Virus record (IMG/VR): IMGVR_UViG_2778261276_000004
DNA length: 5,063 bases
Source of the DNA: a virus
Taxonomy: Duplodnaviria > Heunggongvirae > Uroviricota > Caudoviricetes
Reading direction: 5' to 3' (one strand)
Shown: in pieces, positions 1-5,063 of the stretch
Position numbering within the stretch: position 1 is the stretch's first letter
Layout of the letters: every line of letters begins with the position of its first letter
Position numbers and translations under genes: made by a program
Notes under the pieces: generated by a model
What the model was told of the DNA's origin: nothing
What the model saw: the letters and a program-made list of their open reading frames with translations, nothing else
Databases searched by the model: none

Positions 1-74
1 GCATCCGCAATGTCTCCGGAAGTACACCCCGGATGGGCTTCAATGAATTTCTGAACTTCATTCAAAAGACTCAT
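1..74 (-). CDS. hypothetical protein, N-terminal fragment only (gene continues past the window start)
   Basis: Minus-strand ATG at 74..72 lies 2 nt after the TGA stop (79..77) of the replication gene (minus-strand reading TGATCATG). The frame stays open to position 1 and translates MSLLNEVQKFIEAHPGCTSGDIADA. Not in the ORF track because it is truncated. Function unknown; its position after the initiator would suit a helicase-loader-type partner, but that is inference. Confidence 0.4.
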   Translation of the reverse strand, partial: MSLLNEVQKFIEAHPGCTSGDIAD

Positions 75-76
75 GA

Positions 77-1018
77 TCACCCCCTGAATCCTGCCGGGAT
101 CTGGCTGTAGTCCACATTGTCGTAACTGGCTTTGAAGTACGGGTCCTCGCGTTTTTCTGTGTGCGTGCTGACGGACGGCGATAAGCGCAGGGAAAGCTCA
201 TCCCATTTTTCCCGCAACTTCGACGGGCTGAGCACGTTACGGCACCAGAACGGATCGCGGCTGACGCGGCTGTACATCTCGCAGATTTGTTTGTGAGTAC
301 GACCATCCTGCACACACATCAGGCGAATTTCGTTTGCCCAGGCTGTCCAGTTAGGTTCTTTGGGACGAACCACCTCGCCGTCACATTCGGCGGCCTGCTC
401 GTACAGGGCGATGATTTTTTTCCAGAGCCACTGTGCGCAGGTCAAATCATCCTGCGTCCCCCACTGGCGCTTTTTAGGGCTGAATACAACCGCATCAGGA
501 TGGCGAGTTAAAAAATCCTGTTCATCCGTCTGCGTGTCCGGTTGCGAAGCGTCCGGACGAGAAGGTTTTTTATCTGACGGATCATGTTTTGATTTTACTG
601 ACGGATCCCCGCCAGATTCTGACGGGTGAAAACCCGCTTTTTTGCCAGATTTCGACGCATCAAATTTTGACGGGTCAGATTTTGATGCGTCAGATTTTGA
701 CGGGTCAGAATCTGACAGTTGAGAAAATGCCGCTGCCTGAAGCTTCGCAACGTTAAGCTGATAAACATTCGACGCATTGCGGTTACCCTGGCGACGCGCC
801 TTACGCGTTAACCAGCCTTCTGCTTCCAGCCGTGCGATAGCTGTCCTGACGGTACTCATCCCCGCGCCAATCTGGCGGGCAATGGTTTCAATTGATGGCC
901 AGCACACACCTTCGTCATTACTGAAATCAGCCAGGCGTGCCATAATTGCCACGCTGGATAATTTCATGCCTGACGCAGCGCAACCATCCCATACATAGCC
1001 GGTTAATTTAGTGCTCAT
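77..1018 (-). CDS. phage replication initiation protein, lambda O-like
   Basis: 313-aa ORF. The N-terminal ~95 aa (VAIMARLADFSNDEGVCWPSIETIARQIGAGMSTVRTAIARLEAEGWL) look like a winged-helix DNA-binding domain typical of phage/plasmid initiators. This is followed by a low-complexity Ser/Asp/Lys linker encoded by tandem DNA repeats and a C-terminal domain. GAGG sits 6 nt upstream of the ATG at 1018. It occupies the position after cro and cII in the early-right operon. Confidence 0.8.
   Translation of the reverse strand: MSTKLTGYVWDGCAASGMKLSSVAIMARLADFSNDEGVCWPSIETIARQIGAGMSTVRTAIARLEAEGWLTRKARRQGNRNASNVYQLNVAKLQAAAFSQLSDSDPSKSDASKSDPSKFDASKSGKKAGFHPSESGGDPSVKSKHDPSDKKPSRPDASQPDTQTDEQDFLTRHPDAVVFSPKKRQWGTQDDLTCAQWLWKKIIALYEQAAECDGEVVRPKEPNWTAWANEIRLMCVQDGRTHKQICEMYSRVSRDPFWCRNVLSPSKLREKWDELSLRLSPSVSTHTEKREDPYFKASYDNVDYSQIPAGFRG
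613..720. repeat. iteron-like tandem repeats inside the replication gene (candidate origin of replication)
   Basis: Five contiguous 15-bp units at 646-720 (cagatttcgacgcat / caaattttgacgggt / cagattttgatgcgt / cagattttgacgggt / cagaatctgacagtt), a further copy at 613-627 (cagattctgacgggt) and degenerate T(C/T)TGACGG cores at 573-580 and 597-604. An AT-rich stretch lies on the low-coordinate side (about 561-600). Lambda ori likewise lies inside gene O. Confidence 0.6.
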
Positions 1019-1027
1019 GACCGACCT

Positions 1028-1366
1028 CTATTTCCCTGAATTTACGACGAAACTGTTCGAGCGGGCTGAAGCACTCATGCTCATAGCCTTCACGGAGGTA
1101 GATAACCCGTTGTGTTTCCGGCTCCCAACGAATGACTCTGACGGGCACTCCGTAGTGATCTTTGAACCAGCGGTTAACTTGTCGCAAAGGACTGTCTCCT
1201 TCTGCCGGTTGAAATCACCCACAGCCCACTCAGCAAAGCTGTGGGTTACAATTTCCCTGTCACCTGGTACATTAACTGCATAGCAATACTCCACCTTCGC
1301 TTTTCCACCCGGTACAGGAAGTGCAATCAGTTGCGAGCGACGGTAGTGTGTTGTTAAACTGTTCAT
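1028..1366 (-). CDS. hypothetical protein; the 3' portion appears frame-disrupted or overlapped by a second small ORF
   Basis: ATG at 1366..1364 overlaps the TGA stop of the upstream CII-like gene (ATGA overlap). The N-terminal ~57 aa read as protein, but the C-terminal ~55 aa in this frame are Ser-rich and low-complexity. The frame shifted by one base is open from about 1208 to a TAA at 1010..1008 and reads as a balanced protein sequence (…[58 protein letters not shown]). Confidence 0.5.
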
Positions 1367-1932
1367 GCGTTAGTTTCTCCACAACCAGAAGCAATCGACG
1401 CCACGACGCCCGGAGCTGCACACTCGCGGGCGTCATTACTTTCTGAAATGCAAAAAATTTTGTAGACAAGTGCTGCATGCTCCTGCAGCTTCGAAATTGA
1501 GAGATACAGCTCGTCGTTAATTGCTGTCTTCTCATGCGGTTCCACTACACCGTCTTCGATTGCTGAACGAATCTGTTTTGAATAACTGCCGATCTGTTCA
1601 ATGACTTCCAGCAGACGCTGGTTAATATCGGCGTTGTCCACATCCTCGACGTTAGGAAGAGACACAAAGACGCCATTTGCAGACTGCGCCACAGCATCAG
1701 CAATGAAGTGAGTTCCACCAGCACGTTGCAAAATCATTGCCCATCCCAGCGGGAAAATCTGATCGCCATCAGCACGAAGGCGGTTAAATAATGCGTTCTC
1801 TGTTACATCCAGCCAGTCAGCTGCTTCAGCGTAACCACCCGGCAACTTTGCGATAGTTTTTCTGACAGCTTTCACGTACCACTCAGGCTGTTTTTCTACT
1901 TTCCAGTGATGCTTACCCACGGTTAGCCTCAT
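1363..1932 (-). CDS. CII-like transcriptional regulator (phage CP76 / YdaT-like family), tentative
   Basis: Gene immediately downstream of cro on the same strand. The ORF-track start at 2034 is a GTG that overlaps cro, so the true start is probably the ATG at 1932 or the GTG at 1920 (GAGG 6 nt upstream). Size and position fit the CII-type regulators of the 186/YdaT family; family assignment is from memory of the overall pattern, not a search. Confidence 0.55.
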
Positions 1933-1957
1933 CGTTCTGTGGTTTCTGTTAATCGAT

Positions 1958-2158
1958 TTATCCATTAGATTTTTCATAAAGCTCAGGTTTAAATGGCAAC
2001 CGTCCGCAAGTTCTATATGCAGCTTCTGCTGCACGTCCTTTTGGAATTAACTGGCCCGGACGGTTTCGCCACTGATAAACGGCTTCAGTTGTTATGCCGA
2101 AAAAAGCAGCAACTTTCTCAATACTGCCGAAGTAGCTTTCGATATCGTCAGTTGTCAT
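1958..2158 (-). CDS. cro: Cro-like HTH repressor (YdaS-like small DNA-binding protein)
   Basis: 66-aa ORF transcribed divergently from the repressor gene. GGAGG lies 4 nt upstream of the ATG at 2158. The motif VAAFFGITTEAVYQWRNRPGQLIPKGRAAEAAYRTCGRL resembles Cro/YdaS-type helix-turn-helix proteins. Confidence 0.8.
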   Translation of the reverse strand: MTTDDIESYFGSIEKVAAFFGITTEAVYQWRNRPGQLIPKGRAAEAAYRTCGRLPFKPELYEKSNG

Positions 2159-2255
2159 ACGCCCTCCAAACTAAGTTTTATTAGATGCTAATTACAAATC
2201 TATCTTTGGTCAATAAAAACTAAGATTACTTAGCAATTCAAGAAATGGTGCTCCT
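2159..2255. promoter_or_regulatory. OR-like operator/promoter region between cro and cI
   Basis: 97-bp intergenic region. Minus-strand promoter candidate for cro: -35 TTGACC (plus-strand ggtcaa, 2208-2213), 17-bp spacer, -10 TAGCAT (plus-strand atgcta, 2185-2190). Palindromic operator-like sites: ctaagttttattag (2171-2184), ttagatgctaa (2181-2191, overlapping the -10) and ctaagattacttag (2220-2233). AACTAAG occurs at 2169-2175 and 2218-2224. The cI promoter is not confidently placed. Confidence 0.6.
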
Positions 2256-2882
2256 ATGGAAACGGTTGGTCAGCGTATAAAAGCTCTGAGAAGAGTTACC
2301 AGAACGTCCCAGAAAGAATTGGGTAAATTTTGTGGAGTAAGCGACGTTGCTGTGGGGTACTGGGAGAAAGACATCAATACCCCTGGTGGGGAGGCACTTT
2401 CGAAATTAGCGAAGTTCTTCAATACGTCAATAGATTACATTCTTTATGGTGCTGAGTTTGAAGGCAAACTCGTCACAAACATGCGCAGAGTTCCTGTAAT
2501 ATCGTGGGTTCAGGCTGGGCAGTTTACTGAGTGCAGGGCAGCAGAAGTGTTTAGTGAAGTGGACAAGTGGGTAGATACATCATTAAAGATTGGTGATAAC
2601 TCATTTGCATTAGAGGTTAAAGGTGACTCCATGACTAACCCTAATGGCCTCCCAACAATACCAGAAGGCGCAACAGTGATTGTAGATCCAGATGCAGAAC
2701 CTCGTCATGGAAAAATAGTAATCGCTCGACTTGATGGAACAAACGAAGCTACAGTAAAAAAATTAGTCATCGATGGCCCTCAAAAGTTTTTAGTGCCATT
2801 AAATCCTCGGTATCCCAACATCCCTATCAATGGTAATTGCCTTATCATTGGTGTAGTCAAAGGAGTTCAATACGAACTCTAA
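2256..2882 (+). CDS. cI: CI-like prophage repressor (XRE-type HTH plus LexA-like S24 autopeptidase domain)
   Basis: 208-aa ORF. N-terminal HTH (QRIKALRRVTRTSQKELGKFCGVSDVAVGYWE). C-terminal domain has the catalytic Ser in GDSM and a Lys in ATVKKL, with a candidate Ala-Gly cleavage site in SWVQAGQF. Divergent from cro. Confidence 0.9.
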   Translation: METVGQRIKALRRVTRTSQKELGKFCGVSDVAVGYWEKDINTPGGEALSKLAKFFNTSIDYILYGAEFEGKLVTNMRRVPVISWVQAGQFTECRAAEVFSEVDKWVDTSLKIGDNSFALEVKGDSMTNPNGLPTIPEGATVIVDPDAEPRHGKIVIARLDGTNEATVKKLVIDGPQKFLVPLNPRYPNIPINGNCLIIGVVKGVQYEL

Positions 2883-3067
2883 GACCTCTCTTCTCTAACT
2901 AAGGCACCGAACTAAGAAAAGTTTGGTGTTTTCTCTTGCCATAATAACTAAGTTAAGTTAGATTTTATATCAAAGATAACGAACAGGCAGGACGCCCACG
3001 AAGTAGCCGCCTGGGGCATATGAAGTCCAGGATGATTCGTTGAGTCATGTTGTGCCACTAGGCACTC
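2883..3067 (+). promoter_or_regulatory. OL/PL-like operator-promoter region downstream of cI
   Basis: AACTAAG recurs at 2897-2903, 2910-2916 and 2946-2952. The 14-mer ctaagttaagttag (2948-2961) matches the OR site ctaagttttattag at 11 of 14 positions. Plus-strand promoter candidate: -35 TTGCCA (2936-2941), 17-bp spacer, -10 TAGATT (2959-2964), with the operator overlapping spacer and -10. Hairpins at 3015-3036 (CCTGG...CCAGG) and 3052-3065 (GTGCC-acta-GGCAC) lie in the leader. Confidence 0.45.
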
Positions 3068-3088
3068 ATGTTAAAGCAGGTGTATGAA

Positions 3089-3364
3089 ATGAAAGTCCAG
3101 ATTTTAAACAATAACTGTGAAGTCGTTTGGTCATACGACATAGCCGCCCCTGTAGATCAGAGCGGCGATAGCTGGACCAATGGGAAACATCAGATTATGG
3201 CTGGAGTTGTGTTCTCTTTACGCCGTGCTTTGGAACAGGCTGAAGTATTTCCATCAGACCCTGAATGGAAATGGCCTTTTTCTATTTGTCCAAATTCGGA
3301 GAGCACATTTCAGAAAATTGGTCAGAAAGTCGCACTCGAAGAGCATCAGCCAACTGTTTCCTGA
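3089..3364 (+). CDS. hypothetical small protein, first ORF of the early-left transcript
   Basis: ORF track gives 3068..3364. The ATG at 3089 is preferred because AGGTG (3078-3082) lies 6 nt upstream. No arginine-rich motif, so it does not look like an N-type antiterminator. The 3' end overlaps the convergent ORF at 3282..3527 by 83 nt, so one of the two may not be real. Confidence 0.4.
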   Translation: MKVQILNNNCEVVWSYDIAAPVDQSGDSWTNGKHQIMAGVVFSLRRALEQAEVFPSDPEWKWPFSICPNSESTFQKIGQKVALEEHQPTVS

Positions 3365-3527
3365 TTTTTTCAGGTAACTCGTCGGCATCGCAGAAACAAC
3401 AACGCTCGATCATGTTGAAAGCCGATTCGTAGAACTGTTTCTGCTGAGTGTCGCTGAGACAGGAAAAGAGCGACGTTACGATGATTTTATTAATTGCATT
3501 ATCAAGTTCTTTTTCATCAAAAGTCAT
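3282..3527 (-). CDS. hypothetical small protein (81 aa), convergent to the early-left transcript
   Basis: Strong RBS on the minus strand (AAGGAAAA, about 5 nt before the ATG at 3527). Translation is protein-like (MTFDEKELDNAINKIIVTSLFSCLSDTQQKQFYESAFNMIERCCFCDADELPEKIRKQLADALRVRLSDQFSEMCSPNLDK). AT-rich codon usage suggests an acquired accessory gene. Confidence 0.5.
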   Translation of the reverse strand: MTFDEKELDNAINKIIVTSLFSCLSDTQQKQFYESAFNMIERCCFCDADELPEKIRKQLADALRVRLSDQFSEMCSPNLDK

Positions 3528-3699
3528 TTGATTTTCCTTTTATGTATACGGGCTTAAAAGGATACCACCGAGCCTGAAGTGGTGAAAAGACAGGCACATA
3601 ACAGCTAAGTATTTTCAACCAAAGAGAATCCTTAGCGTTGTGGTGAATGCGGCTCAGCGCACGCGGGTTAAGGTTGAGGCTGACAGTCGACCTTCTGTG

Positions 3700-3827
3700 G
3701 ATACCCACCCGCCTGGTGTGCAACCTTCGCCAGGCACCGGGAGGCACCCGGCACCACAACTTTATGCTGTGTGTAGTCTTGGCGGTACCAGTTTGTACCC
3801 TTGCTTCCGGCTGGTATCGCCCTTTTT
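3700..3827 (+). ncRNA. candidate small RNA ending at an intrinsic terminator (possibly DicF-like); 5' boundary undefined
   Basis: GC-rich, hairpin-rich segment with no protein-like ORF on either strand. GGCGGTACCAGTTTGTACCC (3781-3800) resembles, from memory, the GGCGGTATCAGTTTTACTCC segment of E. coli DicF. Its location in the early-left operon of a lambdoid prophage matches where dicF sits in the Qin prophage. Confidence 0.3.
3781..3827 (+). terminator. Rho-independent terminator (plus strand)
   Basis: Stem GGCGGTACCAG (3781-3791) pairs with CTGGTATCGCC (3811-3821), 11 bp including one G-U pair, with a 19-nt loop. It is followed by C then TTTTT (3823-3827). Confidence 0.55.
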
Positions 3828-4040
3828 ACAAAACAGAGAAGAGCATCACCGGACGACGGGCTTATAACCCAATCCATCCGGGCGGCTGCTACCGCAGGTG
3901 TTCTTCTCTGTTTTGTGGAGAAACTAACTGCCCCTGCGGGGGCATTTATGGAAATGTAATTGACTCAATAATCGCCGGACGGTGAGGGCTTCCTTTTACC
4001 CGAATTCAGCGCGGTGCAGCGCATATACGTGGAGAACAAA

Positions 4041-4577
4041 ATGTCATTTATTAAAACTTTTTCCGGGAAGCATTTTTATTATGACAGGATAAATAAAGAC
4101 GACATCGTTATTAACGATATCGCGGTTTCCCTTTCAAATATCTGTCGCTTTGCAGGACATCTTTCACACTTCTACAGTGTCGCCCAACATGCGGTGCTTT
4201 GCAGCCAGCTGGTGCCACAGGAATTTGCTTTTGAAGCTTTAATGCATGATGCAACAGAAGCATATTGCCAGGACATCCCCGCACCACTGAAACGACTTCT
4301 TCCTGACTATAAACGGATGGAAGAAAAAATAGACGCCGTAATCCGTGAGAAATACGGGTTACCTCCTGTTATGAGCACGCCAGTGAAATATGCCGATCTC
4401 ATTATGCTGGCAACCGAACGCCGCGATCTCGGGCTTGATGATGGCTCTTTCTGGCCTGTACTGGAAGGTATCCCGGCAACAGAGATGTTCAAAGTGATTC
4501 CACAGGCACCGGGCCATGCCTACGGGATGTTTATGGAACGTTTTAACGAGTTATCGGAGTTACGCAAATGCGCATGA
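4041..4577 (+). CDS. yfdR: HD-domain phosphohydrolase, YfdR-like 5'-deoxynucleotidase
   Basis: HD motif visible (FYSVAQHAVLCSQL ... EALMHDATEAYCQDIP). The ORF track begins at a GTG at 4014; the ATG at 4041 with GGAG 6 nt upstream gives 178 aa. Gene name is from memory of the K-12 CPS-53 prophage HD-domain protein, not from a search. Confidence 0.8.
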   Translation: MSFIKTFSGKHFYYDRINKDDIVINDIAVSLSNICRFAGHLSHFYSVAQHAVLCSQLVPQEFAFEALMHDATEAYCQDIPAPLKRLLPDYKRMEEKIDAVIREKYGLPPVMSTPVKYADLIMLATERRDLGLDDGSFWPVLEGIPATEMFKVIPQAPGHAYGMFMERFNELSELRKCA

Positions 4578-4930
4578 ATGTTTTCGAAATGGAAGGGTTT
4601 CTTCGTGGGAGATGTGTACCGCGAGATCTGAAAGTGAATGAAACAGATGCTGAATACCTGGTGCGTAAATTCGATGCGCTTGAAGCTAAATGTGCAGCAC
4701 AGGAAAACAAAGTAATACCAGTGTCAACTGAACTGCCACCAGCAAATGAAAGTGTTTTGTTATTCGATGCTAACGGAGAAGGCTGGCTAATTGGCTGGCG
4801 TTCTCTCTGGTACACCTGGGGACAAAAAGAAACCGGAGAATGGCAGTGGACATTTCAGGTCGGGGACCTTGAAAACGTCAATATCACTCACTGGGCAGTA
4901 ATGCCAAAAGCACCGGAGGCTGGAGCATAA
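4568..4930 (+). CDS. yfdS: hypothetical protein (120 aa), YfdS-like by position and length
   Basis: ATG at 4568 with GGAG 8 nt upstream; overlaps the stop of the HD-domain gene by 10 nt. Translation is protein-like. The name rests only on recalled synteny and size in K-12 CPS-53. Confidence 0.65.
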   Translation: MRMNVFEMEGFLRGRCVPRDLKVNETDAEYLVRKFDALEAKCAAQENKVIPVSTELPPANESVLLFDANGEGWLIGWRSLWYTWGQKETGEWQWTFQVGDLENVNITHWAVMPKAPEAGA

Positions 4931-5063
4931 TGACCACTTTTACCGACAAAGAACTGATTAAAGAAATTAAAGAGCGTATCAGCAGCTGGATTTGCCCCTA
5001 TATTTCCAGACATCTGTTATCACTTAACCCATTACAAGCCCGCTGCCGCAGATATTCCCGTGG
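4930..5063 (+). CDS. hypothetical protein, N-terminal fragment (continues past window end); YfdT-like by position
   Basis: ATG at 4930 overlaps the TAA stop of the preceding gene (TAATG). GGAG lies 4 nt upstream. The frame is open to the window end (MTTFTDKELIKEIKERISSWICPYISRHLLSLNPLQARCRRYSR...). Confidence 0.5.
   Translation, partial: MTTFTDKELIKEIKERISSWICPYISRHLLSLNPLQARCRRYSR

Follow-up and report, generated by a model that had tools for sequence, protein, structure and literature searches.

An array of conserved repeats within the initiator gene of an SfII/SfIV/e14-type prophage as a probable replication origin

The question raised by this locus is whether the short repeats lying within the coding sequence of a prophage replication gene are the iterons of an origin, or whether they are present for the sake of the encoded peptide, an RNA structure or a regulatory protein. 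The window (the whole stretch of DNA analysed, 5,063 nucleotides) carries an initiator gene of a prophage type represented by SfII, SfIV and e14, and its 313-amino-acid product was found to have 99.7% identity to the SfII 'O protein family protein' (tblastn). The PHROG profile phrog_391 ('replication initiation O-like') matched the protein over its full length (residues 1-313, E 1.4e-135), and the 'replisome organizer' and 'DnaD-like helicase loader' profiles also matched. The positions of the features discussed below are given in Table 1.

Table 1. Features of the initiator gene and its repeat array (positions in the window)
Feature	Position	Strand	Basis
O-like replication initiator gene, 313 aa	77..1018	-	ORF list, tblastn, phrog_391, SfII annotation
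C-terminal tail, aa 281-313, ..DPYFKASYDNVDYSQIPAGFRG	80..178	-	tblastn, DNA matches
C-terminal domain, aa 166-277, homologous to lambda O / phi80 gp15 C-domains	188..523	-	tblastn, BLASTP
Moderately AT-rich stretch, G+C 0.325	561..600		composition profile
66-bp near-invariant block, Enterobacterales relatives	566..631		codon frequencies, nucleotide identity
Two direct CTGACGGATC core copies, degenerate	574-583, 598-607		sequence
Isolated unit, 19-bp near-palindrome CCCGCCAGATTCTGACGGG, encodes HPSESGG	608..626		sequence; match at 613-627
Five contiguous 15-bp units, encoding (D/x)(P/A)SKS repeats	646..720		Tandem Repeats Finder, motif counts, codon constraint
N-terminal HTH_36 winged helix-turn-helix, aa 23-70	809..952	-	Pfam PF13730, E 4.3e-11

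The N-terminal domain scored 42.9 bits against PF13730 (cutoff 25), with weaker Pfam matches to DnaD_N and RP-C, and is the presumed origin-binding domain. Pfam returned no match to PF04492 (Phage_rep_O) in this protein, in which HTH_36 is found instead, while PF04492 was readily detected in lambda O (E 5.8e-36) and P22 gp18 (E 6.9e-38); this agrees with a proposal of the initial annotation, that initiator and iterons here may have a specificity distinct from that of lambda. The C-terminal domain had 39% identity to lambda O and phi80 gp15 (tblastn, E about 1e-17), the homology covering lambda O residues from about 171 to 270. The tail alone (residues 281-313) is 82% identical to that of the cdtI, Stx2c-phage and PhiR40_1 replication proteins and is common to proteins whose remaining domains differ, and the DNA at positions 1-152 of the window matches SfV and mEp460. 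A sequence search of the PDB with the initiator gave nothing beyond weak MarR-type matches to the helix-turn-helix region, and a single-sequence AlphaFold model was poor (pLDDT 44).

An array of 15-bp repeats had been described in the initial annotation at positions 572-720, in frame, sharing a T(C/T)TGACGG core, abutting an AT-rich stretch and encoding the linker between the DNA-binding and C-terminal domains. The array was found in that place. Searches with the consensus CAGATTTTGACGGGT (no more than 3 mismatches) gave matches at 613-627, 646-660, 661-675, 676-690 and 691-705 and, on the minus strand, at 700-714; these six compare with 0.17 expected by chance, and six were reached in none of 200 shuffles. 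A 13-mer palindrome gave four matches in the window (0.09 expected). Tandem Repeats Finder reported a tract at 646-709 with a period of 15 (4.3 copies, 81% matches) and also of 30 (88% matches), and a sixth 15-bp unit is seen at 706-720. Between six and eight copies are present across 574-720. The start-to-start spacings of the cores (24, 21, 33, 15, 15, 15 and 15) are all multiples of 3, so the array is indeed in frame; it codes for SDSDPSKSDASKSDPSKFDASKS..FHPSESGGDPSVKSKHDPSDKK, with HTH_36 on one side and the lambda-O-like domain on the other, as had been claimed for the linker. The shared core is exact in four copies, and four further copies are near matches. The claim of an abutting AT-rich stretch held in part: the DNA at 561-600 has the lowest G+C content of the gene, but it overlaps the degenerate copies instead of abutting the array and is only moderately AT-rich (67% A+T over 40 bp).

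Each unit consists of a 13-bp palindrome or near-palindrome, GTCARAWTCTGAC, and a 2-bp spacer. The palindrome is perfect at 704-716 (GTCAGAATCTGAC) and has one or two mismatches in the remaining units. The isolated unit is separated from the tandem array by 33 bp, and its CAGAATCTGG is essentially invariant among relatives. Neither the palindromic structure of the units nor the high conservation at 566-631 had been remarked upon in the initial annotation. The 15-bp period is out of helical phase (approximately 1.4 turns), characterised iterons being some 20-24 bp apart. The plus strand has one terminator-like hairpin, at 623-636, which is likely to be incidental.

Every copy in the window is in frame, and judged from the window alone a peptide repeat would look alike. 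Among relatives, eighty loci were recovered using only N-domain peptide patterns, so that the linker had no influence on locus selection. The comparison covered about 75 distinct relatives belonging to a wide range of Enterobacterales genera, and codon frequencies were taken from 70 distinct relatives. The 13-mer (up to 2 mismatches) occurred 357 times in 79 distinct genes (median 5 per gene), and all but 3 of these matches lay at a distance of 270-450 nt from the ATG. Conservation was highest in the 66-bp block, not in the tandem array. Major-codon frequency was significantly higher in the block (0.94) than in the N-domain (0.54; Mann-Whitney, P = 5e-8), and where amino acids were identical the same codon was used in 90% of cases in the block compared to 43% in the N-domain. 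Nucleotide identity was 0.83 in the block and 0.71 in the N-domain, while amino acid identity was reversed (0.72 and 0.79, respectively). Serine was encoded by TCA or TCT in 85% of cases in the linker and 20% in the N-domain, and lysine by AAA in 97% and 56%, respectively.

The same pattern was observed within the units, of which 291 tandem copies were taken from the relatives. Serine at position 2 was TCA in 281 of them (97%); position 3 accepted lysine, glutamate, aspartate or asparagine, encoded by AAA, GAA, GAT or AAT, with A or T as the last base in all 291, while the residue over the 2-bp spacer varied freely (A, P, L, T, G or R). Among near-identical E. coli prophages the array differed by -15, +15 or +30 bp with the unit sequence unchanged, which is the pattern that the initial annotation had proposed to look for in related prophages. 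It had also named the finding that would speak against an origin, namely a peptide kept while its DNA drifts; the opposite was seen in the 70 relatives, where synonymous sites were nearly frozen. The repeats are under strong nucleotide-level purifying selection that is independent of the encoded peptide. Because they are real and are kept at the level of DNA and not of protein, they are most likely binding sites of a lambda-style origin, and we consider it probable that they are the iterons of the prophage replication origin, lying where the initiator gene of that prophage codes for the linker.

Recognition of the repeats by the N-domain, strand opening, initiation at the array and any role of its two invariant GATC sites are inferences. 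The HTH_36 domain would bind the palindromic units, probably as dimers, its sites comprising the five contiguous units, the isolated unit at 608-626 and the two GATC-linked core copies within 574-607. The resulting nucleoprotein complex would destabilise the adjoining moderately AT-rich DNA at about 561-600, a candidate unwinding region that, like its lambda counterpart, is found 3' of the repeats with respect to the gene, and the lambda-O-type domain and C-terminal tail would recruit the host helicase machinery. Each CTGACGGATC copy carries a Dam site (GATC at 580-583 and 604-607) with T-rich DNA between the two. GATC is not enriched over the whole window (14 seen, 18 expected), and it is their invariance that sets the two sites of the block apart: the aspartate codon there is GAT in 100% of relatives, creating GATC, while the tandem units use GAC. 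Near-matches to DnaA boxes numbered 11 in the window compared to 10.8 expected, with none inside the array.

The N-domain and the repeats were found to be inherited together and joined to at least three different C-domains (Phg_2220_C in 56 genes, lambda-O-type in 14, P27-type in 1 and other types in 2). F451 and cdtI, which are also HTH_36 initiators, have repeats of another sequence in the equivalent position, and this fits with the phage protein setting the specificity, and the recognition helix STVRTAIA was altered in lineages whose repeat core differs.

The gene following the initiator in the window, which starts at position 74, is of PerC/YfdN type, and in SfII the initiator is followed by PerC, dam, LexA-DBD, RusA, KilA-N and Q. 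A helicase-loader or helicase gene of the P or gene 12 type was absent directly downstream of the initiator in both the window and SfII, and a DnaC-like or P-like gene was present just downstream in only 9 of approximately 75 loci. This counts against the origin reading, since helicase recruitment by a lambda-O-type C-domain is then hard to account for. The period out of helical phase and the modest AT-rich region count against it too, as does the fact that the one protein with experimental binding to the array comes from the host; that the array is bound by a protein in vitro at all speaks in its favour. The invariant GATC pair coincides with a phage dam gene nearby.

The sole protein with experimental binding to the array, in vitro and on the K-12 copy, is a host regulator. 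The LysR-type protein SrsR (YgfI) binds it in the CPS-53 prophage of E. coli K-12 as determined by genomic SELEX and DNase footprinting (PMC9181523), where it gave the strongest K-12 SELEX peak for SrsR (intensity 1206), the other sites reaching 158-288 among the table rows listed (PMC9181523). The DNase I footprint on the K-12 copy spans 66 bp and four boxes (TCAaATTTTGa, TCAGATTTTGa, TCAGATTTTGa and TCAGAgTcTGa; PMC9181523). The boxes coincide with the 15-bp repeats in the truncated gene copy of CPS-53 (locus L009, 1761-1816) and correspond to positions 660-715 of the window, where, judged by sequence, four TCAGATTTTGC-like boxes with one or two mismatches are arranged as in the footprinted site. 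It is one and the same DNA element, with its four boxes 15 bp apart; the window differs in having an intact gene to which the array is internal, whereas the CPS-53 copy is truncated. The site, described as the yfdO/yfdP 'spacer', is treated in that paper as an intergenic operator of the host regulator; the word 'iteron' is absent from it and 'replication' occurs only within a gene description (PMC9181523). What was published as an 'SrsR box' operator is most likely the origin array of a phage within a truncated initiator gene, and binding by SrsR may be real but secondary, and compatible with an origin.

A stronger form of this, in which the array is a shared docking site bound both by the phage initiator, as origin iterons, and by SrsR, as its strongest K-12 target, is unlikely. 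Were it true, stationary-phase or stress signals of the host would act straight on the origin to gate replication or expression of the prophage. Two further elements of this reading would be initiation that needs no dedicated helicase loader and tuning of initiation by the Dam methylase of the phage through the two invariant GATC sites in the origin core.

That the array is primarily an SrsR operator, a transcriptional control site of a prophage operon and not an origin, is less likely again. The SELEX peak, the strongest for SrsR in K-12, and the 66-bp footprint over four repeat boxes (PMC9181523) speak for it, but the array lies midway in an intact 313-amino-acid open reading frame and not in a promoter region, and a scan of 300-1400 for sigma-70-like promoters returned 0 sites. 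The array is also kept with the phage N-domain in genera ranging from Yersinia to Providencia and Pantoea, the equivalent position in other HTH_36 initiators is occupied by different repeats, and the block at 566-631, the most conserved of all, is outside the four SrsR boxes.

We judge it equally unlikely that the initiator binds the repeats merely to regulate its own gene, as a roadblock or autorepressor, with the true origin elsewhere. Constraint and co-inheritance with the N-domain identify a cis-acting site of a module-specific factor and leave the process unspecified, which suits this explanation as well as an origin. However, repeats at the equivalent position are the origin in every characterised lambdoid case, no other repeat cluster was detected by 15-mer and 13-mer scans elsewhere in the 5-kb window, and an invariant GATC pair with T-rich DNA beside the repeats is more origin-like than operator-like.

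It is highly improbable that the repeats simply follow from a disordered, repetitive linker peptide that grew by slippage, with selection acting on the peptide alone. Such a history would account for copies that are all in frame at spacings divisible by 3, for copy number shifting by whole 5-codon units and for a linker (residues 100-162) which, in the low-confidence model, has no predicted secondary structure. It does not account for amino acids that vary while synonymous sites are frozen, for four interchangeable residues at one position whose third base is fixed as A or T, for an aspartate codon that is GAC or GAT according to position within one linker, or for the palindromic structure of the units. 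In addition, phage P27 and locus L079 retain a 21-bp copy that is out of frame and codes for another peptide; since only this lineage has one, it is supporting and not decisive evidence. Open reading frames in alternative frames over the array (589-756 and 360-629 on the plus strand, 595-777 on the minus strand) matched no PHROG family, and none was consistently open among relatives.

Just as improbable is a constraint exerted by a hairpin in mRNA or single-stranded DNA (e.g. for translational pausing) and not by a protein site in duplex DNA: the minus strand at 560-725 is predicted to fold strongly (MFE -53.2 kcal/mol, z = -5.75 compared to shuffles), as is expected from the palindromes, but most units (AAA at position 3) have an uncompensated A-C mismatch in the putative stem, long-range pairings would shift with changes in copy number, and Rfam gave no match at the gathering threshold. 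Covariation between the palindrome arms (third positions of the Pro and Gly codons) was not significant (41 of 87 complementary; permutation P = 0.16), and the idea of a hairpin or of compensatory change was dropped for this reason, the primary sequence being what is conserved.

The reading of the array as an origin bears on a very common replication module: DNA over the N-domain and array matched 2107 of 5426 complete E. coli genomes, and among its genes are the K-12 remnant yfdO and those of SfII and SfIV, serotype-converting phages of Shigella. The literature yielded no description of this origin; a paper on the 'Eru' replication regions of Stx phages mentions neither iterons nor this initiator family, and the SfIV genome paper goes no further than naming a replication module. 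With the origin narrowed to about 155 bp, there is a defined target for work on the replication of these prophages or for blocking it, and reading the 'SrsR box' as an origin alters the interpretation of the SrsR consensus and regulon. More generally, an origin concealed in coding sequence can be revealed from codon-level constraint alone.

Read as an origin, the array is a fresh example of the textbook arrangement in which the origin lies inside the initiator gene. Lambda O and P22 gene 18 were run through the same tools as positive controls, and four linker iterons were recovered from each, with spacings of 20, 24 and 23; in the P22 record a rep_origin is annotated at the iterons of gene 18. 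The closest parallel is lambda ori in gene O. BLASTP (E 7e-26) aligned residues 70-277 of the initiator with lambda O 78-270, setting the linker opposite the iteron-carrying linker of lambda O and upholding the lambda-like placement put forward in the initial annotation. Both systems use linker-coding DNA between a DNA-binding N-domain and a C-domain, both have repeats with internal dyad symmetry, and both have AT-richer DNA 3' within the gene, more weakly so here. The C-domains are homologous, whereas the N-domain is HTH_36 here and Phage_rep_O in lambda. The units here are 15 bp, contiguous, in frame and six to eight in number, compared to four lambda iterons of about 20 bp, spaced by 20, 24 and 23 bp and lying in different frames, and, unlike in lambda, no P gene follows the initiator in the near-identical SfII.

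Lambda, P22 and phage L each have distinct iterons within the initiator coding region (PMC8022706), and the principle of initiator-specific iterons inside a coding region is shared with gene 18 of P22 and L. Gene 18 of phage L contains six 11-bp repeats. P22 gp18 differs in having an N-domain of PF04492 type and iterons spaced as in lambda, lacks significant similarity to the present initiator, and is accompanied by an adjoining DnaB-type helicase gene of the phage's own. G38P of the Bacillus phage SPP1 and other 'replisome organizer' proteins also bind an origin inside their own gene; the hosts differ, the binding-site sequences are unrelated and the link is through PHROG profile matches only. 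Plasmid iteron origins of the RepA/pi type likewise combine a winged-helix initiator with tandem direct repeats, a likeness echoed by the weak RP-C match, but the iterons of plasmids measure about 17-22 bp, keep approximate helical phase and lie outside the rep gene, whereas the repeats described here are 15 bp and coding.

The window corresponds to the immunity and replication region of a lambdoid prophage of the SfII/SfIV/e14 type from E. coli or Shigella, and positions 1-1400 share 98-99% identity with Shigella phages SfII and SfIV and with several Escherichia phages. The 313-amino-acid initiator ORF shares 99.7% identity with the 'O protein family protein' of SfII and is spanned end to end by PHROG 391 'replication initiation O-like' (E = 1.4e-135).

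Features of the replication and immunity region and of the repeat array
Feature	Position	Strand	Support
PerC/YfdN-type gene, first 24 codons only	74-3	minus	
313-aa initiator ORF	1018-77	minus	
Two degenerate core copies, CTGACGGATC	574-583, 598-607		read from sequence
Isolated unit	613-627		read from sequence
Five contiguous units	646-720		read from sequence
59-aa ORF	1008-1187	minus	Pfam DUF4222, E 8.6e-19
112-aa ORF	1028-1366	minus	phrog_1170, E 2.9e-70; phrog_20047 over first 63 aa only
Small unknown gene	between CII/YmfL-type gene and 313-aa ORF	minus	
CII/YmfL-type gene	1920-1363	minus	
cro	2158-1958	minus	P22_Cro
S24-type cI repressor	2256-2882	plus	

Two ORFs with family support overlap in different frames on the minus strand at 1008-1366; RefSeq annotates the DUF4222 gene, and phage records annotate the 112-amino-acid ORF instead. 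The latter ORF probably extends too far: the actual gene would encode approximately 63 amino acids and be followed by the DUF4222 gene. At 4041-4930 a YfdR-like HD-domain 5'-deoxynucleotidase homologue (Pfam YfbR-like, weak, E = 2.4e-5) precedes a DUF551 protein, in a gene order resembling yfdP-yfdQ-yfdR of K-12 CPS-53. A gap of approximately 510 bp at 3528-4040 contains no supported ORF. The predicted RNA fold of 3600-3960 was very stable (MFE -157 kcal/mol, z = -5.96), the full Rfam STnc100 model was best matched at 3615-3830 on the plus strand (41.7 bits, under the gathering score of 47; E = 1.1e-7), and a weak DicF-like match was found at 3768-3822. DNA similar to the gap was present in 3006 of 5426 E. 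coli genomes, at up to 8 places per genome, and was annotated only as 'hypothetical protein'; it is probably a prophage sRNA locus of the DicF/STnc100 type.

Pfam assigns amino acids 23-70 of the initiator to the HTH_36 winged helix (PF13730, E = 4.3e-11) and gives weaker profile matches to DnaD_N and RP-C; amino acids 166-277 show homology (39% identity) with the C-terminal domain of lambda O and phi80 gp15. In a BLASTP alignment with lambda O (E = 7e-26), amino acids 70-277 paired with 78-270, which places the linkers of the two proteins opposite each other. As the PF04492 N-domain present in lambda O and P22 gp18 was not found in the initiator, which has a lambda-O-type C-domain nonetheless, the protein is by its domain matches a chimera, with a different, putative origin-binding domain fused to that C-domain. 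Its tail (amino acids 281-313, window 80-178), ..DPYFKASYDNVDYSQIPAGFRG, is 82% identical to those of the cdtI, Stx2c-phage and PhiR40_1 replication proteins, whose remaining domains are unlike the initiator's. Of the 56 relatives that carry a Phg_2220_C domain, 13 have a ..VDYS..GFR-like ending, and the DNA of window 1-152 matches SfV and mEp460. The tail may serve as a portable peptide to which a host replication factor docks.

The initial annotation had claimed near-identical 15-bp repeats in the linker-coding part of this gene, and these were borne out: a search with the 15-mer consensus (up to 3 mismatches) gave 6 matches compared to 0.17 expected, and none of 200 shuffles reached six. 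Tandem Repeats Finder reported 646-709 with a period of 15 (also 30), and the core-to-core spacing (24, 21, 33, 15, 15, 15, 15) places all copies in frame. It had been overlooked that the units each consist of a 13-bp palindrome and a 2-bp spacer; a perfect palindrome, GTCAGAATCTGAC, lies at 704-716, and the isolated unit widens to a 19-bp near-palindrome, CCCGCCAGATTCTGACGGG, at 608-626. The AT-rich stretch described as abutting the array does exist but is modest (G+C 0.325 at 561-600), and instead of adjoining the array it overlaps with the degenerate copies. Two GATC sites (580 and 604), 24 bp apart in the putative origin core, are invariant in relatives.

Relatives were sampled as 80 loci from one-genome-per-species data, picked by N-domain peptide patterns only, so that the linker had no influence on their choice. 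The loci were from Escherichia, Citrobacter, Klebsiella, Enterobacter, Kosakonia, Buttiauxella, Yersinia, Rahnella, Pantoea, Tatumella, Providencia, Proteus and others, and four phages were added (Klebsiella phage 1 LV-2017, Citrobacter phiNP, Yersinia YeP3 and coliphage P27). All carried the same kind of linker. The 13-mer GTCARAWYCTGAC (up to 2 mismatches) had 357 matches in 79 distinct genes (median 5 per gene), all but 3 of them 270-450 nt from the ATG. The replication module is very widely distributed, being present in 2107 of 5426 complete E. coli genomes, and among near-identical E. coli prophages the repeat number varied (-15, +15 and +30 bp) while the units were unchanged. Four loci (L017, L041, L046 and L078) are near-identical enterobacterial prophage genes in assemblies labelled Vagococcus, Chryseobacterium, Martelella and Pseudomonas lundensis, which are likely contaminated or mislabelled.

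The initial annotation had also asked whether the DNA drifts while the peptide is kept. The opposite was observed, the linker DNA being constrained beyond its peptide. In a conserved 66-bp block at 566-631 (22 codons, F(D/H)P(S/P)ESGGDPSV.S..DPSDKK) synonymous sites are near-frozen, with a mean major-codon frequency of 0.94 compared to 0.54 in 64 conserved degenerate columns of the N-domain (Mann-Whitney P = 5e-8). Sequence pairs sharing an amino acid also shared the codon in 90% of cases in the block and 43% in the N-domain, and nucleotide identity was higher in the block (0.83 versus 0.71) despite lower amino-acid identity (0.72 versus 0.79). Among 291 tandem units, delimited by peptide pattern and not by DNA motif, Ser at position 2 was TCA in 281, and position 3 (K, E, D or N) was encoded only by AAA, GAA, GAT or AAT, its third base never being G or C. 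Of 208 serine codons at position 4, 186 were TCT, and Asp at position 5 was GAC in 80%; the residue over the 2-bp spacer was unconstrained (A, P, L, T, G, R). In contrast to the GAC of the tandem units, Asp is encoded by GAT in 100% of cases at the two positions where GATC results. Within the same genes, TCA/TCT made up 85% of Ser codons in the linker and 20% in the N-domain, and AAA 97% and 56% of Lys codons. Since this codon pattern is unexpected from peptide selection, a DNA motif is indicated. In P27 and locus L079 a 21-bp copy is kept out of frame (peptide VLTLQNL or FTRQNLT, not FDPSDSG), which is supporting but not decisive because a single lineage is involved.

The comparison established a cis-acting constraint at the nucleotide level, where in the gene it lies, and that it is linked to the N-domain; computation alone does not separate an autoregulatory operator from an origin. 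Binding by a host protein has been published. The remnant yfdO of K-12 CPS-53 is a copy of the initiator gene truncated at the N-terminal end, and the strongest genomic SELEX peak of the LysR-type regulator SrsR (YgfI) in E. coli K-12 is at the 'yfdO/yfdP spacer' (intensity 1206, with 158-288 for other sites among the table rows listed; PMC9181523). The 66-bp DNase I footprint has four boxes (TCAaATTTTGa, TCAGATTTTGa, TCAGATTTTGa and TCAGAgTcTGa; PMC9181523), which at 1761, 1776, 1791 and 1806 of L009, the CPS-53 copy, are the 15-bp repeats (1761-1816; window equivalent 660-715). The array is therefore an experimentally confirmed protein-binding site, the protein tested being SrsR on the K-12 copy. 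The box consensus TCAGATTTTGC (PMC9181523) is best matched by the phage repeats. In that paper, by far the strongest SrsR site, the array in a truncated O-like gene, is taken as intergenic; the word 'iteron' is absent and 'replication' occurs in a gene description only. An SrsR operator is nevertheless unlikely as the primary function, because the array sits within an intact ORF, is conserved along with the phage N-domain in many genera, and has its most conserved 66 bp outside the four boxes. An origin role and SrsR binding could coexist. RNA or single-stranded-DNA hairpins would also constrain nucleotides, and the region folds well (z = -5.75), but as expected of any palindromic array; the palindrome arms lack covariation (41 of 87 complementary, P = 0.16) and most units carry an uncompensated A-C mismatch. 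Overlapping genes were rejected, as alternative-frame ORFs lacked family support and did not stay open consistently across relatives. No promoters, DnaA boxes or Rfam families were found for the array region.

Comparison with relatives thus supports the interpretation of the repeats as origin iterons. The N-domain and repeats are joined to C-domains of the Phg_2220_C (56 genes), lambda-O (14), P27 (1) and other (2) types. At the corresponding place in the genes of more distant HTH_36 initiators the repeats are quite different (three copies of GGGGTGGGGCAGGAGCTGCCC in F451; two copies of a 66-bp unit in cdtI). In divergent members of the family the core GTCAGA becomes TCCAGA, as in CCTCCAGAATCTGGAGG of L080, L086 and L088, and the presumed recognition helix shifts with it from STVRTAIA to STVYGALA or STIRGAIA, a qualitative covariation only. 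By analogy with lambda and P22, HTH_36-domain dimers would bind the palindromic units. The complex would open the adjoining T-rich DNA (approximately 561-600), and the C-domain and tail would recruit helicase.

With the same repeat tool, lambda showed four iterons at codons 117-145 of O (spacing 20/24/23), and P22 gene 18 four repeats, also spaced 20/24/23, where the P22 record annotates rep_origin. Unlike in lambda, no helicase loader follows the initiator gene in SfII, and a DnaC-like or lambda-P-like loader gene lies just downstream in only 9 of approximately 75 loci. The usual followers are genes of the PerC/YfdN type or for a phage Dam-type methyltransferase, singly or together, in roughly 40 of approximately 75 loci (L001, which is SfII, and L010-L089). 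The Dam-type gene, within approximately 900 bp downstream in roughly 40 of approximately 75 loci, is a further difference from lambda and, together with the two invariant GATC sites, suggests that methylation may control the putative origin. Such control operates at oriC and P1 oriR. Phages lambda, P22 and L carry iterons within the coding region, each phage having its own (PMC8022706), so that the textbook 'origin inside the initiator gene' is an already known type of arrangement; the present example has a different DNA-binding domain family, contiguous, in-frame, palindromic 15-bp repeats, a very wide distribution and an unrecognised link to a published host-regulator binding site.

Follow-up and report, generated by a model that had tools for sequence, protein, structure and literature searches.

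Evidence for a DUF4222 gene nested in the stop-free tail of ymfM in e14-like prophages of Escherichia coli

In a lambdoid prophage, a small gene located between a CII-like regulator gene and a replication gene raises the question of why its reading frame appears to change within its length, for which the original prediction had offered a frameshift mutation or pseudogene, programmed frameshifting or a nested TTG-initiated ORF as possible explanations. The stretch of DNA analysed here (the window, 5,063 nucleotides) comes from an e14-like lambdoid prophage of Escherichia coli and represents its immunity/replication region; the DNA is 98% identical to that of e14 in strain K-12, and about 2000 of 5426 complete E. 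coli genomes carry a near-full-length match to the segment. The genes concerned lie on the minus strand, as do all features described below, in the order cro-like gene, ymfL, ymfM and O-like replication gene. The CII-like regulator gene ymfL (1363..1920) was identified by matches to Pfam Phage_CP76 (E = 5.8e-14) and NCBIfam YmfL (E = 2.1e-49) and is called ymfL in RefSeq. The O-like replication initiator gene (77..1018, ATG at 1018..1016) shows Pfam HTH_36 and DnaD_N-like matches, is named replication protein O in phage records, and contains iteron-like 15-nt repeats at 569-720.

The annotated frame between these two genes (frame A) comprises 112 codons (1028..1366), from an ATG at 1366..1364 to a TAG at 1030..1028, and is ymfM according to its sequence, the curated K-12 record and a match to phrog_1170 that covers residues 1-112 (E = 2.9e-70). 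It is the same gene as K-12 ymfM, in the same operon position after ymfL and with the same neighbours, and its product is 94-96% identical to YmfM of K-12 and other E. coli strains. Its start was found to be well coupled, as had been proposed, with the ATG overlapping the ymfL stop TGA (1365..1363) as ATGA (1366..1363). Residues 1-57, which had been noted to read as protein before the frame becomes Ser-rich, have conserved protein counterparts in phages of Klebsiella, Citrobacter, Pantoea, Providencia and Hafnia, and we refer to the conserved small domain encoded by codons 1-59 (1190..1366), the part of ymfM under purifying selection, as X. The remaining codons, 60-112 (1031..1189), encode an overprinted tail of 53 residues that is rich in Ser and Thr in E. 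coli, Klebsiella and Pantoea (in the window, the last 55 residues of the frame A product include 12 Ser and 5 Thr), and for which a pLDDT of 33-37 predicts disorder; the YmfM structure model is of poor quality overall. Among candidate relatives of X, the Listeria-Bacteroides-repeat and DUF7507 proteins returned by an exhaustive phmmer search were judged spurious, consisting of many weak repeat matches, and sequence searches of solved structures yielded no credible relative for either YmfM or the protein of the nested gene described next.

Frame B, which is the -1 (+2) frame relative to frame A, contains an ORF of 59 aa (1008..1187) that runs from a TTG at 1187..1185 to a TAA at 1010..1008, 8 nt past the O-like ATG and overlapping the start of the replication gene as originally described. 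The shifted frame is open, as had been stated, although from 1214 and not from about 1208, being closed by a TGA (1215..1217) nine codons upstream of the frame B start. The AGGAG Shine-Dalgarno sequence that had been pointed out 8 nt before the in-frame TTG can be read from the sequence (1196..1200) and is invariant in 51 E. coli haplotypes, while a GGAG-like motif occupies the corresponding place in most other lineages; the nested start codon is ATG, GTG or TTG in every lineage examined, with a frame B stop located 1-18 codons upstream of it. TTG is a weak start codon, and in E. coli a small predicted hairpin can pair the Shine-Dalgarno sequence at this start, two features that count against the explanation preferred below; no equivalent pairing was seen by eye in the Klebsiella sequence. 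The product of frame B belongs to the DUF4222 family (PF13973, E = 8.6e-19, 67.3 bits versus a cut-off of 27), its residues 2-53 aligning to profile positions 3-52 of 53, and also matches phrog_1343 (E = 2.1e-34). RefSeq lists this 59-aa ORF (WP_001250269.1) in strains CP8-3_Sichuan, K-12 and O157, and the AF2 model of the protein (pLDDT 83) predicts a small beta-barrel.

The frame discontinuity that had been noticed is real and goes beyond chance, given the full-length DUF4222 match in frame B and the conservation of the first 57 residues of frame A. Among 51 E. coli haplotypes, near-identical copies that make up a sample unsuited to measuring diversity, the X part showed 17 synonymous and 7 nonsynonymous polymorphisms (all of the latter singletons), whereas of the 15 polymorphisms in the overlap, 14 leave the DUF4222 protein unaltered and replace a residue of the ymfM tail. 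Between genera, dN/dS was 0.28-0.66 for X and 0.04-0.21 for DUF4222 (with dS saturated, as in the O gene) but 1.1-6.8 for the frame A tail; from E. coli to Klebsiella, DUF4222 is 88% identical and the overlapping tail about 50%. Replacement variants of the tail segregate in E. coli at high frequencies, and the selection pattern of SfV/ST64B-type phages is as in e14-type loci. At the discontinuity, frame B takes over from frame A as the frame under purifying selection. The overlap does not show the constraint on both proteins that is expected of a dual-coding pair: frame B is constrained, frame A has a dN/dS above 1, and the only signal detected there in frame A is stop avoidance. The YmfM tail, with amino acids that evolve freely, is an overprinted read-through of the DUF4222 gene.

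It could be argued that only the 112-aa ymfM is a gene and that the DUF4222 ORF is a spurious call spread through databases, since the curated K-12 record lists ymfM alone and the published phenotypes have been assigned to ymfM (bioRxiv 10.1101/2020.11.19.390815). The probability of this seems close to negligible given the contrast in identity between DUF4222 and the tail, the silence in DUF4222 of nearly all polymorphisms of the overlap, the confident fold, and the existence of free-standing DUF4222 genes as far as an Elizabethkingia phage. The comparative evidence argues that the DUF4222 ORF is a real nested gene, conserved and under strong purifying selection, so that of the explanations first offered it is the nested TTG-initiated 59-aa ORF that finds support in the family match, the selection pattern and the RefSeq entry.

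A frameshift mutation or pseudogene would imply that an ancestral X-DUF4222 protein of ~120 aa was broken by an indel in a strain or lineage. Single-frame fusions of this kind do exist (P0030, P0052, P0059 and P0065), but they are joined at four different positions and are rare (1-14 members, while the two-frame form has more than 1000), a pattern that sporadic indels or assembly errors would produce. The same two-frame layout and +2 offset, each with its own start codon and with the upstream frame B stop, were found in E. coli, Klebsiella, Citrobacter, Raoultella, Phytobacter and Pantoea elements and in four metagenome-derived contigs, and both frames are kept in 51 of the 51 distinct E. coli haplotypes checked. 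Both parts also occur free-standing: X as an ORF of 59-78 aa in Providencia, Hafnia and Citrobacter phages, alone or beside other genes, and in Atlantibacter and Entomohabitans genome contigs, and DUF4222 without e14-type X in many phages, which indicates that they are separable modules, each frame being under purifying selection in its own segment. A broken ancestral gene is thus highly improbable, and the search among orthologues for a single ~120-aa protein, proposed at the outset as a check, points to the two-frame form as the prevailing one. The converse pattern, in which orthologues would conserve the 112-codon frame along its full length with coding-type substitutions and a closed alternative frame, was seen only as regards openness: the 112-codon frame is open in orthologues, but its tail lacks coding-type substitutions, and the alternative frame, besides being conserved, is not closed.

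Programmed -1 frameshifting, which would join X to DUF4222 in a fusion of ~118 aa besides the 112-aa product, also has some features in its favour, given that frame B is the -1 frame of frame A, is open for nine codons before its start, and has a conserved stem-loop close by. This stem-loop, within the X coding region (1218..1245; CCCACAGC, a loop of 11-12 nt, and GCUGUGGG), keeps its pairing in other lineages by compensatory changes, with a covariation score of 0.308 versus 0.139 in shuffles (0 of 500 shuffles reached 0.308), a result that rests on about two sequence classes only. It is, however, the sole conserved one and precedes the stretch in which frame B is open, so that any possible shift site would lie downstream of it, whereas a stimulatory structure is expected to follow such a site. 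In agreement with the statement that no classical slippery heptamer is visible, no X_XXY_YYZ motif was found at the junction in 14 of 15 lineages, and the lone GGGGGGC, in SfV, is not conserved; moreover, in four lineages the frame B stop lies one codon before its start, and a start codon in every lineage together with a GGAG-like motif in most would be needless for a shift product. None of the three marks of a -1 frameshift cassette (a heptamer, a downstream structure, and lack of initiation signals of its own) was therefore present, and this mechanism can be considered very improbable.

With two genes in place, the openness of the ymfM tail over DUF4222 has to be accounted for. Stop expectations were obtained by an exact dynamic-programming calculation under a null that keeps the amino-acid sequence and the codon usage. 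Over 50 DUF4222 codons in 22 sequences, the +1 frame contained 8 stops versus 49.9 expected, and the +2 frame 82 versus 79.9; in seven control genes used to calibrate the null, 52 stops were observed versus 52.7 expected. Of 13 deeply diverged clusters (<80% identity), 10 keep the tail frame open along DUF4222, the product of P(open) over the 13 clusters being 10^-12.2 and a conservative binomial test giving 2e-7, values to be read with the codon usage taken from the genes of this window only and the lineages as not fully independent. The codons themselves show how stops may be avoided: Val/Leu/Ile codons followed by A or G end in a purine in 1 of 84 cases (44 expected), versus 35 of 91 (36.5 expected) when C or T follows (Fisher's test, 1e-10), and this bias is absent in the three closed lineages.

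It might be supposed that the openness simply follows from the composition of DUF4222 or from common descent, with no selection involved. A within-gene codon-shuffle null was much less extreme (P 0.1-0.4), comparisons within E. coli (P(0 of 14) = 0.22) have no statistical power for stop avoidance, and Yersinia YeP2 and Providencia PSTCR8lys keep the +1 frame over DUF4222 open even though their X-like ORF ends at the DUF4222 start. However, the null that keeps amino acids and codon usage agrees with the control genes as well as with the +2 frame, the between-lineage dS is saturated, and the codon bias depends on context and is missing where the frame is closed, which makes an unselected origin improbable. 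Rather, these data indicate, at the level of the sequence, that the ymfM tail frame is kept stop-free through context-specific synonymous codon choice in DUF4222.

The position at which the tail frame ends gives a clue to what may be selected. The frame A TAG (1030..1028) is in frame with the O-like gene, lies 9 nt before its ATG and overlaps the GAGG Shine-Dalgarno sequence (1028..1025) of the replication gene, the sequence here reading TAGAGGTCGGTCATG; the same arrangement is seen in other lineages. In every lineage of this type the frame A stop is found within about 15 nt of the downstream start, although it is made by different codon pairs in different lineages, and the X homologues of 59-78 aa, which have no tail, always end at the start of the next gene. 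A frame that is stop-free and ends near the next start suggests selection for the passage of ribosomes. In the mechanism that we propose, translation of ymfM would start at the ATG coupled to the ymfL stop and yield X (~59 residues) followed by the 53-residue tail, DUF4222 would be translated independently from its own AGGAG and TTG nested in that tail, and the stop codon that closes the stop-free frame would fall within the replication gene's ribosome-binding site. The selected trait would then be the delivery of ymfM-started ribosomes to the start of the next gene and not the tail peptide, amounting to a putative translational-coupling relay from ymfL through ymfM to O across the nested gene. 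Two observations count against such a relay, namely the open frames of YeP2 and PSTCR8lys, which it leaves unexplained, and the good Shine-Dalgarno sequence of the O gene itself, owing to which coupling may be dispensable.

It can also be the case that both genes are real and that the tail has been kept open as a long disordered Ser/Thr-rich C-terminal extension of YmfM, for instance for division inhibition or stability, with no delivery of ribosomes. Stop avoidance is equally compatible with this possibility, the tail shares its Ser/Thr richness in three genera, and in SfV-type phages this frame serves as a linker that leads into a Rha/Ash protein. Selection for the peptide seems nonetheless unlikely in view of the high-frequency tail replacements and the tail dN/dS above 1, and of the tailless X homologues that still end at the next start. 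Taken together, and as far as sequences can tell, two genes in two frames, with a stop-free tail and the proposed ribosome relay, constitute the arrangement that we consider probable for this locus.

Embedded or overprinted gene pairs such as lambda Rz/Rz1 are known in phages, as are viral overprinted genes with a disordered, fast-evolving second frame. As in these systems, a small gene with its own Shine-Dalgarno sequence and start lies inside an ORF in another frame, and one frame of the pair evolves fast and is predicted to be disordered. Here, however, the conserved partner is the embedded gene, which runs 20 nt past the stop of its host ORF, and in the overlap the host ORF shows stop avoidance but no amino-acid constraint. 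The geometry of coupled lambdoid early operons is also found, with the ATGA overlap of ymfL and ymfM and the two stops 9 nt before and 8 nt after the O-like ATG, although the proposed relay would cross 53 codons that overlap another gene. Regarding the family, RgdR (ECs1581) of the EHEC prophage CP-933C is a small prophage-encoded regulator, an activator of LEE1 and of type III secretion and a repressor of motility (PMC10877973, PMC3378721). RgdR is reported to share the DUF4222 domain, and e14 frame B matches the full Pfam model; RgdR is, however, described as a protein of 99 aa that lies in a P4-like element and depends on an RGD motif, which sets it apart from the 59-aa e14 protein. In our reading of the family alignment, the latter carries H-Y-G-V in the place of the conserved R-G that its relatives show as RG(V/I).

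The ymfM gene was reported in 2020 to be the long-sought SfiC, an SOS cell-division inhibitor (bioRxiv 10.1101/2020.11.19.390815); its transcript is SOS-induced (PMC11002266), it is now a tool for making filamentous cells, and the literature treats it as a single 112-aa gene. The published inhibition of the Z-ring was obtained with the cloned 112-codon ORF, which also holds most of DUF4222. The published clones (the whole ORF in pBAD24, and clone D1-8E) include the DUF4222 start and at least its codons 1-53, and the deletion takes them out; since all these constructs affect both frames, the SfiC phenotype is not assigned to one of them, and DUF4222, not YmfM, may be responsible for all or part of it. 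Annotation follows three conflicting practices, none of which lists the two genes together: NC_000913.3 lists only ymfM, as b1148 "cell division inhibitor YmfM", RefSeq/PGAP records of e14-type elements list only DUF4222, and in SfV-type elements RefSeq has only a 381-aa "Rha family" ORF that hides DUF4222. In the literature that could be searched, no description of the ymfM/DUF4222 overlap was found.

A broader proposal, which we put forward tentatively, as possible rather than probable, is that in most of the lambdoid lineages sampled an ORF stays open for ~50 codons over the nested gene while the peptide that it encodes there is free to vary, selection acting on its translation, which would carry ribosomes to the start of the replication (or Rha/Ash) gene and may tune the initiation of DUF4222, and the SfiC phenotype being perhaps that of DUF4222 in whole or in part. 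The locus appears as a clean natural case of a reading frame whose openness is conserved but whose sequence is not, and it would be useful for testing both translational coupling across nested genes and methods for the detection of overlapping genes.

The 501 bases of the window that were queried match an E. coli chromosome at 100% identity and the K-12 prophage e14 at 98%, with a near-full-length match in about 2000 of the 5426 complete E. coli genomes; phage relatives include SfII, SfIV and several Klebsiella phages. The minus strand carries a cro-like gene (1958-2158), ymfL, encoding a CII-like regulator (1363-1920; Pfam Phage_CP76, NCBIfam YmfL), the 112-codon ORF that is ymfM of K-12 (1028-1366), and an O-like replication gene (77-1018). 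As stated in the original prediction, ymfL and ymfM overlap in an ATGA (1366..1363), and the ymfM frame (frame A) turns Ser-rich after about codon 57, with 12 Ser and 5 Thr among the last 55 residues. The -1/+2 frame (frame B) does have an AGGAG (1200..1196) 8 nt ahead of a TTG (1187..1185), and its TAA (1010..1008) overlaps the replication gene (ATG at 1018..1016). The open stretch of frame B was also found, starting at 1214 and not at about 1208, because of a TGA at 1217..1215. Within the O-like gene, five to seven 15-nt direct repeats similar to CAGATTTTGACGGGT (569-720), encoding a repeated SDPSKSDASK stretch, look in sequence like origin iterons. On the plus strand, the STnc100 sRNA family of Rfam matches 3615-3830 over the full model length (41.7 bits, E = 9.5e-7, below the family gathering score of 47) in a stretch without a long conserved ORF.

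Frame A residues 1-57 (the X domain comprises codons 1-59) are conserved as protein, at identities of 60-63% (Klebsiella phages), 65% (Citrobacter phiNP) and 38-49% (phages of Providencia, Pantoea and Hafnia). Across a set of 51 distinct E. coli haplotypes, the X part has 17 synonymous and 7 nonsynonymous polymorphisms, all seven of the latter being singletons, and 14 of the 15 polymorphisms in the overlap are synonymous in the DUF4222 ORF of frame B (1187..1008, 59 aa) and nonsynonymous in the ymfM tail (codons 60-112), several of these at high frequencies. When E. coli is compared with the Klebsiella, Citrobacter, Raoultella, Phytobacter and Pantoea elements, dN/dS is 0.28-0.66 for X, 0.04-0.21 for DUF4222, whose dS is saturated between genera like that of the O gene, and 1.1-6.8 for the tail, which is predicted to be disordered (pLDDT 33-37). 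SfV/ST64B-type phages show the same selection pattern. The discontinuity is thus the place where selection changes frame, and we have high confidence that the core of the locus is a nested gene pair.

Of the explanations initially offered, the nested TTG-initiated ORF is the one that holds, having its own conserved start codon and being under purifying selection in frame B. A frameshift mutation or pseudogene is ruled out by the same +2 offset recurring in every lineage with this layout. Programmed frameshifting is likewise ruled out: no conserved slippery heptamer was found at the junction across lineages, in agreement with the lack of a classical one noticed earlier, a frame B stop lies 1-18 codons ahead of the DUF4222 start, and ATG, GTG or TTG occupies the aligned start in each lineage, with a GGAG-like motif 5-9 nt before it in most of them. 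Nor do orthologues generally encode a single X-DUF4222 protein, single-frame fusions being rare in the databases and joined at four different points. Structure prediction for E. coli places the SD AAGGAG in a 6-bp hairpin (1185-1201, minus strand) with a UCCUUU that runs into the TTG; inspection by eye showed no counterpart of this pairing in Klebsiella. A further stem-loop lies in the X coding region (1218-1245, minus strand; CCCACAGC, a loop of 11-12 nt, GCUGUGGG), at whose position CUACCA...UGGUAG is found in Klebsiella, Providencia and other lineages. Three of its pairs are changed on both sides (covariation score 0.308 vs 0.139 in shuffles, 0/500), representing few independent events because there are only about two sequence classes, and this could be covariation at the protein level; no U-tract follows it on either strand.

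X and DUF4222 are separable. Free-standing X ORFs of 59-65 aa occur in Providencia PSTRCR_117lys, Hafnia yong2 and Citrobacter phiNP, and others of 75-78 aa in Atlantibacter and Entomohabitans; in many phages with DUF4222, the e14-type X domain found no match. An exhaustive search rendered only 55 X representatives, falling roughly into two length classes (about 60-78 and 100-123 aa), once a small number of long repeat proteins, taken as spurious, are set aside. The region is mosaic: in proteins P0076 and P0089 and loci L101 and L102, different X-type N-terminal domains (mEp390-type and SfV-type) are joined to the same DUF4222-overlapping tail; the recombination junction sits close to where DUF4222 starts, and the long frame remains open.

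Although the amino acids of the tail vary freely, its frame, the +1 frame of DUF4222, is almost devoid of stops. For codons 1-50 of DUF4222 in 22 sequences (13 clusters at <80% identity), a null model based on amino-acid sequence and codon usage predicted 49.9 stops in the +1 frame, against 8 observed, all confined to three lineages, and 79.9 in the +2 frame, against 82 observed; for seven control genes of the window it gave 52.7 against 52. The +1 frame is open in 10 of the 13 clusters (product of individual probabilities, 10^-12.2; conservative binomial test, 2e-7). Val, Leu and Ile codons end in a purine in 1 of 84 cases before A or G (44 expected) and in 35 of 91 before C or T (36.5 expected; Fisher's test, 1e-10), a context-dependent bias absent from the three closed lineages, and T/C exchanges recur at at-risk sites in the codon alignment. 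On the opposite strand, a 90-codon ORF (1011-1283, plus) faces the overlap, and Klebsiella phage ST101-KPC2phi6.3 has a similar annotated antisense ORF.

Frame A of e14-type elements meets its first stop 3-9 nt ahead of the following gene's ATG or overlaps that gene by 11 nt, the stop being built from codon pairs that differ by lineage (ATA-G, ATA-A, TTA-A, GTA-G). In the window it is a TAG (1030..1028) within the O gene SD (TAGAGGTCGGTCATG), in frame with O and three codons from it (1016-1030, minus strand; TAG AGG TCG GTC ATG). An in-frame stop followed by one to three codons is also found in Klebsiella, Raoultella, Citrobacter, Phytobacter and Pantoea copies, and this spacing is absent from loci L113 and L116. 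In SfV, ST64B, Stx and related phages frame A has no stop and continues into an Ash/Rha-type gene, and X homologues without a downstream DUF4222 end exactly at the next gene's start. This geometry suggests that the selected feature may be ribosome passage, in which ribosomes of the ymfL/ymfM coupling chain would move on to the start of the following gene. The simple version of this proposal is opposed by Yersinia YeP2, where the TGA of an unannotated X-like ORF (L108, about 710-886) overlaps the DUF4222 ATG as ATGA, and by Providencia PSTCR8lys, where the X-like gene (L107, 681-890) extends 11 nt into DUF4222; the X-like ORF of both stops at the DUF4222 start, yet the +1 frame across DUF4222 is stop-free. 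Alternatively, the disordered tail may matter as a peptide and hence be kept free of stops.

The layout also affects annotation. In SfV/ST64B/Stx-type prophages, RefSeq and GenBank call a long ORF of 278-385 aa as "Rha family" or "transcriptional regulator", starting at the ymfL stop (L120, 1880-3025; L106, 752-1588; L105, 758-1915); for SfV, ST64B, Stx and related phages, a single 381-aa "Rha family" ORF in RefSeq hides DUF4222. The conserved DUF4222 ORF lies wholly within such ORFs, in the -1 frame, with dN/dS of 0.05-0.08, and it is unannotated in the group II records shown, save that of phage 1720a-02, which gives it as a hypothetical protein. In Hafnia yong2 (L012, about 2990-3000), a candidate DUF4222 TTG and the ATG of an annotated "Ash family protein" are 4 nt apart and share one upstream GGGGAGG motif, and DUF4222 overlaps roughly the first 60 codons of the Ash ORF.

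No description of the ymfM/DUF4222 overlap was found in the searchable, readable literature on the topic. The only studied DUF4222 protein found is RgdR of EHEC, described as a small prophage-encoded protein that regulates LEE1 and motility (PMC10877973, PMC3378721). The division inhibitor SfiC was identified as ymfM by deletion and by expression of the whole 112-codon ORF from pBAD24 (bioRxiv 10.1101/2020.11.19.390815), the original clone covering ymfL', ymfM and ymfN' (PMC3614548). These inserts contain the AGGAG/TTG start together with a minimum of codons 1-53 of DUF4222, which make up the entire Pfam domain; the phenotype is hence assigned to neither frame. Nested gene pairs are already known in phages; what is notable here is the unusual selection signature together with a practical consequence, namely that the nested DUF4222 gene bears on the attribution of a published E. 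coli phenotype.

Follow-up and report, generated by a model that had tools for sequence, protein, structure and literature searches.

Results

Genes and predicted control sites around cI

The window, by which we mean the whole 5,063-bp stretch of DNA that was analyzed, carries a cI repressor gene, a divergently oriented cro-like gene and a gene for a CII-like activator, with predicted operators and promoters in the intergenic DNA that flanks cI (Table 1). The N-terminal domain of CI had its best Protein Data Bank matches in the P22 c2 repressor (3JXB, 2R1J, and 1ADR; E = 4.4e-11), with an ungapped alignment over residues 3 to 65, and its recognition helix reads S29-D-V-A-V-G-Y-W36. The C-terminal domain matches Pfam Peptidase_S24 (E = 9e-28) and is closely related to that of lambda CI (E = 7e-28). 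It shares with lambda CI the Ala-Gly cleavage site (A87-G88 in VQAG) and the Ser/Lys dyad (S125 in GDSMT, and the lysine in VKKL that is aligned to that of lambda FKKL), which makes RecA-dependent induction and cooperative contacts plausible. The cI leader is 20 nt long and contains a Shine-Dalgarno-like GGTG. The cro-like product belongs to PF14549 (P22_Cro; E = 4.4e-11, 42.8 bits against a cut-off of 30.2).

Table 1. Genes and predicted regulatory features in the window
Feature	Position	Strand	Sequence	Remarks
CII-like activator, YmfL/CP76 family	1363-1920			
cro-like gene, 66 aa	1958-2158	-		First gene of the PR operon; Pfam P22_Cro
OR1 (predicted)	2169-2186		AACTAAGTTTTATTAGAT	18-bp dyad; covers the predicted PR start and abuts PR -10
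PR -10 hexamer	2185-2190	-	TAGCAT	TAATAT in most relatives; promoter scan, conserved column block
OR2 (putative, weak)	2193-2210		TACAAATCTATCTTTGGT	Degenerate dyad without the 7-mer; overlaps PR -35
PR -35 hexamer	2208-2213	-	TTGACC (plus strand GGTCAA)	Promoter scan; near-invariant among relatives
OR3 (predicted)	2218-2235		AACTAAGATTACTTAGCA	cI-proximal dyad; most symmetric and best conserved in relatives
cI repressor, 208 aa	2256-2882	+		Pfam HTH_3 N-terminal domain and S24 autocleavage C-terminal domain
Orphan AACTAAG	2897-2903	+	AACTAAG	No partner half-site; 3' end within the extended terminator stem
Hairpin and U-run	2901-2932	+	UUUUCUCUU	Candidate intrinsic terminator of cI
OL2 (predicted)	2910-2927		AACTAAGAAAAGTTTGGT	Upstream of PL -35; right arm doubles as 3' arm of the terminator stem
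PL -35 hexamer	2936-2941	+	TTGCCA	TTGACC or TTGACA in relatives; promoter scan, conservation
OL1 (predicted)	2946-2963		AACTAAGTTAAGTTAGAT	Between PL -35 and -10; 5-bp overlap with -10
PL -10 hexamer	2959-2964	+	TAGATT	Promoter scan; conserved

AACTAAG repeats are concentrated on both sides of cI

An earlier note on this DNA had reported five copies of AACTAAG around cI, all of them intergenic, and far more than expected for a 7-mer. The exact count and coordinates were confirmed: the copies start at 2169, 2218, 2897, 2910, and 2946, all lie on the plus strand and in the intergenic DNA flanking cI, and the window holds no others. The expectation for the window was 0.64, and five copies were reached in none of 200 dinucleotide-preserving shuffles.

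It could be argued that such repeats arise from chance or from the composition of AT-rich intergenic DNA. The G+C contents of the two intergenic stretches are 32% and 44%, and the bare 5-mer CTAAG was not enriched across the window (9 seen, 7 expected). However, when the intergenic stretches 2159-2255 and 2883-3067 were shuffled 5,000 times with their own dinucleotide content kept, AACTAAG occurred on average 0.09 times and at most twice, against the five copies observed, and the sites are kept between genera with fixed spacing. Chance or composition as the origin of the repeats, to which we would give next to no credence, is already refuted by these results.

The wider motif search showed a low density outside the immunity region. 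Six copies were found in the 43.5-kb record of a 99.7%-identical phage and six in 41 kb of a 99.8%-identical E. coli prophage with host DNA; in each of these two records, five copies fell within the immunity region, leaving one further copy per about 41 to 43 kb.

The repeats are predicted to be halves of 18-bp dyads at PR and PL

The earlier note's view of AACTAAG as a marker of repressor-binding sites is, judged by sequence, essentially right, since the dyads around it are conserved and track the CI helix (see below). The likely unit is larger, though: AACTAAG forms the left half of an 18-bp dyad of the P22 c2 type, A(A/T/G)CTAAG-N4-CTTAG(A/T)T, which we predict to be the repressor operator, and the putative OR2, which has no 7-mer, had been missed. 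Four of the five copies lie in conserved dyads (OR1, OR3, OL2, and OL1), the exception being that at 2897. The N4 centers are A/T-rich: TTTT at 2169, ATTA at 2218, AAAA at 2910, and TTAA at 2946.

We scored the dyads with a weight matrix that was trained on relatives only and for which the 95th percentile of the shuffle maximum was 11.5, a matrix score not being an affinity. The four highest-scoring positions, both among the approximately 5,000 of the window and among the 43,469 of the phage record, were 2946, 2169, 2218, and 2910, all above that percentile. A promoter scan found only two sigma-70-like matches in the intergenic DNA, PR and PL, and the dyads overlap both, in agreement with the overlap with the cro and early-left promoters that had been proposed.

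In the region between cro and cI, OR1 scored 22.6 and OR3 scored 20.4 (19 to 26.6 in relatives), and column conservation was highest at OR3 among all sites. OR1 is conserved in 18 loci, where its distance to OR3 is invariably 49 bp. The starts of OR1, OR2, and OR3 are spaced 24 and 25 bp apart, and 4 bp separate PR -35 from OR3. The score of OR2 (2.5) is not significant alone, as chance gives 1.7 such positions per window. The best-scoring middle 18-mer lies exactly 24 bp from OR1, in the OR2 register, in 16 of 19 loci, and symmetric variants of OR2 occur: that of Rahnella (TACTAATCTTTATTAGGT) scores 12.4, and that of mEp460_4F5 has the canonical right arm CTTAGG.

The four palindromes that had been quoted as containing the motif are all present in the window, and three of them correspond to cores of conserved dyads. 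This does not hold for ttagatgctaa (2181-2191), which is not an operator; it consists of the right OR1 arm running into the -10 hexamer of PR, and only a few relatives retain it as a palindrome. The 2897 copy is unpaired.

On the plus strand of 2159-2255, the promoter scan found no consensus promoter for maintenance of cI. Two candidates picked by hand, a -10 element TAAGAT at 2221-2226 and TGGTCA-18-TAGCAA at 2207-2236, were left out of Table 1. Wherever it is placed, a rightward cI promoter must overlap OR3, and we infer the relation between OR3 and PRM.

The predicted OL sites and the probable cI terminator

Downstream of cI, OL1 scored 25.5, the top value of both the window and the entire phage record, and most relatives have the same sequence. 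The copy at 2897 had a dyad score of -13. In mEp460_4F5, the sequence at this place is AACCAAA, and most relatives lack the copy, a CTAAG being retained there only by LLS, L004, and L020. The missing partner half-site and the poor conservation ruled it out as a third OL operator, and it is probably not an operator.

The hairpin at 2901-2932 has an RNA folding energy of -15.1 kcal/mol (z = -3.2), and a U-run comes after it. Its stem is retained in 9 relatives, with one compensatory pair (C-G to U-A in LLS) and several G-U changes, and SfV has an annotated terminator at the equivalent position. The hairpin is the probable intrinsic terminator of cI.

All of these properties of the hairpin would also fit a different account of the copy at 2910, in which it is only a part of the cI terminator, its AACTAAG is incidental, and PL is controlled from OL1 alone. 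The right arm of OL2, GTTTGG, is off consensus and poor as a half-site, and it is equally well accounted for by the terminator stem. On the other hand, a loop is normally free to vary, yet CTAAG is preserved in this hairpin loop, the remainder of which varies among AAAA, TTTA, and TTAA. In Yersinia, Providencia, and Proteus, the equivalent of OL2 upstream of PL -35 is a full dyad, 33 to 34 bp from OL1, and in Yersinia and Providencia it lies outside any such hairpin. P22 OL2 is found at the equivalent place, and 95% of shuffles have a maximum below the dyad score of OL2 (13.4). The two roles are also compatible, one being exerted on RNA and the other on DNA. We therefore consider it unlikely that the copy at 2910 belongs to the terminator only, and we retain OL2 as a predicted operator.

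An Rfam scan of the window gave no match in the operator regions or in the PL leader. The conserved block in the PL leader resembles HK022 putL only in position, length, and end motifs, with nothing significant found by blastn-short, and no second copy of the block with up to 3 mismatches, as an analogue of putR, was found in the window.

The half-site changes together with the CI recognition helix

Across cI homologues of 63 to 90% identity from Enterobacter, Kosakonia, Kluyvera, Serratia, Rahnella, Yersinia, Rouxiella, Providencia, and Proteus, the dyads have kept both their position and their sequence, in contrast to the DNA around them, which diverges. In a footprint of 18 loci from about ten genera, which are homologous and do not count as independent observations, the conserved columns were the half-sites of OR1 and OR3 and the -35 and -10 elements of PR.

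Every homologue with the helix GVSDV(A/S/T)VGYWEKD (GVSGVAVGYWEKD in Proteus) keeps CTAAG sites. Homologues from Photorhabdus and Xenorhabdus with the P22-like helix GVSHVAISQWEKE have TTTAAG-N4-CTTAA sites, and those from Morganella and Proteus with the helix GVNRVTVTGWEKG have TGTAGG-N4-CCTACA at the equivalent positions. The comparison shows that the half-site changes together with the recognition helix of CI, defining three predicted specificity classes. Most cI homologues bearing CTAAG sites are adjoined by a Cro orthologue with the helix (S/T)EAVYQWRNR. The sites track CI rather than Cro: in the Rouxiella and Serratia aquatilis loci, a Q antiterminator gene replaces cro, and OR1 and OR3 are still present.

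These observations bear on the possibility that CI acts elsewhere and that the sites are recognized by the CII-like activator or by a host nucleoid protein. Lambda CII binds direct repeats, the five 7-mers here are all direct repeats on one strand, and the regions are AT-rich. However, what is conserved is an inverted dyad whose center is fixed at 4 bp, changes of the half-site go with changes of the CI recognition helix through the three classes, and the sites persist where a Q gene has taken the place of cro as the leftward neighbor. A CII-dependent cI promoter would be expected inside or beyond cro, not downstream of cI, and the positions of the sites relative to the promoters match those of the P22 c2 operators base for base. 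Recognition by either of these proteins instead of CI is thus very improbable, and CI remains the favored ligand.

Relationship to P22, lambda, and SfV/e14

Judged by sequence, phage P22 immC, not lambda, is the nearest of the known systems. Among the elements of a c2-type module, the following are found here: a c2-like helix-turn-helix domain, an S24 C-terminal domain, a Cro of the P22_Cro family as in P22, and 18-bp dyads. The N-terminal domain of P22 c2 aligns with that of CI without gaps, although the identity is only about 40%. The key P22 Val33 (Val31 here) and the downstream Glu48 (Glu46 here) are conserved, whereas P22 Glu44 is replaced by Thr. Both systems have 18-bp dyads with 5- to 7-bp half-sites, an A/T-rich 4-bp center, and a TAAG core. 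Neighboring OR sites are about 24 bp apart in both (23 and 25 bp in P22 DNA); here OR1 and OR3 are firm and OR2, to which P22 OR2 is equivalent in position, is putative. The 4-bp gaps between PR -35 and OR3 and between PL -35 and OL1 are identical, and OL2 is 35 bp from OL1 in P22 and 36 bp here. In contrast to P22, where OR3 abuts the c2 ATG, cI here has a leader, and OL2 lies within the probable terminator hairpin.

The P22 operator consensus is ATTTAAGATATCTTAAAT, with TTAAG half-sites and a 4-bp center that is not contacted (PMC5175364). When T at operator position 3 is changed to C, binding of the P22 repressor falls to the nonspecific level, with a KD of at least 136 nM, at least 16-fold weaker (PMC4267663). 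ATTTAAG-N4-CTTAAAT sites and the recognition helix SNVAISQW, which mark the P22 immunity group, were not found here; the half-site is AACTAAG, which differs from ATTTAAG at positions 2 and 3, and the helix is SDVAVGYW. Since both half-site and helix differ and operators with C at position 3 are not bound specifically by the P22 repressor, the immunity group is different from that of P22, and the difference at positions 2 and 3 would make the phage heteroimmune to P22.

Lambda shares with this locus the divergent cI and cro genes, an OR of three sites (the middle one putative here) with about 24-bp spacing, and, beyond the end of cI, another operator cluster at the early-left promoter. The OR/OL logic of lambda that the earlier note had proposed thus holds for the layout, in that conserved operator clusters lie at the divergent cro/cI region and at a second early promoter beyond cI; as the nearest model, lambda gives way to P22. 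The DNA-binding domain and the 17-bp operators of lambda have no sequence kinship with those found here. No more than two OL sites are convincing, and these lie on either side of the -35 element instead of being adjacent to each other as in lambda. Unlike in lambda, rexAB is missing from the interval between cI and PL, which brings OR and OL to within about 730 to 780 bp of each other, and no N gene such as that of lambda is evident downstream of PL.

SfV and e14 (ymfK-ymfT-ymfL) have the same gene order of repressor, cro-like gene, YmfL-type cII-like gene, and replication genes. The flanks are shared, identity being 93 to 100% in the PL leader block and the 3' portion of ymfL, whereas the repressor, cro, and the intergenic DNA are replaced. 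Only 9 to 14% of a 1.2-kb query was shared, so the locus is a different immunity cassette on the same phage backbone.

Discussion

We consider it highly probable that the window is the immunity region of an SfV/e14-like lambdoid E. coli prophage and that the AACTAAG dyads are operators for CI, and very probably also for Cro. Dimers of CI, encoded between the two clusters, would bind the two-fold symmetric 18-bp operators, and the divergently encoded P22-type Cro very probably binds the same sites. OR1 would act over the start of PR, touching the -10 element, and the weak OR2, probably filled cooperatively, over the PR -35 element, while OR3 would overlap the promoter that maintains cI. OL1, between -35 and -10, and OL2, upstream, would flank the -35 element of PL. 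In a lysogen, CI on these operators would silence PR and PL and autoregulate cI. RecA-stimulated self-cleavage at Ala87-Gly88 would lift repression, and after the loss of CI, Cro would shut off cI through the same sites. The analysis showed the motif statistics, the conservation of site sequence, spacing, and promoter register between genera, the joint change of half-site and recognition helix, and the protein homologies; what we infer in this scheme is that the sites are bound, how their affinities rank, that binding is cooperative, that the cI promoter is activated, and what Cro does.

A less conventional order of sites could be considered. Among the dyads, symmetry and conservation across relatives are greatest at OR3 and not at OR1; OR3 is often the perfect AACTAAGATAACTTAGTT and is kept in loci without cro. 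For these reasons, OR3 might be the primary CI site, acting in tight negative autoregulation or as a roadblock by PR -35, with OR1 and OR2 being secondary, and the family might display a readable CTAAG/TTAAG/GTAGG recognition code on one scaffold, in which D30, G34, and Y35 here are contrasted with N32, S36, and Q37 in P22. If so, the affinity hierarchy of the switch would differ from those of lambda and P22. We regard this as a rather speculative proposal that is probably not correct.

The locus appears to be an ordinary lambda/P22-style switch whose particular operator sequence was apparently not described before. A full-text literature search for the exact operator strings returned no paper, the 91 papers mentioning mEp460 were prophage-typing reports with none on the switch, and we found no experimental literature on this immunity group. 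The comparative evidence sets out which operators belong to an immunity group often met in E. coli and how its promoters are arranged. The operators would predict homoimmune prophages and phages for studies of induction and superinfection and for orthogonal repressor/operator pairs. C instead of T at operator position 3, with the matched helix changes, may be a naturally occurring switch of specificity within a repressor family whose structures are well understood; apart from this contrast with P22, the switch is a textbook lambdoid one.

The operator had been described as specific to this phage and as defining its immunity group. The second part agrees with a half-site that follows the CI helix, as expected for an immunity-specific sequence, but the operator is not that of one phage: 513 of 5,426 complete E. 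coli genomes contain the full module, and several other genera of Enterobacterales also have members of the group. Among sequenced phages, only five carry the module. The same sites were seen in the phages vB_EcoM-689R6, mEp460_4F5, LLS, and Kati.

Gene organization and relatives of the window

The open reading frames and their families identified the window as a lambdoid immunity region in the "backwards" orientation (see the table below). E. coli prophages matched its DNA at 99.7 to 99.8% identity, as did phages vB_EcoM-689R6 and vB_EcoS-569R4; identity fell to about 95% for mEp460_4F5 and to about 77% for phage LLS. Of 5,426 complete E. coli genomes, 513 carried the full module, and in strain KSC1031 the prophage adjoined a tRNA-Thr gene beside proA. 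The prophage shares its backbone type with SfV/e14, but its repressor-cro cassette is unlike theirs.

Genes, predicted promoters, and scored half-site positions in the window
Feature	Position	Strand	Details	Matrix score
O-like replication gene	77-1018	-
Small ORF	1028-1366	-	112 aa, phrog_1170
cII-like gene	1363-1920	-	CP76/YmfL family
Cro	1958-2158	-	66 aa, P22_Cro family
CI	2256-2882	+	208 aa; N-terminal HTH_3, C-terminal Peptidase_S24
ORF, function unknown	3068-3364	+	downstream of cI, same strand
PR	-35 2213-2208; -10 2190-2185	-	TTGACC, 17-nt spacer, TAGCAT
PL	-35 2936-2941; -10 2959-2964	+	TTGCCA, 17-nt spacer, TAGATT
OL1	start 2946			25.5
OR1	start 2169			22.6
OR3	start 2218			20.4
OL2	start 2910			13.4
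OR2 candidate	start 2193			2.5
Orphan half-site	start 2897			-13

AACTAAG is the left half of a conserved 18-bp dyad

The earlier note had proposed the repeated 7-mer AACTAAG as the mark of repressor operators around cI. The motif count in the window agreed exactly with its five plus-strand copies, at the starts tabulated for OR1, OR3, OL2, OL1, and the orphan half-site, with no copy elsewhere in the window. The expected number was 0.64, and five copies were reached in 0 of 200 shuffles. When just the two AT-rich intergenic stretches were shuffled with their own dinucleotide content preserved, the mean was 0.09 copies and the maximum was two in 5,000 trials, so the claimed excess held against both expectations. 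No similar density was seen elsewhere: a near-identical 43.5-kb phage record (L083) and 41 kb of prophage and host DNA (L085) each contained one extra copy outside the immunity region (at 22338 and 25120, respectively), and the matrix scan placed neither in a dyad.

Both intergenic regions were aligned with those of mEp460_4F5 and LLS and then with twenty loci encoding CI homologues of 63 to 90% identity from Enterobacter, Kosakonia, Kluyvera, Serratia, Rahnella, Yersinia, Rouxiella, Providencia, and Proteus. The conserved unit across the loci was an 18-bp dyad, A(A/T/G)CTAAG-N4-CTTAG(A/T)T, of which AACTAAG is the left half-site. A half-site weight matrix trained on the relatives only was then scanned over the window and the phage record. 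OL1, OR1, OR3, and OL2 were the top four positions in the window and in the entire 43.5-kb record alike, and all scored above 11.5, the 95th percentile of the shuffled-window maximum. The centres of these four sites were A/T only. The copy at 2897 was rejected as an operator: it had no partner half-site, read AACCAAA in mEp460_4F5, and was absent from most relatives.

In each firm site the left arm was more perfect than the right, and the right arms of OR1, OL1, and OL2 overlapped or abutted another signal, either a -10 hexamer or a terminator stem. The perfect 7-mers are probably confined to one strand because the right arms share these other signals. A column-by-column profile of 18 loci showed that the conserved blocks were the OR1 and OR3 half-sites and the PR hexamers, with drifting flanks. 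The least ordinary feature was that OR3, rather than OR1, surpassed the other sites in symmetry and conservation. A different affinity hierarchy could lie behind this, although matrix scores are not affinities.

Position of the sites relative to promoters

The promoter scan of the intergenic DNA found sigma-70-like matches only at PR, the leftward cro promoter, and PL, the early-left promoter on the far side of cI. The hexamers were conserved or improved in relatives (PR -10, TAATAT; PL -35, TTGACC or TTGACA). OR1 abuts the PR -10 and spans the predicted start, the candidate OR2 overlaps the PR -35, and a 4-bp gap separates the -35 from OR3, which is only 20 bp away from the cI ATG; therefore, a rightward cI promoter, if any, must overlap OR3. 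Between the PL hexamers lies OL1, which shares 5 bp with the -10, and OL2 is upstream of the -35. Thus, the suggested overlap of palindromes with the cro and early-left -10 elements stood for OR1 and OL1. The ttagatgctaa listed with them, however, joins the right arm of OR1 to the PR -10 and is not a separate site.

OR1 and OR3 started 49 bp apart in all loci examined, and in 16 of 19 loci the best-scoring 18-mer between them was exactly 24 bp away from OR1. At this place the window has a degenerate dyad, TACAAATCTATCTTTGGT (2193-2210). Clearer symmetric versions occupy the same position in Rahnella (TACTAATCTTTATTAGGT, score 12.4) and in Enterobacter and LLS (AACCAATCTAACTTTGGT), and the right arm in mEp460_4F5 is a canonical CTTAGG. 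From this conserved placement we infer that 2193-2210 is a weak OR2, probably needing cooperative binding.

OL2 lies within the probable cI terminator

Directly after the cI stop codon, the plus strand at 2901-2932 can form a 13-bp hairpin (-15.1 kcal/mol, z -3.2) followed by a U-run, UUUUCUCUU. Nine relatives kept the stem, showing one compensatory pair along with several G-U changes, and an annotated terminator occupies the equivalent place in SfV; the hairpin is probably the cI terminator. OL2 falls within it, with CTAAG in the loop and the right arm forming the 3' stem. It is unlikely that this stretch serves as a terminator only, since CTAAG is kept in the loop while the remaining loop bases vary. 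Furthermore, Yersinia, Providencia, and Proteus have a full dyad 33 to 34 bp upstream of OL1, which in Yersinia and Providencia lies outside any such hairpin, and OL2 of P22 occupies the same place. These comparisons indicate that OL2 is also an operator, so that one stretch would act as both RNA terminator and DNA operator.

CI as the probable protein reading the sites

Three lines of sequence evidence tie the putative operators to CI. First, all homologues keeping CTAAG sites, including those with as little as 63% overall identity, keep the recognition helix GVSDV(A/S/T)VGYWEKD (in Proteus, GVSGVAVGYWEKD). Second, more distant homologues have other helices and other half-sites in the same architecture. 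Loci of Photorhabdus and Xenorhabdus (L024-L030) combine a P22-like helix, GVSHVAISQWEKE, with TTTAAG-N4-CTTAA sites, and those of Morganella and Proteus (L031-L034) combine GVNRVTVTGWEKG with TGTAGG-N4-CCTACA sites; in both groups the variant sites precede the cI homologue by about 150 bp. Third, in Rouxiella (L013 and L015) and Serratia aquatilis (L009), a Q antiterminator (PF06530, E values of 1e-48 to 1e-50) replaces cro opposite the CI homologue. The OR1 and OR3 dyads persist there at 49 bp with an unchanged recognition helix, and the sites therefore follow CI. No OL cluster was found downstream of cI in these three loci, which represent a reduced repressor-Q module. Most other loci encode a Cro orthologue with the helix (S/T)EAVYQWRNR beside CI, and by analogy with P22 and lambda, Cro should use the same sites.

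Together, the window, L024-L030, and L031-L034 make up a natural series of three specificities built on one scaffold. L012, L016, and L026 probably also have a repressor facing a Q-type gene instead of cro.

Comparison with P22 and lambda

The C-terminal domain of CI matched lambda CI (E value of 7e-28) and has both the Ala-Gly cleavage site and the Ser/Lys dyad, while the best match of its N-terminal domain was P22 c2 (2R1J and 3JXB; E value of 4e-11, ungapped). The six natural operators of P22 c2 share the consensus ATTTAAGATATCTTAAAT, in which TTAAG half-sites surround a non-contacted 4-bp centre, and its Val33 packs on four thymine methyls of TTAA (PMC5175364). Val33 is conserved as Val31 in the window CI, and the TAAG core is conserved as well.

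Read directly from P22 DNA, the layout is nearly the same. The OR start-to-start spacings are 23 and 25 bp in P22 and 24 and 25 bp in the window, OL2 to OL1 is 35 and 36 bp, respectively, and the gaps from the PR -35 to OR3 and from the PL -35 to OL1 are 4 bp in both. However, the P22 half-site ATTTAAG and AACTAAG differ at positions 2 and 3. Changing T to C at position 3 leaves wild-type P22 repressor with non-specific binding (KD of at least 136 nM, at least 16-fold weaker) (PMC4267663). The position-3 C, combined with the helix changes N32D, S36G, and Q37Y (P22 numbering), plausibly sets a separate immunity. Judged by sequence, the module is homologous to P22 immC and is predicted to work alike, yet its immunity is not that of P22.

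A search of 50,697 phage records found the N-terminal domain at 90% identity or more in only five (vB_EcoS-569R4, Kati, mEp460_4F5, vB_EcoM-689R6, and LLS), and the next best match was about 54%. Full-text search of the searchable literature found no paper containing the operator strings. On these grounds, the operators of this immunity group seem not to have been reported, although the kind of system is thoroughly known.

The PL leader and other features

A 64-bp block on the plus strand (2978-3041) begins just past the predicted PL start and was 84 to 100% conserved in 49 phage records of differing immunity cassettes, including SfV, SfII, SfIV, ST64B, YeP1, phiNP, SPN3UB, and mEp237. In its consensus fold, an outer stem is combined with an inner hairpin of 5 bp, in which three pairs show compensatory changes. 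The block resembles HK022 putL in position, size (about 65 nt), and end motifs (ACGAAC...CAGGATGA), but no significant sequence similarity to putL was found, and an Rfam scan of the block gave no match. There is no N-like gene after PL, and a put-like cis-acting antiterminator RNA is therefore a reasonable lead; by this analogy, the block may be a candidate.

Inside the O-like gene, a 15-bp unit, CAGATTTTGACGGGT, is repeated 4.3 times in tandem at 646-709, with 81% matches. The copies look like replication-origin iterons within an initiator gene, as in lambda ori. A weak Rfam match to "mir-5880" at 643-717 was attributed to this repeat. Two minus-strand ORFs, 1008-1187 (59 aa) and 1028-1366, overlap in different frames; KSC1031 and 689R6 are annotated with a DUF4222 protein here and mEp460_4F5 with the 112-aa protein. 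A non-coding stretch of about 480 bp (3540 to 4013) contains a full-length match to the sRNA family STnc100 at 3615-3830 on the plus strand (41.7 bits, slightly under the gathering score of 47; E value of 9.5e-7), and the Rfam scan also gave a faint DicF-like match at 3768-3822.

Follow-up and report, generated by a model that had tools for sequence, protein, structure and literature searches.

A co-inherited pair of convergent, 3'-overlapping genes in an SfV-like prophage: occupancy of the N/sieB slot and a possible role as a lysogeny/lytic toggle

The window, that is the whole stretch of 5,063 nt analysed here, represents the immunity region of a lambdoid prophage of the SfV type (Table 1). 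Its segment 2978-3941 is 98.5% identical to positions 24640-25603 of phage SfV (NC_003444), and in a RefSeq genome whose copy is 99.1% identical, the next features are xis, int and tRNA-Thr/proA. The repressor gene is labelled cI or LexA family in the SfV and RefSeq records. Its transcript is closed by a rho-independent terminator, and the equivalent site is annotated as a putative rho-independent terminator in the SfV record. We read positions 2936-2964 behind it as a candidate repressor-controlled early-left promoter with its operator (pL/oL): two further copies of the oL repeat, 81-83% identical to it, stand between cro and cI (2169-2186 and 2213-2233). The right flank of the slot that holds the pair is formed by a region resembling the structured RNA STnc100, which scores 41.7 bits against Rfam RF02076, below the gathering score of 47 (E = 9.5e-7), and ends as a hairpin plus T-tract (3781-3828). 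This region is kept in e14 (as 'ymfH'), SfII, SfIV and ECs1072-type prophages. Its interpretation as a put-type antiterminator RNA of phage HK022 was dropped, since it has no similarity to the 24-32 kb interval of HK022.

Table 1. Features of the analysed window and gene pairs occupying the same slot in related prophages
Feature	Position	Strand	Evidence or remarks
O-like replication gene	77-1018	-	ORF list, Pfam and PHROGs
DUF4222 gene	1008-1187	-	ORF list, Pfam and PHROGs
cII-like/YmfL gene	1363-2034	-	ORF list, Pfam and PHROGs
cro	1958-2158	-	ORF list, Pfam and PHROGs
cI-type repressor gene, HTH_3 and Peptidase_S24	2256-2882	+	Pfam PF00717 9e-28, PF01381 1e-9
Rho-independent terminator closing the cI transcript	2904-2937	+	stem GCACCGAAC / GTTTGGTGT, then TTTCTCTT
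Candidate early-left promoter pL, TTGCCA-17-TAGATT	2936-2964	+	promoter scan 9/12
Operator copy oL, AACTAAGTTAAGTTAGAT	2946-2963		repeat comparison; overlaps candidate pL
Plus gene, 91 aa (SfV orf33, phrog_3195)	3089-3364	+	PHROG match 6e-70
Minus gene, 81 aa (phrog_3311)	3282-3527	-	PHROG match 1e-55
83-nt 3' overlap of both CDSs	3282-3364	both	ORF list
Shine-Dalgarno sequence of the minus gene, AAGGAAAA (reverse complement of the positions given)	3532-3539	-	sequence reading; 4 nt before ATG
Promoter-like motif of the minus gene, TTCACC-16-TATCCT	3586-3559	-	-10 end 31 nt before ATG
sieB-type upstream element, TGCCTGTCTTTTCACCACTTCAGGCTCGGTGG	3565-3596	-	cross-locus comparison; contains -35 hexamer and spacer of the motif
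STnc100-like structured RNA region	3615-3830	+	Rfam RF02076; right flank of the slot
yfdR-like 5'-deoxynucleotidase gene	4014-4577	+	ORF list, Pfam and PHROGs
DUF551 gene	4568-4930	+	ORF list, Pfam and PHROGs
e14 cassette: ymfJ (+) / ymfI (-)			convergent, 63-nt 3' overlap
ECs1072 cassette: 68-aa gene (+) / ECs1072-family gene (-)			convergent, 29-nt 3' overlap
SfII cassette: 63-aa gene		-	same slot

Between pL and the STnc100-like region lie two convergent ORFs. The ORF list confirmed the geometry given by a first-pass annotation of this DNA, namely an ORF of 91 aa on the plus strand and one of 81 aa on the minus strand that share 83 nt, and the strong ribosome binding site ascribed to the minus ORF was likewise borne out. 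An equivalent of this site, AAGGAAA, is present upstream of the minus gene in all lineages and also in the other cassettes of the slot. The plus ORF is open from 3068 (98 aa) and contains an internal ATG at 3089, from which the 91-aa form is read. The latter ATG is, by the limits of homology, the true start, because similarity between lineages begins only ~15-20 nt before it; PGAP calls the 91-aa form too. That the two mRNAs would be antisense to each other, as had been stated, follows from the overlap of the CDSs, provided that both are made. The SfV record and PGAP contain the plus ORF and lack the minus ORF, and the record of phage SKA5 contains the minus ORF and lacks the plus ORF; annotation pipelines drop the minus gene because of the overlap. 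The pair had also been described as lying directly downstream of cI and had been compared to rexAB of lambda. It does lie downstream, but not directly, as the terminator and pL/oL intervene. The plus gene is therefore outside the cI operon, unlike rexAB, which makes that analogy imprecise, and cI-operon cargo of the rexAB type was rejected on the same ground.

Word-indexed searches returned mostly near-identical E. coli proteins, together with some contigs bearing diverged copies; further lineages were reached with phmmer, run exhaustively, and with a profile. The pair is carried by seven lineages, that is the one of the window (W), L005, L090, L105, L116, L108 and, in Salmonella, L114/L115. 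In all seven, both ORFs are open and the distance from ATG to ATG is exactly 439 nt, free of indels. Alignment of the window with L005 and L090 (~67% nucleotide identity) runs without a gap from the plus ATG through the minus ATG. For lineage pairs from different groups, identities amount to 56-76% in nucleotides, 45-68% in the plus protein and 42-70% in the minus protein, and the close pairs L005/L090 and L105/L116 reach 89-95% in all three. Both ORFs are intact in 83 of 85 W-type loci, a sample used for ORF intactness only, as it is biased by the choice of IMG/VR members according to best minus-protein identity. Frameshifted plus variants beside an intact minus gene occur in L003 and L004, where assembly errors are possible.

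Comparison of homologous prophages, proposed as a check by the first-pass annotation, revealed substitutions of the coding type in the own frame of each ORF. In the stretch 3089-3281, differences fall 17/7/37 on positions 1/2/3 of the plus codons, and in 3365-3527 they fall 15/30/4 on the same positions, plus position 2 corresponding to minus position 3. The phase of substitution thus switches from plus third positions to minus third positions, at ~3290-3350. Outside the overlap, Nei-Gojobori estimates (NG86, window versus L005/L090) are pN 0.18 and pS 0.86 for the plus gene and pN 0.18 and pS 0.83 for the minus gene. Four of the five control frames per region have pN/pS values of at least 0.7 and up to ~7; one antisense control frame per region is also low (0.21-0.32), but its pS is lower. 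Sliding pN/pS over ten lineage pairs locates constraint on the plus frame to nt 1-210 of the module (0.29-0.39) and on the minus frame to nt 271-439 (0.19-0.35), and the two curves cross at about window positions 3290-3350. Every pairwise comparison of either core yields a pN/pS of 0.24-0.59, with 0.24-0.45 for the plus gene over nt 1-210 and 0.25-0.59 for the minus gene. To judge by these patterns, both ORFs are genuine genes under purifying selection. The first-pass annotation had named conservation of only one ORF, or absence or interruption of the ORFs in relatives, as the outcome that would speak against its reading; the opposite was found, as both are conserved.

The shared interval itself is constrained in one of the two frames. 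Within 3282-3364, dN/dS is 1.1-1.3 in the plus frame and 0.29-0.41 in the minus frame (window versus L005/L090), and pN/pS of the plus gene is at least 1 past nt 211. The conserved core of the plus protein comprises about residues 1-70/84, and its last ~27 residues are unconstrained. Its stop shifts between lineages (codon 92, 94, 108 or 123), and because it does so the overlap varies in length from 74 to 173 nt. Most of the long overlap is C-terminal read-on of the plus ORF into the minus gene, free of constraint in the plus frame.

All minus homologs that are at least 50% identical to the window protein have a plus partner at the same spacing. In L108 the pair resides beside holin genes rather than the repressor gene; there, too, the plus gene reads in the direction of the lytic genes, against which the minus gene points. 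Here the plus gene moved complete with its start codon and ribosome binding site, and it is still selected (pN/pS 0.29-0.45). In both contexts of the pair, the pL slot and the holin region, its polarity with respect to lytic transcription is unchanged. Distant minus homologs (35-41% identity) stand alone, either between Q and holin or in an accessory-rich cluster, with the lytic genes on the other strand; a member of the minus family is found without a plus homolog in L104, L111 and L113. As the distant homologs are alone and oppose the lytic strand, the minus gene acts as an autonomous accessory gene. Among the closer lineages, the plus gene is its dependent partner; the plus family was searched with a word-indexed tool only, by which partnerless plus genes could have been missed. 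Co-inheritance could in part be due to the physical overlap instead of a functional link. Other cargo near minus homologs includes a Fic/PhD pair in L108 and HicAB in L113.

Of the 5,426 complete genomes of E. coli scanned, 425 (~8%) contain the 439-nt module at a coverage of at least 80%, mostly at identities of at least 98%. Among 50,697 phage records it is carried only by SfV, vB_EcoM-720R4 and SKA5, and a scan of the GTDB species representatives gave no copy. Our literature search found nothing on SfV orf33.

Behind the candidate pL with its operator, the plus gene comes first and so takes the position of N. Its upstream neighbourhood varies: W, L090 and L114 have a pL leader, L105/L116 have pL itself ~40 nt before the ATG (TTGACA-18-TACATT in L105), L005 has a different gene and L108 a terminator. 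Since the upstream DNA differs by lineage and homology sets in 15-20 nt before the ATG, the plus gene does not carry a promoter with it. The minus gene is preceded at a fixed distance by a promoter-like motif in all lineages except L113. It has the form TT(A/C)ACC, 16 nt, TA..CT, with a spacer of 15 nt in L105/L116, and ends 31-33 nt before the ATG. The pattern TTN[AG]CC-N16-TANN[CT]T, searched on both strands, matches once per locus in seven of the loci scanned, the exceptions being an unrelated extra match in e14 (L096; 4319-4292) and a second one in L108 (4591-4618) that is far from the gene. Upstream of the distant homologs in L108, L104 and L111 the motif is kept in otherwise non-homologous DNA. 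It matches the sigma-70 consensus at 8 of 12 positions, and a generic promoter scan with a threshold of 9/12 reported no minus-strand promoter upstream of the minus gene. Such a putative promoter, held at a fixed distance and independent of the phage operon, is one of the features by which morons are recognized. A single, weak terminator-like site on the minus strand is located past the minus stop (2999-2983), and in L105 the same element is found on the other side of the cassette. The minus gene, which points against pL, brings along a promoter-like motif as well as a strong Shine-Dalgarno sequence.

The -35 hexamer and spacer of this motif belong to a 32-nt element that extends beyond the gene family. 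It is identical upstream of the minus gene of L005, of ymfI in e14 and of SfII_36, and matches at 29 of 32 positions in Salmonella L114/L115. P22 and a lambda-like phage have a copy, identical at 30 of 32 positions, ~74 nt before sieB; conservation there does not include the -10-like hexamer, which in this counterpart is poor (TTCTCG). A CCAC..GTGG hairpin within the element (3565-3583) was considered as a terminator or RNA element and discarded, because across lineages it corresponds to the spacer of the bipartite promoter-like motif.

In agreement with the first-pass annotation, which recognized neither protein, profile searches gave no known family: both proteins and their relatives were compared as single sequences and profiles with Pfam, PHROGs, NCBIfam, PADLOC and PDB, and only phrog_3195 and phrog_3311 matched. 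Both are soluble and lack a hydrophobic stretch (maximal Kyte-Doolittle value of a 19-residue window below 0.9). The minus protein has no transmembrane segment and is acidic in all members (pI 4.4-5.0), its family reaches down to 35-41% identity, and its CCxC motif is not conserved in the family. For the plus protein, which has homologs at 45-68% amino acid identity in six other lineages, the core has a pI of 5.0-6.7 and the N terminus reads MKVQILNNN without an arginine cluster. An N-type antiterminator was rejected for the plus protein, as it has no arginine-rich N-terminal motif and no Pfam or PHROG antiterminator match. A SieB homolog was rejected for the minus protein, given its 81 aa as compared to ~192 aa and the lack of a SieB match in Pfam, PHROG, NCBIfam and PDB. 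From shallow alignments, AlphaFold2 predicts three helices for the minus protein (H5-23, H26-44, H53-74; pLDDT 62) and two strands plus two helices for the plus protein (pLDDT 52), and Foldseek comparison of both low-confidence models with BFVD gave no match at E <= 0.001.

The expectation of the first-pass annotation that the region next to the repressor gene holds accessory cargo held up, as unrelated cassettes fill the slot among relatives. At least four different cassettes are found between the same flanks, of which the left one is the pL leader and the right one consists of the promoter element and the STnc100-like region. The slot thereby exhibits replacement polymorphism among otherwise similar phages, a further feature of morons. 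The ymfJ/ymfI pair of e14 and the ECs1072 pair, the latter carried by SfIV, phage Kati and many E. coli prophages, resemble the window pair in slot, flanks and convergent arrangement with 3' overlap, whereas their proteins are non-homologous to those of the window. That is, YmfJ, YmfI and also the 105-aa protein of L005 show no similarity to either window protein.

The arrangement in which the first pL gene converges on a prophage-expressed gene is already known from sieB of P22 and lambda. P22 has the order c2, gene 24 (+), sieB (-, convergent), 32-nt element, ral. The window matches this and the lambda-like locus with its N/sieB order: repressor, candidate pL, plus gene, convergent minus gene and then the rest of the left operon. 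By gene order, the minus gene occupies the sieB slot and the plus gene the N position, and the minus gene has the upstream element in common with sieB. However, neither window protein is similar to SieB/Esc or N/gp24, and SieB has ~190 aa as compared to the soluble and acidic window protein. Moreover, the CDSs are separated by a 20-nt gap in P22, while the window-type pairs overlap. SieB is reportedly made in the lysogen, and P22 is said, in work attributed to Ranade and Poteete (1993), to escape via Esc and the sas antisense RNA. Escape in P22 thus involves an internal start and an RNA, whereas the putative escape partner in the window would be a separate protein.

Two further groups of systems bear comparison. 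Like excludons, the window pair has convergent CDSs, mRNAs that would overlap if both are made, and a putative strong, regulated promoter facing a weaker, constitutive-looking one. Excludons are defined by transcription, whereas the window pair is known from its sequence, and here the overlap includes both coding sequences. bstA and rexAB are co-transcribed with cI. BstA/aba of BTP1 and rexAB of lambda are related to the window pair by their location at the repressor side, where prophages have an accessory hot spot (PMC7067206), and by the hypothesis of a lysogen-made factor combined with a phage-borne way round it. In the window, however, cI is separated from the pair by a terminator and pL, and the gene for the lysogen side is encoded on the other strand; furthermore, neither system is homologous to the pair, and the PADLOC search was negative.

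We consider it somewhat probable that this real two-gene cassette, inherited as a unit with its geometry fixed in the N/sieB slot, operates in an excludon-like manner, with one gene ON in lysogeny and the other in lytic growth, and possibly provides exclusion plus self-immunity. In a lysogen pL would be repressed, so that only the minus gene would be transcribed and its RNA would run antisense across the plus gene. Upon repressor cleavage or infection, strong transcription from pL would yield the plus protein. It would also cross the minus gene and its promoter, which may be shut off by transcriptional interference and antisense pairing. Silencing by opposing transcription is the established logic of convergent promoters and excludons. 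Given such opposed transcription, the pair would constitute a lysogeny-ON/lytic-ON toggle. The most speculative step concerns the proteins: the acidic three-helix minus protein may be a prophage accessory factor, most likely for superinfection exclusion or abortive infection, and the plus protein, made early, may serve the phage as its own antidote or means of escape, much as Esc/sas protects P22 from SieB. As neither protein offers homology, a defence-profile match or a confident fold, these roles are read from position and polarity; an exclusion-type role is the most plausible guess for the pair. A bolder version, which we regard as unlikely, is a portable, hitherto unrecognized defence and self-immunity unit. 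According to this proposal, the minus protein, made in the lysogen from its own promoter, would act by a new mechanism, either blocking or aborting superinfecting phages or hitting a host target, the lytically read plus protein would be its dedicated antidote, and the 439-bp convergent geometry would hard-wire the switch. The sister cassettes would then be analogous and the slot would house a family of 'toggle' defence systems.

The toggle reading has to be weighed against simpler ones. Possible, if rather unlikely in our judgement, is that the genes are functionally unrelated neighbours: the plus gene might be an early pL gene for host takeover or anti-defence and the minus gene an independent moron, the 3' overlap holding them together without any regulatory purpose. 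The lone minus family members in three lineages would be expected under such an arrangement, and so would the combination of a promoterless plus gene with an autonomous minus gene, the shortness of the doubly constrained stretch next to an unconstrained plus tail, and the filling of the same slot by other, unrelated gene pairs. It accounts less readily for L108, where the complete plus gene moved along with the minus gene and remained under selection, for the presence of a plus partner at exact spacing beside every minus homolog of at least 50% identity, and for the polarity kept in both contexts. That only one of the ORFs is a gene, the other being a chance open antisense frame that perhaps marks a non-coding antisense RNA, had been entertained by the first-pass annotation and is very improbable. 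Each pipeline calls a single ORF and the C-terminal tail of the plus protein is unconstrained, as this explanation would have it. Yet each ORF has at least ~190 nt outside the overlap in which synonymous sites are saturated and non-synonymous change is low in its own frame, and it is the own frame that has the highest pS, with most control frames showing relaxed ratios. Moreover, both ORFs stay open in seven lineages despite amino acid identities of 42-70%, and the minus family persists at 35-41% identity in other genomic contexts. Owing to the coding-type substitutions in each frame and the switch in constraint, we rejected the artefact option.

A toxin-antitoxin or addiction module, likewise raised at the outset, is improbable, though less so than a chance frame. 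In such a module one product would be toxic and the other, a protein or an antisense RNA, would neutralize it, thereby stabilizing the prophage. Two small genes co-inherited at fixed spacing would suit this idea, as would the Fic/PhD and HicAB cargo nearby in some relatives, and genes that converge with overlapping 3' ends are known from some type I systems. However, a type I system was dismissed because neither protein is hydrophobic as a type I toxin would be, and because both partners are selected proteins rather than one of them being an RNA. A type II system fails on the lack of a co-directional, autoregulated operon, the genes being convergent in 7/7 lineages, and on negative searches of toxin, antitoxin and defence profiles in Pfam, NCBIfam, PADLOC and PDB. 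In addition, the minus gene is found intact beside frameshifted plus copies (L003 and L004, with the possibility of assembly errors) and its distant homologs are partnerless.

Three aspects of the pair are new, the layout itself being known. These are an 81-aa gene that lacks annotation yet is clearly under purifying selection and occurs in ~8% of complete E. coli genomes, an indel-free two-gene unit that moved between two phage regions with its polarity to lytic transcription kept, and a common promoter-like element that precedes unrelated genes of the slot, sieB included. In the literature, we found no description of the gene pair, its rigid portable form or the shared promoter element. If true, the exclusion/antidote toggle would be a compact new model of how prophages avoid their own defences. 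The sister cassettes, that is ymfJ/ymfI in K-12 and the ECs1072 family in pathogenic E. coli and Shigella phages, would then become similar candidates. On ymfI/ymfJ, our literature search found nothing functional beyond expression lists. Late induction of ymfJ in the SOS response, shared with other e14 early genes, serves as an analogy rather than as data on the window pair: its log2 fold change is 4.8, while ymfI changes little (PMC11002266). Both ymfI-ymfJ and sieB-ydaF of the Rac prophage are listed as convergent excludons in the 'excludome' of MG1655 (PMC12288877).

The constant right flank of the slot that holds the convergent pair is an STnc100-like structured region, whose match to the Rfam family reaches 41.7 bits (E = 9.5e-7; threshold 47), and conservation around it extends as a block to about window position 3945. 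The DNA underlying 'ymfH' in e14 is about 91% identical to this region of the window, and PGAP calls a frameshifted pseudogene across it. These ORF calls, that is e14 'ymfH' and the PGAP pseudogene, are therefore probably spurious. No similarity was found between the STnc100-like region and the 24-32 kb stretch of HK022 in which the put RNA was sought. A 25-nt inverted repeat lies directly beyond the terminator of the STnc100-like region; this repeat and the GC hairpin GCCCCTGCGGGGGC are both kept in e14, SfII and L090, one of the loci carrying the pair.

Related prophages house other cassettes in this slot (see table), and the same promoter-like element precedes each of these. Two of these cassettes are likewise convergent pairs with overlapping 3' ends, namely ymfJ/ymfI and a 68-aa gene together with an ECs1072-family gene, and a further type of occupant is a lone minus-strand gene (SfII_36). 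On the left side, the plus-strand gene is preceded by the pL-leader block (GAACAGGCAGGACGCCCACGAAGTAGCCGCC...) in the lineage of the window, in L090 and in the Salmonella locus L114, whereas in L105 and L116, which also carry the pair, this block flanks the cassette at its opposite end, where it precedes the putative promoter of the minus-strand gene. Thus, the insertion point of the cassette differs relative to the pL-leader block.

In L105, a second convergent pair directly follows the first and comprises a 193-aa gene that is co-directional with the candidate promoter pL and an opposing 78/105-aa gene, which overlap by 26 nt. The HSDR_N gene of the Salmonella loci precedes the pair and is located immediately 3' of the repressor gene, i.e. 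in the rexAB-type position. Three E. coli matches (H138-H140; e.g. NZ_CP048934.1 892375-892576) retain only nt 238-439 of the 439-nt module, corresponding to the 5' two-thirds of the minus-strand gene including its start, and adjoin a phage tail protein gene; this partial copy probably marks a recombination junction. In L003 and L004, the plus-strand gene is hit by two different one-base frameshifts while the minus-strand protein is 100% identical, and these frameshifts may represent either true pseudogenisation or assembly errors.

Elsewhere in the window, the DUF4222 and YmfM-like ORFs overlap by 160 nt in different frames of the same strand; only the former is annotated by PGAP and only the latter in SKA5. 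The GATTTTGACGGGTCAGA-like repeats are probably origin iterons, and an Rfam match to mir-5880 at this site was rejected as spurious, being caused by these repeats.

Features of the window and of compared loci
Feature	Location	Strand	Remark
GATTTTGACGGGTCAGA-like units	window 595-720		tandem, partly palindromic; inside O-like gene
DUF4222 protein ORF	window 1008-1187	-	Pfam, 67 bits
YmfM-like protein ORF (112 aa)	window 1028-1366	-	phrog_1170, 235 bits
pL-leader block	window 2981-3060		conserved
STnc100-like region	window 3615-3830	+	Rfam match below threshold
Its terminal hairpin plus T-tract	window 3781-3828
25-nt inverted repeat	window 3828-3852 / 3892-3916		arms 84% complementary, 39 nt apart
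GC hairpin	window 3929-3944		after inverted repeat
Slot occupants, related prophages	L096 2875-3462 (e14); L101 1448-2060; L098; L099; L100 1531-1722
Second convergent overlapping pair	L105 1953-2826		directly after the pair
HSDR_N-domain protein (384 aa)	L114 1552-2706; L115 375-1529		Salmonella; same strand as repressor gene
Frameshifted plus-strand gene copies	L003 66-353; L004 1713-2000		Logan assemblies

What the first reader, a model, noticed from the sequence alone, without database searches (positions are those of the whole stretch)
3540..4013. GC-rich ORF-free structured segment between the small-ORF pair and yfdR: candidate prophage small RNA, possibly DicF-like
About 470 bp with no protein-like ORF on either strand; the four track ORFs here translate to Arg/Cys/Pro-rich sequence. 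It is GC-richer than its AT-rich neighbours and packed with hairpins: a terminator at 3781-3827, CCGGG-aggca-CCCGG at 3737-3751, and a 7-bp stem at 3892-3898/3933-3939 with a nested TTCTC/GAGAA hairpin. The 5' arm of the terminator (GGCGGTACCAGTTTGTACCC) resembles, from memory, the core of the cell-division-inhibiting sRNA DicF. DicF homologues sit in exactly this position, processed from the early-left transcript of lambdoid prophages. A DicF-type or new sRNA here would be a prophage-encoded regulator of host functions.
Basis: partly seen in the sequence, partly recalled or inferred. Interest (0 to 1): 0.65.

Follow-up and report, generated by a model that had tools for sequence, protein, structure and literature searches.

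The report
Prophage STnc100-type RNA with DicF-like terminator
This stretch of a common E. coli prophage does not code for protein but for a folded, pseudoknotted RNA of the STnc100/PasD family followed by a terminator resembling the cell-division sRNA DicF, and the same folded RNA also lies unannotated between dicF and dicB in E. coli K-12, which links two phage RNA families that have been treated as separate.

Summary
Window 3600-3950 is GC-rich (55-58% against 40-46% in the flanks), has no reading frame conserved among relatives, and folds far better than shuffled sequence.

It is not DicF by the Rfam model (19.7 bits, threshold 48). Only a 16-nt stretch in the 5' arm of the terminator matches DicF.

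The main body, 3637-3760, is a divergent member of the STnc100/PasD prophage RNA family. Rfam scores it 41.7 bits, just under the threshold of 47. A covariance model I built without this sequence or its subgroup scores it 77 bits.

Across 117 distinct copies, 22 of 26 base pairs show compensatory changes. I also found a pseudoknot that is not in the Rfam model.

After the core come four elements:
- a conserved single-stranded linker;
- an intrinsic terminator (3781-3827);
- a 25-bp hairpin that can form only in read-through RNA (3823-3921);
- a small covarying hairpin (3929-3944).

This subgroup always lies a few hundred bases downstream of the cI repressor gene, lacks its own promoter, and includes a copy between dicF and dicB in K-12.

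Most likely it is released from the early-left transcript after derepression, as DicF is. Its function has not been tested.

The parts
2936..2964 (+). Candidate early-left promoter (PL analogue), TTGCCA-17-TAGATT. It lies just after the cI terminator hairpin (~2904-2932) and is the presumed source of the transcript. It is outside the finding's coordinates.
   Evidence: Consensus scan, 9/12 match. SfV and Ayreon annotate a terminator and then a promoter at the equivalent place after cI. Inferred, not shown.
3564..3603 (+). Conserved upstream hairpin ACCACCGAGCCTGAAGTGGT (3564-3583) plus the box GACAGGCACATAAC (3589-3603). Function unknown. On the minus strand the hairpin looks like a terminator.
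   Evidence: Conserved next to early-left cores in sal3, Lelliottia L017, Buttiauxella L066 and Raoultella L013. Minus-strand terminator-like hit.
3604..3636 (+). 5' leader hairpin (3604-3616 paired with 3624-3636). In sal3, Kp4866 and Buttiauxella this position holds a ~110-nt insert with two T-loop hairpins.
   Evidence: MFE fold. Alignment of upstream regions.
3637..3760 (+). STnc100/PasD-type structured core. P1 3637-3645/3752-3760. GAAU junction 3645-3648. P2 3649-3653/3659-3664 with bulged A3661 and pentaloop UCAGC. P3 3665-3667/3708-3710. P4 3711-3717/3729-3735. P5 3737-3741/3747-3751 with loop AGGCA.
   Evidence: Rfam STnc100 41.7 bits, E 9.5e-7, full-length model. Own model R1 84.3 bits. 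Independent model R2, built without the window or its subgroup, 77.2 bits, E 7e-19. Covariation: 96.9% of cells paired, 22/26 pairs with double changes.
3670..3727 (+). Pseudoknot: AAGGUUG (3670-3676, just after P3) pairs with CAACCUU (3721-3727, in the loop of P4).
   Evidence: Permutation tests on 117 copies. Longest helix 6.39 against 4.76 +/- 0.10. Duplex energy -8.8 against -5.0 +/- 0.2 kcal/mol. 0 of 500 and 0 of 200 permutations as good. 98 distinct helix sequences.
3761..3780 (+). Single-stranded linker UUUAUGCUGUGUGUAGUCUU. Candidate seed and/or RNase E site. Positional equivalent of the 5' part of DicF.
   Evidence: Unpaired in the MFE fold. UUGCUGUGUGUAGUCUU is kept in ST64B/sal3, Kp4866, Flotzy and phiNP even though their terminator stems and 5' domains differ. 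Alignment to DicF flanks.
3781..3827 (+). Rho-independent terminator: stem 3781-3793/3809-3821, then U5 at 3823-3827. Its 5' arm resembles DicF.
   Evidence: Fold of -20.6 kcal/mol. Covered by the terminator part of the STnc100 model. DicF model only 19.7 bits. 15/16 identity to dicF 14-29.
3823..3921 (+). Long hairpin that can form only in read-through RNA. 25-bp stem 3823-3847/3897-3921, which uses the terminator's U-tract, encloses small hairpins 3849-3881 and 3882-3895. Candidate RNase III site.
   Evidence: MFE and z = -4.5. Conserved at 83-98% in 60 phage records, including Salmonella, Klebsiella and Citrobacter phages. Compensatory changes in 4 pairs of the long stem. More stable on the + strand (-51.2 against -45.8 kcal/mol).
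3929..3944 (+). Small GC hairpin UGCCCC-UGCG-GGGGCA. It sits at a mosaic junction. In relatives it lies just upstream of the ribosome-binding site of the next gene.
   Evidence: 4 of 6 pairs have double changes: GCCCC/GGGGC, CGACC/GGUCG and GGCGG/CCGCC. The junction overlap 3926-3941 is duplicated in SfV.
3945..4040 (+). Leader of yfdR. It always travels with yfdR, not with the RNA modules upstream of it.
   Evidence: In SfV, SfIV, mEp460 and the Stx2a phage this segment sits directly before the yfdR homologue, separated from the hairpins by two inserted genes. yfdR is annotated at 4041-4577.

Best explanation
The segment is noncoding. It encodes a composite structured RNA at the head of the early-left (PL-type) operon of an SfV/SfII-like lambdoid prophage.

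Its body (3637-3760) is a divergent member of the STnc100/PasD family: five helices around a junction, locked by a pseudoknot. After it come a conserved single-stranded linker and an intrinsic terminator whose 5' arm resembles DicF.

Proposed mechanism. Only the fold and the synteny are shown; every step below is inferred.
1. When the cI-type repressor is inactivated, transcription from the promoter just downstream of cI runs through the small ORF(s) and the core.
2. Most RNA polymerases stop at 3827. Trimming of the 5' end leaves a stable RNA of roughly 190-215 nt, made of the folded core, the linker, the terminator and a U-tail. This is the same layout and size as the 190-nt form of DicF.
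3. RNase E cleavage in the linker could release a DicF-sized 3' fragment of about 60 nt.
4. The product acts as an Hfq-type base-pairing RNA through the linker, as its relatives PasD and DicF do, but on targets other than ftsZ.
5. Polymerases that read through the terminator make the 25-bp hairpin, which swallows the U-tail. That hairpin is a likely RNase III substrate that separates the RNA from the yfdR message.
For: Noncoding:
- No Pfam match and no frame conserved among relatives.
- The RefSeq 'frameshifted' pseudogene call and PHROG family 3651 trace back to ORFs that overlap a real gene on the opposite strand and are truncated in near-identical phages.

Family membership and fold:
- Rfam STnc100 41.7 bits, E 9.5e-7, over the whole model.
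- Independent model R2 77.2 bits.
- 96.9% of cells paired, 22/26 pairs with double changes, slid controls 42-47%.
- Pseudoknot permutation tests.
- P5 stem covaries around a fixed AGGCA loop.

Early-left position:
- The subgroup with a GCGGC-type P2 lies 500-1000 nt downstream of a cI-type repressor gene on the same strand in E. coli, Lelliottia, Pantoea and Buttiauxella.
- 0 of 10 members have the fixed-position promoter that 34 of 126 family copies have.

Link to DicF:
- The same core lies between dicF and dicB in K-12.
- DicF is made from the PL-like dicBp transcript as 190-nt and 53-nt forms by RNase III, RNase E and termination, and it binds Hfq.
- The reported RNase III 3' end of the 72-nt DicF falls on the 5' strand of P1 of the K-12 core.

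Trans-acting precedent:
- PasD is an abundant Hfq-bound sRNA related to STnc100.
- Lambda PreS is an Hfq sRNA from the early-left operon.

Linker conservation across different terminators.

Long hairpin covariation.
Against: - There are no transcript data for this locus. Ends, abundance and Hfq binding are all inferred.
- The Rfam gathering score for STnc100 is narrowly missed (41.7 against 47).
- The U-tail has only five U's, which is short for a strong Hfq-binding terminator.
- In Qin, Lelliottia, Pseudescherichia and Buttiauxella the same core has no terminator and runs straight into the ribosome-binding site of the next gene. This fits a cis-acting leader at least as well as a trans-acting sRNA.
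- The function of STnc100 itself is unknown.
- A compact pseudoknotted fold with invariant loops is unusual for a plain base-pairing sRNA and hints at a protein or enzyme partner.
Confidence: 0.6

Rival explanations
1. It is a purely cis-acting leader. The core is a 5'-UTR and processing module of the early-left operon. It would act as an RNase III/RNase E entry site and a protective 5' structure for the downstream message. Together with the terminator it would form an attenuator that sets how much yfdR-operon RNA is made. It would have no trans-acting role.
For: - In K-12 Qin, L017, L018, L043, L066 and L070 the core directly precedes the Shine-Dalgarno sequence and start codon of the next gene, with no terminator.
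- It has a constant position at the head of the operon and no promoter of its own.
- The RNase III cut that makes the 72-nt DicF maps to P1 of the K-12 core.
- The 25-bp read-through hairpin is conserved.
Against: - Other family members are stand-alone genes with a promoter ending about 8 nt before P1 and their own terminator.
- STnc100 and PasD accumulate as discrete RNAs, and PasD is Hfq-bound.
- The conserved single-stranded linker looks like a seed.
- The two roles are not mutually exclusive.
Confidence: 0.28
2. It is a put-like processive antiterminator RNA. The folded core would bind the transcribing RNA polymerase and let it pass the terminator at 3827 and later ones, replacing the N protein that these phages lack.
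For: - Phages of the ST64B/LLS type have no N homologue, and a put-like mechanism has been suggested for them.
- The core sits at the start of the early-left operon just before a terminator, as putL does.
Against: - There is no sequence or model similarity to HK022, or to the annotated putL-like RNA of HK639. In HK639 the core lies instead in the late-operon leader.
- The architecture differs: five helices plus a pseudoknot in about 125 nt, against two stem-loops in about 70 nt.
- Stand-alone family copies end at their own terminators and accumulate as discrete sRNAs, so the core does not abolish termination.
- There is only one copy per phage and none in the rightward operon.
Confidence: 0.05
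3. It is a true DicF orthologue. The 3' part (about 3765-3827) would be released and would block ftsZ translation and cell division.
For: - It has the same operon position as dicF.
- 15/16 identity in the 5' arm of the terminator, and similarity extending into the linker.
- Similar size and layout.
Against: - The DicF covariance model gives 19.7 bits against a gathering score of 48. K-12 DicF scores 76.7 bits.
- The loop and 3' arm, which carry the ftsZ/pykA pairing region, are unrelated.
- Pairing with the ftsZ leader is no better than shuffles (p = 0.43).
Confidence: 0.05
4. It is a decayed protein-coding gene, as in the RefSeq annotation 'frameshifted hypothetical protein' at 3640-3959, or the minus-strand ORF 3668-3877 of PHROG family 3651.
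For: - PGAP pseudogene call.
- phrog_3651 match at E 2.5e-45, and phrog_33599 match for 3801-3959.
- SfIV, SKA5 and cdtI annotate ORFs here.
Against: - There is no Pfam domain.
- All six frames give 'homologues', because it is the DNA that is conserved. No frame stays open across relatives.
- cdtI orf40 overlaps the real yfdP-like gene by about 190 bp on the other strand and is cut to 65 aa in Ayreon.
- The substitutions are compensatory for RNA helices.
- The variable region differs in length by non-multiples of three.
Confidence: 0.02

Closest known systems
STnc100 (Rfam RF02076), a Gammaproteobacterial prophage sRNA
   Same: - Full-length match to the model.
- Same five-helix core with the GAAU junction, the UNNGC loop of P2 and the AGGCA loop of P5, followed by an intrinsic terminator.
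- 77 bits with an independent model built from family members.
   Different: - It scores below Rfam's gathering threshold (41.7 against 47).
- P2 is GCGGC/GCNCGC instead of CCCCC/GGNGGG.
- It lies in the early-left operon after cI, not in the late region near Q, tRNA, stx or lysis genes.
- It has no promoter of its own.
- It has an extra 5' hairpin and a long hairpin after the terminator.
PasD1/PasD2 of enteropathogenic E. coli (Pearl Mizrahi et al., as described in Zhu, Shabalina and Storz, bioRxiv 10.64898/2026.05.13.724894)
   Same: Reported to share ancestry and consensus structure with STnc100. Prophage-encoded and Hfq-bound, with many RIL-seq partners. This is the best precedent for a trans-acting role.
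   Different: - PasD lies next to Q and lpxR in the late region.
- I could not obtain its sequence, so I made no direct comparison.
- The seeds are said to differ even between PasD and STnc100.
DicF (Rfam RF00039) and the dicF-dicB region of prophage Qin
   Same: - Same operon position, downstream of the cI-like repressor DicA and transcribed from the PL-like dicBp.
- The K-12 dicF-dicB spacer holds the same core, of the same GCGGC-P2 subgroup.
- Terminator arm GGCGGUAyCAGUUU.
- The 190-nt DicF has the same layout: a structured 5' domain, a linker and a terminator.
- A module swap links them. The 5' domain of the 190-nt DicF sits in cdtI and Stx2c phages directly before the window-type terminator and long hairpin.
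   Different: - The DicF model score is far below threshold.
- The order differs: core then terminator here, DicF then core in Qin.
- The DicF 5' domain is not detectably related to the core.
- The ftsZ-pairing part is not conserved.
Lambda PreS (LPR1), an Hfq-dependent sRNA of the early-left operon (bioRxiv 10.1101/2024.10.31.621285)
   Same: A phage sRNA made from the early-left operon during lytic development. It binds Hfq through its U-tail and acts on host mRNAs.
   Different: No sequence relation was tested or expected. PreS is a simple sRNA, not a pseudoknotted multi-helix fold.
HK022 putL/putR and the HK639 putL-like antiterminator RNAs
   Same: A folded RNA at the start of the early operon of a lambdoid phage that lacks N.
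   Different: No similarity by BLAST or by covariance model. The fold and size differ, and relatives terminate normally.

Membership tests
STnc100 (RF02076) | Score at or above Rfam's gathering threshold (47 bits) | tested here: not met
   41.7 bits, E 9.5e-7, over model positions 1-206. Close relatives score 45.2 (SKA5), 39.5 (SfV), 37.5 (sal3) and 34.4 (K-12 Qin).
STnc100 (RF02076) | The family's core fold: closing helix, GAAU junction, P2 with UNNGC loop, P4, and P5 with CCGGG-AGGCA-CCCGG | tested here: met
   All helices are formed in the window. The independent model R2, built without the window and its subgroup, gives 77.2 bits, E 7e-19. Covariation supports the family fold.
STnc100 (RF02076) | Intrinsic terminator at the 3' end | tested here: met
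   3781-3827, -20.6 kcal/mol plus U5.
STnc100 (RF02076) | Independent gene with its own promoter, in the late region of a lambdoid prophage | tested here: not met
   There is no fixed-position promoter (best 8/12, at a different place and not conserved). The location is the early-left operon after cI.
STnc100 (RF02076) | Detected as a discrete stable RNA | not testable with these tools
   No expression data were available for this locus.
DicF (RF00039) | Score at or above Rfam's gathering threshold (48 bits) | tested here: not met
   19.7 bits, E 0.75, at 3768-3822. K-12 DicF scores 76.7 bits.
DicF (RF00039) | Lies in the PL-type operon downstream of a cI/DicA-type repressor and is made from that transcript | tested here: met
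   The position part is met: cI 2256-2882, then the candidate promoter, then the RNA, which is syntenic with dicA-dicBp-dicF. Synthesis from that transcript is inferred.
DicF (RF00039) | Complementarity of the 3' part to the ftsZ translation start region | tested here: inconclusive
   Crude duplex test: window -34.7 kcal/mol against shuffles -33.9 +/- 4.7 (p = 0.43); DicF -38.5 against -32.0 +/- 4.3 (p = 0.07). The test barely separates real DicF from shuffles, so it is weak. The sequences of the loop and 3' arm differ.
DicF (RF00039) | [quoted passage not shown] | not testable with these tools
   Known for DicF. Here there are only candidate sites: the AU/GU-rich linker 3761-3780 and the 25-bp stem 3823-3921.
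HK022-type put RNA | Similarity to putL/putR, or to HK639 putL, in sequence or structure | tested here: not met
   No BLAST similarity to HK022. Models R1 and R2 do not hit HK022 or HK639 34187-34312.
HK022-type put RNA | Suppresses termination downstream in cis; depends on the beta' zinc-binding domain | not testable with these tools
   Indirect argument against: relatives end at their own terminators.
Protein-coding gene (RefSeq pseudogene; PHROG 3651) | A reading frame conserved among relatives | tested here: not met
   Frames and lengths shift between relatives. No Pfam match. The PHROG members overlap a real gene on the other strand.

The most novel reading that the evidence does not exclude
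DicF, STnc100 and PasD may be parts of one modular system of phage leader RNAs rather than separate sRNA families.

- The pseudoknotted core would be a portable domain.
- Lambdoid prophages that lack N place it at the head of the early-left operon, including, unannotated, between dicF and dicB in E. coli K-12.
- There it would work as a processing or protein-binding platform: an RNase III entry site, a 5' protective fold, or a ligand for a host factor.
- Interchangeable 3' modules, meaning a linker plus a DicF-type terminator, would supply different seeds.
- DicF itself would be one such 3' module.
Probability: 0.3. Interest if true: 0.7.

Novelty: new variant of a known kind. Interest (0 to 1): 0.55.

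Why it matters
- DNA similar to this locus (query 2883-4100) is present in 3057 of 5426 complete E. coli genomes. RefSeq annotates part of it as a broken gene.
- Recognising it as RNA corrects that annotation.
- It extends the STnc100/PasD family to a second, early-operon niche across several genera of Enterobacterales.
- It adds a well-supported pseudoknot to the family's structure.
- It shows that the much-studied dicBF operon of K-12 contains an unannotated copy of the same fold, at the place where RNase III is reported to cut.
- That gives a concrete, testable handle on how DicF and dicB expression are separated, and on what STnc100-type RNAs, whose function is still unknown, actually do.

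Tried and rejected
1. put-like antiterminator. This was my own lead from memory. HK022 and the annotated HK639 putL show no similarity by BLAST or by two covariance models. HK639 carries the core in its late leader instead.

2. A putL/putR-style duplication, suggested by 'two places per record' in the phage BLAST. It is a mosaic joint: SfV has two genes inserted between window 3941 and 3926.

3. DicF membership. The Rfam score is too low.

4. tRNA or tmRNA. ARAGORN finds nothing in the window or in the T-loop-bearing relatives. tRNA genes adjoin the core in only 7 of 30 loci.

5. Coding. Pfam gave nothing. The PHROG hits trace to overlapping antisense ORFs.

6. Identity with PasB. PasB lies in a structural-gene operon.

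7. An own promoter. The only 8/12 match (AAGACA-17-TATTTT, -10 at 3610-3615) is not conserved in relatives.

8. A degenerate core upstream of dicF in Qin. No hit even with filters off.

9. It is not conserved.

10. ftsZ pairing by duplex energy. The test is too weak to be informative.

11. Transcript evidence in the literature for ST64B-type early-left RNAs. Nothing found.
Full report
**Setting**

The window is the immunity and early region of a lambdoid prophage of the SfV/SfII/SKA5 type.
- Leftward genes: a cro-like gene (1958-2158), a ymfL-like gene and an O-like replication gene.
- Rightward genes: a cI/LexA-type repressor (2256-2882), one or two small ORFs (3068-3364 on + and 3282-3527 on -), the finding (3540-4013), and then yfdR (4041-4577) and further early-left genes.
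- In one RefSeq genome the prophage ends with an integrase next to a tRNA-Thr gene.
- DNA similar to 2883-4100 occurs in 3057 of 5426 complete E. coli genomes.
- A promoter-like site (TTGCCA-17-TAGATT, 2936-2964) follows the cI terminator hairpin. It is the probable PL analogue (equivalent features are annotated in SfV and Ayreon).

**Check of the observation**

- GC content is 0.55-0.58 over 3600-3900, against 0.40-0.46 in the flanks.
- The stretch 3600-3835 folds at -94.7 kcal/mol (z = -3.9). The stretch 3820-4040 folds at -83.4 kcal/mol (z = -4.5). No shuffle in 200 did as well in either case.
- The 7-bp stem 3892-3898/3933-3939 exists in the sequence but is not kept in relatives: 65% of cells paired and no compensatory change.
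- A different structure is kept: a 25-bp stem 3823-3847/3897-3921 and a hairpin 3929-3944 (96.9% paired, nine pairs with changes on both sides, slid controls 50-58%).
- The remembered resemblance to DicF is real but short, at 15 of 16 bases for 3779-3794.

**Is it coding?**

RefSeq's pipeline calls 3640-3959 a frameshifted hypothetical protein, and several phage records annotate ORFs here.
- None of the ORFs has a Pfam match.
- Translations in all six frames find 'homologues', because it is the DNA that is conserved. No frame stays open across the window, mEp460, ST64B, sal3, Buttiauxella, Lelliottia and Pantoea versions.
- The strongest PHROG hit (phrog_3651, to the minus-strand ORF 3668-3877) traces back to ORFs such as cdtI orf40. 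That ORF overlaps the real yfdP-like gene on the other strand by about 190 bp, and it is truncated to 65 aa in the near-identical phage Ayreon.
- I conclude that these are annotation artefacts.

**What the body is**

- Rfam gives a full-length STnc100 match at 3615-3830: 41.7 bits, E 9.5e-7, against a gathering score of 47.
- Rfam gives only 19.7 bits for DicF, against a gathering score of 48.
- A scan of species-representative genomes for the two best-conserved blocks found at least 120 loci in many genera of Enterobacterales. There are often several per genome, and most are above-threshold STnc100.

From 85 non-redundant cores I derived the following fold.

| Element | Window coordinates | Notes |
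|---|---|---|
| P1 | 3637-3645 / 3752-3760 | closing helix |
| Junction | 3645-3648 | GAAU |
| P2 | 3649-3653 / 3659-3664 | bulged nucleotide (A3661), UNNGC pentaloop |
| P3 | 3665-3667 / 3708-3710 | 3 bp, encloses a variable hairpin |
| P4 | 3711-3717 / 3729-3735 | |
| P5 | 3737-3741 / 3747-3751 | AGGCA loop |

- On 117 distinct copies aligned to the model, 96.9% of cells pair, 22 of 26 pairs have changes on both sides (501 cells), and slid controls give 42-47%.
- That alignment was fitted to the structure, so the counts lean towards it. The MAFFT-based RNAalifold result agrees.
- Copies found by the model rather than by my search pattern show that P1 and P5 also covary. Examples are GCUAUG/CAUAGC for P1, and CCUGG/CCAGG or GGUGG/CCACC for P5.
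- To avoid circularity I rebuilt the model without the window and its whole subgroup. The window still scores 77.2 bits, E 7e-19.

**A pseudoknot**

The strand just after P3 (window AAGGUUG, 3670-3676) is complementary to the loop of P4 (CAACCUU, 3721-3727). This holds across the family with many different sequences.

| Measure | Observed | Partners permuted between sequences |
|---|---|---|
| Mean longest helix | 6.39 | 4.76 +/- 0.10 (0 of 500 as high) |
| Mean duplex energy (kcal/mol) | -8.8 | -5.0 +/- 0.2 |

- There are 98 distinct helix strings among the 117 copies.
- The Rfam structure line shows no pseudoknot.

**Two ways the family is used**

- About a quarter of copies have a sigma-70 promoter that ends about 8 nt before GGUGAAU, so the RNA starts at P1. 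Many have a terminator 30-70 nt after the core.
- Some copies form dense tandem arrays with gaps of only 4-17 nt.
- tRNA genes adjoin the core in 7 of 30 loci.
- Published STnc100 and PasD copies lie in the late region near Q, stx and lysis genes. Their function is unknown, although PasD is an abundant Hfq-bound sRNA. HK639 has a copy there too.
- The window belongs to a subgroup with P2 = GCGGC/GC(N)CGC. This subgroup lies 500-1000 nt downstream of a cI-type repressor gene on the same strand in E. coli, Lelliottia, Pantoea and Buttiauxella. None of its ten members has the fixed-position promoter, and no upstream promoter motif is shared.
- I therefore infer that it is transcribed from the early-left promoter.

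**The link to DicF**

- The same core, of the same subgroup, lies in E. coli K-12 between dicF and dicB: NC_000913.3 1649451-1649584, 73.1 bits with R1 and 68.0 bits with R2. Rfam STnc100 gives 34.4 bits, below threshold, and the core is not annotated.
- DicF is made from the PL-like dicBp transcript. A 190-nt form has its 5' end made by RNase III, and a 53-nt form has its 5' end made by RNase E. Both end at the terminator. A 72-nt form has its 3' end made by RNase III in read-through RNA. DicF binds Hfq.
- Position 72 of DicF falls on the first bases of the 11-bp P1 of the K-12 core (sequence). This suggests that the core is the RNase III substrate. That is my inference.
- The 5' domain of the 190-nt DicF is not detectably related to the core. 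In cdtI, Stx2c and 2H10 phages it sits directly in front of the same terminator and long-hairpin module as in the window.
- So different 5' domains are exchanged in front of a shared DicF-like 3' module, and the order of modules differs: core then terminator here, DicF then core in Qin.
- The linker UUGCUGUGUGUAGUCUU (3764-3780) is kept in ST64B/sal3, Kp4866, Flotzy and phiNP, even though their terminator stems or 5' domains differ. It occupies the place of the 5' seed part of DicF.
- The part of DicF that pairs with ftsZ is not conserved, and a crude pairing test gives no support.

**Downstream elements**

- The 25-bp stem begins with the terminator's U-tract, so it can form only in read-through RNA.
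- It is 83-98% identical in 60 phage records, including Salmonella, Klebsiella and Citrobacter phages whose terminator stem is unrelated.
- It has compensatory changes and is more stable on the + strand.
- A perfect duplex of this length is a typical RNase III substrate. This rests on established knowledge and was not tested here.
- The small hairpin 3929-3944 has a different sequence in each lineage but always pairs. It marks a recombination joint.

**Mechanism proposed**

- Shown: the fold, its family, its conserved position, the terminator, the read-through hairpin, and the homology with the dicF-dicB region.
- Inferred: transcription from PL after derepression; termination at 3827 giving a stable RNA of about 190-215 nt that may be cut in the linker to a DicF-sized piece; base pairing in trans through the linker with help from Hfq; and RNase III cleavage of read-through RNA that separates it from the yfdR message.
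- The main rival is a purely cis-acting leader and processing element. It is favoured by the subgroup members in which the core runs straight into the ribosome-binding site of the next gene (dicB in K-12) with no terminator. The two are not exclusive.
- A put-like antiterminator, a true DicF orthologue and a decayed gene are each unlikely, for the reasons given under the rival explanations.

**Novelty and verdict**

- The family is known (Rfam), so this is not a new kind of element.
- As far as the papers I could search show, four things are new:
  - the early-left subgroup, which scores below the Rfam threshold;
  - the pseudoknot;
  - the copy inside the K-12 dicBF operon;
  - the modular relation to DicF.
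- The literature search was limited to open-access text, so earlier descriptions cannot be excluded. One example is Faubladier and Bouché 1994 on dicF-like prophage sequences, which I could not read.
- I rate it a new variant of a known kind, of moderate interest.

Noticed in passing
L134 2952-3085 (NC_000913.3 1649451-1649584), between dicF and dicB of E. coli K-12: An unannotated STnc100-type core (73 and 68 bits with my models; Rfam 34.4 bits, below threshold). It has an 11-bp P1 and a compensatory P5 (CCUGG/CCAGG). The reported RNase III 3' end of the 72-nt DicF falls on its P1.
   Followed up: partly
L035 946-1992 (Pantoea sp. App145 plasmid); also L055, L027, L033, L120: Dense tandem arrays of the core: 7 copies in about 1 kb, some only 4-17 nt apart with no room for a promoter or terminator. 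This suggests polycistronic synthesis and processing of the units. tRNA genes adjoin cores in 7 of 30 loci.
   Followed up: partly
L130 about 2560-2669 (Salmonella phage sal3); the same in L136, L066, L070: Just upstream of the early-left core lies a ~110-nt insert closed by a 9-bp helix (CGAUGAGAG/CUCUCAUCG). It has two hairpins carrying canonical tRNA T-loop sequences (CUGG-UUCGAUU-CCAG and GUCCG-UUCAAUU-CGGAC). ARAGORN and Rfam do not recognise it. The window has only a short hairpin (3604-3636) at that place.
   Followed up: partly
window 3564-3603: The hairpin ACCACCGAGCCTGAAGTGGT and the box GACAGGCACATAAC are conserved next to early-left cores in several genera. On the minus strand the hairpin followed by ATCCTTTTAA looks like a terminator, just upstream of the minus-strand ORF 3282-3527. 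Function unknown.
   Followed up: partly
window 3068-3364 (+) and 3282-3527 (-): Two convergent ORFs overlap by 83 nt, and both match PHROG families of unknown function strongly (phrog_3195 at E 6e-70; phrog_3311 at E 1e-55). RefSeq and SfV annotate only the + one, and SKA5 annotates the - one. If the minus-strand gene is real, it sits against the direction of the early-left operon.
   Followed up: no
window 3926-3941; L004 (SfV) 24640-24655 and 23336-23351: A mosaic joint. In SfV, SfIV, mEp460, cdtI and Stx2 phages, two genes (yfdP-like and yfdQ-like) are inserted between the small hairpin and the yfdR leader. The 16-nt hairpin sequence is present at both joints.
   Followed up: yes
L005 2853-2993 (phage mEp460); the same place in Stx2a_1447: A more divergent version of the core sits at the syntenic place: same P1 and GAAU junction, P2 GCGCA/UGCGC, and P5 replaced by CCGG-AGAUCAGCA-CCGG. 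It scores only 21.9 bits with my model and has no Rfam hit.
   Followed up: partly
window 640-720: Repeats of GACGGGTCAGATTTTGA-like units inside the O-like replication gene, probably origin iterons. They explain the chance mir-5880 matches on both strands in the Rfam scan.
   Followed up: no
L001 1251-1439 (SfV), L005 324-512, L006 269-457: The rightward operons of SfV, mEp460 and an Stx2a phage carry C4 antisense RNA and IsrK matches above threshold, next to an antirepressor gene. The window's prophage has no such module in the part shown.
   Followed up: no
AF234172.1 68739-68833 (phage P1); NC_050152.1 72453-72568 (P7); MF356679.1 6915-7035 (D6): P1 has an annotated 'dicF-like region' that matches the 5' domain of the 190-nt DicF. 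P7 and D6 match the STnc100-type core of the K-12 dicF-dicB spacer at about 80% identity. These RNA modules therefore also circulate in P1-like plasmid prophages.
   Followed up: no

Follow-up and report, generated by a model that had tools for sequence, protein, structure and literature searches.

The intrinsic terminator at positions 3781-3827 of the 5063-nucleotide stretch of prophage DNA analyzed here (the window) is predicted to be the Rho-independent terminator of an embedded, DicF-like small RNA of the STnc100 family. On the basis of sequence and fold, the hairpin would not be a free-standing barrier to transcription but the 3' module of this small RNA. The best explanation for the expression of the genes behind it is that the small RNA and its terminator are located inside the operon of the early-left promoter PL and that these genes are reached by read-through from PL, a reading that we give a probability of roughly 0.6. 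It is based on the anatomy of the locus, on homology, on the absence of a promoter behind the terminator, and on the co-induction of the genes astride the homologous terminator in e14 of Escherichia coli K-12.

The window as a whole comes from a lambdoid prophage of the SfV/SfII/e14 type and corresponds to its immunity and early region. Prophages 99% identical to it are found in many E. coli chromosomes, and the Shigella phages SfV and SfII are 97% identical to it across positions 3540-4040. The cro gene (1958-2158), a CII-like gene of the ymfL type and an O-like replication gene are located on the minus strand; tRNA and tmRNA genes were not found in the window. The gene for the cI-type repressor (2256-2882) is on the plus strand, i.e., the same strand as the early-left operon. 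Its product matches the Pfam families HTH_3 and Peptidase_S24, and its counterpart in a 99% identical E. coli chromosome is annotated as a LexA family protein. PL itself (2936-2964, plus strand; TTGCCA-17-TAGATT) has a consensus score of 9/12 and is flanked by operator-like repeats at 2910-2935 and 2946-2971. Everything from PL to yfdR, which starts with an ATG at 4041, and beyond is described as plus strand. PL is followed by a conserved leader RNA element (2978-3041, plus strand) and by the first early-left ORF (3089-3364, plus strand), which is of the SfV orf33 type, encodes 91 amino acids and belongs to phrog_3195, a PHROG without assigned function. Transcription from PL must then cross a convergent antisense ORF of 81 amino acids (3282-3527, minus strand; phrog_3311), and the annotation of Yersinia phage YeP1 includes a homologous pair. 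Behind the terminator, yfdR (4041-4577, plus strand) comes first; it encodes an HD-domain 5'-deoxynucleotidase and is followed by yfdS-like and yfdT-like genes. Compared with SfV, yfdP and yfdQ have been removed by a deletion between two similar small hairpins. A small GC hairpin (3929-3944, plus strand) is found at the junction, and positions 3925-4040 correspond to the ordinary yfdQ-yfdR spacer of SfV.

In the terminator, positions 3781-3793 pair with 3809-3821 to form a 13-bp stem with a 15-nt loop. Its folding energy is -20.6 kcal/mol, as compared with -10.9 +/- 2.3 kcal/mol in shuffled sequences (z -4.2), and none of the 200 shuffles equalled it. The stem is followed by C3822 and by UUUUU at 3823-3827, and these six residues are unchanged in all 13 aligned relatives. 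The segment thus combines the two hallmarks of an intrinsic terminator, i.e., a GC-rich hairpin beyond chance and a U-rich tract directly 3' of it. It had been overlooked in a consensus scan because the loop limit of that scan was 8 nt. An earlier note on this DNA had placed a terminator here, on the plus strand between PL and yfdR, and this is borne out by the computed stem and U-tract and by the mapped transcription path. The hairpin with CUUUUUAC is also present in 30 distinct related sequences. Most substitutions in the stem of these relatives are compatible with wobble pairing (G-C to G-U); one of them has a double change (G-C to A-U), and a few mismatches occur near the bottom of the stem. 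The alignment is too little diverged to test covariation with much power. Salmonella phage ST64B has an entirely different stem at this place (GUCGGCGUC/GACGCCGAC), with the CUUUUUAC tail still behind it. In phage Stx2c_EH0474, a diverged copy of the small-RNA domain begins at the +1 of PL, and behind it come this same terminator, the large hairpin (see below) and the early-left genes; the terminator is, therefore, certainly positioned between PL and the early-left genes in this phage.

The region upstream of the terminator indicates what it belongs to. The Rfam model RF02076 (STnc100) matches 3615-3830 over its full length (model positions 1-206 of 206) with 41.7 bits and an E-value of 9.5e-7, a score below the curated gathering score of 47, and the 3' hairpin of this match is the terminator at 3781-3827. 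The structured domain (3637-3760, plus strand) was delimited from Rfam, fold and covariation. It is closed by a stem of 3637-3645 with 3752-3760 (GUUGUGGUG/CACCACAAC) and contains five hairpins, including an invariant CACCGGGAGGCACCCGGCACC at 3735-3755; the z-score of its fold is -3.9. This 21-mer is found exactly in at least 120 viral contigs. Among 38 diverse members of the family, the closing stem and the first hairpin covary, with 13, 15 and 4 double changes in pairs of the closing stem; the hairpins in the middle are variable. In the family contigs, a variable stretch of 20-50 nt comes after the domain, and an intrinsic terminator of differing sequence is located within ~120 nt past the 21-mer core in 77 of 97 distinct contexts. 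The window shows the same arrangement of core hairpins within a covarying closing stem, then a tail and a terminator. Its tail is a variable, single-stranded, seed-like region (3761-3780, plus strand) at the place where DicF sits in its own locus. Domain, tail and terminator together comprise 191 nt (3637-3827). This predicted small RNA of ~190 nt, of the STnc100 family and with a DicF-type terminator inside a PL operon, appears to be a further case of known kinds.

Many, indeed most, members of the family are stand-alone, with a canonical promoter (TTGAC-N17-TAAATT) that sets the +1 at the closing stem, and the family is therefore one of small-RNA genes. Northern blots have confirmed the small RNA STnc100 and, related to it, PasD, both of which depend on Hfq (PMC8550237; bioRxiv 10.64898/2026.05.13.724894). 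No convincing promoter was found for the copy in the window, the best match being AAGACA-17-TATTTT at 3587-3615 (8/12). Since there is no promoter at its closing stem, the small RNA is probably excised from the PL transcript, and a hairpin predicted directly 5' of the domain (3604-3636, plus strand) is a possible site of 5' processing. Another small RNA of an SfV-like prophage, svsR, which was reported in 2026, was considered as well and rejected, as it maps elsewhere, within the 3' end of cI.

The properties of the terminator bear on two opposite views. It might not terminate in vivo at all, and act only as a 3' stabilizer or an Hfq-binding module after processing. The 15-nt loop and the C residue between the stem and the U-tract are suboptimal and would fit such a role. 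However, the 13-bp GC-rich stem and the U5 tract argue against it, and both the homologous hairpin of DicF and the terminators of the stand-alone family members mark the 3' ends of detected small RNAs. Hence, this view is highly improbable. The same properties also weigh against the read-through that we favor: a stem of -20.6 kcal/mol with a U5 tract is not obviously leaky, and the stand-alone family members yield discrete small RNAs, so such terminators can be efficient.

The U-tract is directly abutted by a large, conserved hairpin (3828-3916, plus strand), which has a stem of 20 bp and branches at the top (-45.5 kcal/mol; z -6.65). No Rfam family matches it, even under permissive filters. 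It is kept together with the terminator in SfV, the Stx2c phages, 2H10, e14 and ST64B, and shows a compensatory change from G-C to A-U in ST64B. Because of the length of its stem, it is a plausible RNase III site, at which the small RNA could be separated from the downstream mRNA. The large hairpin is also the downstream stretch that is most complementary to the leader element (-61 kcal/mol vs. -34.8 +/- 7.5 kcal/mol for other windows). A conserved long-range pairing between the two was rejected, however, as it is strong in the window and absent in ST64B.

A search for sigma-70 promoters in 3828-4040 revealed none above chance. The best match, and the only one between the terminator and yfdR to resemble a promoter, is TTTATG-16-AATAAT (3945-3972, plus strand); its score of 8/12 was reached by 249 of 500 shuffles, and TTGACT at 3960-3965 has no -10 hexamer at a distance of 16-18 nt. 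The earlier note was, therefore, right in stating that no convincing promoter is present here and that TTGACT lacks a matching -10. The AATAAT hexamer (3967-3972) is a weak candidate for a low-level promoter. It has been considered whether yfdR is expressed constitutively, at a low level, from the match at 3945-3972 and is insulated from PL by the terminator. The -10 hexamer does match the consensus in 5 of 6 positions and is kept in the homologous yfdQ-yfdR spacer of SfV, but the -35 hexamer matches in 3 of 6 positions only and the overall score is at the level of the shuffles. Furthermore, the next ORF in SfV, the Stx2c phages and 2H10 begins ~50 nt past the large hairpin, which leaves no room for a promoter; thus, the genes behind the large hairpin in the relatives, i.e., yfdP and xisE, would have to do without one. 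As xisE of e14 is, in addition, SOS-induced along with ymfJ (see below), a promoter of its own for yfdR is unlikely.

The first early-left ORF does not encode a recognizable antitermination protein either. Its product contains two arginines, has no arginine-rich motif and no Pfam match, and belongs, as mentioned, to a PHROG without function, which agrees with what had been noted earlier about the lack of an N-type motif. With a terminator in the path from PL, no promoter behind it and no N protein, expression of yfdR and the following genes requires read-through, antitermination or processing. This part of the earlier reasoning stands; what it had missed are the embedded small RNA and the precedent of the dicBF locus, which is discussed at the end. 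It had also proposed a search of 2965-3090 for nut-like sites. No boxA-like sequence and no boxB-type element were found in this segment, but it does contain a conserved structured RNA, the leader element.

The e14 element of K-12 provides information about the genes on both sides of a homologous terminator. Its minus strand carries, in this order, ymfK (cI), a PL of the SfV type, the leader element, ymfJ, an STnc100-type domain with a DicF-like terminator, the large hairpin, xisE and intE; thus, ymfJ is located upstream and xisE downstream of the terminator. On the MG1655 chromosome, the leader element of e14 occupies 1,202,104-1,202,180 and its terminator 1,201,195-1,201,240, both on the minus strand. 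The annotated gene ymfH of e14 probably corresponds to the STnc100-type non-coding RNA plus the large hairpin. In arrays of a hupAB mutant in which the SOS response was on, ymfJ, xisE and ymfL were upregulated 41-, 34- and 48-fold, respectively (PMC2634741), although such fold-changes do not measure absolute read-through and are compatible with a co-regulated internal promoter. The same three genes belong to a single iModulon, and a Reg-Seq start site for intE-xisE-ymfH was detected only with gentamicin and in one of two replicates (PMC12132413). The co-induction of ymfJ and xisE across the terminator is best explained by read-through from PL. This co-regulation fits read-through from PL and argues against a tight stop at the terminator, but is not proof.

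The leader element is located at the 5' end of the PL transcript and has a length of ~65 nt; the first ~75 nt of the transcript are kept although the promoters and operators differ between phages. Its helix P1 (2978-2983 with 3036-3041) encloses a hairpin, P3 (3010-3014 with 3027-3031), which has a conserved 12-nt loop. The 22-mer GGCAGGACGCCCACGAAGUAGC at 2986-3007 is positioned between these helices, and AUGA (3032-3035) forms the junction. The element was detected by blastn in phages from Escherichia, Shigella, Salmonella, Klebsiella, Yersinia, Citrobacter, Pectobacterium, Providencia and Aeromonas (51 records). The 97 distinct homologues could be aligned without gaps. In this alignment, 94.4% of the cells in the helices are paired, as compared with 64% in shuffles and 18-44% in slid controls, and compensatory changes are seen in 10 of the 11 base pairs; since the 22-mer was the search key, its invariance within the aligned set is by construction. 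Among species-representative genomes, exact copies of the 22-mer occur in 92 stretches, which come from about 25 genera, Xenorhabdus, Photorhabdus, Serratia, Erwinia and Pantoea among them. That the core is unchanged while the helices around it covary freely suggests that it touches a conserved machine of the host. A covariance model of the element gave 91.5 bits and matched each locus once; in the window, too, it found the element only once, with no second, PR-side copy, and it did not match HK022, 2H10, Stx2c_EH0474 or Qin. No Rfam family corresponds to the element, even under permissive filters.

As regards position, the annotated phages that were examined all have the element directly downstream of a CI-type repressor gene, at a distance of 100-170 nt and ahead of the first early-left gene, and in 8 of 10 sampled contigs the ORF just upstream of it encodes a CI-type HTH protein. 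A clear promoter was recognized in 47 of 99 contexts, with its -10 hexamer ending 12-23 nt before the element. Relatives of another immunity type have a different, stronger promoter at the place of PL (TTGACA-16-CATAAT in SfV and e14). A stringent intrinsic terminator is located within 1.5 kb downstream of the element in 36 of the 99 contexts, and the first early-left ORFs of four phages carrying the element do not belong to an N-like family.

These properties call to mind the put sites of phage HK022, to our knowledge the only well-understood RNA-only antiterminator. HK022 put suppresses termination via the zinc-binding domain of the β' subunit of RNA polymerase. By analogy, the nascent leader element might render RNA polymerase resistant to termination in the manner of putL. 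The terminator at 3781-3827 and later ones would then be ignored, and the 3' end of the small RNA would mainly be generated by processing at the large hairpin. This scenario of active antitermination overlaps with our preferred explanation, and differs from it in that read-through would be efficient and dependent on the leader element. Consistent with it are the location of the element directly downstream of the repressor gene and, where the promoter is clear, just past the -10 hexamer, the strong covariation in two helices around a 22-mer that is unchanged in about 25 genera, the lack of an N-like first gene in phages that carry the element, the terminators downstream in over a third of the contexts, and the almost equal induction of ymfJ and xisE in e14. 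Moreover, specialists guessed in a 2025 study that the N-less relative LLS uses a put-like RNA (PMC12315714). However, the element shows no similarity in sequence or model to putL or putR of HK022, there is one copy without a PR-side partner in the window, and phages 2H10 and Stx2c_EH0474 share the terminator, the large hairpin and the same genes, yet do not have the element; conservation alone is, moreover, silent on its binding partner. For these reasons, antitermination by the leader element is kept as a tentative proposal based on functional analogy and is not our main claim. It is possible, though doubtful, that the element represents a new class of cis-acting, processive antiterminator RNAs, put-like in function and unrelated in sequence to put. 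If so, lambdoid prophages without N throughout the Enterobacterales would rely on it to bring the polymerase from PL past the terminators of embedded small RNAs and on to the recombination and xis-int genes. Such users would include SfV, e14, ST64B, Gifsy-like phages, mEp237, ZF40 and prophages of Yersinia and Xenorhabdus, and the 22-mer GGCAGGACGCCCACGAAGUAGC would then be the surface that touches RNA polymerase or a Nus factor. For the passage of early terminators in N-less lambdoid phages, the leader element thus offers a concrete candidate, which can be tested in e14 of K-12.

A different role for an RNA in this region would be a P4-like immunity, in which base pairing of the small RNA, or of some other RNA, to the nascent PL transcript would force termination, an effect that a phage protein would counter. 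Roberts, Allison and Verma reportedly described, in 2007, a P4-like, termination-based immunity in SfV, the phage that is 97% identical to the window in 3540-4040, and the complementarity between the leader element and the large hairpin (-61 vs. -34.8 +/- 7.5 kcal/mol) could be seen in the same light. This complementarity is lost in ST64B, however, and the small RNA was no more complementary to the remainder of the PL transcript than shuffled sequences were. C4/CI-type RNA (RF01695) and IsrK RNA were sought in the window and are absent, whereas both RNAs are encoded in the early-right operon of SfV, of 2H10 and of the Stx2c phage; we suspect that the C4 region is the likelier subject of the work on SfV immunity. 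A mechanism of this type is very unlikely for the window. Among the rejected or weak ALTERNATIVES are a separate yfdR promoter (score at chance level) and a P4-like mechanism (unsupported).

Read-through from PL would work as follows. In a lysogen, PL would be shut off by the cI-type repressor. Upon derepression, RNA polymerase would start at about 2971 and transcribe, in this order, the leader element, the 91-aa ORF, the domain of the small RNA and the terminator. Termination would be partial: some transcripts would stop at 3827 and, after 5' processing, yield the small RNA. Other transcripts would extend across the 20-bp hairpin (3828-3916), a probable target of RNase III processing, and would continue into yfdR and the xis-int genes, which would have no promoter of their own. 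In a preferred, but unproven, addition to this model, the leader element (2978-3041) may raise read-through in the way putL of HK022 does. Thus, derepression would yield the small RNA plus, via read-through, the products of the downstream genes, and the expression of xis and int, and hence excision of the prophage, would depend on read-through of the terminator.

Comparison with known systems places the locus in context. As in the N/nut system of phage lambda, early-left terminators must be passed on the way to xis and int, but in contrast to lambda, no N-like protein, no arginine-rich motif and no boxA were found, and hairpin P3, with 5 bp and a 12-nt loop, does not resemble the pentaloop of a boxB-type hairpin. 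As for the CI RNA of P4 and the C4 RNA of P1, the small RNA is encoded in the leader of an operon that it could control; unlike in those systems, there is no match to RF01695 and no complementarity of the seqA/seqC type.

The leader element has several features in common with putL of HK022, i.e., it is a structured RNA of ~65 nt at the 5' end of the PL transcript, just past the promoter, in a lambdoid phage without N and upstream of terminators. In contrast to the put sites, which form two stem-loops with a triplex and are present as a putL/putR pair, it consists of a closing helix and an internal hairpin around the 22-mer and is present in a single copy. There is no similarity in sequence or model between the element and putL or putR, and the sets of blastn matches are disjoint. 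A homology of the STnc100 domain or the leader element to putL/putR, proposed by eye from shared short motifs (CGAAC(A)GGC, CAGGAUGA), was rejected, since the blastn sets are disjoint and the covariance model gave no match in HK022.

The small RNA resembles STnc100 and PasD in its full-length match to the model, the CACCGGGAGGCACCCGGCACC hairpin, the covarying closing stem and the variable tail with terminator. It differs from STnc100 in its first hairpin, which is a GCGGC/GCGC variant instead of CCCCC/GGGGG, and in its score below the gathering threshold, and from most members of the family in that there is no promoter at the closing stem.

The closest parallel is the dicBF locus of Qin, a cryptic prophage of E. 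coli K-12. There, DicF is processed by RNases III and E from the transcript of a DicA-repressed, PL-like promoter, dicB is located behind the DicF terminator, and no evidence was found for an internal promoter (bioRxiv 10.1101/2023.04.14.536235). According to the same preprint, filamentation upon derepression requires both DicF and DicB (bioRxiv 10.1101/2023.04.14.536235). The window has the same order, i.e., a repressor-controlled, PL-like promoter, a structured domain, a small RNA with a terminator, and then promoterless genes, and its small RNA thus occupies the position of DicF. Both loci have a domain of ~120 nt closed by stems of the GUUGUGG/CCACAAC type, a short tail and an intrinsic terminator, and the arms of the DicF terminator (UUGGCGGUAyCAGUUU ... 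GCCCUUUUUA) are nearly identical to those in the window. However, the tail, i.e., the seed, is unrelated to that of DicF, and the Rfam model of DicF (RF00039), with its gathering score of 48, gives 19.7 bits (E 0.75) in the window, below the threshold, and 28.5 bits on the e14 copy. The RNA in the window is, therefore, a positional relative of DicF and not DicF itself. Phage 2H10 has a different interior between the same closing stem and the same terminator. In Qin, a domain of the 2H10 type is located upstream of DicF, from which it follows that the published DicF species of 190 nt consists of this domain plus DicF, and an STnc100-type domain after the terminator forms the dicB leader, at the place where the window has the 20-bp hairpin. 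With this precedent, the puzzle posed by the terminator largely dissolves: the locus appears to be the dicBF design again, which is ordinary once the precedent is seen and which is widespread, e14 of K-12 included. Judged from these sequence relationships, STnc100/PasD, DicF and the dicB leader appear to be linked as parts of one modular RNA family.

The transcript of the repressor-controlled early-left promoter (PL) carries at its 5' end a conserved structured RNA of ~65 nt (2978-3041, plus strand), the leader element, in which a 22-mer is flanked by two covarying helices. This 22-mer is unchanged in prophages from ~25 Enterobacterales genera, and the leader element has no Rfam family. Further downstream, transcription from PL must cross an antisense ORF (3282-3527, minus strand), which converges with a plus-strand ORF (3089-3364) and overlaps it by 83 nt. 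Each of the two ORFs belongs to a PHROG family of unknown function, and the same convergent pair is present in the annotation of Yersinia phage YeP1.

An unusually high complementarity was observed between the segment containing the leader element (2974-3049) and the large hairpin (3828-3916) that abuts the terminator (3781-3827) of the STnc100-family small RNA. Their pairing has a core of 13 bp and an overall energy of -61 kcal/mol, and, when the hairpin is read on the minus strand, its parts are ordered as in the leader element. The complementarity is not kept in ST64B. Behind the hairpin, the window differs from SfV in that yfdP and yfdQ are missing (window 3925-4040; SfV 3880-3930 and 5179-5305), and the deletion junction coincides with a pair of small hairpins, CGGCCTTGCAGGGTCG and TGCCCCTGCGGGGGCA, that resemble each other.

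The complete module is found on the minus strand of prophage e14 of K-12 (positions 5070-6181 of NC_000913.3 1196000-1206000) and contains the leader element, ymfJ, an STnc100-type domain, a DicF-like terminator, the large hairpin, and xisE-intE. The annotated CDS ymfH overlies the non-coding RNA and the large hairpin there and is probably not a gene. Likewise, C6669_RS29695, a frameshifted pseudogene in L001 (window 3640-3959), overlies RNA and hairpin and probably is not a gene either.

Some phage contigs from IMG/VR (L013, L063, and L020) carry two or three genes of the STnc100 type within a few kilobases, with a tail and terminator that differ from gene to gene. In mEp237-like and Gifsy-like phages, an STnc100-type domain starts 10-100 nt downstream of the leader element (L131, 2560-2640; leader-element-bearing contigs L136, L138, L188, and L237), and a second conserved box, (G)AGAUUAACGCGCAGCAGGU, is common to many of these leaders.

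Inside the O-like replication gene, direct repeats of GATTTTGACGGGTCAGA (640-720) look like origin iterons; they also produced a match to mir-5880, which is spurious. The RNAs C4 (RF01695) and IsrK (RF01394) are adjacent in the early-right operon of SfV (751-939), the Stx2c phage (626-814), and 2H10 (35143-35331); the window contains neither.

In K-12 Qin (L127, 2750-3110), the DicF precursor of 190 nt has as its 5' domain the one that occurs in phage 2H10. The DicF terminator is separated from the start codon of dicB by an STnc100-type core (34.4 bits), which thus serves as the dicB leader.

Follow-up and report, generated by a model that had tools for sequence, protein, structure and literature searches.

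Related systems

The closest studied relative of the genes described here is the yfdQ-yfdR-yfdS-yfdT cluster in the CPS-53 (KpLE1) prophage of Escherichia coli K-12. This cluster was isolated as a multicopy suppressor of hda-185 (Noguchi & Katayama 2016, PMC4776307). According to the sections of that paper cited here, purified K-12 YfdR binds domain I of DnaA, and the binding is specific and Phe46-dependent. In multicopy, yfdQ and yfdR together with either yfdS or yfdT inhibit initiation at oriC, and yfdQ is indispensable. The same sections report that no phenotype in initiation is seen when yfdQRST is deleted, and the authors allow that the effect of overexpression might be an artefact. They also name orf29-31 of phage SfV as homologues of YfdQRST. 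A passage of a 2025 eLife paper (PMC12122000) cites YfdR as a prophage inhibitor, a competitor of DnaB in the binding to domain I of DnaA.

We have analyzed a stretch of viral DNA of 5,063 nucleotides, which we call the window. It is the immunity and early region of a lambdoid prophage of the SfII/SfIV/SfV type. Its closest phages are the Shigella flexneri serotype-converting phages SfII, SfIV and SfV, and Escherichia phage SKA5, with 96–98% DNA identity over most of the window. Relatives of the window are integrated at thrW, adjoining proA. The minus strand contains an O-like replication gene with iteron-like repeats of 15 bp, as well as genes of the DUF4222, YmfL/CII-like and P22-Cro-like types, while a LexA/cI-type repressor gene is found on the plus strand (2256-2882). 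All reading frames of these regulatory and replication genes are open.

The region which interests us is found at the right end of the window, and it resembles the K-12 cluster in several ways: The gene order is the same, both start/stop overlaps are present, and the similarity extends to the 115 bp upstream of yfdR, including a hairpin which is described below. On the other hand, the window lacks yfdP and yfdQ, its yfdT gene is cut after codon 19 by an insertion sequence, IS2, and the prophage is of a different type: It is SfII-like, with cI, cro and ymfL genes of another specificity. The four phages mentioned above also differ from the window, as they have no IS2 in yfdT. SfIV and SfV contain the DUF2303 gene (yfdQ), which the window does not. 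SKA5 encodes a 100% identical YfdR at the equivalent position after cI, but it has an Ea22-like gene where the window has yfdT.

yfdR, yfdS and the yfdT remnant

Two intact genes and the beginning of a third one are found in this region, all of them on the plus strand. The first gene is yfdR (4041..4577, ATG at 4041, TGA at 4575-4577), with a GGAG ribosome-binding site 6 nt 5' of its ATG. Its 178 amino acid product, a predicted HD-domain metal-dependent phosphohydrolase, can be aligned without gaps with the full length of K-12 CPS-53 YfdR: 174 of the 178 residues are identical (98%), and the substitutions (R16K, K151N, Q155L, E169D) are all outside the HD residues. The second gene is yfdS (4568..4930, ATG at 4568, TAA at 4928-4930). 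It codes for 120 amino acids, 115 of which are identical in K-12 YfdS (96%). Both genes are intact and show only conservative changes with respect to K-12, and the RefSeq names of the matching genes, found in thousands of E. coli genomes, are yfdR, yfdS and yfdT. Judging from the sequence, the two intact genes are orthologues of K-12 yfdR and yfdS.

The genes overlap. The overlap between yfdR and yfdS comprises 10 nt (4568-4577); there is also an in-frame ATG at 4574 in yfdS, which gives a classic ATGA overlap. The stop codon of yfdS and the ATG of yfdT (4930-4932) overlap in the sequence TAATG (4928-4932). A first-pass annotation of this DNA had reported these coordinates and both overlaps, and they agree with the ORF list and with the raw sequence. 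It had also named similarity to YfdR and YfdS as a check of the assignment, and the identities given above confirm it.

YfdS corresponds to phrog_583 (E 1e-82). Its N-terminal segment is helical and variable, and the DUF551 domain at its C-terminus (PF04448, residues 50-117) exceeds the cut-off by a small margin (22.2 bits, cut-off 22). All homologues detected in a homologue search are enterobacterial prophage proteins. They are mosaic: The N-terminal segment is swappable, and many of them have Ead/Ea22-like N-termini. No informative domain fusion was found among these homologues. This mosaic structure agrees with a passage of the Ea22 paper, which describes DUF551 as a portable domain. A fold search with YfdS was dropped: The AlphaFold model obtained from a 16-sequence alignment was too poor (mean pLDDT 49.8, pTM 0.34).

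The third gene, yfdT, is a remnant. Only its first 19 codons are present (4930..4986, plus strand), with the sequence MTTFTDKELIKEIKERISS, as found by alignment with the intact yfdT genes of K-12 and NRZ101541. Complete YfdT has 101 amino acids, and the reading frame is incomplete here. The first 57 bases agree with yfdT, and the sequences diverge from there on: In every BLAST comparison the homology with yfdT ends at 4986. The rest of the window (4987..5063, minus strand) is the right end of IS2, a member of the IS3 family, with 77 of 77 bases identical to the right end of K-12 IS2A. The match is in the reverse strand, begins exactly at the annotated IS2A boundary and runs to the end of the window. 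The remnant is fused in frame to IS2, which gives MTTFTDKELIKEIKERISS-WICPYISRHLL... as the beginning of the fused product. The 4987-5063 sequence has thousands of matches annotated as IS2 in E. coli genomes. The transposase genes of this IS2 would lie on the minus strand, past the end of the window.

Thus yfdT is inactivated by an IS2 insertion. Among 5,426 complete E. coli genomes and the species-representative ones, none contains the exact yfdT-IS2 junction, a sign of a recent, strain-specific event. The source is likely to be a Shigella or a different strain rich in IS elements. An independent insertion of IS2 in yfdT is found in NZ_CM129041, 20 bp further downstream. The first-pass annotation had described the region as a yfdR-yfdS-yfdT-like cluster: This description is correct for the first two genes, which are orthologues of their K-12 counterparts, but not for yfdT, which is cut by IS2.

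The missing yfdP-yfdQ cassette

In K-12, SfIV, strain ST540 and other genomes, yfdP and yfdQ (DUF2303) are found directly upstream of yfdR, and most relatives have this cassette. It is absent here. The BLAST break-points with L004 and K-12 show that a 1.3-kb yfdP-yfdQ cassette is missing at 3926/3927. The match with ST540 breaks at this same position and resumes 1.3 kb further on, and the homology with K-12 begins at window position 3926, directly after the stop codon of yfdQ. Neither the ORF list nor Pfam shows any DUF2303 ORF within the window.

The cassette-less junction (3926..3944, plus strand) adjoins a terminator-like hairpin, GCCCCTGCGGGGGC (3931-3944). This hairpin follows yfdQ in other genomes, and in those which contain the cassette a similar hairpin is found at its opposite border. 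The 3926/3927 junction beside GCCCCTGCGGGGGC looks like a module boundary.

We have counted both types of junction in complete E. coli genomes. The yfdQ-yfdR junction is found in 2,674 of them and the yfdQ-less junction in 457, about 15% of the copies. The yfdQ-less arrangement also seems to occur in the viable phages SfII and SKA5. From these comparisons, the yfdQ-less form is a minority but natural variant.

The absence of yfdQ affects the function which may be expected from this locus. The first-pass annotation had mentioned reports that YfdR interacts with DnaA and that the cluster inhibits initiation of chromosomal replication when overexpressed. Both statements are found in the literature, in the sections cited above (PMC4776307), but the inhibition cannot be transferred to the locus as it stands. 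When compared with the published minimal set, yfdR and yfdS are present, yfdQ is absent and yfdT is truncated. As yfdQ is indispensable according to those sections, the locus does not contain the minimal set, and on its own it would not be expected to give the multicopy phenotype. Nevertheless, the similarity to K-12 YfdR is such that the protein encoded here should bind domain I of the host DnaA at Phe46, and should compete with DiaA and DnaB.

Position and expression

We have found five copies of an operator-like motif, ACTAAGn5TTAG, where 0.28 are expected. These motifs are found solely in two regions: the cro-cI intergenic region (2170-2234) and a region downstream of cI (2911-2961). The second one forms part of a putative OL/PL (2911..2964, plus strand), in which the operator-like motif overlaps a PL-like promoter, TTGCCA-17-TAGATT (2936-2964). 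This promoter matches the consensus, is in the same strand as yfdR, about 1.1 kb upstream, and points to it. As the operator-like sites are confined to two regions and the PL-like promoter points to yfdR, it is reasonable to place this gene in the leftward early transcription unit.

Several elements are found between PL and yfdR. Two small ORFs overlap convergently, phrog_3195 on the plus strand and phrog_3311 on the minus strand. They are accompanied by a candidate sRNA of the STnc100/PasD type (3615..3830, plus strand, 216 nt), which ends in an intrinsic terminator hairpin. Its score with the Rfam family RF02076 (STnc100, a prophage sRNA) is 41.7 bits (E 1e-7), while the gathering score is 47. 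The fold z-score of the candidate is −2.4, and its strong terminal hairpin is followed by a U-run. The intrinsic terminator spans 3781-3829, and the hairpin at 3931-3944 is a second one in the path from PL to yfdR. We have recognized no N-like antiterminator among the ORFs scanned in the window, and a promoter scan did not find any good sigma-70 promoter directly upstream of yfdR.

The genes had been described in the first-pass annotation as cargo of the early-left operon. A position downstream of a leftward promoter controlled by the repressor is plausible for them, but the putative read-through from PL faces an intrinsic terminator and an sRNA-like element.

The HD-domain family of YfdR

YfdR corresponds to phrog_318 (E 3.8e-109), and 332 phage records, whose hosts belong to many genera, contain homologues detected by tblastn. 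Its relationship with known enzymes is more distant. In Pfam, both matches are below threshold: the YfbR-like family PF12917 (24.5 bits, threshold 25.9) and HD_3 (17.1 bits, threshold 22.5). The NCBIfam equivalog of YfbR, NF003009, gives a score of 19.9 with a cut-off of 122, which leaves YfdR outside the equivalog. The dATP triphosphohydrolase family phrog_7076 matches YfdR with an E value of 1e-4.

The closest solved structure is that of Atu1052 from Agrobacterium (PDB 2gz4), which matches the single YfdR sequence with an E value of 1.5e-12 over residues 19-175, nearly the full length. Atu1052 is an uncharacterised HD protein: It gives information about the fold of YfdR, but not about its activity. 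A family profile made from a ten-homologue alignment finds Atu1052 (3.9e-29), YfbR (5.6e-5) and DatZ (0.026), and also matches Lin2634, OxsA-like proteins and HDDC2. YfbR, the HD-domain 5'-deoxynucleotidase of E. coli (PDB 2paq), belongs to the same clade of small HD-domain proteins: The HD..E....D core and its flanks can be aligned, and the metal ligands are conserved. Nevertheless, the pairwise alignment between YfbR and YfdR covers just about 40 residues around the HD motif, with 33% identity. These comparisons indicate that YfdR is a small HD-domain metal-dependent phosphohydrolase of a family found across phages, whose nearer relative is Atu1052 and whose more distant ones are YfbR, OxsA and DatZ. 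With respect to YfbR, it appears as a distant relative only, not as an equivalog.

The H...HD...D metal-binding residues of the HD superfamily are present in YfdR (H50, H69, D70 and D119), as well as E73 and D78, and they can also be aligned with Atu1052 and YfbR. We have aligned ten diverse phage homologues from 7 host genera, with identities between 35 and 98%. R36, F37, H50, H69, D70, E73, D78 and D119 are invariant in all ten. We take these residues to be the equivalents of the metal ligands, the catalytic Glu and the substrate residues of YfbR. The set of metal-binding and catalytic residues is complete in YfdR, as far as can be deduced from the alignment. Their loss had been proposed in the first-pass annotation as evidence against an HD-domain enzyme, and they are all conserved.

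That annotation had also suggested an enzyme of the 5'-deoxynucleotidase type. The HD motif is clearly present, but the nucleotidase type depends on a distant similarity, with scores below the YfbR cut-offs. In addition, YfdR has far weaker affinities for nucleotides than YfbR, as stated in a section of PMC4776307 which cites Zimmerman 2008. An engineering study has found that deletion of yfdR does not change the yield of CMP (PMC10870394). The name "5'-deoxynucleotidase" has been carried over in annotation from a protein which is only distantly related, and does not correspond to a demonstrated activity. A related case is Dmp, the deoxynucleoside-5'-monophosphatase of phage T5, whose name is the label given to YfdR homologues by PHROGs and by phage annotators. 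We have considered T5 Dmp as a possible homologue of YfdR and have ruled it out: The BLASTP E value is 3.5, there is no alignable similarity, and Dmp has a HAD-type DxDGT motif. The name shared by both proteins reflects annotation, not common ancestry.

The neighbours of the HD gene are different in other phages. ST64B and Eeyore, whose proteins have 66–67% identity, keep the yfdP-like, DUF2303 and HD genes together, but the downstream genes differ. In Pseudomonas, Klebsiella, Vibrio, Caulobacter, Bacillus and phiKT phages, neither DUF2303 nor DUF551 is found beside the HD gene. In these more distant phages its neighbours are genes of replication and nucleotide metabolism: Pseudomonas phage Turba has a dNMP kinase and a cytosine methyltransferase there, Vibrio phage VpKK5 has SSB, a helicase and a Cas4-type nuclease, a Bacillus phage has DHFR and thymidine kinase, and phiKT has a helicase and a polymerase. 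As linkage of yfdR, yfdS and yfdT was not found in any of these phages, including ST64B and Eeyore, it appears to be local to enterobacterial lambdoid prophages. Taken together, the members of the YfdR family point to a link with the metabolism of DNA and nucleotides.

Possible function

We consider it very probable that this region is the tail of the leftward early accessory part of an SfII/SfV-type lambdoid prophage, with intact yfdR and yfdS, a yfdT gene inactivated by IS2, no yfdP or yfdQ, and a presumed role in damping host initiation. Upon induction of the prophage, yfdR and yfdS would be transcribed from the leftward promoter controlled by the repressor. Their products may then damp initiation of host chromosome replication, which would favour replication of the phage, and perhaps they also adjust the deoxynucleotide pools in its favour. 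The module is degraded here: What is left would be, at most, YfdS and the YfdR enzyme with its binding to DnaA.

The selected function of YfdR might instead be purely enzymatic, a possible explanation which we find somewhat less than probable. YfdR would then be a nucleotide-pool enzyme of the phage, either a dNMP phosphatase or a di- or triphosphohydrolase similar to DatZ and OxsA, which reshapes the deoxynucleotide pools for synthesis of phage DNA; its binding to DnaA would be a side effect of overproduction. The conservation of the catalytic residues in phages which range from Escherichia to Bacillus and Caulobacter agrees with such a function, as does the fact that the family profile reaches YfbR, OxsA and DatZ, together with the match to phrog_7076. 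In virulent phages the homologues adjoin genes for thymidine kinase and DHFR, dNMP kinase, or helicase and polymerase, and the DnaA proteins of those hosts differ. The frequent absence of yfdQ also fits, and so does the possible artefact admitted by the authors of PMC4776307. Nevertheless, the same sections of that paper describe low nucleotide affinities and a specific, Phe46-dependent binding of the purified protein to DnaA, and both speak against a purely enzymatic function. A variant of this idea, which we judge unlikely, is that what the YfdR family truly does may be to hydrolyse a specific nucleotide, possibly a modified or signalling one, while the phage replicates its DNA. DnaA binding would then have been added in enterobacteria, or result artificially from overproduction. 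This variant is suggested by the existence of yfdQ-less copies and viable phages and by the HD residues, which are invariant even in virulent Bacillus, Caulobacter and Vibrio phages, where the gene is found among those for replication and nucleotide metabolism.

The locus might also be a decaying, non-functional remnant of a defective prophage, where selection no longer acts on yfdR and yfdS. The disruption of yfdT by IS2, with a junction which neither the 5,426 complete E. coli genomes nor the species-representative ones contain, and the loss of yfdPQ are what we would find in such a case. However, yfdR and yfdS are both intact and their changes are all conservative, the yfdQ-less arrangement appears to be common to the viable phages SfII and SKA5, and the regulatory and replication genes of the window are all open, so we regard decay as rather doubtful. 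Much less credible is a prophage defence or superinfection-exclusion module which depletes nucleotides against incoming phages. Nucleotide-depleting defence enzymes do exist, and the accessory position near the immunity region would suit one of them. But the genes are found downstream of a promoter under the control of the repressor and should therefore be silent in the lysogen, and homologues are common in strictly virulent phages, a poor fit to protection of lysogens. No PADLOC model matches any of the seven proteins which we have scanned (YfdR, YfdS, YfdT, YfdP, YfdQ and the two small ORFs), a result which goes against the effect on incoming phages through nucleotide pools put forward in the first-pass annotation.

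Significance

As far as can be seen from its near identity to the studied K-12 cluster, the yfdR/yfdS locus is already known, and the K-12-type cluster is present in about half of the complete E. coli genomes. The value of this analysis is corrective: yfdT is a remnant cut by IS2, yfdQ is absent, and the name of the enzyme comes from distant homology. The published phenotype of replication inhibition should not be assumed for a copy without yfdQ and with a disrupted yfdT. On the other hand, the presence of the yfdQ-less form in 457 genomes and in viable phages suggests that YfdR and YfdS probably have a role which is independent of YfdQ.

Variation around yfdR

The 1.3-kb cassette of yfdP and yfdQ is polymorphic, present in some genomes and absent from others. 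Among 5,426 complete E. coli genomes, 2,674 present the junction with yfdQ and 457 have the junction without it. Short G+C-rich hairpins, which are alike, are found at the borders of the cassette: GGCCTTGCAGGGTC and GCCCCTGCGGGGGC. The junction is at 3926–3944 in the window, which lacks the cassette, and the borders are at 6927–6950 and 8225–8250 in L004, the comparison genome which contains it. Downstream, yfdT has been the target of two independent IS2 insertions, one in the window (4987–5063) and the other in E. coli strain 500010 (NZ_CM129041; L001 locus, position 7107 onward). They are 20 bp apart and have identical orientation.

Regulatory and replication features

The operator-like motif ACTAAGn5TTAG has five matches, compared with 0.28 expected by chance. 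All of them fall within 2170–2234 and 2911–2961, where the OR and OL operators, respectively, are expected. The OL cluster (2911–2961) overlaps a PL-like promoter (2936–2964). Immediately 3' of this promoter there are two small ORFs, one at 3068–3364 on the + strand (phrog_3195, E 6e-70) and one at 3282–3527 on the − strand (phrog_3311, E 1e-55). They are convergent and overlap by 83 nt; depending on the record, either one or the other is annotated.

The longest ORF of the YmfL/CII-like regulator (1363–2034, − strand) has 223 amino acids, starting from a GTG, and at this length it runs into the cro-like gene (1958–2158). Its relatives are annotated with 183–185 amino acids, so the true start is probably internal to this ORF.

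Four to five copies of a 15-bp tandem repeat, with consensus CAGATTTTGACGGGT, are found at 646–720, inside the O-like gene (77–1018, − strand). They are similar to origin iterons located within a replication initiator gene, the same arrangement found in lambda. Read on the coding (−) strand of the O-like gene, they correspond to a repetitive acidic linker of the protein, rich in Ser, Lys and Asp.

A small RNA candidate

A structured element at 3615–3830 (+ strand) resembles Rfam STnc100 (E 1e-7), with a score of 41.7 bits, just under the gathering score of 47 bits. At its 3' end it has a DicF-like hairpin with a T-run after it (3781–3829). STnc100 has been tied to prophage PasD sRNAs (2026 preprint, 10.64898/2026.05.13.724894). 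In related genomes, RefSeq labels the equivalent stretch as a 'frameshifted hypothetical protein'. We consider that this element is probably an sRNA gene, not a pseudogene.
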